NCBI RefSeq assembly: GCF_024521635.1
Contig: NW_026250440.1
Coordinates: 124,001-188,000, forward strand
Source of the DNA: Tricharina praecox
Lineage: Eukaryota
Direction of reading: 5' to 3'
Length of the DNA stretch: 64,000 nucleotides
Part shown: piece after piece, positions 1-64,000 of the stretch
How the letters are laid out: each line of letters starts with the position of its first letter
Numbering within the stretch: position 1 is the first letter of the stretch
Notes under the pieces: model-generated
Seen by the model: the letters and a program-made list of their open reading frames with translations, nothing else
Told to the model about the DNA's origin: nothing
The model's database searches: none
Translations under genes and position numbers: made by a program

Positions 1-902
1 GCCTGGTGCACCAAATACACCACTGACAGCGCTCCCAGACACCGGCGCCTGGCTGCACCACATGGTGATGTACTCGCGGTCGACAGGAAAGGCGGACGTC
101 GTCTGTGGCGGCAGCTTGGGCCTGATGCCACGACGAATCTTTGCCTCTGGCAACGAGCGCACCGTCAAGCGTCTGAACAGCAAGTCGAAGAACGGCGTCT
201 TCATCGGCGCGGCAGATCGCATGTCCCTGATCGTCGAACTCATGAACGAGGCTGCCGAGTCGAAGACGCTGTACCTCACCATGACCTACGAATACGTGAC
301 CGATCTGGGATACAAGGATTCGCCGTTGATCTGGTGAGCAGTGCAGCGCCGCCCACCCCTCCTCCCCATCGGTAGCTACACACTAACCGTCCCTCCAGGC
401 TCGACGCAACCGGCTGCGGCACTAGTGACGTAGCGGCAAAAGAAGGGTATTACGAGCTGCGCTCTCCCGCGTGGAAGTCTACCGTTTCCGGCACGCTGCT
501 GCTAGCAGACGGACACGTTCACGACGGCGGCGTGCGCGTAACCTTCTACAAGAACGGGCAGCAGATCTGCAATTCTGAGCAGCTGTACGGGATGACGTCT
601 GCGTACCAGGAGGCTGAGGGCAGCGGACACGCCGGCCATGGCGCCGCCGCCGGAGGCGCAACGATGCAGCATATCTCGAACTCGGGGCTGTGCGCGGATT
701 TTGGAACGGTTGCCGTGGGTGATGAGCTTGTTGCTGTTTCTGCGTATAATACTACCAGGTATCCCCTGCAGATTCATAATGGAGAGGCGCATCCGGTTAT
801 GGTAGGTTCTTGAATTCCTGGGTAGAGGTGGGCGGAAGTAGGTGGATGTACAGAAAACTGACGGGTACCCGATAGGGTATTGGCAATATCTATGTCGGTT
901 GA
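1..902 (+). CDS. 3' part of a conserved fungal hypothetical protein (His-rich, possibly SURNod19/PHM-like fold); 5' end lies outside the window
   Basis: ORFs 62..337 and 532..813 are joined by intron 334..398 (GTGAGC...CTAAC...CAG). Intron 802..875 leads to GIGNIYVG*. Motifs WLHHM, GHVHDGG and HPVMG are present; the family assignment is from memory. Confidence 0.6.
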
Positions 903-1413
903 GCACCACGAGGCCGGATGAAGCCGGAGTACTGTATTCAGTTAAGGGGATTGGGTGGTGGCGGGAGTGGTGGAAGGTGGTTGTATGTACACTACATACA
1001 GTATATATGCGGAGTACTTATCGCACCGTGCTCCTCCCGTCGTGCTCTGTTCTTTATATTTCGCATGTCTAGTCGAGACCCTCGGAATGTGATGCATCCA
1101 TCCACTGAGCGTAGCTGCGTAGTTTCTGCCAAATATCGAAACCACAAACAATCGAGATCCACGCGAGTGAACGACCATGAAGATCGCTCAACGTAGCTTT
1201 GTGACGATTCATCTGTGTGTTAAATAGAGTGCCGTAGTGGTTGAAGTCAAGTGAAGGTCTCTCTCCACCGTAATGGGCAGTTAGGTAGGTAGTATGCACT
1301 GAACATGTCAGCCACAGCACACCTCTCAGTGACCTCTGACTTGACCATCTTCCTTCATCCCTCGCAAATAGCCAGGGCGACAACGAAAGACGTAGACCGT
1401 AGACGTAGTTTTT

Positions 1414-1664
1414 GTTCGCATCAACTGGAGGCAGTGCAATACCAGTGGCACAGTGGGAGTCGACATGCGCAAGCACAGCGGCCAGCTCCCGGACTTCAAA
1501 AATAAGATTAATATTAGAACCGATATATAATCGGATTTCAGATATTAAACTGAAAAGAACAGATACTACACTTGATCTAAGCCAAAAGGCTGTAGAAGGG
1601 GGACTGTTAGCAAGATATTCGATGCTGAATGTTGGGGGATGGGGGAGACGTACCAAAGAGAGCT
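1414..1664 (-). ncRNA. U2: U2 snRNA gene, copy 1, with spliceosomal intron 1590..1653
   Basis: Reverse strand reads AGCTCTCTTTG|intron|CCTTTTGGCTTAGATCAAGTGTAGTATCTGTTCTTTTCAGTTTAATATCTGAAA. Sm site TATTTTTG, loop IV ATTGCAC, TATA box at 1700..1706. Confidence 0.93.
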
Positions 1665-2464
1665 AAAGAGAAAAGAAGAGGAGAGGGGGAAACGGGGCGT
1701 TATATAGTTGTTGGAGGGGCACTAGCCTCGTCGGTGTGTGGCTGCTGCTTCATAGGTCTTAGGGCTAAGGGCTGTGCTTTGGTTTCGCCGTTCGGTATTT
1801 GGCTGTTCGCGATCGTAATGTGATCTTCTGGCTGTCTTTCGGTCCCGCCGATCTCGCCTCGTGCACTGTCAAAGGGGTCCTTTGGTTTTTCTGTTTCTGT
1901 TTCAACATGATGCGTTCGACCTATGCGCTATACATACCTTACTTCCTCTGTAGATCACTGCATACAGTACGCATTTTGTTCACTCTGGACCTGAGTTCGG
2001 CATAGTACAACTAGCTGCCCTAGGTACCCTACCGTAGTGGCTGAAGTCATTCAGACCACTATTTGATGTAGTAATGTCGAGATAGTGTGAACTCGGCGGG
2101 AATTATGAATGTAAATAGCACGGTATTGTTTGGTCTGTATATAACCGAAGCAGAAACTGATATGTATTCGCCACTCTGGCGCCGCCACCATTCGGCAAGT
2201 TTATTCCAACCTCTTAGCGCCTGTCCTTATCAACCAGTAGATACGGTACCTATCATACCACCACCACAACTTTCGTGATGACAATGTACGACTGACTCAC
2301 TGGAAAGCGTGAAGGAAGGGTAGTGATGTCAATCAACTAACTACTGGACAATCGTGTAGAATTCGAAGAAACAGATGAAATTCACTCGTGAGGCTGCACC
2401 CCTGCCTGAACCAAGACCTCCGCCTGTCCGTATACTTCCTAGCCCACCGCTTTCTCCGTGCAAC

Positions 2465-3003
2465 AATAATAGAGAGTTTGCGCTTTGCGTCTAGACGCAA
2501 ATTTAGCCTGGGTTTCACTTAATCGTTGTGAGTTCGTCTAGAGAGTTTGCGCAGTTGCTCAAAAGATCGACAGATCAACGGTGTGCCAACTAAGGCAGCA
2601 ACACGTCTCGTTGGGGTTCTTCAATTCGATTTTCTGCGTATACTTCTTATAGTAAATCCAGCCGTATCGCGAGTTCATTGATTTCACGTCTTTTTGGCTT
2701 TCCAATTTTCATCTGGAAGCGTGCCTATCCAACCTTATCCTTTCGGTCTTTGGGTGGCATCCGACTCTTTTTTTCTGGGTTCCAAGCAATATCCTATGCA
2801 CAATTTGAGCATGACGGCATTCTAATTCTCGTTGACGGTGAATATGGGACGCGACGACGGTTCATGGTGGTTATTGGTGGTTATTGGTGGAAGGCTGGAT
2901 TTGCGTCTGGACAAAACGCAAATTTCCGGGTCCAGAGCGCCAAGAAAACTGGGTCACAGCCTGGTTTTTGCGTCTAGATGCAAAGCGCAAACTCTCTATT
3001 ATT
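2465..3003. mobile_element. MITE-like non-autonomous DNA element with ~37-bp terminal inverted repeats
   Basis: 2465..2501 AATAATAGAGAGTTTGCGCTTTGCGTCTAGACGCAAA is the reverse complement of 2967..3003 with 1 mismatch. No convincing internal ORF. Confidence 0.75.
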
Positions 3004-3304
3004 CAAATATTCTGGCAATGCCCTTTCATCGAATGTCGGTGGGTGTCGGTCCTCTCCCTTGTCTCCCTCGACTCTCTACTTTAGAGCAGACACCCGGGTT
3101 CTGCCAAGGGAACGACTCACGGGATGACTCCGGGTGTACCTTGCGGCTTGCGGCCTGCATCGGCTGGCGGCGGATGTCATGACGTACGACAACAGCTCCC
3201 CAATGGCTCCCGAACACAGCATTTACATTCATACCGTATCTTGATAAATATCTTCCACTTACCCTCACCGCTCTGCAAAGCCGGGATATCTTGCCAACGC
3301 CGCA

Positions 3305-4645
3305 ATGACCGACTTCTTGATTCCAGATCCACACACCTACCATCACGGCCTCAGCTCGCACTTCGAGTCCGAATCGATCCCGCACTCCCTTCCCACCGCG
3401 CGGAACAGCCCGCAGAAGCCACCCTACGGCCTTTACGCCGAAAAGCTCTCTGGCAGTGCCTTCACCGCGCCTCGCCATCTCAACAAGCAAACCTGGCTGT
3501 ACCGAATCCTTCCATCGGCCTCGCACATCCCCTTCACCATCTGCGAGTCCCCCAACGCCCTCGAAGCAGAATGCCGGCAAATCCCCAATCAGCTCCGCTG
3601 GGACCCTTTCGACGTCGATGATTCCGCCACGTTTATCAGCGGCCTGCGACTCCTCGGGTCCGCAGGCGACATCCCAACAAAGAACGGCTTGGGCATCTAC
3701 GTCTACACCTGCGGCCGCAGCATGCCCGACACCGAGGCGTTCTACAGCGCCGACGGGGACATGTTGATAGTCCCGCAGGCGGGAACTCTAGACGTGCGCA
3801 CGGAGCTCGGGCGACTGTTGGTACGGCCGATGGAGATTCTCGTCGTGCCGCGGGGAATCCGGTACAATGTTGCGCTGCACGAGCCGCGCGAGAGCGAGGG
3901 GGCGAGGGGGTACATCCTCGAGACATGGACGACGGGACACTTTGAGCTCCCCGAGCTGGGGCCGATCGGTAGCAATGGCCTGGCCAATGCGAGGGACTTC
4001 CAGATCCCGACTGCAGCGTACATCGACTCCACCGCGACGCACACCATCATGGCGAAGTTCAACGGGAAGCTGTTCCGTGCTTCGCAGAACCACAGTCCGT
4101 TCGATGTGGTGGCGTGGCATGGAAACTACTACCCGTTCAAGTACGACCTGGGAAGGTTCAACACCATCGGCAGTATTTCCTACGACCATCCGGACCCGAG
4201 CATCTTCACCGTGTTGACGGTGCAGTCGGCGGTTCCCGGGACCGCGGTAGCGGATTTTGTCATTTTCCCGCCGAGGTGGTTGGTCGGCGAGGATACGTTC
4301 CGCCCGCCATGGTTCCATAGGAATTGTATGAGCGAGTTTATGGGGTTGATCGACGGCGACTACGATGCTAAAACATCCGGTGGATTCGTACCAGGTGGGG
4401 CGAGTTTGCATAACGTGATGGCCGGACATGGGCCAGATGCTGGCACGGCGGAGAGGGCGAGTGAGTGCGAACTGAAGCCGCAAAAGGTCGGCGCCGGGAG
4501 TATGGCGTTCATGTTCGAGAGCTCGTTTATGATTGGCGTCAGCGAGTGGGCGTTGGCAGGGTGTAGGAAGGTCCAGGAGGAGTATAACGTAGAGAGTTGG
4601 ACGGGGGTGAAGAGGAGGTTCAAGGCTCCTGGGGCAGGGACATAG
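3305..4645 (+). CDS. hmgA: homogentisate 1,2-dioxygenase (intronless)
   Basis: 446-aa ORF with [46 protein letters not shown] and [15 protein letters not shown] motifs. Confidence 0.97.
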
Positions 4646-4908
4646 TATCACGTGCACTATAAATAGATGTTGCTGAACAATGTATCGTCAAACTATGCAC
4701 CTAGCAGCGCATCACAGCAATACGATGGTGAAGCCGAGAGTGTTCTCGAGTCTCCGGCAACAGCACTATCTAGTATTCGATCTTGAAGGAATGAGATGAT
4801 CACGAAGTTTAAGATGTATGTTGTCGTCGTTGGGATCAGTGGGATCACTGGCTCGGTGTGGCATCCCATCTCCCATGATTCCGCCTAGGCCTGGGTACAC
4901 CTTTCACC

Positions 4909-5154
4909 TTTTTTTTTTCATTCATTGATTGCATGCGACCTATCTAGATCATGCCAATATCGTCTACCCGTGCATCCCCCCGTTTCCACGCCACTGGCCA
5001 ACCCAACTTTCATCAGGCGGCCCGATGTGGCTTCCCCTGCCCTCCGCTCTGACCATTCCCGACAATATGTGAGCGCACCAAACAGAGGCAGAGCTAGGAA
5101 AACGATCGTTCCCCCGCCACGTCCGCCCCCACCGCTCGCTCCGCCCCCTCACCC
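4909..5154 (-). mobile_element. 5'-truncated non-LTR retroelement (LINE 3' end or SINE), copy A
   Basis: Poly-T at 4909..4918 (A tail on the minus strand). Flanked by a perfect 14-bp direct repeat GTACACCTTTCACC at 4895..4908 and 5155..5168. Homologous to 10441, 15520 and 53571. Confidence 0.8.
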
Positions 5155-5536
5155 GTACACCTTTCACCATTTCCCCAACCAATCCACGAACAGCTCTTTA
5201 ACGAGTGATATATAATGTACCCCAGGTGTGGAGAGAGGAGAGGAGAGGGCGCTGGTTGCAGTGTGCCGAACTCGGGTCCGGAGTGAACGAGATGCGTACT
5301 GTATGACATGACCTACATACAAGGTAGGTCGGATGGATTATGTCGAAGCAGCTGTTAGTGAGCAAAGGACCCCTCCCGGCTCCGATGGTGCACAAGGCGT
5401 GATCGGCGGGATCGAAAGACAGACGTTACGATCGGGAGCAGCGGCGAAACAAAAGCCCAGACCTCAGCCCTGCGCCCTAGCAGCGGCGAAAGCTCGAACG
5501 GCGAAAGCTCGACGAGGCTAGTGCCTCTCCAACAAC

Positions 5537-5543
5537 TATATAA
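5537..5543 (+). promoter_or_regulatory. TATA box of U2 copy 2 (conserved in all four copies)
   Basis: TATATAA about 40 nt upstream of the predicted U2 start. Equivalent boxes at 16037..16043 (+), 1700..1706 (-) and 28137..28143 (-). Confidence 0.7.
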
Positions 5544-5579
5544 TGACCCGTTCCCCCCCGCTCCTCTTCTTTTCTCTTT

Positions 5580-5832
5580 AGCTCTCTTTGGTACGTCTTC
5601 CTCGCCCCCAACATTCAGCATCACCGAATATCCTACTAACAATTTTCCTTCTACAGCCTTTTGGCTTAGATCAAGTGTAGTATCTGTTCTTTTCAGTTTA
5701 ATATCTGGAAGCCGATTACATATCGGTTCTTATATTAATCTTATTTTTGAAGTTAGGGAGCTGGCCGCTGTGCTTGTGCATGTCGGCTCCCACTGTGTCA
5801 CTGGTATTACACTGCCTCCAGTTGATGCGAAC
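5580..5832 (+). ncRNA. U2: U2 snRNA gene, copy 2, with spliceosomal intron 5591..5656
   Basis: Exon 1 AGCTCTCTTTG, intron GTACGT...TACTAAC(5634..5640)...CTACAG. Exon 2 has the branch-recognition GTGTAGTA, stems IIa/IIb, Sm site and stems III/IV. Spliced length about 187 nt. Confidence 0.93.
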
Positions 5833-5898
5833 AAAATTCCGTCTTTCATTGTTGCTCTGGCTGTATGCGAGAGGACGAGGAAAGATGATCGTTTTCTG

Positions 5899-6190
5899 TT
5901 TGTGATTGGCGTTGTCAGCGAGTGGGCATTGGATGAGTGTAGGTTGGTCTAGGAGGTGTATAACGTAGAGAGTTGGATGGGGGTGAAGAGGAGGTTCTAG
6001 GCTCCTGGGGCGGGGTCGTAGTATCATACGTACAGTAAATAAATGTTGCTGAACATTATATGATAACATCAATGGAAGTGGAGAGTACTCTCCCGTCTCC
6101 GGCAGTAGCACCATCTAGATTCTAGTATTCGATCTTGAACAAATGAGATGATCACGGGTGTTCAGTATGTCGATATTTTGTCGTCGTTAG
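5899..6190 (+). pseudogene. degenerate duplicate of the hmgA 3' coding end plus 3' UTR
   Basis: Aligns to ~4526..4830 (for example TATAACGTAGAGAGTTGGA and GGGGGTGAAGAGGAGGTTC) but has acquired TAG stops. Confidence 0.85.
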
Positions 6191-6695
6191 CAGGAGTGGA
6201 GGATGATGCCGCATCGAAGAGGAGGAGAACCAATTCAGCTAGCTAGACACATGTTACCGGTATTGGAGTGAATATCCTTGTTGAGGTTACACAGCCGCTC
6301 TTCTTTTTCCTCTCCTTCAGCAAAGTTCATAGTGCTAACCCAAAGGCGCACATTTTATCCTCTTCTCTATCCATGGCCCAGATCACTGGCTCGGTGTGGA
6401 GTCTCCGTCTCCGCTCAGCACTGCGATCAGTACAGAAAAATGGTGCAAAAAAATGACGTGTTGACAACCTCGCACACCACATCACTATCAGTCACTCGGG
6501 TGCGTGAACCAGTTCGTGGCCATCACTATCCGGGTTCCGGAATGCATTTTAGCTCATCGCCTATCGCTTTCCGGCAGTACTCTGAGATTCACTCTCACTA
6601 ACTGATATCTACGGGAGAGCAAGACTGAGAGAGCTCGCTCGAGCTAGCTCAAAAACTCAAGTACTCCCCGCACCCGCCGCATGTTCCTCGGCCTC

Positions 6696-9418
6696 CTAAT
6701 CGAAGATGAGACGATCCAGCAACGGCGTCGAGAACGTCGCCTTCAAGTCCTCCAACTTCCACCCCTGCTTGTCTCCGATCTCCGCGAGCGACCGCTTGAA
6801 CTCGACGATCTCGTCTTTGTACGAGACCTCCTTCATATGGTCGACCCAGTCCTTTCCATCGACCTTCGTAGTCTCCCTGCGCACGCAGTGAGTGTTCAGC
6901 AAAGCAACGCGACTCCGCCAGTTACAGTAGACCATCGGTCAAAAGCCAAAAGAAGTGCACGCTGCAAACGTACCATTCCTTCGCCCAATGCGGGCGAACA
7001 TTCAGCTTCTCACCGTCGGGGCCCTTATAGCCCGTCCACACATTTGCCACGGTCTGTTTGAAGCCGTCCCAGATCTTCTTCTTATCCTCGACGGCGGGCA
7101 TATTGGTGATGACCTCGATCGACGCTGTGCCGAGGGTGTTCCCGCGCTGCGGCGCCATCACGACCGAAGAGTCCGCCATCACCCGCATCTCGAGCGCGAT
7201 CCGCGCAGATACGTTCGTGGAGTCAACGTACATCGCGCAGATCCCGTCCCACCATGCCCGCTGCACAGCCGTCCAGTCGCGCTTGGTGTGCGTGGCGTCC
7301 CCCGCCACCGATGGAATCGGGATCTCGACTTCGAAGTCGCCCACTCGCATGTTTTGGATCTTTTGTGCGCGCAGGCGAACCCAACATGTCAGTATGTTGC
7401 TGCGGAGGAATGGAGGGGGAAATGGTGAAGCGCTGGCTTACTCCGCGCCGGAAGTGCAGGGCGTTGATTAGTTGCGTTTTGACATTCTTGCGCGGCAGCG
7501 TCGCCATGGCCATCGTTCCTTGAGAGCATCGATTAGCTTGCTATGTAAACTAATACCAGGAATGTCTTTCTTCCTGGGCTCAATCGGGCCTCTGGAGTCT
7601 TCTTACCCATGATGAAAGCCTGTTTTCTGGGCGAAAGCCAGCGGAACACACGGCTTTGGTTCATGACTTCGCCGGCCCAAGAGGATGACCACTGGATAAA
7701 GGTTTCGACAGAGCCGGGGTAGTCCACGCAGCCAGAAGAGTCGGAGGTGTTATTCCTGGAGAATATCAAGAGAAAAAAGTAAGTACAAGCTAATTGCCTA
7801 GATCTTATGGAGGCTACTCCTACCAGATGTTCAAAAAGGCTTCCTTTTGGTATGGAAACCAAAACCACTAAGGCAGCACGATAAGTAAGTTATTGCGCCG
7901 GTGGCTTCAAATGTTTTGCATACCTCGCAGTAATAGTTATCCTCGGCATCACGGATGAACTGCTCGCGGGCAGCGGATAGTTGTTCCGGCTTATACTTGG
8001 CAAGCCTTTTCTGAAGCTCTTCGCAGCCTTTTGGGGGGAACACGTATTTGTCCGGAGGGGGAATGGCCAGTATCAAATCCCGTCGCGCTGGCTTGATCAT
8101 CGCATAGGTCAACTTGTCGACCTCTAGGGTGACATACGTTACGATGCCTACGGTGGTCTTGGTCAGCACTGTATGACTACTACCCAGTACGATGGCACGG
8201 CGGGGTGTAGTTACCCAGAAGCCCGAAACAGCCAGAAGCAACCTTCAAGAGCTCCGGGTCGGAGAGGACCTGTTTCTCGCCGTTCGCGTCGATGTACTCT
8301 ATCTGGCGCACGAGGTCGCTCAACGTCTTGTTCTGGATACCCGCGCCGTGGCAGATGGGGGCGTTGGATCCTCCGAATGTGATTCTGCCGCGTCATAGTA
8401 AGTACTAAGTAATAACAAAAAACATGAAGAGCTTTTCAAAGGGAACGGAATCACTAACTCGACCATGATGACATTGAGTGCAAGAGTCCACTCGCCCCAC
8501 TGCACCACCCAACGCCTAAAGTCCTCATTAGTGACGGCGGCGCCGAGTCTTACCAGAGCCTTATTAGGGTCCGTCGGGTTGACCGCCAGCTCGATTGTCT
8601 TGAATTCGTTGTCGCCATAATTCGGGGTTGCCTGGATTGACTCGGGATTGGGGAGCGTGTTGACGAGGCCCAGATTCAGCATCGAGATGAGGACCTGGTC
8701 GTTCTCGGAATACATGTTTGACCACGTGTGGCGATAGCCCGCCGCGCGCACCCTCTTCCCTTGAGCTTTGGCGGCGCGGACGATGGACTGCACCTCGGAC
8801 ACCTTTTTGGGCACGTAGGTGTCTTTCGGCGTGTTGGAAACCGTTTTTTCCCCAATTGGCAAATGCGACGTCCTCAGCAGCCTGAAGGAGATATCAGAAT
8901 CACTATCCAGGAGGGGGTGGGTAGGTTTAAACGTGACGAACACTGATAGCAACGGCATCCCCACGAAGCTTCTTCGACACTGTCATCATGCTGGCGTGTT
9001 CGAGGTGTTCGAAATGGCTGCGAGAAACCCCACTAACGGGAATTTCGAAAGTTTCCGTCGTTTTGGAACCCACGAGCTCCGACAGCGGTGTTCCGTACAC
9101 AAATTGGTCCAACTGGTCCCGCAAGGGGTCGCTGAGCTCCTCCCGGGCCTTCTGGTATTCCGGCTGGTCTTGCAGCGATCGCAAAACATCGCGCATGAAC
9201 TCCTCGGGGGTTTTTGGCTCAGGGATATAATAGGATGGCGGCGCTATATGGTCGTACCCATCGTGGGGACCAGGAGGCGGCGGTGCGGACCACTTGGGAG
9301 GGGGAGGAGTCACACTAATCGGGGCGTGTGCGAGGGCGAATCCGAGTCCTGGGAACTCCTTTTCGATGTCGTCGTCGTTGCGGATGTCATCTAAAATGCT
9401 TTTGTTGAGGCCGGACAT
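6696..9418 (-). CDS. FAD-linked oxidoreductase, D-arabinono-1,4-lactone/L-gulonolactone oxidase-like; multi-exon
   Basis: FAD-binding motif RVRAAGYRHTWS in ORF 8320..8964, C-terminal RPHWAKEW in ORF 6922..7350, several GT-AG introns between ORF pieces. First exon boundary uncertain. Confidence 0.75.
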
Positions 9419-9762
9419 GGTGGGGGTGGTGGTGCGGGCGGATCGATCTGTAGACTTGTGGAGAGATCAAAAAGTTGGACTTGCGAGATGGAGATGAGAG
9501 CTGCTATGGACGGGTGCTTTTGGGGATGGTTTTATATACGGCAAGCTGCGGAGTTCATGAGCGGTGTTCGCTCCTCCCTCTCATCGATCTTCAACCACCG
9601 TACCAAGTAATCCCCAGTCGCCAACATGCACTGGAGAAAGTAACTACCGTAGTTAGTTGCAATGCCGGATTGCCGCAGCTCAGCTCGACAGGCTGAGCTC
9701 GTAGCAGCTATGTATGTTTCAGCGGTGCAGGTTCCAGCGGTTTAGGTTCTAGCTGCATGCAT

Positions 9763-9840
9763 TGCTGTTTATGTACGGTCCACAGCTGAAGCCTACAGAT
9801 AAAAGCTGTTTATTTACAGTCCACAGCTGAATCCTACAGA
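9763..9840. repeat. short direct duplication (GCTGTTTAT.TAC.GTCCACAGCTGAA.CCTACAGA x2)
   Basis: Two near-identical ~36-bp units visible in the sequence. Confidence 0.7.
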
Positions 9841-10440
9841 CGATAGCTTACGTGCCTCACCGCTAGCAATCTCCATGTGATCCTACGCTGTGTTTTTTTA
9901 AGCGAAGGGGATACATAATGCCGCGATGAACGGACCATGAAACGTGGTTGGTCAATGGCTGTCTATCTAACCGGGTCTGCATACCCGCTAACGGGATATG
10001 CCCTGCATTGCATCAACTCCGCACTTAAGCGATCCTCACACCCGTCGATTACATCGCCGCAGGTCATCTGGCCCGCTCCCTTTCAGCTCCAGATTCATGT
10101 CTCAGTATATATCCGCGCACGCTTCCTCGGTTAGATCAACTTGGATGAGTGCTTTTTTTCCCCCGCGGTGGATCACTATGGATGGCTCATCACAACTATC
10201 TCGTTTCCATGAGCTAGGTTTCTTGCCGCGTACCTTCTAGATAGGCTGCATGCGAAATAAAACAGGAAGATCTCTCTCTTGCTGCGTACCGTGCAATACG
10301 ACTCTTTCAGCTGAGAATCAGCTCCTCGCCCCCGTTCACCTACTACTCTGGGTAGTTCGGTGACAAACGGAGGATGAAGAAGATGCCGCCAACCCACTGC
10401 AAGAGCACGAAGAGCAGGGCGGAAACGAGGGGGATGTGGT

Positions 10441-10595
10441 TCTTTTTTGTTTAATCATTAATTGCATGCGACCTTTCGAGATCATGGTAATATCAACCCG
10501 TACACACCCCCCGTTTCCACGCCACTGTCCAACCCAACTGTCACCGAGCGACCCGGCCCGATGTAGCTTTCCCTGCCCTCCACCCCGGCCTGTCC
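10441..10595 (-). mobile_element. non-LTR retroelement 3' remnant, copy B
   Basis: T-rich tail followed by AATTGCATGCGACC...AGATCATG...CCCGTTTCCACGCCACTG, shared with copies A and C. Confidence 0.75.
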
Positions 10596-12679
10596 CAGAA
10601 ATGTAGATACCTACACGGTAAAGACTGAAATGGGCCTGCATGTCCGCCACTTTCCACCTCTCCTCTCTTCCCTACAGGCTGACTCACCCGCTCTTCCCAC
10701 CTGCCCTCTCTCCCTTCGTTTGAAGGTTTTCTGAATCCTTTCTGTGGGGTTTGCGTGCCTTAAACCTTTTACGGCCTGAAGTCCCTATTCCCGCCAATCA
10801 AGACGGTTACCCAGAGTTCAGACACCGCCCCTACCGCGAGCTTTATCAGCCCGCGACGGGACGCTTCCCTCTCTTCCAAACCCCGCCCCTCTCTTCTCCG
10901 CTTTCCCTTTCCTCTTCCTTCCTCTCAACCTTCTTCCATCCCTCATCCCTCATCCGTCTCAGTGTCACGAGGTGTGGGTGGTTCAGCCCGTAGTTAGGCT
11001 ACGGAGTCGGTCTCCAATTCCCTATGCTCAGATTGCTCAGATTGCTCAAAGAGGGGGATGTCGTGCGGTTACCGGTAACATACGGATGAAGATCAAACAC
11101 TTGTGACTGACACACAGCGAACCGCAGGCCTTCCCTCTCGGCCCTCGGGTGTCTCCGAAATATGTTTCCACCGGCGATGCTATCGGTTGGGCAGCCTCAT
11201 CGGCGGATAAGACGTATCAACGCCGCTCGCTCCATCATCGACAGTTCGATCAGTTGCAAATACCTCAGCTGCAGTGCCTGCACAGATTGGACTTAAGACA
11301 GAAGCAATCCTCTTCCAGAAGCATGATGCTTTGATCACTGATGATGTGCGAAAGTCATGCCGATAGTTATAAGTTATCATTCACGCGTTCCCCTGCAGTG
11401 TGCCCTTTTGATGGTAAAAGGCCAATCTTGAGGAAGCGGCAGGGATGAGTTACAGCTAGCAAGATAGATCATAGCATCGCAATTATGTACAGACGGGAAA
11501 ACGGGAATCGGAGGGGTTTAACACTCACTAATACCATGTTCTCCGATCTCCCGACCTAGTCGGCATTGTTTCACTCCTGAGTCCTGACACCTACATACGC
11601 AGCGAGAAGCCTCTTTCCTCGAGCGGCATGACTCATGAGGCAAGGCTGAGTATAAGAATGGTTGATTCGGTTGAGGCCTTTCTGTCCGCTCAGCCGTGTG
11701 TTCATCGTTCTATGACCGTACCTGCTTGTCCCGAACCCGAAGTGCCACATAAATGTTTACCAAATGAGTGAGAACTTGTGATTTGGGTTCTGAAGCTCTA
11801 TGTAGGTTGGCCCATCGCTGTCCCCTCGTGCACCAGACTTTTCGCAGGTCGCTACCTATCTCTCGTTCACTCACAGCTTAGTGCACGAGCTACATAGGTA
11901 CATACCCGAGCTTCGGACGACGAAGGGTCCATTGAACATTCATGGCAAAAAGTCTGCTTCACGAGCGCTCACTCGGGAAACGTCCGAAGTCCGTACATAT
12001 CGCCATCAAATTAGCTCGCGTTGAGAAGGGTATGAAAATTGACAGTAAAGACCGGTATGGACCTGCATGCCCGCTCCTCCTGCTTCCCCCTCGCCTCTCT
12101 CCCCCGTATTCCGCCTTTTCTGGGGTTCGCACGTCCGGTACGGCCTGGCATCCCCGTCCCCGCCAACGAAGACGGTCACGTAGAAGCCCTTGCCCCGAGC
12201 TCTCTCAGTCCAGGCCGGAGCGCACCCCACATCTTTTTGCCTAACTAAGTACACAAGTACTTCGGGATTTTCTGGTTCTAGGTACGTCGAGTGACAAGTT
12301 GTGACATTCGTCGGGGCGACACCCAAAAACCAACCCCCAAACTTGGGTGAACAATACACCAAACGCTCACTATTAGTGGCTTAGCGGCTAGCTTACGAGA
12401 GGAGATTCTCCAAGCCTATGTCGTTTTGCAAGAAAGAGTGATAGTTGTGGGATCATCTCGGCCACTTTTCGCGCTTGCTTGATCCTCTCAGGATTCTCCG
12501 AGGGCACTTATACGAGCCCAGGCGGTTTGAGTATCCCGGATTATCTCTACTGGCGGACGCCTGTTGTGTTTTACCCCTCAATTTTGAACGCCATCTCCTC
12601 TATATCGCTTCGCTAGCTATCTTCAATCGATCTAAAAGGATCTTCGATTTCTCTCTCAAACAAAGTACAGGAGCTAATG

Positions 12680-12804
12680 ATACAATACTGCTCGCCATAC
12701 GCAAGCCACGCTGCCTTCCTCACGCCACCTTCTCATCAAGAAATGACACAATGCAGCTCGCCATACACAAACCACGCTGCCTTCCTCACGCCACCTTCTT
12801 CAAG
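12680..12804. repeat. tandem duplication (~66-bp period) overlapping the P450 stop codon
   Basis: GCTCGCCATAC.CAA.CCACGCTGCCTTCCTCACGCCACCTTCT occurs twice. Confidence 0.8.
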
Positions 12805-14623
12805 TTGAGAAATAATTCCTCGGCATCAGCTCGTTTCCTGAACAACAACCGGGCCTTGAGGTCCGGCAGACACGAGAATGAGAAATTCTCGCTCTGGGGT
12901 CGACCCTCTCCAGGAGATGTTCTAAACTCATAATTGCAGATCATGTACGCCAGCAGCACCTTCAGTTGCGCAGCTGCAAAAGCACGGCCGGGACTAGGGG
13001 TCTCGTCAGCTAGGATGCAATCATGGGGAAGGTGGTGCGGTTACCATGCGTGCTTTCCCCTCCCAAAAGACAGATAACCTTTCTCGGGACAAGTCAATTG
13101 ATGCTTTGCTTCGTGGCCAGGCTCCTCGCCCTCCCTCATCCTTGAAAAGCGAAACGCGTCATATTCGTCCGGATTGGCATAGTGCTGAGTTGAGCGGTTG
13201 ATTGCGCAAGCCGGTGCAACGACCCACTGACCTTTGGGAAGATACGTCCCGTCGGATAGTGTCATCGGCTTGAGAGCTTTACGCATCATAGTTGCTGAGT
13301 GGGAGAATCTGTCAGGTAGGGGACAGACGGGTCAAAGACAAGACTGACCTGTAGTAACTGGTTCGAGTCTCTGGGTCTCCTTGAGAGCGCTGTCTAATTT
13401 CTTCATTTTGATCAACGCTTCTTTAGTGAAACCTCCACATTCGACAAGCACACTCTCAATCTCATCTCGGATCGGATCTTGGAACTCTGGTCGCGCACCC
13501 AGATCGTACAGAGCTTGGATGATGCTAACGGTTGTCGTGTGGATTGCCGAAAAATCGACATACAAGATCCGTGCACAGAGTTCGTACACCGAAGTTCCAG
13601 GAGGAGAAGCCTCGAGAACCCATTGGATGCCGTCGTTCTGCAGAGAATGTTAGAATGGACTGCGAAAAGCCTGGCGCTCGAGAGGAACATGCACATACCG
13701 GTTTATCCTTCCACTCTTCCCCGGCCAATTCCTTGATCATCCTCTGACGCTCCTCAAACGCGGGTCCAAGCTTTGCGAGGAAGATACGAAGAGCCGAACT
13801 TCTCGCCACAAGGAAGTAGGCGAGAATAGCCTTGAGCATGCGCGGCGCGAGGTCAATTACGAGGCCTGCGCGTGATACGGCCTCTGATAGTTCCACCTGG
13901 CACTTGAGGTACTCTGGATCCCGGGACAGCAGCGGTCCGACTAAAACTCGGTTCGTCGTCGCGGAGATGCAGCTCAACATCGCGTGGTAGATATCGATAC
14001 GTGCCCACTCGTCGCCGATGTCGAGATTCTCGCGAGAAAGGGCCCAACATATCTTCTCCACGATATCGGGCACGACCTTGGCCAGGTGCTGAGAGAGACC
14101 TTTCCGGACTATGTCGACATGGTATGGGTTGGTGTGAATGCTGCTACTAAGAGTGTATCCTATGGAGTTGCGTTCGTTTGCCGCCGCTTGCATCGATAGT
14201 ACGCTTGGATCGGCATTCTTCAACTCGTCAAGGACGGAATCGCTTGTAGCCACCACAACCCACCGTCCTGGTGTGGATATCTTGAAAGATTTACCAGACG
14301 GTCCGTACTGTTACCATATCAGCTTAGACGATGATTCCTTGATGAATGCCAGAGTGGACGAGATACCTTGCGGACGCCACCATGAATCAATTCTCCGGAG
14401 CTTCTAACAAATTTGAGGGCTGCTATCCACGACCCTAAAGGAACTGAAGGTACTCCGAAAGACGGAGCCGTAGCCTAAGGATAAGATGAGCAACTATACT
14501 TTCCTGCTTCGGGAAGGGAGCATGAACAACTTTACATAGCTCAACACGATAGGAGTGATAGAACAGATATAGCATCAGCAAGACGGCGGGAACGGCGAAG
14601 GCATAGTTCCATGTCCCATCCAT
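12786..14623 (-). CDS. cytochrome P450 monooxygenase (ent-kaurene oxidase-like / CYP503-CYP512 type); multi-exon
   Basis: I-helix FSAIHTT, K-helix KETQR, heme motif FGRGKHA|CPGRAFA across an intron, and an N-terminal hydrophobic anchor. Subfamily is inferred. Confidence 0.9.
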
Positions 14624-15519
14624 AGCTTCAGGGAAGTATTCTGGAATAGTACTATAGTGAAGCATTCGATTGTATTTGATAGAAGAAAATCGACAATGAA
14701 AGAAAAGAGGGTCCAGCTGTGCGAGTTTATGGCGAGATGAGGATGAACAATGATGAAAAGAAATGATGGGAAGCAATGACGATAATAAAGAAAAAAAATC
14801 AGTCAACTAAACAGAAAGAGCCTCCAACGTTTGGCCCATTGAACCTGGTCTAGCCAGGTCGGCGAAATTTGGCCGCTCGTGCATCTTCTATGCCCGCTCC
14901 CAGCTCGGACTGAACCCGCTCTCAATCTGCTCTCAACCCGCTCTCAACTTGAATTATAACACCCCTGTCTGTCTGCGGTCACATCCCTGACCGAGCTGGT
15001 CTCACTGAGTCCCAGACGATTCATAACTTCTTGGCGATTGGTCTCTCTCAGGTCCGCAGCTCCAGGTATGTAGAAACGACCGCTTCAAGGCGTCGTTTCC
15101 GCTGGGTCCCACAATAGCTAGTGAACATGAAACCAAGTAAGGTACTTTCACCATGGAGCTGGAGGGCAGGAGAGTACCGCTTCAGAGCCATCGATTCCGG
15201 GCCGCACCGCTTCCTCCAAGCCTTGCCCCTCCGGCCACAGGCACGCCAACCCCAACCCCAACCGCCACCTAGGGCCGACTAATAGACTGGGACGCGGTGT
15301 GAGCCAGAGCGGAGGAAAGGGTACAGGCCGAACGGCCGGAGATCCCGGTATGCGGGGGAAGAGATGAGGCGTTAGACTGGCTAGAGGAGTTGGTTGGGGG
15401 AAGGAGCTTTGATGTGGGTTTTTGAAAGATTGATGAGCATGTCGCGCGTGCTTTCCTTTTCCTTTTGTCATATTATTTTCTTCCTTCTTACTGTCTCTCT
15501 TTCTAGGTGCGGATGGACT

Positions 15520-15640
15520 GGGCGGAGAGCAATAGGGAACCTATATCGAGCTCGCGGCCAGCGGTCGGAGACAGTGGGGTTGAACCGCAGTGTAGACAGC
15601 CATGATCTGATAAGGTCGAATGCTATGATGATGAAATAAA
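15520..15640 (+). mobile_element. diverged non-LTR retroelement 3' remnant, copy D
   Basis: GGGCGGAGAG...GACAGTGG...CATGATCTGATAAGGTCGAATGC...GAAATAAA matches the reverse complement of copies A-C. Confidence 0.6.
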
Positions 15641-16079
15641 CCCCTTCCCCAACTAACCAATCCGCTCACGGTCCGTTGGCGAGTGATAAACGATGTACTC
15701 AAGACGTGCAGAGAGAAGAGGACATCTAGTTTCACTGTGTCGAACTCCAGGTCCGGAGTGAAGAAGATGCGTATTGTATGTCGTGATTTACATAGGAAGT
15801 ATATAAGGTACGTACATAGGTCGAGTGCATTATGTTGAAGCAAAAATGGAAATCCCCAAAGGACCCCTCCGGCAATGCAGGAGGCGAGATCAGCAGAACC
15901 GAAAACCAGCCAGAAGATCACGCTACGATCGGGAGCAGCCAAACAGCTACCAGGACACGACAAAAGCACAGACCTTAGTTAGCCCTAAGCCCTAGCAGAG
16001 GCGAGAGTTCGCCGAGGCTAGTGCCCCACCGACAACTATATAATGTCCCGTTTCCCCCCCTTCTTCTTCTTTTCTCTTT

Positions 16080-16332
16080 AGCTCTCTTTGGTACGTCTTC
16101 CTCGCCCCCAACATTCAGCATTACCGAATATCCTACTAACAATTTTCCCTCTACAGCCTTTTGGCTTAGATCAAGTGTAGTATCTGTTCTTTTCAGTTTA
16201 ATATCTGAAATCCGATTATATATCGATTCTAATATTAATCTTATTTTTGAAGTCCGGGAGCTGGCCGCTGTGCTTGCGCATGTCGACTCCCACTGTGTCA
16301 CTGGTATTGCACTGTCTCCAGTTGATGCGAAC
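16080..16332 (+). ncRNA. U2: U2 snRNA gene, copy 3, with spliceosomal intron 16091..16156
   Basis: Same architecture as copy 2, offset by exactly 10500 nt. Branch site TACTAAC, loop IV ATTGCAC. Confidence 0.94.
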
Positions 16333-16807
16333 AAACTGTGTCTGCGTCTTTCATTGTCGCTCTGGCTGTATGCGAGGGGATGAGGAAAGATGTTTGAGTC
16401 GGAGAGGGTGTGGCGCGGTGCTGTGGCTGTCGTGTCCATTACCCACCGTCCCGTTGCAGTAGACAGAGACCTTCACATCGGCCAAACGCCGTCGAGATTG
16501 CCGGGCAGGGGGCTCCGTGCAGAGAGGTTTGCATTGAATCGGCTTGTGTGTGCTGAAGTTGAGCCATGGTGGTCCGGCTGTTCTCTCTTGAATATGTTGG
16601 TATTGCGGGCACAGTCCTCACCCATCACTCGTGCTTCCGTCTGGAAAAACGTCTGGAATCATAATTCTCACTACCATAGCTAGCTGACTACACCGACGGA
16701 CACAGACTCCCACAGTACCTACCGCAACCCAATCCAAACGTTACAATACTCTTATACATACATTCCCCAACTTGATAACAGCTCCCTACTACCTAGGTAG
16801 CCCAGTC

Positions 16808-17426
16808 TCAATACCCCCTCGAACTAAACAGCTCCCTCAATATCCACCTCAACGCACCCTTTCCCTTCTTCGGCTTCAGAAAAACCTTAAGATGGTTGGT
16901 CGAATAATTCGACAGCGCCTGAACGGTCGGAAATATCTTCAGCTCGATCGGCTGTCCAAGCACGAGACGCCTATCGTAATGCTCAAGGTCGTAGAGGTTG
17001 ACATGGATCCTCTGGAGCACCTACGCACACACACCCGTCAGTCCTTCATCCAACCACCAACCCCACACACGTCCCACGGAAGAGATATTTACACACCTTC
17101 TTCGCCTGCGTCTTACTCATTGGCACATTCTTCACCTCGAGTATTTCGCAGAGCCTCTGCCAATCCCAGTCCTGAACGCTTCCGCCAAAGCGAGAATTGA
17201 ACTCCTCCTCAAACGCGAGGCTGAACTGGCGGCGGACGGCGGGTTTCCCCGCCTGTTTCTGGCGGTTGCAGAGGCGCCGGTACTCGCTGGCCGCGTTGGC
17301 GCTGGTGTTGTACGTGAAGCCTGGGAAGCGCGCGAAGAAGGTGGACAGTGGGCTGAGTGAGAGCCCCGCGAGACCCGAGACGAGGTCGTCGACAGAGGAG
17401 GAGGTGGTGGTGGTGGTGGTGGACAT
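16808..17426 (-). CDS. small conserved fungal hypothetical protein, paralogue 1 (intron 17021..17096)
   Basis: ORFs 17046..17426 and 16808..17020 are joined by GTGTGT...CTGAC...TAG. Motifs FF..FP.F.Y and HVNLYDL are shared with paralogue 2. Confidence 0.75.
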
Positions 17427-17884
17427 GGTGGAAGTGGGATGGTGGGTTGTGGGTTGGGATGGGACGTGCGGCTTTGGAGGCGGGGCAAGTTTGACGGAGT
17501 ATCACTGGACGGACGGACGGGTGGGTCATTATGTAGAGAACTGGAATTGGGCAACAGGCGAGCAGTGGATTTTTGGCCATGGCGGTGGCCTCCCGTCCCC
17601 CGCCCGTGTATGGGGTAGTCACTGTCCGCGTGCAGACCCTGAGACAGAAAACTTGCACGCGAACGGGAGGCAGGGGTTCGACGACCTGGATGGTATATAA
17701 TTGCTGCGGACTTTGGAATGAAGCCGATGCTCAGCCTTGCGTGCACGACGAGGACCCTGGAGATATGTAGTAGCGTGGCAAAGAACGAGAAATAGAGAAC
17801 CATGCCCTCACGAGACCCCGAGAGGCGGTGGAATTTTCGGAAACCGTCTGGAATTATAATTCTCACCATCATAGCTGACGATAA

Positions 17885-18575
17885 CTAGGTACCGATAGAC
17901 GCAGACCCCCCCGTAATAAAAACATCCAATCCAGGCGCGGTAGTAATCTCATACATTCCTGACTCGATACTGACCTCATATCTCAGCCCGGTGGGCACGA
18001 AACAGCCCCTTAACATAAACCTCAACGCACCCTTAGCCTTCGCCTTATCCCTCGGATAAATCTTCCCTTTCTTCGAATATTTCGCCAGCTCTTTAACAGT
18101 CGCAAACCTCCTTAGGGCCGCCCTGTCGGCGTGACCAATTTCATGGAGTCTATCGTAATGCTCGAGGTCATAGATGTTGACATGGATATCTTTCACCGCC
18201 TACGCCATTCATTAGCTCTCCCTCGCTACTCCATTTGCGCGACGAGATAAGGATACGCGCCTTCCTTGCCTGCGTTATACTCGCTGGCATGGGGTCAATG
18301 TCAAGGCGTTCACACAGCCGAGTCGGATCCCAGACTTCGCCACCGCCGCCGCCGCCGAAACGGGCATTGAATTCGGCCTCGAAGGCTTCGTTGAAAGCAT
18401 CATGGGAGGCATTTTTATGCCTCTTGCACAGGCGCTTGGACTCGGTGGCAGCGTTGGCAGTGGGTTTGTAGGTAAAGTTTGGAAAGCTGGCGAAGAATTT
18501 CTCCAGGGGACTGAGTAAGAGGTCGGCGAAGCCTGGTACTAAGTTATCGACGGACGATGAGGAAGAGCTGGTCAT
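17885..18575 (-). CDS. small conserved fungal hypothetical protein, paralogue 2 (probable intron 18200..18260)
   Basis: ORFs 18168..18575 and 17885..18196. Motifs HVNIYDL and KIYPR..AKAKGALR; tandem paralogue of 16808..17426. Confidence 0.7.
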
Positions 18576-20082
18576 CGTGGAGTATCGATGTAGGGGCTGT
18601 GAGATGGGACGGTGGGATTTTGGAGCGGGAGAATGGGTGGAATGACAGAGGACTGATGGAGCTGTGGGCGATCATGCAGAAATCGGAGTCGCGATCAGCA
18701 GGCGAGCGGTGATTTGTTGACCGTGGCGGTGGCCTCCCAGTCCTCCGCCCATGTATGAGGTAGTCACTGCCTGCGTGCAGACTCTGAGACAGAAACTGGA
18801 ACCAACGGGAGGAGAGGGGTCAGAGGACCTGGGCGGCATATGGTTGGCCAGAATCGCTGTTGACCTGCGAATGAAGTCGGTGCCCAGCCTTGCGTGCATG
18901 CCGAGAACCCTGGAGATATAACAGCGTGGCAAAAGATCAAGGAATAGATAGTCCCGCTCTCGCAAAGAGGTGGGGGAAGAGGTTGAGTGTTACACCACTT
19001 CCAGCAACAATACTTGCCACTTGACGGATACATGATGGGCATGAGTTGGCTTGATTGCAGCCTCTGTAGGAGCTCGAGGCGGCCTGGCATATGGGTCCTG
19101 AGACTCACAAAAGCTCAAGCAAAAGGCACAATTCGAAGTCAGGCTCGAGCTTTGTGGTAAGATGGCGATGGCAGACACACCGCAATGTTTGAGAGCACAG
19201 CCGGGCGTCTCATCTGAGCTGCCACAGGTCTGCCAACGAAGCCCAAGATTATCTAGTCACCGTCTGTTAGTCGCTCCAATGAGTTTTTCTTTCCCCGCAC
19301 CAACAAATCCAGTCATAGTACTCACGTTGGTTGCCAATCGGCGAATACCGTGCTTCAAGCTGCCTCAATTCCGTCGCCGGTTGACTTCTTCTACAATCTG
19401 CGGCCTTGTTTGTGCATGTATGTACTCTACCCATATTCCTAGTCCAAGTCTTGTGTCACAGCCTGCAGCGCCGTTAATCTAGCCACAAGCATCACCTTGC
19501 AGACGCGCGCTTGCGCATTAGCCACAGCCACACATTCTCCCGCCCACTAGAGTACCCCCACTCCGCAGGAATGAAAATAGAGGCTGAGCCATATGCTAAG
19601 TACTCTAGTATGTCGAGTGAAACCAATAGCATTCATTTCGGGAGCTCCACAAGTTCGTGCGAACGTGAGCTCCATAAGCTGGAATGTTGCGATAACGGGC
19701 TGTCCTTAATCTTGTGGCTGGCCCGACATAGAGGCCGTGTCTTCCTTCGGGCATGCACCCGCATTCCATTGCTCAAGCGATACCAAAGTCTGCCAGCACC
19801 CGGCGATCGCGGTAAGCGTCACCGTACAAGCGCTTCTGCACGGATCACAGCCATACATTCTCCACCGTATCTTCCACTCCAAAGGAATGAAAATAGAGGC
19901 TGAACTGAGTGCACCAATAAGCCGAGCGGAAAGAGGTAATATCATGCATTCAACGCGCTCCCAAGGTATTCCGCGACATCAACACACACACTCCATCAAT
20001 TAATCAATGCCTCTCCCACCAGCTCCTCACCAAACTCCCCCACGTACTCATCATCGTCCGCATCATTGATGTACGAGGGGTA

Positions 20083-21061
20083 CTACCGTCTCGACATGGA
20101 GGTGATCATCTCCTGATGCACAGCTCTGTCCTTAATAGTTTGGCTGAGCGTGGCGACGCTCCGCAAGTCCGCAACGACGTCTTTGGCTTTGCCAAAATAG
20201 ACCTCCTCTGCGCACACGTTAGAATTGAGACTCATGTTTTGCGGAGAATTGACAGGGCATACGCAAGAGATTCCGCATCTTGAGCTCCATCTCTTCCACC
20301 AGCTTGCCAATGTTGCTGATGTGGTCGCGGTCAGCGTTGTCGACTGTCATGTCACTCTCCACCTGTCGCGTCATGTTCCCCGACAGGTCCATCTCTCCCA
20401 GGTCCTCGCCGCCGGAGACCATGTTCAAGATGACTGTGGAGGTGAGCTTGTAGTGGCATGTGCGAGAGCCATCGATGGCCTCAAACACATGGATCGAGTC
20501 CCAGGAGCCGGTACTCTTCGGCCCGGAGGCAACCGCTGAAAAACATCCGTCAGAACCATCTTCGACTCTCGGGTCCAAGCAGGATTACATTTCTTGAGCA
20601 ACACAACCCCCGCAAATCCGTCATCCAAATTCCAAAAGTAAACACTGCTCACACCACCCTCGTAGTACAGTTCACGGTAAACATCGAACGCCTGGTTTGC
20701 AGCAACCTCCATCTTCCGCAGCTTCTCGCTCGGGTAGGTGGCATCGGAAAGTGCGGGCGTGTACTCGTTGCTCCACGGAGAGCGGTAGCTATCGCCGTCG
20801 CGGTTGTAGTCGCAGAGGAGGTACTCGCGTTTTGTCTTGGCACATCGCGCCAGTTGCAGCGGTTGGTCGACGGACGAGAGGAGATCTTCAGTTAGGTCAG
20901 GGACGAGGTTGATCAGTGCTGAAAGATTGGTCGAGGTGTGTTTTGGGTTGAGACGGCGGAGGAGGTCGCTGGATTGCTGGCGTTAGCTAGCGTTTGGGCG
21001 TGCGTAAAGGCGGAGGTGCATACAGGGAGGAGTCGAAAGGATCTTGAGCGGTGGCGGACAT
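20083..21061 (-). CDS. CAP2: F-actin capping protein subunit beta; multi-exon
   Basis: [61 protein letters not shown] and [11 protein letters not shown]. Confidence 0.95.
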
Positions 21062-21336
21062 TGTGGTAATGATGATTGATTGGAGTGTTGGTGGAGGGCG
21101 GTTGATGAATAGGGATGAACGTATGTTGGCCGATTTGGAGCTCTAGGGAGAGCTGCAGGAGGTGTTGGTGGGGTTGGCGGAGCTAATACGGCGGAGGGTA
21201 ACACGGTGGGATGGTCACCCTTGCGAGGTGGGACAAAAAAGTTTGGAACTAGAGTAGGTCTGACCTCAACTCGAATTCACCCCACCATCCTCCATTGCCT
21301 TTCGATCGGCCAGACATTCCCGACTTCTAGCCGGCC

Positions 21337-22995
21337 ATGGCTTTACGGCCACCTTCGACGCTGCGCTTTACTCTGACGCCATTTCTCTACCCTCGCCTAA
21401 TCAGTCACCATGTGCCTCCTGTGCGATTCGTCGCCCAGCGGATCCAACGCTTCTCGCAGACCTGCCTCCACTACGACGAATCCGTCATCGATGACCCTGC
21501 ACTCGCCTCAACCACAAATCCCGATCATCCGCAACATCACTTCACCTCAGCGCCGTTTAGCGACTTGCGACCAGTAGCTATTGCTGCCGGCGACGGTGGC
21601 CACGGCTGCATCTCTTTCCTCCGCGAGCTTTTCATTCCGGAGGGACCGCCAAACGGCGGCTCTGGCGGTGCTGGTGGCAGTATCTACATCCAGGCGGTCT
21701 ATGGCGAGACCTCGTTGCATAAGTTGGGTCGGCAAGGGGTTATTAAAGCTGGCAATGGGTCCAACGGGCGGGGCAGCAATCTTGGTGGAAGGCGGGGGGA
21801 TGACGTGGTGATCCGGGTGCCGGTCGGGACGATAGTTCGGGAGATATCGAGATGGGACCCCGATGACAAGGAGGAGATGGAGGAAGGAACGCACGGAGAA
21901 AATGATAAATGGACGCACTACCCACAAGCTGTCGAACACAACTTAAGGGATCCTCACTTCGTTTCGGCGGAATACCCAATAAACCACCACAAGAGCGCGA
22001 GTCAGTTGCTCAAGCAAACGCACCCTACACGAGTGTTCTTGGATCTGGATAAACCATCGCCGCAACCAATATTGCTTATTCCCGGATCCCCCGGCGGTCT
22101 CGGAAACCCTCACTTCATCACACCCACCGTGCGCCGGCCCAAGTTCGCAACAAAGGGAAATAAGGGCGCAAAGATGAAGCTCTTACTGGAACTGAAAGTG
22201 CTCGCAGACGTAGGGCTAGTCGGCCTTCCCAACGCTGGAAAATCCTCCTTTCTCCGAGCCGTATCTGGTCGCAAAGCGCGGGTGGGCGAATGGGCATTTA
22301 CCACGCTCACGCCAAACATTGGAACGATCGTGATGGCAGATAAGGACCTTCCAGCGCACGTCACAGAAGGCGAAGACCAGCTTCAACCCCGCTTCACAAT
22401 CGCCGACATTCCAGGTCTGATCGCGGACGCGCACATGAACAAGGGTCTCGGCCACGGGTTCCTCCGACATGTGGAGCGTGCCCGCGTCCTCGCTTTCGTG
22501 CTGGATTTGAATCGGCCTGATCCTGTTGCGGACCTCGAGTCGCTGTGGGCGGAGGTCATCGCCTACGAAGAGGGCGCGGATAACCTCGAGGGTACGGGAA
22601 TGATGGCGGAGATGGGCGGCGACTACGTCAGTGAAGAGAATAGGCAGAATCTTCATCCCGAGCTCAAAAGCAAACTAGCCCCAGAGGAGGAGGAAGAGTT
22701 GGTGACATTCACCGGCATTGTGCCTGGATGGGGCTCGCTCGCAGCGCAAGAGCAGGCGCCGGCCGGTGAAGTAGCGCGCAAGAGGGAAAAGATGAGCACC
22801 AAGCCGTGGTTCGTGATCGCCAATAAGGCGGATCTCGAGGGAACAGAGGAGAAATATTGGGCGCTAAAACAGCATCTGGAGGCGAAGGCAGCTCGCGGAG
22901 ATGGAGAGGAGATAGGGTTGATACCGATGAGTGCGCTGCGGGAGGAAGGAGTGGATGGGGCTGTTGAGTGGATGAAGGGCATGTTAGGCTTCTAG
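21337..22995 (+). CDS. MTG2: mitochondrial Obg-family GTPase
   Basis: Gly-rich Obg domain, G1 GLPNAGKSS, FTTLTP, G3 DIPG, GLGHGFLRHVER, G4 NKAD; N-terminus resembles a mitochondrial presequence. Confidence 0.92.
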   Translation: MALRPPSTLRFTLTPFLYPRLISHHVPPVRFVAQRIQRFSQTCLHYDESVIDDPALASTTNPDHPQHHFTSAPFSDLRPVAIAAGDGGHGCISFLRELFIPEGPPNGGSGGAGGSIYIQAVYGETSLHKLGRQGVIKAGNGSNGRGSNLGGRRGDDVVIRVPVGTIVREISRWDPDDKEEMEEGTHGENDKWTHYPQAVEHNLRDPHFVSAEYPINHHKSASQLLKQTHPTRVFLDLDKPSPQPILLIPGSPGGLGNPHFITPTVRRPKFATKGNKGAKMKLLLELKVLADVGLVGLPNAGKSSFLRAVSGRKARVGEWAFTTLTPNIGTIVMADKDLPAHVTEGEDQLQPRFTIADIPGLIADAHMNKGLGHGFLRHVERARVLAFVLDLNRPDPVADLESLWAEVIAYEEGADNLEGTGMMAEMGGDYVSEENRQNLHPELKSKLAPEEEEELVTFTGIVPGWGSLAAQEQAPAGEVARKREKMSTKPWFVIANKADLEGTEEKYWALKQHLEAKAARGDGEEIGLIPMSALREEGVDGAVEWMKGMLGF

Positions 22996-23720
22996 ATAGT
23001 AAGCAGTGGAGCAATTGAGTCAAGAAAAGACTTTGGCAGGTGGATAGCCGGATTACTAGGCAAGAATGAATGAGCAAAGTACAGAGTGCCCGCCGTGGTG
23101 CTAAAAAGTGATCTGGTACCCTTTACGTTATGCAATACTCTCACCAGCCACAACAATGCTGCAGAAAAAATAGTGCATCAACGCAATGATGTCTATGTAA
23201 CATGAAAGAAAGTGGGGTGGAAAAAGAATGTACCCGAGATATTCAATGCACCTAGTATTGCAGAATTGTTGAATGACCAATTTATTTCCAGTTGCGCGGA
23301 GTGAATAGCACAGACCAGATAAGTGGAAGCTTGAGGTATGAAAGCTACTAACTCGCTATGGACACACCTTCAAATTGATTGACTCGAGTCGTCAGGTTTT
23401 TGTTTGTTTTTCACGTGGCCTTAGTGTGGCTAGTGAGGGCATCGCGTAACGTGGAGGGAGGGAACCGGATAACTTTTTAGGCCAAGCCTCCAGCTAGTAA
23501 AAGTTCTTGCATTAGCGCAGCAACCTTGTGTCGACCTCGCCCTTGAATATCAGTCAGAACGTAACCAGATCCATCCTTCTTTTTCAACACATCCTCATCA
23601 CCACCAACCACCAACACCAGCGCCGCCAACGCCACCCTACGACACCGCGAAAACCGTCACCGTCGCACCCCACCCCGCACACCCTTCACAAACCCGACCG
23701 TCGCGCTCCACCACGAAAAA

Positions 23721-24473
23721 ATGTCCGATCCCGACCGTGAAGCTTCGCGCGTCTGGCGCGCCTGGAGGACCATCCACGAGATGGTTGCCGACCGCGTACG
23801 CCACCTTCCCGCGCGCCGCTCAGCACGGTTCCCCCAGTCGTCCTATGCGCTGACACGCTATGCGTCAATCTAGGGCTACCAAATCTCTGAGGAGGAATAC
23901 AGTCTGCCATTGACGGACTTCCAAGGGCGGTACTGCGACTCCGAAGGTCGCCCGCAGCGCAAAGCACTCAGTTTCTCCGCGAACCCGTCCGACCGGATGA
24001 TGGAGGTGCACGCGGCGCTCAAGACGGGCGTGCCGCCGGACTGCGGGCCCATCTGGGTCGAGTTCCTCTCTGACCCGTCGATTGGTGTCAAGCAGGCGAA
24101 GGCGTTTGTTCACCGCGTCAAGGACGGAAACTACCACACCGGAATCATGGTCTGCATCAATGCCCCCACCGCTGCCTCGCTCAAGAGTTTTGCCGCCGTC
24201 GAGAAGGAGTGCACCGTCGAGATCTTCCTTGAGGAGAACTTGCTCGTCAACATCACCAAGCATGAGCTCGTGCCGAAACACGTGCTGCTCAGTAAGCCCG
24301 AGAAGAAGGCCCTGCTCCAAAGGTACAGGCTCAAGGAGAGCCAGCTGCCTAGGATCCAGAAGGATGATCCCGTCGCTAGGTATTTCGGACTGAAGAAGGG
24401 AAATGTCGTCAAGATCATCCGCCGGAGTGAGACCAGTGGACGGTACGCGAGTTATCGGCTTTGCTTGGGTTAG
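23721..24473 (+). CDS. RPB5: RNA polymerases I/II/III shared subunit RPB5 (intron 23796..23873)
   Basis: WRAWRTIHEMVADR|GY, then LLVNITKHELVPKH, QLPRIQKDDPVARYFG and RSETSGRYASYR. Confidence 0.97.
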
Positions 24474-24861
24474 AGGAATGGTGTGGGTGGGCAATGGGAG
24501 CATAGTAGTGTAATTAGAGAGGTGTTCGTCCCTGCTGGTGGTGGTGACCGGCGGTGGCGATTGTTGGCTTGTCTACGATTTGCAGAATTGGAGTTTGGAT
24601 GCTTTACGGCTGGCTGCTGATGTCACGGTTCCTTTTTTTTCTCGCATCTTATTCTTGACGAGGGATAATGGTGCAAGAGGAGGAAGACAATAGCATTTTC
24701 ATTTGTATTCAACTGCGAGCGAACAAGTAAAACACAATTGGATATATCCTTCTTAACGCCGGTCAAAAGTAGAGAAAAATATGGGATGTACACCACACAT
24801 CCACAGTTGGAGTCAACATACAAATCCCCACCACTAATTATCCATTGCGACCTTCATCCAC

Positions 24862-25942
24862 TTAGCCTCCCAGCTTGTGTCCCTGTCCGCGATGCGACCA
24901 GCCTGAGCTGCCCCCGAAGAAGCTGCTGCCAGTAGCCCCCGGCGCAGCCCCAACGCCCACCGATCCACCAGCAGCCGCAGCCCTGGGCGCAACCCTCGGC
25001 GCAACCCTCGGCGGCGGCGGTGCCGGCGTCGCCATAGCCCGTTCTGCCTTCTCGTACCATCCCTCGACCACATCGGCCGGGGCCTGAAGCCAGTTGCTTC
25101 CACCGCCGTGCTCCGGCCAGATCTCGGTAAGGAAGATGTAGGCATGGCTAGCGACGATTCCGGTCAGATCAAGGAACACATTTCCGCCTTGGACGAGCGT
25201 CATCAAGAGCATTATCCAGGGCAGGAACTTCACGGGGAACTGCGCGATGAAGAAGTTGACGCGCGTTCCTGGCGGTGAGAATGAGGACCAGTAGTAGGCT
25301 AGCGCTAGGATCAGTGGCGAGCAGAACGTCATCCCGTGCACGATGAAGGTGTTGAGGAGCTGTGGCAGCAGGTGTTAGCGGTAGATCCGAATGGAGTGTG
25401 GGGTAGCGTGCATACGAGGATGATGCTGCCCACGAACACGAGGAAAACCGTGAAGTCGCCTTTGCGAGAGAGCTTCATTCGCTCGCAGTCACTGGCATAT
25501 TTGAAGACTATCATCAAACTTATTAGCCCTCTACTGCCACCAGCAAACATCTGCGTCGAGGGGAAACGTACGGAAAAATGGATCCATCAACACACTCTGT
25601 CCGACGATCATAAATTAGCATTTCCCACTCCATCCCACGGCGTTGCGCAACAGAGATCCTCACCAGTCCTGGTCCAGTGAGCAGGAACGACGTGACCAAC
25701 CGCCACACTTGCAGACCGCTTATGCCATGCAAGCCCCTTATGCTAAAGACAACCTCAGGGATGTACACGAAGTGCATCGGGTCAAGTATCCGTAGGACGA
25801 GGGAGCTGAAGGATATGAGGACCGTTGCGCCGGCTAGAGTTCTATTATGATCTATTAGTTGGCGGAAGTTAAGGACAGGCTTGAGCAATAGTTGCCTCGC
25901 GACCGGCGGCGCGTCACGGATGAGTTGCCCGATATCGGCCAT
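24862..25942 (-). CDS. derlin (Der1/Dfm1-like ERAD rhomboid pseudoprotease); multi-exon
   Basis: PPVAR, QVWRLVTSF, FLPWIML, GIVASHAY.FL and a C-terminal SHP-like motif RGQGHKLGG. Confidence 0.88.
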
Positions 25943-26149
25943 TTTGTTTCAAATTCTCGTTGTCGCGATGGGAGGTGTGTGGTGTGTGGATATGATCGAA
26001 GTGTTCTTTATGAGTGAGGTGGCCACTGGGCAGATCAGGCTGGTTGCGTCAGAGGGGTGGCGTGCCAAGCCACACGCGGCGGCAGATGTCAATGCCGGAT
26101 TCGCGTCTCCTTCGCTTCGGGCCCTCGTCCTCGACACACACAAAACACG

Positions 26150-27130
26150 ATGTCGTCCTCCCTCGCTGAATACCTCGCAAAAAACTACCTCACCGCCGAC
26201 CCACCGAAGAAGAAGGGCGGCCTCAAAAAGCGCAAACGAAAGGAAAAAGATGCCGCCACCACGTCCTCGAGCTCCGGGCTGATCATCGCCGACGACGATG
26301 CAGCAGGCTGGGAAAATACCGCCGCCAACTCGGACGACGACGACGGACCGACCATCAGCGGCATGACCAAGTCCTTCAAGAAATCTACCACATCGAACTG
26401 GAAAACTATCGGGGGAGCATCGGAGGCGGCGGAAACCGCAGCGGCCGACGCGATCCTCGCTGCCAACACCGACGGGAGAACGGAGGATGATGCGCCGACT
26501 GTGGCCGATGATTCCCTAGCCGTGAAGATGAGCTCTGGTGCGCATGCCGGACTACAGACTGCTGCACAGATCGCTGTGCAGATGGCCAGAGCGAAAGAGG
26601 AGGAACGGAGACGGTTCGAGGCTACGGATCCGGCGGAGAGTGGGAAGGGGCAGGAAACCATTTATCGTGATGCTTCCGGACGGATCATCAACATTGCGAT
26701 GCAGCGTGCTGAGGCGAGGAAGAAGATCCGCGAGGAGGAGGAAAAGAAGGAAAGAGAGAAGGAGATGGTGAAGGGCGATGTGCAGAAGTTGCAATCGGAG
26801 GAGCGGGCGAAGCGGTTGGAGGACGCAAAGTACATGACGTTGGCGAGGTACGCAGATGATACGGAGTTGAATGATGAGCTGAAAGACCGCGAGCGGTGGG
26901 CCGACCCTGCGGCTGCCTTTCTAACCAAGAAGAAGGGCGGAGGCACGAGCAAGACGGGGAAGCCGTTGTTTGCAGGAGCGGCGCAACCAAATAGGTTCAG
27001 CATCAGGCCTGGCCACAGGTGGGATGGTGTGGATAGGGCAAACGGGTTTGAGGCGAAGTGGTTCCAGGCACAGAACAGGAAGAACGAGAAGAGCCGGCGG
27101 GCTTATGAGACTCAGATGGACCTTGATTAG
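26150..27130 (+). CDS. BUD13: pre-mRNA splicing factor Cwc26/Bud13 (RES complex)
   Basis: SLAEYLAKNYL, ETIYRDASGR, RERWADPAA and NRFSIRPGHRWDGVDRANGFE. Confidence 0.95.
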   Translation: MSSSLAEYLAKNYLTADPPKKKGGLKKRKRKEKDAATTSSSSGLIIADDDAAGWENTAANSDDDDGPTISGMTKSFKKSTTSNWKTIGGASEAAETAAADAILAANTDGRTEDDAPTVADDSLAVKMSSGAHAGLQTAAQIAVQMARAKEEERRRFEATDPAESGKGQETIYRDASGRIINIAMQRAEARKKIREEEEKKEREKEMVKGDVQKLQSEERAKRLEDAKYMTLARYADDTELNDELKDRERWADPAAAFLTKKKGGGTSKTGKPLFAGAAQPNRFSIRPGHRWDGVDRANGFEAKWFQAQNRKNEKSRRAYETQMDLD

Positions 27131-27487
27131 ATCAGAAGTTGGATGTTTGGGCACGGAGTTTTTCTGCATAATGGCGTTTATCATTTTGAGTGTTAGTACG
27201 TAGCATGTCAGATAATACTTGCTGTAGTTTTTTTTGGGTTGTGGCTACCAACTACAAGACCTACGGCTCCGATCCGCCCTCATAACGCCATCACGCTGAG
27301 TGACTTGTCAAAAGATAAACGGTCATCTTCTACAGTTCTCACTGACTGCCTCGCATGAAATTTGAGCTCGCCGTGGCATCACGATAATGATCCAAACTGA
27401 ATATTCACAGCACCACCTTACAAAAGCTATATATAAACAAACACCACGTCTTCTCGCTTAGAGTCACAACAGAGAAGGACAAAGCTT

Positions 27488-27556
27488 CGCATGAACCGGA
27501 TGCAACGCGACACCATCGGCACAGTAGGAGCTGACACGCGCAAGCACAGCGTCAGG
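27488..27556 (-). pseudogene. degenerate fragment of the U2 3' domain (stems III/IV)
   Basis: CACAGTAGGAGCTGACACGCGCAAGCACAGCG resembles CACAGTGGGAGTCGACATGCGCAAGCACAGCG of the minus-strand U2 copies. Confidence 0.6.
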
Positions 27557-27850
27557 TATATATCAGCGAGAATCATGGCTCCAACACCTCCCATGAGAAG
27601 TAGAGTACTGGTATGGACGATGGATAAGAGGTTTGTTCATAGCATAGACAGAGGAATAAGCGGACCACACTACCAGTCGAAGCAGCGCATGAAGCGTCAA
27701 TTTCTCCCGACAAAGCTGAGAATCCCCACGGTCGGCATGCCTATGAACGTTGACGAAGAGCATTTTGCGCCACTCCGTCGTGACAAACTAACACAATCTT
27801 TCCTCATCCTCTCGCATAGCAGCCAGAGCGACAATGAAAGACAAATTTGT

Positions 27851-28102
27851 GTTCGCATCAACCGGAGGCAGTGTAATACCGGTGACACAGTGGGAGTCGA
27901 CATGCGCAAGCACAGCGGCCAGCTCCCGGACTTCAAAAATAAGATTAATATTAGAACCGATATATTATCGGATTTCAGATATTAAACTGAAAAGAACAGA
28001 TACTACACTTGATCTAAGCCAAAAGGCTGTAGAGGGAAAATTATTAGTTGATATTCGGGAATGTTGACAGTTAGGGGTAGGGAAGACGTACCAAAGAGAG
28101 CT
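27851..28102 (-). ncRNA. U2: U2 snRNA gene, copy 4, with spliceosomal intron 28027..28091
   Basis: Reverse strand reads AGCTCTCTTTG|GTACGT...ACTAAT...CTACAG|CCTTTTGGCTTAGATCAAGTGTAGTA. Sm site present. Confidence 0.92.
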
Positions 28103-29465
28103 AAAGAGAAAAGAAGAGTAGGGAGGGAAGCGGGCATTATATAGGTTGTGGAAGCGCGCTAGTGTGAGCCCGTCACCGCTCTTAGGGCTTAGGGCTAAGG
28201 GTTTGTTTCTGGCAAAGCAGCAGTAGCGTGCGGTAGGACCCATCAGTTACCATCTTCTCGGACATGCCCTAGCTCTTGCGGATATGCACTGGCCTTCCCC
28301 TCCGGATTTATCGTTCTATATCCGAGACTCTTCGATCATGGCAGTATCTAGTGTATTCAAATCCCGTGTCCTAAGTCCTAGTCATCGTCTTGAAGTTGGC
28401 TGCAATTCAGCTGCTCTCGATATTCTGCGAGTGCTGGCGGCCGCTATGGCAATGAGCTCCATTAGAGTATTTGCTCCGAACCCATTCGCCGATAGCCAAA
28501 GACACTTTCCCCGGACTTCCCAAAAGCGACCGTAAGGGATTTGGATTATGCGAAAGCCTAATGTCATGAGGGACACCCGTGATCCACGTGGTATGTATCC
28601 CTTCCAGGCCCTTCCAGGCACGCCGAAAACGTGAGATCCCATCTGCCGATAATACATATGAACATACGTGATAAAGAACCATGAATCGATCTCCAACTTT
28701 CTACAAACCTCCGAGTGATAATACATATGGCCACCATCAAAGGCTACAAAGCTCACCACAAGCTCGGCTCATGCTTGATCATCTTCGGTTGCTCCTTACG
28801 CTACTCCTGGCATCGCAACATGGCCAACGTTAAGTTCTCCAGCTGGCCGGCAGTGAGCTTGTGAATCGGACGAACGTAGGTATTTTAACAACAGGCGTAC
28901 AGAGCAGCACTCTTCGTGAAGAATGCAAGAGAGAGAATATCGAGTTATTGTCACATAGGGCCTGTCCAGACTATGGCGGCCACATTGGGCAGAATGCATA
29001 TTTTGATCTTGCTCGTCTTGGTGCATCCACGAGTGATAAGTAGTGCTTTCCACACGCGTCTGGCATTTCGCGCTAACCTTTGTCCGCGTCTTCCAGGGAT
29101 CAGCTCTCCATTCTGTTGATTCCCCACCATCACCATCGTCATCGCCATCCACCACCGCACGCCGCCACATCCGGCGACGAACATCGCCGAGCTAGAATGC
29201 TCACGACCGCCGGGCGGACAGCATGTCCTTCCTGGACCCGTCTAATGCGAGAACTCGAGGGTAAGAGCGTCAAACTCCGGCCTCCACTGCTCCACGAGCT
29301 GGAGCGCTGCAGAGCCGACGACCTTGACCCTACTCTCCGGATGCGTCACTACACCGTACTCCCACATCCCCTCTTCTCTCCCCAGCGCACCAAGCGCATC
29401 TAATCGTGCCCTGGTCACTACAGATCCTCGGAGTGCAGTCCACGTACCCATACCACCTCATTACC

Positions 29466-30614
29466 ATGCGCAAACGTTCGTTCGCAGATGCCCTCGCTTC
29501 TGACCAGGCCCCTCCTGCTGGGATAACGTACTGGGCGTTCGATCGAGAGGAAAAGAGTTTGAAGATTTCGCATTCGACTAACCACACGGCACCCGCGGAT
29601 GTGTTCAATCTACATGTGGTATACACGGCATGGAAGGTGTCGACCGGCCAGCCAATTCAAGTTCTCCTGTGGATGCTGCCACGGTGGTCGTACCGGATCC
29701 CCAGCGACTTTCCCTCCGAATCGGCGACCACGCTCGAGTTCCGCTGCGGGCCGCAGAGCGTGCAGCTGGAGCCGCTGCTCCCGCTCGGTGGTGGGGTCCA
29801 CGTCTGCTTCGGCGATGTCACCGACACGGACGGCTCGACGATCAAGATCCTGCACGAAGGGAAACTGTACCTCTACGAGCCGGCGGCCGGCGTGCTCCCC
29901 GCAATCCCGAACACTGCCGCCTGGACCACGCTCCAGCTCGGCCATGACATGACGGTCTTCCACGACCACACCGACGAGTCGTCGGCGCCGATCTCCAGTC
30001 CGCGAGTGCGCACGCTGTCGCTCGCCGCGCTGGCCACACAGTTCCTAAGCTCGTGTTCCAAGGTGCCGCAACTAGCTAACCGCACGCCGGACTTCACGCA
30101 CATCCTGAACACGCTCCTGCCGACTAAACGGGTGCGCAGGACCAAGCCGGGCGCTATATCGGCGCACTCCAAGACCGTCGTCGCGTTCGGCGGCGCCGAG
30201 CGGATCACGGGGATGTTTCACCTGCTGGTGTTCTCGCTGTCGCTGCCGTCGCCGGAGAGCCACCCGCGCGTCAAAGTGATCGCTGCCAAAGCCTTCCAAA
30301 TGCGCCCCATGGAGGGAAAGGACTCTAGCTACTTCTCGCACGAGGCCGCAACAGCTACGTTCGAGATGGCCCTCCAGAAATGCGGCATCAAGAGCAGCTC
30401 CTCTGGCACTCGTAAACATGACTGCGAGAGGGAGTGTGTCGGCACTGAAGAGGTCAACGTCAGGAAGATGTTCGAGTTTGGCGCGCAAGGGTTAAATGAG
30501 ATTGCCTGCCCAGAACTGGGCATCGTGTTGGTCGGCTGGGCGAAGCAGGATGAGCTTGAGCAAAACGGAGAAAACGACGATGAGATCGCGAATGAGACTG
30601 CTACGGACGATTGA
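29466..30614 (+). CDS. hypothetical protein
   Basis: Long open frame (~382 aa from ATG 29466) with GC-rich coding-like codon usage; no family recognised. Confidence 0.5.
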   Translation: MRKRSFADALASDQAPPAGITYWAFDREEKSLKISHSTNHTAPADVFNLHVVYTAWKVSTGQPIQVLLWMLPRWSYRIPSDFPSESATTLEFRCGPQSVQLEPLLPLGGGVHVCFGDVTDTDGSTIKILHEGKLYLYEPAAGVLPAIPNTAAWTTLQLGHDMTVFHDHTDESSAPISSPRVRTLSLAALATQFLSSCSKVPQLANRTPDFTHILNTLLPTKRVRRTKPGAISAHSKTVVAFGGAERITGMFHLLVFSLSLPSPESHPRVKVIAAKAFQMRPMEGKDSSYFSHEAATATFEMALQKCGIKSSSSGTRKHDCERECVGTEEVNVRKMFEFGAQGLNEIACPELGIVLVGWAKQDELEQNGENDDEIANETATDD

Positions 30615-33037
30615 TTCGCTGTTCCTGCTCGCTGTAGAGACTCCGGCGTGATCCGTGTACGGGCGACCAGGCCGCTGTTCTCGTGCCGTGCTCGTGCATT
30701 CAGGTACGAAGGAAGATGCACTGTTAGTGTCGCCGAAGCTCCGGACATTCGCGGCTCTGTCTTCGGTGCCGTAGTCGTAGTTGTAGCCTCCAGTCCAATC
30801 CATAGACTAGATAGTTTCCATCTCTCTCGCACAGGCACCATCCATCCACAGCACTCAACTCTTACCCCCCCCCCCCATCCCCCCCCCATCCCCAGTCCCA
30901 GTCCATGAAACTGCCCCATTACCACCCCATTACCGGCTCATCTACTCATTGCGTTTGGTTATCGAATCGGTAGATGCTCTATCAACAGAGCCACCCCACC
31001 ATCCGGATTCCCAACGCTTCCCGACGCTCGCCTGGCCCGGCCTCGTCTCCGCTCCGCTCCTAGCGCCATTAGCCTTATCTGTCTGGACTCTGCGCACGCG
31101 ACCGATGGGCTGGTTGGGCTGGTTTGCATGGTTGACATGGTACCTATATCCGGAGGAGCCGTCGCCCGTCGTGCCTGGTCTCTGGTCTCTGGTCTCGAAG
31201 CACATGCTGCCCCACTCCCCTCCCGCCCCCCCAGCACGATACATGGTGCCTCGGAGCACTTGGGTAGATAATGGGTGCGTGGAAAGGCGGCTCTGAGATA
31301 CAGCCAAGTACCGGGCGTACACTTACAGGACATAGGCGGGCTCCGTCCCCGGTCGCCTCTAGCAGCTCGAGCTGAAAGCAACCCACCCAACCACATATCT
31401 ACCCCGCCTACAAGCACAGGCACTTGTCTCTAGTCTAGCTCTGTGTAGCTCCCCCTTCACCCCCCGGCATCAGCCAATCGAAACATCGCTCAGCGACCAG
31501 CCTCGGCCCTGCATAACTACTCCTAAAAAAACCAACACCGCCAATGGAATGTCAGCTGCTCCGGAAATAGGATATACTCTCCACCTATGATGTCGTGGTT
31601 ATTGTTGTTTCTTTTTGTTGTTGCGTGGGAGCGCGTAGAGTATGATAGGAAGCCGGATCTAGTCGGGTTGGGCGATGAGAGGGGGAAGGAGGGGCGATGA
31701 GAGGGGGGGGGCGAGGGGCAGAGGGAGGGGCAGCGTATAGAACATCTAGTATAGGTAGGTGGTATGTACGAGTGTGTATGTAGAAGCACAGCTGGTATGT
31801 GTGTATGTAACTTGTCAGCATGGGTCGCGGCATCGAATGGGTCGCTTCATCGAATCGACGGGTAGCATCCACTACATCCATTGCACCCATTGCATCCATC
31901 CAGTTGAGGCGCTTTGCTTTTGCCTTTGCTTTTTCTTTTTCGACCAGGTCGACCGACCGGCCGACAAACGGAACGGAGCCGATCTTCGCAGGGGACACAG
32001 ACAGGTGGAGATTGGGGACGGGCGGAACGACGTCGCCGGGCGGGGATGGGTGTGGATCTGGGTAGAATACAGAGCAAGTCTCGAAACAGCGGGCCCGACG
32101 CGAGCTCGCGCGACCAGCTCCAGTGCTCCACCAGCTCCACCCGCGACGTCGTGGTAGTTGTCCAGTTGTTGGTTTCGTTCTGCCCGTCTAGCTGTGGGAA
32201 ACCCACAGCGGAACCGAAGCGGCCGCTCTGTATGTAGTGCAGGCTGAATCTCCCCCTGCCAGGTGACTTTTTTCGTTTCGTACGGTACTCTACTCTACGT
32301 CAGCGTGCCTTGCCCCCCTCGCCAGGGGGAGGGGAGGGGGGAGGGGGGAGGGGGTTTCGTATGACGCAATTGACCAGGTGTTGGGCCAACGGAGGGGAAT
32401 ATTCCGTCTGGTCCAGTGGTTACTGGTGGGGATTGGAGTGTGGATTGTCGCTGGTTGCAGCTTTGCAGCTTTACGGCAGCAGCTGTGCAGAGTGCGTGGA
32501 TGTAAGGGAGATCGCCACATATGGTGATACAATACACGAGAGAGTCTCAGTGTCGGTCTCAGTCTCAGGCCCAGTTGATATTCGACAGCAGCGTGGCAGG
32601 CAGTCCGCAATCCGCCCCGGCCCTAACCAAACTAGAGTGGATGCCTCCTCCCCCAAGCTCATCCCAACCAAAACGCCCTGTCTGACCGTCTGACGGACGA
32701 TGGCCGGACCAGGCGCGTATGTACTCGACATGCTAGGTAGAGTACTAGATATAATTTATACCCTGCCCTGTCGCCCACCTCATCGCATACCTACTACCTA
32801 GATGGTTATTTCTCTACCCCGTTGCATTGCCTACTTTTACCTGCCCTGACTGCCCGTGCTTCTTTTTTTTTACGACGACGGCGACAGAGATTCCATGTTC
32901 CCACGGCTTGCGTTCTCGATGCTGAGTTACTTCAATAATTGTACGGAGACGGGTGCGGGTGCGGCGACAGGTGGGGGCGCGGCGGGTGCGGTGACGGGTG
33001 CGAGTGAGGTACGGTGTTCTGTTTGTTTCGCAGGTGC

Positions 33038-34147
33038 ATGGGCAAAGAGCTGACCGTTGCACCACAGGAGGAAACGTATCGCCAGATATTCCGGGCGTCC
33101 TTCCTGGAGTCGACAGCAGTTACCAAACACCCCACTCCCAGCGGGGCCGCAGTGCCAGTGCTAGTCCCTATGGTAGTGGCGGCGATAGTACGCAGCGACC
33201 GTCCTCAGCGTTCCTCATCACGGCCCAAGCCCAAGCCTTTGTCCACCTACCCCGCCCCCCCACAGCGCAGCTTCGACCTCGGCGCCGTAACGCCCGAGAT
33301 CCTCCTGCAGATCGCGGACCACCTGGCGGCATCGGACATCCTCCGCCTTCTTTTGACCTGCCGCGACATCCACACGCTCCTAACCCCGCACCTCCTGCGC
33401 CTAGCCCTCACCACGCGGCTCCCGCACACAGGCAACACAATCCTGCACTGGGCCTGCACGCACGGGCACCTAACCTTGGCGCGCACACTCCTTTCCCGCG
33501 GGCTCCCGTCGTCCGTCCGCAACGCCGCCGGCTGGACACCTCTGCACCTATCACTCCGCCACCGCCACCCACTGATCACATCGCTGCTCCTGTCCTCCGG
33601 CGCCTCCGTCACCGCGACCTGCAGCGGCAACGCGGACGACGCGGGCGCGACCCCGCTGCACCTAGCGGCGGACGGCGCGGCCGCACTACAGCTGCTTACG
33701 CACGGCGCCTGCGTCTCCGCGCGCACCAAGGTGGGGCTGACGCCGCTGCACCGCGCGTGTCGTCGTGGCGCCGGGGATGTTGTCGATGTGCTCCTCGCGC
33801 ATGGCGCCAGAGAGGGCGCGAGAGGGAGGGATGGCTTTGGACAGTCGCCGCTGGAGTATGCCATCGCTTCTGGCAGGGTGGAATTAGTGAGGAGGTTGAT
33901 AAACGAGGGGCTGCATTTGAGGGGACAAGGGGGGATGGGGGAGGCGGGGGAGGTGGAGATGGGCGATTCGCCGGTTAGGTTTGCGGTCAAAGTGGGCGAG
34001 AGGGGGATCGCGAGGTGTTTACTCGAGCATGGCGCGCAGGTGAATTGGCGTGAGGGGGGGAGAGGGGAAGGGGAAGGGGACGGGGGGCAGTGGGGGGAGT
34101 GGGGCGGGGAGTGGGAGGGGTGGGGGGATTGTGTTGAGTTGTTGTGA
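33038..34147 (+). CDS. F-box-like plus ankyrin-repeat protein (start uncertain)
   Basis: F-box-like segment PEILLQIADHLAASDILRLLLTCR, then ankyrin motifs GNTILHWAC, GWTPLHLS, GATPLHLAA, GLTPLHRAC and GQSPLEYA. Confidence 0.85.
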   Translation: MGKELTVAPQEETYRQIFRASFLESTAVTKHPTPSGAAVPVLVPMVVAAIVRSDRPQRSSSRPKPKPLSTYPAPPQRSFDLGAVTPEILLQIADHLAASDILRLLLTCRDIHTLLTPHLLRLALTTRLPHTGNTILHWACTHGHLTLARTLLSRGLPSSVRNAAGWTPLHLSLRHRHPLITSLLLSSGASVTATCSGNADDAGATPLHLAADGAAALQLLTHGACVSARTKVGLTPLHRACRRGAGDVVDVLLAHGAREGARGRDGFGQSPLEYAIASGRVELVRRLINEGLHLRGQGGMGEAGEVEMGDSPVRFAVKVGERGIARCLLEHGAQVNWREGGRGEGEGDGGQWGEWGGEWEGWGDCVELL

Positions 34148-34608
34148 GCGTGAGTGACTCGAGAGGATGTGATGTGATGTGATGTGGGTGGTAAGGTGTT
34201 CGGATTGGGTTGGGTCTAGGAGTAATAGGCGTTCGGCGCAATATGTATGACTTGTGCTTGTGCTTGTGGGGGTTTCACGATGGGGATAATGATTCGCGGT
34301 GCTGCTTGCTTTTTTTTTGTGGGGGGAAGGGGGGTATGGATGCTCACTGATGGATGGTTTCGTGGTTTCAAATTCACAAATTCACAAATAATGCTCTTTC
34401 CTGCTCCTCCTCTATTGTTCTGCCGCTGTTGTAAATGCCTGGAACTGTTTGGATGGAATCTATAGGAATGAAGTCTTAGGCCGGGGTCGGTTCTTGCAAT
34501 GGTCCTTCCACCTCTAACTTGCTATTGTGTCTCGATTTTATTTCCTGACAGTTATAATCTACAAATGGCGCACGACAGAGTCCGAGTGATGTTCATGCGA
34601 AACCAAGG

Positions 34609-34960
34609 GTTGCTGTTACTAATACCGAGTGAGCGGAAGTGAGAGTGAATGGCAACTCAGAGACATTTGGTGAGTGAGTGTGACAGTACACACGGCGTCA
34701 TTGTTACTAATACAGAATGACCGGAAGTGAGAGTGAATGGCAACTCAGAGACGTTTTGCAAGTGAGCGCGAGAGCATACACAGCGTTGCTGTTACCAATA
34801 CCTTGTGACCGGAGGTGAGAGTCAAAGGCAACTTAGAGACGTTTGGCAAGTCAGTTTGACAGTACACACAGCGTTGCTGTTACCATTGACCAATACCGAG
34901 TGACTGGAGGTCCGGAGATGAGAGTGGATGGCAACTCGGAGACGTTTAGCAAGTGAGTAC
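34609..34960. repeat. minisatellite, four units with an 88-bp period
   Basis: Units start at 34609, 34697, 34785 and 34873; core GAGAGTGAATGGCAACTCAGAGAC. Confidence 0.9.
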
Positions 34961-36440
34961 GGTACCTCCAGATTCCAAACCGCGTATGTATATAGTAGAG
35001 TAGTACCTCACGAACCAACCCCCCCTCCCCCCTCCTCCAAAATTCTTACATCTTACCAACTCAAGTACCTAGGTACATCAAGCCTTTGTGTATGTACTAT
35101 TTAGTAGACAACCCCCAGGCCATAAGCCAATATTGATAGCGATAGCGGACCACAGCACTTGGGACTTCTAGAGGTAACTTCTTCAGTGGGAATAATGGAT
35201 GTATGTACCTGCTATATCGAGGTTGATTTCCTCGTCCCGCTGTGTGATAGTCCCTGCCACATAGTTGACACAAGAGATCTAGCCAGCCAGCCAGCCAGCC
35301 AGTCGCAGACGCTATGTAGGCTCATGTTGATCATTGATGGCCGCAAGCGCACAACTGAACTGAACTGAACATGCCGAGAAGGGTGATTCCAACTTCCAAG
35401 CACAGAACTACCGGACATCCTATATTCAGGCGGTGTTTGTGGCTGGCGAATATAACACTTGGAAAATATCATGAGTGATCACTCGATGCGAAGGATCAAA
35501 AAAAACCGGCTAGTCCCGTTGCGACCCTCAACATTGATGATTGAACAAGACCACATGAGAGAAGAGCCGACATGGCGCCTCGAGTAGAGCACATAGCGAG
35601 CCGGTCATGCCCCACTACCGTATGCTTCATCCCATGCACCGAACCACTACCGATAGTACCCAGGGAACTTTCTGTCCGCGTGGAGGGTTGGTTGCGATCA
35701 CTGAGTGCAAGGACCATCCACGCGATATCGAAGTATAGGTTCAGCTCATAGCCACCAGAAATTTCTTCAGCAGAGCATCTCGGCTACTCCGCCCGTCATT
35801 GTTCATCACGAAGTTGCACTCGTACTATGTCACCTGACATCACCCAACATCACCCATCTCACCACTGACCATTCGCCATATAGATGGGCTACATGCGAAA
35901 TAAATTGAAGATCTCTCTCTCTCTCTCCCATTTACCAATTCACCAATTCACCATACATCACGCTCTTCTCAAGTTTCAAGTCTCAAGTCTTAAATCTCAA
36001 GTCTCAACAACCAAATCACCGGTCAGCCCACAGCGCCGTTGAGGGGCCATGAACCGTCCCAGACCGAGTGACTGGCCACATCTATTCCCTCTCCGTGTTC
36101 CCTTCCCCCTCCCTTCCCCCTCCCCCTCCCACTCCCACTCCCCTTCTCATACAGTATAAAAACAAGAAAAAACCCAAAGAAAGAAACGAAAAAACACCGT
36201 ATTTTCAAGTATAACGCCAAACATGTTGAAGTTTGCTCCGAACCCGACCCTATCCGACCTGACCGATGACCCCCTGTGTTGAAACACCGCGCAACGAAAC
36301 CATGCAAAAAAAAAGCAAAGGAAATCAAAAGGAAACCGTGATGAAAAGAAGAAGTACGCAAGGAAAAAAAATAAAAGGACAAAAAAAAATACGGAGGCGT
36401 TGAGGCTCCCGATCAAAAACGAAAGGGTACTACCTTGCAA

Positions 36441-38572
36441 TTAAGCAGTGATGCTATTGGTGCCGCCGTTGACACCGTTCACGCCATTGACCTTGCCGGC
36501 GGCGGCGGCCGGGAGACCGTTCTCCTTACCGTCGAGGCCGAGATCCTTCATGAGTTCCGACACCTCGAACGTCTCGTCCAGGTCCTTGACTTCAAGGTTC
36601 TCAAACAGGTCGAAGATCTTGCCCTCGCGGTGGAAGTCGTTGTCGACTAAGGCAGTCAGTTATTAATCGTCCAAATTACAGCTCATGAGAAAGACATACC
36701 GATGTTGACCAGCCACCAGGTGTCCATGACGCCTTGAAGCAGATGCCTGCTCACACTGCCGTGACTGTAGCAGTGAGCCCAGTCCTCGCCAAGTCTGAAC
36801 GCCTCATCCTTCCACGCCAAGAAACTGATAGTCTCAACGATGGTGGGCTGGATGATCTCCTTGCCCGGGTAGACACCCCAGGTGACAGCGTTGGGGCCTT
36901 CAGGGCTATTGGTCTTGAGCGATCCGCTCTTGTCGACGGCGTAGTAAGTCATGTCGGGATCGCGCTCAATGTTGGTGATCAGGTCTGCAAGGACCTCAGG
37001 GGAGACAAAGAGCTCAAGGTACGACTTCTGGTAGACGTATCCGTTGCGGGGACCCCAACCATAAACCGGATCGGACGACTTGACACCGTTGACTGCGGGC
37101 TGGGAGTTGATGGTCAGGAAACCGCGGCGGTTGAGGTCGATCAGCCTATCCTTGATCACGTCGACTTCGGCGGTTATGGATGACTCGGACCACGGAAGGG
37201 TGGCCAATTTTCCACTCATGTAGCGAGCAAAAGTGTCGGCAATCTCTCTGATCGTCTTGGGTTCTCCGTAGCGCTTGATGTTGGACTCATTGGAGCCACG
37301 AAGGCCAATGCCGTATGAATCCACCTCTCCGAAGGCGGGAGACCGTGAATCACCCCAACGTCCATTAGGAAACTCGTCCCAGTCTTGGGTGCGCTGGACA
37401 TAGGATGCCTTGCGGTTCTTCCAGAAGATAGGACGGACGTTCTCGCTCTTGCGGTTGAAGCCAAGCGATGGGCGGAAGGGCAGAGGCGGGTGAGCCTGGT
37501 CCAAAGTGGGAATCAAGTTCAGGCCCTCCAAGACCATGCGTGTAGCAGTAGCCAGGTTCATGGTGTAACTGCAGAACCGTTAGCAGATGCTCACACGTGC
37601 GAGGGTGCAGGATGTGAGGCATACAAATGCAAGTGGTGGATTCCCGAATCAATGATCTTCTGGCACATCTCCACTACCAGGTCCCGCCCAATCTCACGAA
37701 CCGCAACGTCGTCGTTCTTAACCGGCTCCAGCAGTTCGAGCCACCGGGGTGGGACATGGCATTTGGTCCAAGTCGCACGCCTCATGAATGCCGCATACGT
37801 GTGGATGGGCATGATACCGGGGATGATGGGGACGGTAATGCCGATGTCCCTGCACTTCTGTACCCAGTCCAGGAAGATTTCGACATCGTAGAACATCTGA
37901 GTGATGATGAAGGTGGCACCAGCATCAACTTTCTCCTTCAGATGCTGCAGCAACAAATCCGGTGGGGTGTCTTCCTCGCAGCCCTCAGGGTATCCGGCAA
38001 CACAGATATCAAAGTAATCGCCGTAGTTGGCGCGAATGTGCTTCACGAGATCCTTGGCGTAATGGAATCCATCTGGGTCGGCCTCCCACTTCTCGTTCTC
38101 CCTCGGGGGATCACCACGCAGGGCCAGAATATTCGTGCAGCCCGCCTTGTACGCCTCCTTCAATGCTTCGTCGACTTTCTCCTTGGGCATGCCCGTGCAG
38201 GTCAAATGCATCATGGTTTCCAGTCCGTAAACCGACTGGGCGACATTGACCATCTCGCAGGTCAACTTCGAGAGGCGGCCACCGGCGTTCCATGTGATGT
38301 CGATGAACTGGGGACCAAGGGAGTGCATACGATCCATACCTGTCATGCCGTCAGCAACCGGGAATGCGATCGTCCCAAAAGTGACCGGGGATCATACGGT
38401 CATAGAGGTTTTGGACACCCTGCAAACGCCGTTAGCGTCACGCGACTTAAAGGAAGAGAATTGTAGCGACGTAGCAACATACCTGGCCCGTCTTCGGGGG
38501 GTAGAACTCGAACGAGAAGATGGTCTTCTTCGACTGCTCGCTGTCGGCGAGCTTCTCGCTGATGTGAACCAT
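36441..38572 (-). CDS. MET13: methylenetetrahydrofolate reductase (Met13-type); multi-exon
   Basis: FSFEFYPPKT, FIDITWNAGG, NILALRGDPP, ITQMFYD, WDEFPNGRWGDSRSPAFG and NAVTWGVYPGKEIIQPT. Confidence 0.95.
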
Positions 38573-40025
38573 GTCGGGGCGATTGACGAAAGGCGAAGAA
38601 GTGCAATAAAACTAGTCTGAGGGAGCGAAAGTCTAGCGAGGGCGGCGAAAGAGTTGTGAACGGCGAGAGTAGCAGCGACAGCGACGGTCGAAGAGCAGTT
38701 TGGACAGGAAGCGAGAGCTGATGGCCGGGTGAAAGAGAACAACTGCAGCGGAATGTCAGTCAGGGCCACTGAACCGGATAGCGACAGCCAAAAGGGCCAA
38801 TCTGAAGCGAGAGCGGTGAGGGCGGTGAAGGAGGTGAGGGAGTGGTCTGGACGCCCGATGCTCGCGTAGGAGGTGGCTTGAGGACAATGGCGAGCGGATG
38901 CGGAAGAACAATTGCAATTGAATGACAGCGGAACCACTGACCTCTCTTTCTGTCTGTGTCGTTTGAGGAGAAGAAAACGAACAGCCTGATTCTGGTTGAC
39001 ACCTTAAGAGATTCCTTCACAGCACAAACCAGCAGGCCTCGTAGCAGAGTGCATACAAAGGCGAACCGGTAGTGAAAATTGGGTTGGACGCGGGCGAGGT
39101 TGGAGGTTGAAGGTTGAAGGTTGGATGGCACACAGATGACGGTGAGGGGGAGAGCGAACGCGGGTGCCCGGTCTCTTTCTTTTCTCTGTTTTCTCCCAGT
39201 CAGCGGCGCCGTCCTGACTTTTTTTTTTTCGTCGGCTGCGCTATTGCCCGAGTAGGGATGGCGTAAGGAGACGCTACGGTGCTTTTCCCCCACGCTACTC
39301 AAGATTCTCCCCCTTGCCCGCCGATGGCAGGATCGATTCGACGATGCGGAACCTCCATGCACGAAACCGAACACCGTCACCAGAACATTCCACCGGTGCC
39401 CGCGTGCTGGTAGGATACAAGTCTTCCGAAGCAACTAATCGCTCACGATCTCCACAGGATCAGCCGCGACAGAGAAGCGGTCCGACTGAGGCGCGGACAC
39501 TCGTAAGCCCGTCTCTCATATCGTTTTCCACATGGCCTCCGCGCTTCCCCGCAACAAAGACAAAGACACATCGGTCCGACCCCACACTCTCGCCGCGCGC
39601 AAACGAGAGACAAACCCAGAGCCTTTCGAAGAGCCGACACCACCGAACCGCAAGGTTCCCCTGCAACGTTGACCGTTTCAGGTGGCCTCGGCTGTGGATT
39701 CCCAATGCGTAATCACCTGCTGCGATGCAGTAGATAAGATCATCTATCGATAGGTCCGTTACCCGCCTGCCAGATTTCAACAATGTCGACCTGTGCGGTA
39801 TGTAAACTTGTCGGACAACATGCAGGGGGATGACCGTTGCTGAGTATGGTATGTACGAGGTGATAGGGTTGATGGTGGAGGCTCTGGCTCTGGAATGAAT
39901 GCGGTTCAATGGTCATTTGCTCGCCAAATAGACACCTAATGAATTCAATCGCCGCGAGCACTCAAATACGGCAGGGAAGAAGCCAAACAGAAATCTATAG
40001 CTCTGCCCGCTATTTCATCATCTAA

Positions 40026-40318
40026 GGGCCCGTTTGAATGGCCTCAGTTTTCAGTTCCAGTTTTAGAGCGAAATTCAGTTCCCCGCTTTTTTCTCTTCCC
40101 CGTAAAGGGAGTCCATGGTTGAAGTTAAAATGCGATACTGAGTGCCGGTGAAGAAACTGACCTCCAGAGGTCAGTACCAGTTTCGTCGCTGGAGCCGCAC
40201 AGTTTCAGGGTTTTTTTTTTAAGTTTTTGTGCCATCCAAACGGGGTCTTAGTTCCATTTGCTCAGTTCCTCGAAAAGCTGACAGTTTTAGCTAAAACTGA
40301 GGCTGTCCAAACTGGCCT
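40026..40318. mobile_element. PIF/Harbinger (Tourist-like) MITE
   Basis: TAA-GGGCCCGTTTG...CCTCAGTTTT at the left end and AAAACTGAGG...CAAACTGGCCT-TAA at the right end; 3-bp TAA duplication. Confidence 0.75.
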
Positions 40319-40455
40319 TAAATCCTTCTAACAGGCCAAATCAAACCTAGTCCATATACTTGCTTTTACCCCAAACAGAAAAACCTAAACCCAAGGATAT
40401 AGTCCGTAAAACAAAACTCCCGCTGGCCAGCCAACCATCATCAACCCGTGGATAC

Positions 40456-42134
40456 CTATGCGTCGTCCTCACTGTATAGAAATAATCTCGTATGCAGAAT
40501 CGTCATCGCCTTGAGGGCATCGTGCTCCTTGACTATGCACGAGATGTTGATTTCGTTCGCACCTGTCACCGTGTGTTAGGACCACCACCACTACAACCAC
40601 AACCACCACCACCATCGTCGTCGGAAACGGAGAGAAACTCACCCTGCGAGATCATCTCAATATTGACACCCGACTGCGCCAGAGTCTGAAACATCTTTCC
40701 GGCAACTCCAACCATTTTCTTCATGTGCTTCCCGACCACCGCCAGAATCGTCAATCCTCTAGAAATATCGACGGTGCCCCAGTTCTCCAATTCCTTTGCC
40801 GCAACCATGACCGCCACTTGCCGTGCCGGCGTGTCTGTATGCAGCGCCATGGACACGTGCACCTCGCTCGTCGAGATCATGTCCACCGTAAGCCGTCTCG
40901 AATCGAGGATCCTAAAGATACCCGCCAAGAATCCATGCGACAAGTTCTTTCTATTGCTGCGGACGTTGAGGATAGTGATGTCGGTCTTCGTAGTGACAGC
41001 AGTGGGGCGTTTAAACCTCGGCTTGAGCACCGCAGCGGGAGAAGGCATCCCCTCCATGAGGTCGTCCGGGAAGATGACGGTTCCATGACCCGCAGGATTC
41101 ATCACGTTCTTGACGCGGATGGGGATTTTCGCACCGATGACCTGTTCCATCGTGAAGGGGTGGATGACCTCCGAGCCCCAGTAGGTGAGCTCCGCCGTCT
41201 CCTCGGGTGTGATCACCGGGATAAGCTGTGCCTGCGGAACCTTGCGCGGGTCCGCGGTGAAGATCCCGTCCACCTCTTTCCACACCTGTAGTTCTTCCGC
41301 GCCTATGCCCACAGCCAGCAGCGCCGCACACAGGTCCGTGTACCCGCGCCCGATGCTCGCCAGCAGCGAGCCGGGCACGGTGCCGAAGAAGCCTGTGACA
41401 ACTGGGATGCGGTCTCCGCACGCACGCACCCTCTCCGCAATCGAAAGGCCCACATCGGTATAGAATTCCTGCGTGAGGGCTGCGCCGGTAGAGGCGGGGT
41501 GGATTATGTTCTCCAGGTTGACGTATTCAGCGTCCACTCCGCGGTCCCGTAATAGCGCCGTCATGAAGAGACAGCTTAGCTTCTCGCCGGCGCCGATGAT
41601 GATGTCCTTCGTCTTCGGCGAAATCTCGTCGAGGACTTGGGCAGCCGAGAGGAATGAGAGCAGGCGGGTGCATTCGGCTTCCACTGAGGCGGCGTATTCG
41701 GCCTGCAGCTCGGCAGAGGAGATCAACTCTTTCGCGGCGGCCAGGTGGTCCGAAGCGATCGCGGCGACGATCTCATTATGTTCCTTAGAACGTGGGTGGA
41801 GCGCTGCGGCGGCCGCCCGGAGGAGGCGCGAGGTTGTGCCCTCCGCTTTGGTTCCGGTGCTAAGGGCCGAGCAGACGATCGCGATACGATGGTTGTCAGT
41901 GCTGGGCCTGGGGACTGTCAGTTACATCGCTCGCACTCCCTTCACCAGCAGCTGGGTGGAATACTTGACGATATCCTCGGCAATCCCCTCTGCAAACTTC
42001 CCGAGCGAAGTACCTCCGAACTTCTGAATGATCCACTGAGCGCTGACCGGATTTCTCCGTAGAAGTGTTTCGTCGTCGCTGTACCCATTCGAAAGGATCG
42101 CATCGTCTGCGACAGCTGAAGGAGGAGGTGCCAT
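40456..42134 (-). CDS. HOM3: aspartokinase; multi-exon
   Basis: QKFGGTSLGKF, IVCSA, GRGYTDLCAAL, EVDGIFTADPRKVP and ACT domains (NIEMISQG|ANEINISC). Confidence 0.96.
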
Positions 42135-42346
42135 AGTTGAAATTGTCGAGTTGTATAGAACCGGAAAGGATTTCGATCTCAATTGTCAAGTTGTATAGAT
42201 AGAATCGGAAAAAGATTTCGATCTCAATTGCAGTAGGAATGGAGGAAGGAGAATGTTGAAGTTGAAGTTAAAGCCGCAGCTCATAGAGCAAACCAGACCA
42301 TTGAAGGTATAGAAGCTCCAAAGGTATTGAAGGGCTAAAGGTGAGG

Positions 42347-42353
42347 TGAGTCA
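42347..42353 (-). promoter_or_regulatory. putative Gcn4/CpcA response element (TGACTCA)
   Basis: Perfect TGAGTCA about 215 bp upstream of the aspartokinase ATG; HOM3 is a known general-control target in yeast. Confidence 0.5.
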
Positions 42354-43070
42354 ACGTCCTTCTATGTCTTACATACATGCTGTATCCACTCTGGCGCCGG
42401 GAAAATTCACAACTTTTTTTTTTCCTAACGGCGATCGACAAGGCCAGTCAAAGCTCAACCAGCTTTACCGGTCCGCGCCAGCGGACGCGGGAAATCTGCG
42501 GAGGTTAGGGTTCCTGCTAACTATGGCCAATCATCATCTCGGAGAAGCGAAGCAATCGAGATTCAGGAACAGTTGCATGTGTCAGACCGGTAGAGTACTT
42601 ATCCTCATCTCGTTGCGATTTATTCAGTGATGAGGATGTAGAGTATTGAGCCCCCCAGATGCCGAGGTGGGCACTGTTTTGAGGTTTTGCGGGGTAAGCA
42701 AGATGAACCGTACTTTCCGCCTCATCCGCCGCCGTATCGGGTCCGATATATCCCTCATTTTAATTGCGGTCGCCTGGGTGTATGGGCTGGAGACGAGGGG
42801 CCTTGGTCTGCTTGGGACGAGAACGAAAACAGAACGTTCGAGAGTCGAAACCCCCCACCCTCAAATAATAAAACGAAAAATACATAAAAAAAACGGACGA
42901 GAGGTGGGGTAGCAAAGTCGATAGAGTACCTGCATTTGCAGATGGTATAGATCCCCTAATAAACAAACTCCAACTTTTGGTCACAATTATCTACATGACA
43001 GCGGGTACTCCCATCCCCAGATCTTGGCCTCGACTGCATCTGCATCTGCATCTACTTTCCGGAGGACTCT

Positions 43071-44891
43071 CTACCGGAACAGTCTCAGACCATCATCGGG
43101 AACCACATCCTCCATATCCTCGTCCTCATCCTCGTCCTCGTCGACCCTGACACGTTGGCCGAGCAAGCTCGAGAACAACTCCGTAATCTGCGTTTCCTGC
43201 CATCCATTATTCGGATCAGGCGCCATAAAGTTCTGCAGCTTCTCGTGCACATGGTATCGGAGCTTGCGTCCCTTGCTGGCTTTGGTATCCACCTTCTTCT
43301 TTTTCTTGGCGTCACGCATGGCCGCCGTCCACTGCAGCGCACCTCCGGCTGAGGAGTCGACCATACGTTGGTCCACAAGCGCCTTGAGCAGCTGCTGGTA
43401 GAGATCCGTGTCGTCGAAGATCTCGGGATCTTGCTCGATATCGTCATTTGCTGCCTGGATGGGCGCACAAGAGCGGGGCGTGCGGGTACGAGATATCAGG
43501 CGCTCGTGATCGGTGGAGAGGGATTCCCGAATTGACGCAGTGAGCGAGCGTGGTGTTGCGTTGTTGAGCTTCTTTCCGACACCAACAGTAGATACTGTTT
43601 GTGTCTTGTTGGACCACTTCTCCAGAACGCCCTCTCGCCAGGGCGTAACCTCGGTCTCCAACCTGGCCATCTTCTTCCAGATTTCGGCTATTGGGGTATC
43701 CTCATCGATCTCATCCGCCTTCCGCTTCTTGAGGTTCGGCGTGCGGGAAGAGGTGATATCGACGCGGAGCGAGTGAAGGGTATTCCACAGCTTGATAGCC
43801 GACGCCTCCGCCGCTTTCCATGTCTCTTGCGCTTCGGGTGTAGCTGGAAGCGCTGCTTGGAGGTTTGTGGGAGGAAGAGAGTTGACCGCGGTCAGGGCTT
43901 TCTGTAGCTTGATTCGGGCACCAAGGAAAGAGTCGAAGGTCTTTTGTTGCTGTCGCACAGCGATACCTTTTTCGGCGTCGCTTTGGGCGGCTTTCGTGAT
44001 GTTCTCGGAGATGGCCCTGTGAGGTTAGACAACAGAATACAACATAGAGGGAGGGGCAGTACTTCTTCTCGTCGGCCATCATCTTCGACAGAGCCTGTCG
44101 CTTCTCCTCTTCCTCCTCGTCCTCATCTTCATCTTCCTCCTCGCTTCCGTCCTCTTCGTCACCACTTTGACTCTCGTTGTCGCTTTCCTCATCGTCCCCT
44201 GTAGATTCGCCTTCCTCTCCACTCTCCTCCTCCTCATCTCCACTCTCCTCCTCCTCACTGTCGCTACCAGCAACCTGATCTCCCCTCTTCGGCACCTTGC
44301 CCCCCTTCGTCGTCGCACTACCACTGAACTTCCACCCCGCAAACCGTCCCTCATCACCGCCATCACTCCCCAGCGCATCATCGCTATCAATCTCATCGTC
44401 ATCACTGCCAACTCCAAAATTAATATCCCCCTCCATCACGTCCTCGATAGCCACGCCCTCCTCACCACTATCATCCTCATCATCCTCCTCATCCTCATCC
44501 TCCTCCTCCTCATCAGAATCGTAGAGTTTATCCCTACTAACCCTCGCACCCTCATACTTCTTCCCTAGCGGCGCGAGCGCGAGCGCACCCTTCTTCCTCA
44601 GAGCGCTCTTTCCGACGGCGACGTAGTGTTCGCGGGCACGGTCTACGCCCTCGTCGTCGTCCTCATCCTCACTGCCGCTACCATCATCGCTAGGCGCCTC
44701 CTCGCCGTCGGCAGAGAACTCATCGTCGAGGCCTTCGGGATCGAAATCTAGACAGACAGCGCACTTACATTAGCATCTGGAGAGCGCGGGGGAGGTGGGG
44801 GGAAGGGGGGGAAGGCGAGCATACCGCGCGGCGCAGGATCGTCAAGCAGCGCGAGCTGCTCGTTCAGCGTGAGAGTCTTTTTGGGGGCCAT
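43071..44891 (-). CDS. BFR2: BFR2/AATF ribosome-biogenesis factor; multi-exon
   Basis: Acidic N-terminus, AREHYVAVGKSALRK, RIKLQKAL, IFDDTDLYQQLLK and VDTKASKGRKLRYHVHEKLQNFMAP. Confidence 0.93.
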
Positions 44892-45956
44892 TGTGGCGGT
44901 TGGAGGAGTGTGGTGGATGCGGTTGCGATGCTGTGCTGTGCGCGGCGGCGGCGGGATGAAGGTTGGTTGGTTGGCCAATGCAGGAAAAAAATGTTAAGCC
45001 GCACGCACTAGCAGGGGTACTGGCTGTCGCGGGCGGGACCTAGAGTTTGGGAGGAAGTCATAGGGTAGCACTCGGTGTGGAAGGAGTGCTCGAGGGAGGG
45101 TTTGAGATATAGAGACGTGAGAAAGAGCAGTAGGATATGGATATGGGTGCTGGAGATAATGCTGCTGTGAATGCGGCGGAAATCACAACACGCGGAGGTC
45201 GAGTCATCACTTGTGACTCTGGGCTCGACAGTCCTACGCAGCCATGACTGACCGCCCACCGCCCACCGCAAACCGCAAACCGGTCGATCTTATCCTTCAC
45301 CTTCATCTTAGATAGCCATACAAGCCGTCCGTCCAAGTCCTGTTGCATACACTACATACCGGTACCTCCATGTAAAATTCCCGGGTTCCCGCATATTCAG
45401 ACCGGCCGTTTGCGTCCCCCCGGCCTCCCCAACCCCCCATGTCAGCACCTTCTTTCATCGCCCGGATGCAACCTCCGGCAAACCTCAATCTCAACCCTCA
45501 ACCTCAATGCGTGCCGCTTGTGGTATGGCGCCACCGGAAATTTTAGTTAATCCGTCGTCTTGGAGGAAATGTTGCTCGCAACGGCTGTGTCTTTTTATCA
45601 GACCCCCGGCATAGGATGCAGCTTCGCGGATGGCCGGTTGGACTGGTTGAGAAGGATTTGTCGTTGCCATAGTTGGGTCACTTGGGTGGGGAGTGACGTG
45701 GCTTAGGTATGGCGGCGATTCGTGGGCTTGAAGTACCAGTATCTAGGCACATTTCGAGTTGATTTCATTCACAGTTCTAGGTCTATCCATTTGATGAAGA
45801 AACGTAAGGTATTATTCTCATGAACATGAGTAAACAGCAAAGAAAAGAAAACAAGAGCGGACACCAATGATCAATTACACCACATTAACTCCGTCTCAAG
45901 TACAATCATCAGATGATCCGCGCAGATCGTTCAGTCATTACGAATCAGTCCAGTTT

Positions 45957-47264
45957 TTAGACCACACCCTCCACCTTGTGAGTGTTGTGAGTAGCACCAT
46001 TGTGGTTTCCGCCGTTCAGGATCCCTCTAAGACCGCCACCGGCACCACCCATGGCTCCGTGAGCAGCGTCGAAAGGAGCGCCCGTGGCCATTCCCTCGCC
46101 CTCGCCCCAGCCCGCCTTCCTAGTGGCAACAGCCTCGCCCCATCCATCCTCGCCGCTGAATCCGTAGTGGAAGCCTCTCATGTTGCCCCTGGGAAGGGGA
46201 ACGTGGTTGAAGCGGAAGTCCCAAATGCTGGCGTACATCATCCTGTAGGCGCTCAGAGCGAACATGGTACCGATGATGGCGCCGGCGACAACGTCGTACC
46301 AGTGATGGTACTCGTCAATAGTGAGGGAACCGGCGATCAAGGTGGCACCGAGGATGGGGGCGTAGAGTGCGGTGAGCTTCCACATGTGCGGCGCATAGTT
46401 GGAGAAGACCTTGAGCTTGGCGTTGAGGTACAGGTACAGGAAGACGAGACCCGCAACTTGTGAAGTGTTAGTATCGGGGGCTATCCGAGGTTGAAGGGAG
46501 GGGACGCCGTGTGTACTTACAGGCAGCAGTAGAGTGGCCGGACGGGAACGATTCGAGAGAATCGTTGATCTCCTTCGTATCTCCGGAGCAGATGGTACGG
46601 GTGTACATGATCTGTCTCAGGCCGTTTCCGGTGTTGAGAAGGCCAGTGACACCATCAACGCCGACTTCGGGAATGCGAGGTTTGCAAACCTAGCATCACA
46701 ATCCATCAGTACGGCACAAAGAAGTAGAAGGACATGGACAACTAACCGCCAAAAAGTGAGGCCTCAGACCACCGATCAACCACTTCAGGAAGACCTGGAA
46801 CACGGCAGCATTGATGAGAGCGTAAAGCAATCCCATGACAGCGTTGTTGAAGTCCCAGAAGCTGCGGATGCGGATCTGCATGCAGGCCATGATGAAGATG
46901 GGGATGATGCTGGCCAGGAACGCAGCGAGCCAGATGGGGATGATGTTCTTGCGCAGGGGGTAGGCGAACTGCGGGTACACGATTTCGCCATCCTGGAAGT
47001 AGACGGGGAAAGAGCGAGTCGGGGCGGGAGGGGCGTAGTAAACCTGTGTTTTCCATTCAGCGGTTGTTGTCTGACAGCGAGAGGGCCACTTACACCAAGA
47101 CCGACAGCTCCGAGAACGACCATAGTCAGGAGGTCGAGCCAGACCGTGCGGAACCACTGTCCCATGGGCGGACGGCGATTCGTGTGATACTCGGTGTACT
47201 GGTGAGCAGGCGCAGTGCCAGTGCCAGCAGCCGCGGTGTTACCGCGACGGTTGAAGAGGCCCAT
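45957..47264 (-). CDS. PAP2-family lipid phosphate phosphatase (Dpp1/Lpp1-like); multi-exon
   Basis: KWLIGGLRPHFLAVC, SFPSGHS and DEYHHWYDVVAG. Confidence 0.9.
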
Positions 47265-50110
47265 TTTTTACTGGAGATCGTTGAACGATCGAGGAGGGAT
47301 GAGAGGGGGGTGGTGGTTGTGGTGGTTGTGGGGTACGGGGTTGTCGTTGTTTTTCGCTGGCCCTGTTGATTGAGGGGGATGGAGAGGAGAGAGGGATGGA
47401 CGGGGTGAAGAGGGTAATAAAGGAAAGGAAACGGGTGAGCTGCAAGTAACGAAACCGGACTTGCCTCTCTTTTTTTTTGCTCTTGTGGCGTTTGTGTTGT
47501 GTTGCTGCCGTATGCGTCGTGCCGGCAATGACGTCATTCTCTAAGACTACCGATTGATCGCCAGTGGTGGGATGCTTCTTCACGTGGACTCCACTCTAGC
47601 GCCAGCCAGTTGCTGGATGTGGCGTAGCGACCGTTGACAAGCTTTCTTGGCCAGCGGGCCAGCGGTAGGCGGAAGCTTGTTTGATGAGGCGCACCGGCTG
47701 AGTCGGCACAATCCGCCCCTTGCCCCCCCAGCCACCAATCGAATCTCGCTGCAACACGCGTACTCCAACTACCGTTCGCCTGGTACTCCCCTCCCCATTG
47801 AAAAACAAGGAAACCAAGAAATCAGGTACTCTACATCATCGGGTTTGGGGAAGCGAAATTGTCCTAAGCATCTTGTCGCTCATATGTACTAACCAGTCGT
47901 AACTGGCTATACTCTATCTGTGAGGAGAATCGAGTGCCCAAAATAACTCTTGTCGCGAGTGGACGACGGCCGTCGATTGTATGTACCGGTATGTAGGAGT
48001 TTTCTTCGTGTCGAAAGAACCCGGGAACAGTGACATCCTGCAGCAATTTCGAAACCTTGGTGCGTGCCTCGCAGAAACTACTACTAGGTAGTAGATAGCC
48101 TTGTCACCGCCGAGTACACGTAGGTCAGTACAATGTACTTCTGGGTGCAGACTAGTTTTGCCCATATCCAACCCGCCTCTCCCCCCGTCATACATTCCGT
48201 CATGTCGGCTACGCAGCAGGGGCCTACCGGTATGGTAGGATGCCATGGTTACCAAGAAGTGGCCGAGGATGATGGGGGTGACGGATGACGGATGATGTAG
48301 CACTCGGTGTTGAGTTGTTGTGCTGTACGTACATTGCGAAGATACGCCGTTCGGTCGTCTAGTGTGGGAGGAGGGAATAGGTAGAGTTCGGTGGGTTATT
48401 TGGACGATGGCTTTTGATGGAAAACACTGACTGTCTGTCGTCCCAAAATGCTGGAGATATCGGCCCAAAAAAGGGCGATGTGGATATTTATATTGCCGAA
48501 CCAACGAAACGGGCCTCAAGTTCGATGTGGCGGCAGACGGTCACGGCCAATGAGTGCCTCCGGTTCGCTCGCCTGCCTCCATCCAGTGCAAATCGATCCT
48601 CATATCACAGCCCCAAGGTAAACCACAGTGTGAGCGACTGACAGGTACTGTGCAGTAGAGCGCGTCACGATTCCAGATACGCCGTAGGTGGTCCTTTGTG
48701 GAACAGGCGATGTAGTAGGTGCATGTTGTGGGATTCGGGGGCCAGACCGACTCGGTCGCCTCAACGTTGAAATGTCCTCTGTTGCTACTTTTATGTTCGT
48801 CTGTTCTGTTGTTCAAAACACAAGACACGCGACATCAGACATTATCATCACCACAGACATTATTTTTTAACATCGCGGAGATACTTCGAAATTGTTCGGC
48901 CTGAAGAACATAGGCTGCTTTCTTTTCTTGTTGCTTTCTAGGTAGTCAATCCAATCAGTCTCACCAGTTTCCCGTACCGGTCGGAGGTCTCCCAATATCA
49001 ATACTCGTGTGTACACGAGCCCCCCTGCTGTACATACCAAAAAGGACGATAATATTAACACCGTACTATAAAATCGAGCAGATCCGTCGATACGGTGTTG
49101 ATCAGGTATGAAAAAAGAAAAGAAAACCAAACGTTTGATGTATTGTCAATCCGAGGGTGCTATGTACATACAAAAAAAAAGGAAGAAACCCCCATTTTTG
49201 CTACTGTATCAATGAAGTTCCGTCCTCGCAACGGCGGTAGCAACCCCTCGCCTCACACGAAAGTCGTCACTCTCGGCGCAAAGCTGCGCCATCGCAACAC
49301 CCGGTGTGGTGGAGAGAGAGGAGGAGCTGTTGGTGAGAGGAGGAGCTGTTGGTGAGAGGAGGGAGTGAGAGGAGGACCTGTCGGCGGGAGAAAACGATTG
49401 CGATTAGTAGTGGGCATCAACGTTTGGTATTGTGGGACGCAGCTGGAACTGGCGTCTTGGCATCATTTTTGGACCCTTGGCTGAGGACCTTGGGCGGACT
49501 TGTTGTCAAGATGTTGGGACCGGCTGTCGATCCTGGGGCTGCAGGGGAGGACCTGTTTTGTTTTGCTCGTTGATTCTGTTTGTTTTGTTCGCTTTTGTTC
49601 TCGGCGGTGGTGCGACGATGCAGTGTCGGTGAAAGTTGATGTTGCGCCCGACATGGTCTAGCGCAGTCGGCCAAAGTTGGACGATCTGTTTTATTTATTC
49701 CGAGAGGGGCCGCACTTTTCTGGAAGTGTGTATCGTTCATCATCTGATTTCTTTGCTTGTTGCTTTCTTCGGTCTAGAGCCGTCTTGCTTTCTTCTAGTG
49801 TGCCCTTTTATACATATCATCGGCTCTGCGGACGCGCTTCTACTTTCTCATACAATTTCTCTATTCGTGACTTATGACCTGCCCCGGCGGGATCGTCTTC
49901 TTCTTCTTTCTCGATCATCCTCTATCGAATAGACGATTAATTTCTATATCTCCTCTTTCTTCTGTGTGTGCTCTCCTCTCGATCTAGCCTCCGGCTCGGA
50001 GGGGTGGTGGCAAAAGAGCCGTCTGCAAAACCGGGCGGCATGTTGCTTCTCCGGAAGTCATCTTTTCACGAGCGCCGAACTTTCATCTGCATCAATGGTT
50101 CATGACTCTA

Positions 50111-50195
50111 CTTCAAACTCAACCGTCCTTCAAACTCAACCGTCCTTCGAACTCGACCTTCATTCGAACTCAACGGTCATTCGAACTTAGCCGTA
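50111..50195. repeat. ~17-bp tandem repeat, about five degenerate units
   Basis: CTTCAAACTCAACCGTC x2 followed by CTTCGAACTC-type variants. Confidence 0.7.
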
Positions 50196-50746
50196 TATCG
50201 ACTTCGACGAGGGCGAGAGTAATGGCGATTGCAAAAGCTCATCCTCCGTTCAAAAGCTCCTACCTAGAATCTTGGAGAGTCTATGGTAGACTCGCAGAGG
50301 GCCGCGAAAGATTCTCGCACATCAGCAACGTCTGATGCGAGTGAATGAAAATTCTAGCGTCACAATGAATCACTCGTGGCGAGGGTTAAGTTTGAAGTTT
50401 GTTGAAGACTGATGTTCGGGTGGAAAAAGCTCTCGAATGATTCGTCATATGGCCGATGAGCTGGACGAGACAGGTCGTATGGATAGTCATTTGACTGATG
50501 AGCTGGGCGAGACAGGTCGCATGGAGAAAGCCAAATTTGGCCGAAGCCATGATAATTGACTTGAATTATTTCTATAAATGTTGCCCGCGAGCACCCCCTG
50601 TCCCCACTCTCTTCGATTCTACCTTCAACCTATTCGATATTCCTCGGTTTGGAGACTTGAAACCCAGAAGCATTCAGATATTCGTGGTACTTGAGCAATC
50701 GTTCGATTTTGAGTCTTGGTGGCTGTGCTAATCATATGGCGAATAG

Positions 50747-53340
50747 ATGTCCGTCAATATCTTCACCATCACCGCCACTATGAATAATAGTACGGTGATG
50801 GGCAGTTACGGTGCTACTACCAACGTACCCACCGACTTCGCCTTGTTATACCTACCCGAAGGGTTGGGAACTGAAGGTGCGGTGGCGCCGGCATACACCG
50901 GCCAGCCTCCCATGACGCACCATCGAGATCGATGCCATCTTGAAGCAAGGACTCACCGGTTCCAACAACTCAACAGCGGTCGATATCGACCTTAGCCTCC
51001 TGCCGCCTGTCCTTTTGAGGAAGGAATTACCGTCTGCCACCACCACCAGCACCGATGCCGACATTGAAGACAACGGCACAGAGTACGACGAAAATGAGGA
51101 GGAATACGCTGGAATGGAGGACGATAGCGCGTCCTTCCTCCACCGTCCCCTCACGGCGGAGGCCATAGACACAATCTGCGCCTCACCTTCTTTCGAGTTG
51201 ACGTCTGGGAATTTCGTGGCCTCGGGAACTGGCGAGTTCCTGAAGGAGTATGCGCTGCAGCAGCAGTCCACGCCGGTCTTCCGATCCAGTGGAATCCTGA
51301 GCTCACTGGCCGCCACACACCTCGGCGATCCGAATCTCCACTACGGAATCTCCACGCCTCACCGCTGCGCCCCGTCCTGTTCCTCTGTCGTCCGCAAGCT
51401 GCAGGACAACATCGATGAGGCCCGCGCCGTGTATTTCACCTTCCTCTCCGCGCAACACCTAGCAGAGACGCTCAAGTCTCTCAGTAACGGACTGCTCGCG
51501 GCACAGGGGAACGTAGCAGAGATTTCGGCGGCGATGGCCGAGCACCTTTCCAAAGCTGGAGACACTCGGAGCAGTCCATAGATTAAGTACGCCCTAAAAC
51601 TTTCGAATTTTGCGCTTCGACAGGTGGCCGGATTCATTCCCCCCCTTCTCAGTTTGGATTCCATCGAGGAAGCCTTGGGCTGTAGACTCAATGCCGACAA
51701 GGCGAGGATCACCTACTTTAGAAAGGCGATGAAGGAGTTCCAAACTGGGGTACGCGCCAATATGCTGGATGTTGCCTACAGCAATGTCGGACGTGAAAAG
51801 GTCAAGATGGAAAGCATTGAGACGGGCCTGAAGGCGGCTAGCCAGCGTGTGGAGCTGATGGAGAAGACCATTCTGACGGTGCTGAGTACTGCGTAACTCA
51901 TGGAAGGAGGCATCCGCAATGTCAAGAAAAAGGAATACGTGTCGATGGGTCTCGGGGCATTGCTGAGTCATTGAAGTGTTAAGATACAGATGGGGTTATT
52001 GTCCAAGGGGAGCCTTGCATCTGTGAGCCAAAATAAAGTTTGGCTTCAGAGCTGGACTATGCAGACTGTCGAAGTCTCGCGGAACTCTCTCGCGGAGGCA
52101 GCCGATAAAATATTCTTGGGCTATGGACTCCGAGACGATGGTTCCAGCTTGCTGACGGATATCATCTACTTGGGCACATTCTTGCCAGCCGGTCGAGATG
52201 GCGAAGTTGGCTATTACCATTCCGGACAGATGGAAGCGTTAGTTTCCTTTCCGCAAACTTTGGAGCTCCACTGACACCCTCGCAGTAAGATCAAGCGTGC
52301 CGTAATGCTCAAGGCTCTCAACCACGCTTTTCGGTTGCAGTCCATCTACATCATGTGAACCGCCGACTATCGAAAGACCACGAAGCCGCATCGGCCTACG
52401 TCCGAGCGGCCGATGAATGCGCAGAATTGCCGCCGAGACAACACGGGTTCGATGGACTTCAAGGCGTGTATCGACGATCAGGTTTGCTACATGTACCGAT
52501 TCAACGACGCGGGAACTAGCTTTGACTGGCACAACGAGCGGGTCCCCGGAAAGGAAATGTAGGAAGAGGAGCCATGGAATATTAACACCTCGGATGTTAT
52601 CGAGTCTTTGGTTCGAGGGTATTACGACGATTCTCGCGATGCCAATGATGTCAACTCGCTTTCGCGGCTCAACACCGTCGAGAGTATAAGCCAGGACAGC
52701 TTCGAGGCGTCAATCGATGCACGCACTCCAGGCGTCTTCACCATCCCTGTTTGTTTCTCCGAGCACAGCTGGTCTACCGTCGTCGATGGCCACTACCCAC
52801 CGCACAAGCTCATGCATAACCTGGACGCCCGCAACTCGATCAAAGCCGTGCCCTGCAACTGCGGGCCATGGGGTATCGATAGGGAGCAGTTCTGGCAGGA
52901 GGTCGGCTTTGGCGGCGACGACCTCGGGCGGTCCAAGACCATAGCACGCAAGAACTGCGGTAATCACATCGGTTACAAGATCAAGGATCCACTGGAAAAG
53001 TTCGTGGCTTTGTGTCGGATGGATCTTAGACGGACCCCCTCCAAAATGCCTAATGCCATTGACTCCGGCAAGCATCCGAGCTGCGATACCATCACCAGTC
53101 TGATCGACCAGAGTGGGCTCACTCTTGAAAAGCTGAAGAGTGGTCGCCCGGAGAGCTACGTGGCTATCCAGTGCTTTGCGGGGATCTTCAAAGACAAACA
53201 CCACAAAGATGTCTGCGAGAGGTATAAGGCGATGGACTTGGGAAGTCTGCTGAGGGTGGTGGGGGAGGAGGAGGTCAGCAGGAGGCTACCCAAGAATTTA
53301 ACGCCTCCGGCGTCAGAATGGGTTTTGCTGTGGACACTGA
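50747..53340 (+). pseudogene. large Cys-containing hypothetical protein gene disrupted by in-frame stops
   Basis: ORFs at 50940, 51624, 51990 and 52608 share one frame, separated by single stops at 51579, 51894, 51972, 52272, 52356 and 52560. Possible frameshift near 50910. Confidence 0.7.
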
Positions 53341-53348
53341 GGTGGGTT

Positions 53349-53452
53349 TATTATGTTTCGGGAAGGGCAGGAGTTATTTTGTTTCGAGAAGGGCTGGTGT
53401 TATTTTGTTTTCGGGAAGGGCAGGCGTTATTTTGTTTTCGAGAAAAGGGAAA
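53349..53452. repeat. ~27-bp tandem repeat x4
   Basis: TTATTTTGTTT(T)CG.GAAGGGC.GG repeated. Confidence 0.75.
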
Positions 53453-53570
53453 AGCGACTCCGCCCACGGTTATGGGCTTGTTACTTGAGATAGCCGTGCT
53501 CCTCGAGGACACGGTAATACATTTCGCTGCTTTTTTTTCCAGACTAGAGTATATAAAGCAAAATATATGG

Positions 53571-53876
53571 GTTTTGTTTTTGGTTTAATCATTAATTGCA
53601 TGCGACCCGTGTAGATCATGACAATGTCTACCCGTACACCACCCGTTTCCACGCCACTGTCCGACTCGACTGTCACCGAGCGGCCCGATGTGGCTTTCCC
53701 TACTCTCCGCCCTGGCCTTTCCCGACAATACATGAATGCACCAAATAAATAGCACTAGGAGAAGGCAACGGCCGCGCCGACGACTCGTAGCCTGTTCCCT
53801 CAACTCGTCCGCTCCCTCAACTCTTCCGCGCCCTCACCACACTCCGCATCGCTGCCTCCTGCCTCTTCTAAAGCAA
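53571..53876 (-). mobile_element. 5'-truncated non-LTR retroelement, copy C
   Basis: Flanked by a perfect 25-bp direct repeat AGAGTATATAAAGCAAAATATATGG at 53546..53570 and 53877..53901. T-rich tail; homologous to copy A along its length. Confidence 0.85.
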
Positions 53877-54606
53877 AGAGTATATAAAGCAAAATATATG
53901 GTACCTATTGAACATAATCCCACCAAGATGATTTGAGTGTTGCGTGATGATGCGAGGCCAGCATTGCTTCGACGGCTAGGTACTATAGACCCTCGTATAC
54001 ACAGCAGCGACGACAAACCAGTAGATAACGTAGCAGTAGCTAAATCCAGGCTCTATTCTGTCCAAGTCATCTACTGTATTACGCGGAAAGTTGTATGTAG
54101 GGTTCTACAGCGGCCAGTTACACATCTACAGTGAACTGCCTCATATGTTTTCACTGCTGAATGTCGAAATAGAGAACGGGACTGAGATTCGACCTGATCC
54201 GATATGATTATTGACCAGACCGTCCGTTCCAAGCCTCCACGGTTCCACCTCATTTTCGCCATTGATCCTCAGCCTTGCTGATGGTTGTTCTGTTCTCTCT
54301 TCCTTCCTTTCTTCCTTTCTTCACACTGCAGCACAACACCATCGGGTATCCTCTCGGTAGGGAATCAATTCCTGAAAGCCCGGGTCTGTCTATCAATCGC
54401 GCGATAAGAATCACATATCAGCTTAGTCAGGTCTGGTCTATGGAACGGTATATACCGCGACCGTTGAAGCACCATTATGCCTCAAGTACTCTACTCACGA
54501 CGACAACGACAACGACAACGATAACGGCAGCCACTCGCCCGCCACTCGCCCGCCGCCCGCGCGCACAGTCCACGCCCATAGTATGATACTTCCCATTCTG
54601 CGCCAT

Positions 54607-54666
54607 AACACCACAACACCACAACACCACAACACCACAACACCACAACACCACAACACCACAACG
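54607..54666. repeat. microsatellite (CACAACAC)n
   Basis: About seven 8-bp units. Confidence 0.85.
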
Positions 54667-55864
54667 CCTCGCTCTCTGAGCTCTCCGAGTCCGAGGCGGC
54701 TTGTTCCTGTAGGCTGCATATGTACGCAAGTTTGTATAAAACATCCGGACTCTTGTCTTCCGCGAATCTATAAAGGGTAATCGGCTAAAGTGCAAGCGCC
54801 TGTCGTCGATAGATACCTACTCAGAACTCTACTCTACTCTAATCTAGATAGTAGAGGCTGGCATCGGCTAACATAGGTAGGTAGGCTGTAAGGAAGGACG
54901 GCGGGTTTCCTTGCGCACATCAATTGTCTTGGGATCGGGTTCTAATATACCGGCACTACTATTATTCCGAAGGTCGTATGTTATATAGTACCTACCTACC
55001 TAGATCAATAGACTCTCGCTGCCACGGCGAACGTGTTCGAATATCTACTTCCTACATAAATAGCTTCGCGCTTAACTCCGCGCAGCATGAGCAGCACAAG
55101 ATCAGGCCGTGCCGATCTCACGACCATGGAGTACCGTACATATCCCAACCAACTCGTACGAAGCACGGGGTATAAAATCATCGTCAATCTTGCCGATTGG
55201 TGTTTGTCGAGGATAGCCGAGTTGAGTGAGAACTGATGAACTGGATTGGCCCACGGGGGAGAGGGAATGGAATGGAATGTTCTTTATCCGGTTCGTAGTG
55301 TTCCAACGTACGAGTACTCTACATATAGGTAGTACAAGAACAACGGAGCATCACGTTGTAACTTATCTCCGGTCCTGTGGATGGAGTAGGTATGGACTCG
55401 GAGTCTTTTTCCACGGAGGAGCCTCTTCTTCTTCGACTTCACTACGAGAAGCTACAGATTGGCATTGGGATTGACACGGGGTGGCCAGACCAACCGGTTC
55501 TCCACATCTTATCCGCCGAGAGAGACTGAGACATTGGCGGGCGGGCGAGTGGAACGTACGAGATTTGAGGCGTGCAGACATGCGATTTTCGAGGCGTGCG
55601 GATCGCCTCCTGCTTTCCCCGTGTATAGTAAAGCTGTGTGCATGTGCCAATCACTCGAGCACTCGAACTCGCCCCACCATCACCACCAGCACCACCACCC
55701 GCATCGCCCCCCCTCCCCCAGTCCGCATCCGACACTGGCACTGACGAATCATCAGCGTCTCGCACATGTCTCTCCCCCCATCCTTCTTCCTCAGTGCACT
55801 GCGCACCTGCACGCACCACTGCACACTTCCCCACCCCCCGCCCCACCGGGTGAATGTGCACATT

Positions 55865-55919
55865 CATCCAGCATCCATCCATCCATCCATCCATCCATCC
55901 ACCATCCATCCATCCATCC
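55865..55919. repeat. microsatellite (CATC)n
   Basis: Run of CATC/CCAT units. Confidence 0.8.
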
Positions 55920-56710
55920 TCTCAAGCTCCCAGGCTCTCAAGCTCTCACATGTCCTTCTCGCGCCACCTCGTACGTCGTCGTCGTTCCGGCGCTCCCCCG
56001 GACGCGTCGTACACCTTAAACCGCACACTACACGGTACTACCCGAAAAGTGCCGATGTGCAGATAGAGTATGCTCAGCATTGTGCGGTAGCTACTCTAGA
56101 TAGAGTGGGGATATGGGTAGATATCACCCCGATAGCTCATACTTTGTAGCTGTAGGAGGTAGTGTGCTCGAGGGTGTGTGAGAGGGGGTGTGAGAGATCT
56201 AAAACAGCGACTGACACACTGACACCTTCCATACTATGATGCTATGTATGGGGATATAGCCGAGTTATGAACCGAGGGTCCGGGGGCGCAAGCCCGCTTG
56301 GCTGGAGCTTGGCTGCAGTCCTACGGTGTGGGCGCCAATGGGATCGCACGGTTTTTGAACGTGCACGAGGATCTCACAATACCGAGGAGCAAGAGGATCT
56401 CACAATACCGAGGAGCAGGAGCGGGAGCAGGAGCAGGAGGAGTTGGAGGAGGAGGAATCATTCCTTCATTCGCGATGACAATAGTGTAGCATCGCACCCA
56501 TCCACCCAGCTTGGGCGTAAATCTCCAAAAAGCCCAAAAACCATACAGAACAAAACACGATTAGAAAAACAAGTAATACACGCTACAGATCGCGAACCCA
56601 AAAGAAAAGAAAAAAGCCAATCGTAACCACGTTATTTTACGCTACGTCACGTCCTGGACCAAGCCCACTTGACGCTCTCTTCTGCCGCGCGCAGAGCCTC
56701 ACGCTCGGCA

Positions 56711-57092
56711 TCAGACTCGTAACCACGCCATTTGTCCATCGACTCCTGTTGCGAACGTTTTTTTAGCCATGTTCATCTTATATCCCCATATCGTAGTAAT
56801 CGTAGAGTAAAGTAAAACATACCTTCTGTTCCTTCGAACTCGCGGTACTCTGCGCGGCCTCCACGGCGGCGGCAGCAGCGCCTTGTGATGTCGCCGCAGG
56901 AGTTGTAGCGACGGACATGGGCCGGGCGAGGAGTTTTGGGCCGGTGCACAAGAGTTTTGGGCCAGTGCGGAGGAGCTTTGGGCCGGACGAGAGCGGGCGC
57001 GCCAGAAGTTTGGGGCCGGCGGCGGTGCGGAGGAGGCGCGGACCGCTGCAGAGAAGCTTGGGACCGGAAGTGCTGCGGAAGATGGACGACAT
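56711..57092 (-). CDS. small hypothetical protein with six GP[KR]LL repeats; 3' exon uncertain
   Basis: ATG in AAATG context, repeats kept in frame, GTATGT donor at 56822, TATA-like sequence upstream near 57251. Confidence 0.45.
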
Positions 57093-57764
57093 TTCTTGTG
57101 GGGTTTGGTGGGTGGGTTTTTTGGTGGAGGTGGGTGTGTGTGGGTTTGTGAGGTGGATTCGAGTGGGCAGTGTGTATGTGTGTGTGTGTGAGGAAGTAAA
57201 CTGGAGTGGAACTGGAGATGGAAGATTCGATTGAGGGAGTGGAAAGGGGGATATATACTCTACACACGCCCGAGATTTTTACATCACGCTATTATACGCT
57301 CACGCATATACGCGTCCTGTCGGGAGAGCAAGTTAGACGCAGAAGCAGAGGTCATAGCGATTGTTGAATTGTTGATGGCCACGGTGGCCGGCAACGGTGC
57401 CGCATTAGGCTAGGGATATCTAGGGGATGGAGGTGTGTTGAGGTTCGGAGATCGACCGCTAAACCATCTGCCGTATTGCTTTTGTGGGGTTGGTTTGAGC
57501 TGGGATCGATGCTGGTTGGCTGGCTTCCAAAGTTGGGGGCCGGGACTGGGGTCGGACGAATGATGGCCGGTGGGATGGGAGCGATGGCGGCGAACATGAG
57601 ATCTCACTCATCTGGCATATCAGTCTTATCGGAGGACGGCGTTTCGGAAACTGGAACCTGCCCAGCCAAAGGCCTTCCCTTTCGGAAAAAATATAATGCG
57701 ATGGTTACGCTTCATTTCCAAAGGCATATGTAGAAAAGCCAAATTCATGTCTCTCCTCGGCTCG

Positions 57765-59242
57765 CTACATGCTCAAAAACCCGCGCTCAGTGAAGTTGCC
57801 GGCAGCCCCTTGCACCCGGTCCCACTCCAGCACGGCACCCAGCAACACCTGAGCTCCGAGAGCCCTGTTCGATCTGTCAGCATCTGTTCTCTTTCCCCGT
57901 ACGTACGCGAACGGGGCACGGGGGGCGGGAAGACTCACCACTCCTCGGGACCATTATCCTCCGGGACCATGACAACACCGGTCGGCACGCCTCTGCGCGC
58001 AGTATTGACAGCGTCCATTGGGCTTTCCACAAAATTCTCGACGACAGTACCCTCGCCGAGCTCACCCACGCTGACTCCGGGACCCAACAGCCCCGTCTCG
58101 TGATCACCCAGCAAGCCACCGCCACTCACATCTTCCAAACTCTCCCTGATGGCCGCGATACAGTGCTCATCAAACCTGAGTTCGGGCTCATCCATGACGA
58201 CCTCAACCTTCTCAACAACGCCGCCCTCCTCAAACGCAATTTTCGCGAACATCCTCAACGCCTCCTCCTGAATCTCATCCACATTCTTCCCCATAATATA
58301 CAGCGAAAACTTCGCCTCCCTCGGCGTGCCCGCAAAGCCCGCATTCGCCGCCTCGAACACGCCGGTGCTCACCCTGCCATTAAGCATATTGCCCACCTCT
58401 CTCCCAGCGAGGACACACCTGCCGGCAGCAGCGAGCGCATCGCCTCCCTTGACAGACACCTCAATCCACCTCCACGCCTTCGCGCCAGTCCCGATCTCAA
58501 TCTCGTCGATCCACTTCGTGGGGAGCGCCTCGAAGTACGCGCCGAGCTGCACGCTGGCGTCGAGCGAGCCCAGCCACCCGGACTCGCGCAGACACGCCTT
58601 CACCGTGCGCCGCCCCGCGTGGTCGCTGCCTACCTCGCGGATGCCCCACGCCTCGTCGACGCCCACGTGGCCCGCCCATACGCCGCTGCCCAGGAGCGCC
58701 CGTGGAAATCGGCTCCCGCTGGAACATGACCAGCCGATCAGGGTTATTGGGTGCGTGGTCTCAACGGCGTAGTCCTGCAGCGTGCGGACTACTTCGAGCG
58801 CGGCGAGGAGCGGGAGCGGAGAGGAGTCGAGGGGCCCGCCGAGCGCGATGGAGGGCGCCGACGGCCGCGGGGATGAGGCTAGAGGGAGGAAGAGAGAGCC
58901 GAGGTCATCGATTAGCGGGGTGACACCCAGCGTTGTGGTAAGGTAGTGGCGGAGGGAGGTTGTGGGCGGGAGAAGAGAGGTGCCCGTTGGCAGTGGATAG
59001 CTGCGAGGATCAGTGCTGCCCGGCGATCTGGAGGGGGGATTAGGCATGTACGAGTGATTGAGGGGCTTCGCGACCGAGAGATTGGCCAGCTCCTCGACGG
59101 TGGACTGCAGGCGAGCGGCATTGATACGGATCTGTGGCGGCGAGCTCGAAGCCGAACTGTAGCGTCGGCTGTACGTGAGGGCGAGTCTTGTGGTACTCGA
59201 AGTCCGTGACGAAATGGATCGAAGAGCGCGGGTCACAAGCAT
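57765..59242 (-). CDS. M20-family beta-alanine synthase / N-carbamoyl-amino-acid hydrolase-like protein, probably catalytically inactive (intron 57865..57938)
   Basis: INAARL, AALEVVRTL, GSRFPRALLGSGVWAG, DALAAAG, FDEHCIAAIRES and GAQVLLGAVL match the family frame. Arg/Ser-rich presequence. Confidence 0.75.
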
Positions 59243-59713
59243 TTTTGATCGGGTGAATGCCTAAAGTATAAAACTGGAGATAATGAAGCGAGTGTGGTTA
59301 TCGTCCGTAGTGCAGAGTAGATGTCGAGGTTGTTTGTCGTGACGTCTCAGAAAGCGGGGAGCCGCAGATAGGTCGCATGCCCAGATAGCATGCCGCTGAC
59401 ATAGATACGGTGCCGATCACCAACTGGGGGGCCAAGTACAGCCCTATCGGGTAGAGCACATTCACTCCCTCTTCTTCGCGGATTTTCCGCTTCTCCTCAC
59501 AATCAAAGCGAAGAGCAGACGACAATTTCGCTGATGAAGTCAAATGTAAACCTGTATTGCAGTTGAGACGATACAATGCGGAAAGCCAAAGAAAATAGGG
59601 CATGACAAACACACGTCTCGAAAAAAAAAATGTACAGAACCCCAACGTACCCCCCAAAAACACCCTATCTGCATTCTAGCAAACATCTCGGAACAGAATA
59701 ACCCCCCACCTAT

Positions 59714-60553
59714 CTACCTCCTGTACCACATCCGGGTGATCTTGGTGTTCCTCATCTTCTTTTGCAACTGCAAGATACCATAGCACAGCGCCTCACTAGT
59801 GGGCGGGCAGCCAGGCACGTAGACGTCAACGGGCACGATACGATCGCAGCCTCGAGTGACCGAGTAACTGTAATGATAGTATCCACCTCCGTTGGCGCAC
59901 GAACCCATGGAGACGACCCAGCGGGGCTCAGGCATCTGGTCATAGACTTGTCGCAGAGCAGGGGCCATCTTGTTGGTGAGCGTACCCGCGACGATCATGA
60001 CATCGGACTGACGAGGCGAGGCACGGAAAATAATTCCCATGCGATCCTGGTCGTAGCGGGGCGTCGACAAGTGCATCATCTCGACGGCACAGCACGCGAG
60101 TCCGAAGGTCATGGGCCAAAGCGATCCTTGACGGGCCCAGTTCGCCATCGTATCGAGGGTGGTCCTGATATCACTCCGTTAGCCATCATCGCACTCGGGG
60201 TGTGGGGCGGCACCGCCGGTATCGCGGGTGATGGGTGACGTACAACGCATAGTCGACCACGTTCTTGGGGCGCTCCTGCGACGGAAGCAGAACCTCACGA
60301 CGCGCGGGACGGTCGGTGAGACCGGTCTCCTGTCCGACATGTGTGATGCCGCCGGCGGAGGCGAGCGCTGTAGGCTTCGAGGTGGAGATGGCTCGGATGG
60401 CGATGTTCCTGGATGGCAATGCCGCTACCTCAATGTCAGCGCTTGAACTGCGGGGGGGCGCGGGCGCGGACGCGGGGGCGACCGGAACATCGAAATTGGG
60501 GGACACAAACATCGCAGGGTCAGGGCGGTGGACGCGCGAGTAGTAGAAAGCAT
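59714..60553 (-). CDS. NDUFS7: NADH:ubiquinone oxidoreductase 20-kDa (PSST) Fe-S subunit; multi-exon
   Basis: [40 protein letters not shown] and YVPGCPPT. Confidence 0.97.
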
Positions 60554-61315
60554 CGTGTACCTGGTGTATCGAGCTGTTGAGTGGAGATGGCGGGGAAGCA
60601 GGCGCGGCCGGGGGAGTTTGGTTCTTGATAAAGTGTTAGTGGCGGTGATGACAATTGCTGCAACACCAGTGGTGATAGCGCCAAGCCGCGCCACGGCCAA
60701 TCGGGTTGTCGGCAACCGTGAAAATCAAAGCATAATCCAGCACTCCAGAATTGCATCTGCTTAAGAACTGTGCTTTGCTCGCTCCAGCCTTTTCACGTGC
60801 ACTCGGTTTTTTGCATGATTACAATCTCATATGACGACATGGTGGTCACTGGCCACTGGTGAAGGGGTTTTTAGAGAGATACGAGCGGGTAACCCGGAAC
60901 GCCACGATTGAAGGGATTGATGAGACAAGCTATGCTCTAGAGTCTGGATTGAGGATCGTGAATGAGAATTAAGAATGTGGCTGTGGTTGCTTCTATTCGC
61001 GGATATGACTTCGAGTAGCGGCTGTTATTCTAGAAGGCGATAATTTGGTGCGTGGCGGTTGTGGCTTTTTGCCCCCTCAGTACCTAACTCGCCACCGGAT
61101 CCGCTCGGGAAAGCTGAATCTAGAGTACAGCCGCAAGCAGCACAGATCTCAAGAAATCGGCATCGTGACTTGGTCTATTCGAGCGACATGTGAATTAAGC
61201 TCGCGAAACCCTATGTACACTACTACTTTACCGTCTGTTATGTACCGTACCAGTTGCGATACATCACAGCAAGACACAAATCCACCCTTTCCGTCCCATT
61301 TTCCGCTTTCCGGCA

Positions 61316-62832
61316 TCACCAAAAGCCGCCGACCCAAGTGGTCGTCGCAAAAACCACAGCCCATGCCACTGGTACGAGCCGGCCAATATCCGGAGCACTG
61401 CTGGAACTCCTCCCGGCGCCGCTACGCTGAGCATCAGTGCCATTACCACCCACACCCTCCCCTGCTTGAGGGGTTCCGTACCCATTCGCCATGCCCACTG
61501 GCGGGTGCCGCCTATCCGGGATGACAAGGCTTCCATTGTACGGAGTCATGCCCTGCTTGTCGCGGACTTCATTCTTGATGCTCTGGGCCACCTCCCGCCC
61601 ATTTACGACCAGGCTGATGTTGGGTAGCGGCTCGGGCGCCCACCGTGTCTTGTGGAAGGGACCCGGATACGAGTCGTTGAGATAGACGTTTGAGAGGTCG
61701 GGGTGTGGGAGAACGGTGTCGTTGGTCCGCGCTGCAACCAGGGAGAAGACGTTTGCGCCGACATCGTAGCGACCGAGAGTGGAAAGGTTCCAGTTCGCGC
61801 ACACAGTGGAAATCTCAGAGTAATGGTCTGCGGCAAAAGAGCGTAAGTTAGCCTTCCACATGACAGCTTTTCGAGAAGCAGGTGACCTGCAGCGCCGCAC
61901 CATAATAGCTGTCGTCGATGGTCCCGTGCGATTCCTTCGGAACGGCTCCTCCCATGAGGATGGTGAACACACGGTTTTGCTTGGTGTACGAGTGGTTCTC
62001 GTCGAACGTAACCAGAATAAGTGTATTCTGCGCGGAAACGTCAGTACCGTCGCCATGAGATAGTCAACTTTTTCTTTTCTTTTTACCCACATTCATAAAG
62101 TACTCATTGTCCAATAAGGGCTCCAAGAAAGACCTCGTCCAGTTCCCGGCGAACGTGACCGAAGTATCATGGCCATTATTCCTCATGTCCGGAGTGAAAA
62201 AGACCCACTGGGGCAGTTTCCGGGCATCCAGATCATCATGGAAGAGTGTGTCATTCTTGATCAAACCCAGGCGCTTCTCATTCTTAGCCACGGAGTCGTA
62301 GCTGACCAGCCCACTATGTTTGCGCTTGTACTCGTTTGCCTTTGTTTGTGGGTTGTTGAACTCGTGTCCGGTGAAGCCCGTGTACGGCATGCCCTCCTGA
62401 TACGAAGCCCAGCTTATTCCGGCGGGCTCGAGCAGATCCACGATCGTGGAGGTGTTGGAGGCGATGGAGATGTCGCCGTTGTGGTTGAGGCCGAAGTAGT
62501 CGCCACCCACTGCGGCGACATAATTTGGCTGCGAAGGATGCGTGAGCGCAAAGTAGTTGGTGAGTGTTATCCCGCGCTCGGCGAGCCATTTCAGATTTGC
62601 TGTGGGGAGAATCAGCGGTGAAGATATGTAGTTTGGGAACGGGCAACAAACGGTCTCCCGCAGCCTTGGCATAATCAGTGTTTTCCAACCATATGGTGAT
62701 GAAGCGATCGAACGCCTTGCCAGTGACGGAGCTGGTTGGTGAAAGTGATGGGATTTCGGCGGCGTCTGCTGCTGCTGCAGTCGTCGCTGCCCAGAGAAAA
62801 GTTGCAGCGATAGAAGGTAGTAAGTGTAACAT
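61316..62832 (-). CDS. secreted, probably GPI-anchored acid phosphatase (phosphoesterase family); multi-exon
   Basis: Signal peptide, ITIWLENTDY, THPSQPNY, YKRKH, NNGHDT, TFDEN, DHYSEISTV and a hydrophobic C-terminus. Confidence 0.9.
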
Positions 62833-64000
62833 GTTGGTTGATCTCTCTACCTTTTGTCTCGGTAGCGACGGTGAAGAGATAACCTTAGAGTATAGTACTT
62901 TGAGGTTCGAAGCTCTCGGGCGAAGTAGGGGGTTGGACCTTAATAAGCGTTGGCGTCGTTGATCAGCTGCAAGGCCAATCGTACAGACAAGCCCCGCCAT
63001 GTGCACATTATTGCTCCCCATCCATCTTGGGTTCTTCGGGGGCTGAAACGACTTGTCACTTGAGACTGGAGTCGTCAGCTGGACCGGGGGGTCGGGCTAT
63101 ATCGATATCACTCCTACCGTTTCCAGCGGCACGGGTTGGTTTTGCCAGAAAAGCTTGTCTCATTTAACAGGGCGAAGCGAAAGCTTGTCTTCTTCGCATC
63201 GTTCGGACCAGAAGGACCCAACACACATCACCCCTGCATGAGTCGATCGTTGATGTCCTGATGAATTTCGGTCCCGCAACAAAAACCCGTGGCCTGGGTC
63301 ACCTTCACGCGGGACACCGGCAATTCTTGCTGGCCAATGAATGAATTGGTAAATGGCATTTTCAGCTAACTACCTAATAGGTACATACCCAAATCGGTGG
63401 GACCGGAAAGGGGGAAGGCCTTAGGCATCAGGAAGGAGAGCTGCAAGTCGTGAGGCTGGACAACACCGCGAACAACAAACCGCCAGCAGAGGGAGATTAC
63501 GCGTACGTGTCCTCGATCTGTAAGAGCGAACGGTGATGACCGCAACACCTGAAATAGATACCAGCCAGTGTGGAAATGAATGTTGTCTGCTGTTGGATAG
63601 CCGGAGATCCATCAACATGCCAGGGACTGCAGCGCTTTCTTGACGCCAGGCGGGTTTTGACTTCGCGATGCAAGAAGGCGAGATATTATTACCTTTCTAG
63701 GTATCTACACTGGATCCACAGCTCGTAACACAATGGTCCATGATCCACTTCCACAGGCACCTCAAGTGCAAAGGGAATGTAGCCAGGCGAGTGAGCAGAG
63801 AAAAGCGAAATGGACATCAAAACGAGCGACCACGCTCCACAGTCCTCGCCTTCCTTCGACGAACATACACAAGGGCCTGAAGAGTAGCGGCATGGACTTG
63901 CACTCGCGCCGGGAAGGATGAAGATACCTGTATCAGTAGTGTGATCGACCAAATGCAGAAAGGCTGAAGCTCACGATACATGTGGATTGGAAAACTCTGC

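Follow-up and report, generated by a model that had tools for sequence, protein, structure and literature searches.

Are the U2 snRNA genes of this locus interrupted, only a few nucleotides from their 5' ends, by an intron whose removal would itself require U2? The window, as the whole 64 kb stretch of DNA analysed here is called, harbours four full-length U2 snRNA genes according to Rfam (family RF00004). Their scores range between 147.2 and 152.7 bits against a gathering score of 46, and all four alignments span model positions 1-192. The Rfam search of the window returned these four genes and no further RNA family, and tRNA genes are also absent. The matches are distributed as follows:

5644-5836, forward strand: Rfam match of U2 copy A, 151.0 bits
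16144-16336, forward strand: Rfam match of U2 copy B, 147.2 bits
1410-1602, reverse strand: Rfam match of U2 copy C, 149.0 bits
27847-28039, reverse strand: Rfam match of U2 copy D, 152.7 bits

The hallmarks of U2 are recognizable in the Rfam alignments: the branch-recognition hexamer, the Sm site AUUUUUG and stem-loops IIa, III and IV. A preliminary interpretation made from the letters of the window, referred to here as the sequence-only reading, had proposed that each copy contains an intron of 64-66 nt near its 5' end, at 1590..1653, 5591..5656, 16091..16156 and 28027..28091. These coordinates proved exact when the sequence was read again, and the GTACGT donor and the TACTAAC-pyrimidines-CAG arrangement just before the U2 body are present as described there. 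The resulting gene layout is given below:

5580-5590, forward strand: copy A, exon 1, AGCTCTCTTTG, 11 nt, followed by GTACGT
5591-5656, forward strand: copy A, predicted intron of 66 nt, with GTACGT donor, TACTAAC branch motif at 5634-5640 and CAG acceptor
5657-5836, forward strand: copy A, exon 2 (the U2 body), 3' end approximate, placed by Rfam alignment and between-lineage conservation
16080-16336, forward strand: copy B, with exon 1 at 16080-16090, predicted intron at 16091-16156 (66 nt) and exon 2 from 16157 to about 16336
1410-1664, reverse strand: copy C, with exon 1 at 1664-1654, predicted intron at 1653-1590 (64 nt) and exon 2 from 1589 to about 1410
27847-28102, reverse strand: copy D, with exon 1 at 28102-28092, predicted intron at 28091-28027 (65 nt) and exon 2 from 28026 to about 27847

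Exon 2 comprises the 3' strand of stem I, the branch-recognition hexamer, stem-loops IIa and IIb, the Sm site and stem-loops III and IV; between-lineage conservation of this exon in copy A ends near 5830. At 11 nt, exon 1 is short for a cap-proximal exon, an observation that counts against the intron reading. The four genes are not decayed, since they are complete by Rfam and share an identical functional 5' half of exon 2, common promoter boxes and a conserved 3' hairpin. A cluster of pseudogenes was considered as well and is ruled out by the same features: the copies have identical, undamaged functional cores, and promoters as well as 3' hairpins are conserved.

The segment between the two exons bears the signals of a fungal intron. 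In the part of PMC5832005 that deals with fungal introns, these are expected to have a donor resembling GTRWGT, an RCTRAY branch located 6-36 nt from the acceptor, and a YAG acceptor, CAG being preferred; GC-AG introns are described as a common exception. In agreement with this description, each of the four window inserts opens with GTACGT, contains an (A/G)CTAA(C/T) branch whose A lies 17 nt from the end of the insert, and closes with a CAG acceptor, the branch motifs of copies A to D being TACTAAC, TACTAAC, TGCTAAC and AACTAAT, respectively. The combination is far from what chance would produce. When the composite pattern GGTAHGT-N30-55-CTAAY-N8-20-YAG was matched over the 64 kb window, six matches were obtained against 0.13 expected, and none of 100 shuffles reached six, the maximum being two. 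Four of the six coincide with the U2 sites. The remaining two (13638-13699 and 38420-38483, both on the reverse strand) resemble ordinary introns of protein-coding genes and thus show what introns of this genome look like.

Comparison of the paralogs with one another gives 100% identity for exon 1, the donor, the CAG and the initial 51 nt of exon 2. For the interior of the insert, which contains indels, the value is 78.7%, similar to the 78.4% of the upstream spacer. The claim in the sequence-only reading that interiors diverge between copies while donor, CTAAY and CAG are kept is borne out, CTAAY being found in all four copies.

A survey of related U2 loci, which the same reading had put forward as a check, was carried out on public metagenome contigs with a degenerate pattern for the Sm-site region. 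This pattern lies in exon 2 and is blind to intron status, so intronless copies with the same Sm region would also be caught. The scan yielded 37 loci, eight of which are U2 by Rfam and 29 chance matches. One of the eight, L036, is distant and odd (85.6 bits) and was excluded from the comparison. The seven close loci (L030, L001, L013, L034, L029, L023 and L010) stem from three metagenome data sets and represent about three sequence groups; they score 136-151.3 bits in Rfam, and their exon 2 is 88.6-92.6% identical to that of the window. An insert is present at the same site in all seven, as detailed here:

L030 and L001: insert of 64 nt, donor GTACGT, branch motif TGCTAAT
L013: insert of 62 nt, donor GTATGT, branch motif CACTAAC
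L023: insert of 59 nt, donor GTAAGT, branch motif CACTAAC
L010: insert of 56 nt, donor GTAAGT, branch motif CACTAAC
L029: insert of 57 nt, donor GCAAGT (GC-AG type), branch motif CACTAAC
L034: insert of 72 nt, no donor, branch motif CACTAAC

Altogether, no intronless copy was encountered among the 11 U2 genes surveyed, four from the window and seven related, one of them degenerate. The degenerate gene, L034, represents a dead copy or else a misassembly: its donor is absent, it contains a long C run, and a 5-nt insertion disrupts the branch-recognition region. It was omitted from the identity and folding calculations. A donor of the form GTRNGT, or of the GC-AG type known as an exception, is present in 10 of the 11 genes, L034 having lost its donor; the donors are GTACGT in six genes, GTAAGT in two, and GTATGT and GCAAGT in one each. 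The (A/G)CTAA(C/T) branch and the CAG acceptor occur in 11 of 11, the distance between the branch A and the end of the insert being 12-19 nt. Insert lengths, L034 aside, fall between 56 and 66 nt, compared with 61 and 63 nt for the two other composite matches of the window, the presumed protein-coding introns. A snoRNA or other RNA housed in the intron was considered and rejected, as Rfam is blank there and 56-66 nt of drifting sequence is too small.

The distribution of changes between lineages is equally telling. Exon 1 is identical in the four paralogs and in six of the seven related loci. Once L034 is left out, between-lineage identity amounts to 100% in exon 1, 84% in the donor, 51.8% in the insert interior, 100% in the CAG, 100% in the first 51 nt of exon 2 and 86% in its remainder, and to 42-63% in the upstream spacer. 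The 51-nt block is invariant in 10 of the 11 genes, L034 being the exception. The branch motif drifts in position relative to both ends of the insert; nevertheless, CTAAY and a distance of 12-19 nt to the CAG are always kept. In six of the seven related loci the splice signals are preserved and the interior has drifted. Changes distributed in this way are those of a functional intron.

If the insert is an intron, transcription should begin at exon 1, and the flanking elements can be examined with this in mind. Those of copy A are the following:

5468-5480, forward strand: two CCCT(A/G)-type telomere-repeat-like motifs, at -112 to -100 from exon 1
5518-5524, forward strand: CTAGYGC box, candidate proximal promoter element, at -62
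5537-5543, forward strand: TATATAA box, 43 nt upstream of exon 1
5840-5887, forward strand: 3'-flanking hairpin of 48 nt, candidate 3'-end processing signal, recognized by fold and conservation

All four window copies have the TATATAA box at -41 to -43, counted from exon 1, and the CTAGYGC box at -60 to -62; equivalents of the CCCTAAG-type repeats lie at -85 to -100 in the other window copies. The TATA, the CTAGYGC box and the CCCTAAG repeats are thus set upstream of exon 1 and not of exon 2, the TATATAA being about 107 nt upstream of the start that Rfam would call inside the insert. Alignment columns C39, T40, A41, G42, G44 and C45 of the CTAGYGC box do not vary in any of the 11 aligned genes. 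As for the telomere-repeat-like motifs, the block AGCCCTAAGCCCT is conserved among the window genes as well as in groups A and C of the metagenome loci. In the related loci an A-rich ATAAAA-like box occupies a position at about -50. A pyrimidine tract extends up to exon 1, and conservation between lineages starts precisely at the exon 1 A, the three preceding bases being variable (TTT, TCC or CTC). A5580 is accordingly predicted as the transcription start and the mature 5' end of copy A.

Downstream of the gene, the 3' hairpin folds with -23.5 kcal/mol (z = -2.29), 7 of 200 shuffles being equally stable. It comprises 17 pairs over nine sequences and is conserved in all nine; one pair displays a compensatory change (UA to CG, in three sequences), and several changes are one-sided. 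Its distance from the U2 3' end is variable, which is what one would expect of a signal for the 3' processing of an snRNA precursor.

The end of the insert deserves separate consideration. Rfam places model positions 1-12 on its last 13 nt (5644-5656 in copy A), in a canonical stem I and with high posterior probability, an alignment that the sequence-only reading had missed. Since the tail is aligned as a 5' end, an RNA starting inside the insert would also pass as U2; its length, about 190 nt, would be close to the roughly 187 nt of the spliced RNA. All 11 genes keep TCTRCAG as the final 7 nt of the insert. Together with exon 2 the tail forms a stem-I-like hairpin of 8 bp, with a stability of -8.5 to -10.8 kcal/mol compared with -8.3 for stem I of the spliced RNA. 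Such conservation is unusual for an intron tail, and the predicted hairpin would bury the acceptor; the invariant tail either favours a gene without an intron or points to a role played by the fold of the precursor. A duplication of the start-site region as the source of the tail, both being a pyrimidine tract followed by A..GC, was set aside, as low-complexity similarity of this kind is not meaningfully scorable.

These observations give substance to a reading in which no intron exists: transcription would start inside the segment at about 5640-5650, the pyrimidine tract and CAG would form the real 5' end together with the 5' strand of stem I, and the invariant upstream block AGCTCTCTTTGGTAYGT would be a promoter element that happens to resemble exon 1 plus donor. 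Rfam builds a full stem I with the insert tail in all four window copies and in all eight metagenomic U2 loci, the A/G change within the invariant TCTRCAG keeps the pair (A-U to G-U), and an A/T-rich patch (GAATAT, CAAAAT or AATATAT) is located about 29 nt upstream of exon 2. On this account, however, a promoter element would have to imitate three features together: the 5' end of U2, a donor that varies solely within the splice consensus, the GC-AG variant included, and a CTAAY that remains 12-19 nt from the CAG although the spacer shifts in length and is 52% identical. The spacing of TATATAA, CTAGYGC box and pyrimidine tract suits a start at 5580, and a conserved purine start with 10-12 nt before the stem I GCC was not found within the segment. 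Removal of the intron in silico, by comparison, joins the invariant exon 1 to the invariant exon 2 in the register of the Rfam consensus, with 10 nt before the stem I GCC in the spliced RNA and 11 in the consensus. The reading without an intron is, on balance, improbable.

Two further alternatives accept the intron and differ in what it would mean for the cell. In one, the clustered copies are minor or silent and intronless U2 genes elsewhere supply most of the U2, with no obligatory self-dependence. This is very unlikely: the insert occurs in four of four window copies and seven of seven related loci, the scan pattern was able to retrieve intronless copies with the same Sm region, and each of the four window genes retains its promoter boxes and 3' hairpin along with a perfect functional core. 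In the other, the intron acts as a regulatory device, the acceptor hairpin and a pairing of the branch site in cis holding the precursor unspliced until a conditional release, or the unspliced form having a role of its own. The intron branch motif lies 31-38 nt upstream of the branch-recognition hexamer of U2 itself, and the sequence-only reading had envisaged that the two could pair across about 35 nt. Of 10 precursors folded, 7 indeed show such pairing in the predicted minimum-energy structure (summed pair probabilities 3.6-5.7), and the invariant tail contributes its 8-bp hairpin. Any branch site, however, is complementary to the U2 hexamer by definition, so that nearby cis pairing is expected without selection and does not testify to a function. 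The pairing is moreover weak in the three group C genes (sums of 0.7-2.0), and the paired bases do not vary. A regulatory device is as remote a prospect as silent copies.

The reading preferred here is that of a genuine U2-type GT-AG spliceosomal intron, inserted between nt 11 and 12 of U2, common to at least four lineages and carried by every copy seen. It is likely, taken together with the view that the four genes are active U2 snRNA genes of RNA-polymerase-II type in a Pezizomycete-like filamentous ascomycete. The central claim of the sequence-only reading, a canonical intron in every U2 copy, stands as regards the sequence signals, the same-site insert in seven of seven relatives and the invariant exon 1; its excision is still a matter of prediction. 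A search for sequencing runs with 5500-5860 listed 23 runs, each containing at most 0.13 of 30 sampled words, a share accounted for by the part of U2 that fungi have in common; an RNA run of this fungus was not among them. The anatomy of the genes and their evolutionary pattern are observed features, whereas transcription start, splicing and mature 5' end belong to an inferred route, as follows. Transcription would start at the A of AGCTCTCTTTG, about 42 nt past the TATA box and right after the pyrimidine-rich tract. The precursor would consist of a capped exon 1 of 11 nt, an intron of 64-66 nt, an exon 2 of about 176 nt and a 3' extension with the hairpin. The spliceosome would excise the intron by means of the GUACGU donor and a UACUAAC-type branch bound in trans by pre-existing mature U2, with the first CAG 12-19 nt past the branch site serving as acceptor. 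Ligation would restore the 5' end, which bears both the strand for U2/U6 helix II and the 5' side of stem I; the product, a U2 of about 187 nt, would then undergo 3'-trimming and Sm assembly. Exon 1 (CUCUCUUUG) presumably corresponds to the sequence with which U2 begins in budding and fission yeast, where it pairs with U6 in helix II. New U2 probably depends on existing U2, provided that no intronless copy exists; the feedback loop that the sequence-only reading saw in this dependence is conjectural.

A more ambitious extension may be contemplated. The intron could be ancient and obligatory in U2 biogenesis across an order of filamentous ascomycetes and co-opted as a sensor: the tail would hold the nascent RNA in a stem I fold like that of U2 and thereby hide the acceptor, the branch would be held in cis by the precursor's branch-recognition sequence, and only free mature U2 snRNP would compete the structure open, tying U2 output to the active pool. 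As covariance models would hide introns of this type, U2 introns might even be widespread in fungi and have been overlooked. This model is an unlikely one, somewhat less so than the alternatives weighed above.

The window is fungal, and the identity of the host can be approached through its long open frames, whose products are a homogentisate dioxygenase, a GTPase of the Obg type, the splicing factor Bud13 and a protein resembling aspartate kinases. Every one of the best named relatives of the dioxygenase belongs to the Pezizomycetes, Pyronema omphalodes (77%) and Trichophaea hybrida (73%) being followed by Rhizina, Geopyxis, Sphaerosporella and Tuber at 65-68%. This one protein provides a lead that would place the host in or near the Pezizales, and it fits the filamentous ascomycete assumed in the sequence-only reading.

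Introns in the genes of spliceosomal RNAs are rare and have been used as evidence on intron origin, through reverse splicing near the active site, and on the control of spliceosome supply. [quoted passage not shown] Because helix II is peripheral to the catalytic centre, the positional argument for reverse splicing made in the sequence-only reading is weaker than for U6 introns, and such an origin may be inferred, at most, for the U2 intron. If the present reading is true, it would provide a second, independent case of a U2 intron beside the single one from 1993, at a new site. Several lineages of early-diverging filamentous ascomycetes would have this intron, which would offer a natural system with a cap-proximal exon of 11 nt and a clear example of self-dependence, U2 being required for making U2. 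There is also a warning for annotation. The pyrimidine tract and CAG mimic the 5' end of U2, so the Rfam U2 model scores these genes as uninterrupted; routine annotation would assign them a wrong 5' end and miss similar introns elsewhere.

The closest precedent is found in a basidiomycete yeast. The U2 intron of Rhodotorula hasegawae, described by Takahashi and colleagues in 1993, reportedly lies just downstream of the branch-site recognition region. A passage of PMC5855946 lists mRNA-type introns in the U2 (Takahashi et al. 1993, Mol Cell Biol 13:5613), U1 and U5 genes of this organism, in U6 of Schizosaccharomyces pombe (Tani & Ohshima 1989) and, from a survey of 147 fungal genomes (Canzler et al. 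2016), in many fungal U6 genes, adding that for most of the U6 introns 'experimental validation ... is necessary'. The snRNA introns of S. pombe U6 and Rhodotorula, invoked as background in the sequence-only reading, are thus on record in that passage. As far as that source goes, the two U2 cases have in common a fungal U2 gene with a spliceosomal GT-AG intron and a spliceosome that processes its own RNA. They differ in position, the site being nt 11/12 here as against a reported location downstream of the branch-recognition region in R. hasegawae, and in setting: a filamentous ascomycete lineage with four paralogs, and about three related lineages besides. The fungal U6 introns, as portrayed in the same passage, show an analogous combination of canonical donor, branch and acceptor with an unconserved remainder, and the same logic of self-dependence. 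In contrast, U6 is a Pol III transcript whose introns cluster near the catalytic core, whereas the genes examined here appear to be Pol II, TATA-driven units with an intron 11 nt from the cap.

Full-text literature searching found no report of a U2 snRNA intron in Pezizomycotina; intron-bearing snRNAs are marked in a figure and in the supplements of PMC2396436, as its text indicates, and these supplements may bear on the point. [quoted passage not shown] According to a passage of PMC5832005, frequent interruption was known for no small structured RNAs other than U3 and U6, a statement in which U2 is unlisted.

The U3 snoRNA genes are in many ways the nearest counterpart. According to the account in PMC5832005, most Pezizomycotina harbour a U3 intron in the 5'-most stem-loop. 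These introns (Myslinski et al. 1990; Canzler et al. 2017, PMC5832005) resemble the one proposed here in that an independently transcribed, snRNA-like gene carries one short canonical intron whose sequence drifts and whose position is kept, the introns of paralogs being near-identical in the U3 description; the RNA concerned is a different one. Compared with the intronless U2 genes represented in RF00004, finally, the window copies possess all the hallmarks of exon 2 and score 147-153 bits. The difference lies at the start of the gene, where the true 5' 11 nt apparently reside 64-66 nt further upstream and the model substitutes the tail of the intron for them.

In copy A, the U2 gene at 5580–5836, positions 1–12 of the Rfam U2 model are placed on the pyrimidine tract and CAG of the predicted intron, where they form a full stem I.

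5644–5656, forward strand: intron tail aligned by Rfam in copy A, with the matching 13 nt in the other three window copies

The same alignment recurs in seven related metagenomic U2 loci (L001, L010, L013, L023, L029, L030 and L034). As the model takes the intron tail as the U2 5' end, automatic annotation would present the gene as uninterrupted and give it a wrong 5' end. The final 7 nt of the predicted intron, TCTRCAG, are unvarying in all 11 genes, and the A/G variation within them maintains pairing to exon 2.

Variant U2 sequences are found among the metagenomic loci.

L034, 423–700, reverse strand: degenerate U2 copy, with flanks nearly the same as those of L013
L029, 300–430, forward strand: GC–AG U2 intron starting with GCAAGT, the donor being otherwise perfect
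L036, 408–601, forward strand: AT-rich U2-like gene, distant from the others (85.6 bits)

In L034, a T run replaces the donor, the intron includes a C run of ∼30 nt and 5 extra nucleotides interrupt the branch-recognition region; this copy is either a dead allele or the product of a homopolymer assembly error. L023 and L010, sister copies of L029, bear the donor GTAAGT. L036 is canonical over its 3' two-thirds; inspection of its 5' third revealed neither the branch-recognition hexamer nor a normal stem I.

The four U2 genes of the window lie within 27 kb (1410–28102), two on each strand, and constitute a dispersed local cluster rather than a tandem array. Unrelated protein-coding genes separate the repeat units, which span only ∼0.5 kb each from promoter to 3' hairpin. 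One neighbour adjoins copy D (27847–28102, reverse strand).

26018–27130, forward strand: open frame with a Bud13 domain (Pfam E = 5.6e-51)

The end of this frame is ∼700 nt from the U2 gene. Bud13, of the RES complex, acts in the splicing and retention of pre-mRNA; its proximity to copy D is probably a coincidence.

A conserved hairpin follows the U2 3' end at a distance of 5–30 nt.

5840–5887, forward strand: 48-nt hairpin of copy A (-23.5 kcal/mol, one compensatory pair)

Counterparts follow the other window copies and are present in L030, L013, L029, L023 and L010. The hairpin may act as a signal for 3'-end processing of the precursor, of RNase III type or other.

Upstream, the window copies share a common promoter layout.

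5468–5543, forward strand: promoter block of copy A
15983–16043, 1700–1764 and 28137–28194: equivalent blocks of the other three copies

Counted from the exon 1 start, telomere-repeat-like CCCTAAG motifs (-85 to -112) are followed by an unvarying CTAGYGC box (-60 to -62) and TATATAA (-41 to -43). In copy A alone, the stretch that separates the CCCT motifs from the CTAGYGC box harbours a tandem duplication of ∼15 nt (GGCGAAAGCTCGA twice; 5481–5514, forward strand). The CCCTAA motifs of these U2 promoters resemble the Tbf1/HomolE-type sites of yeast small-RNA promoters.
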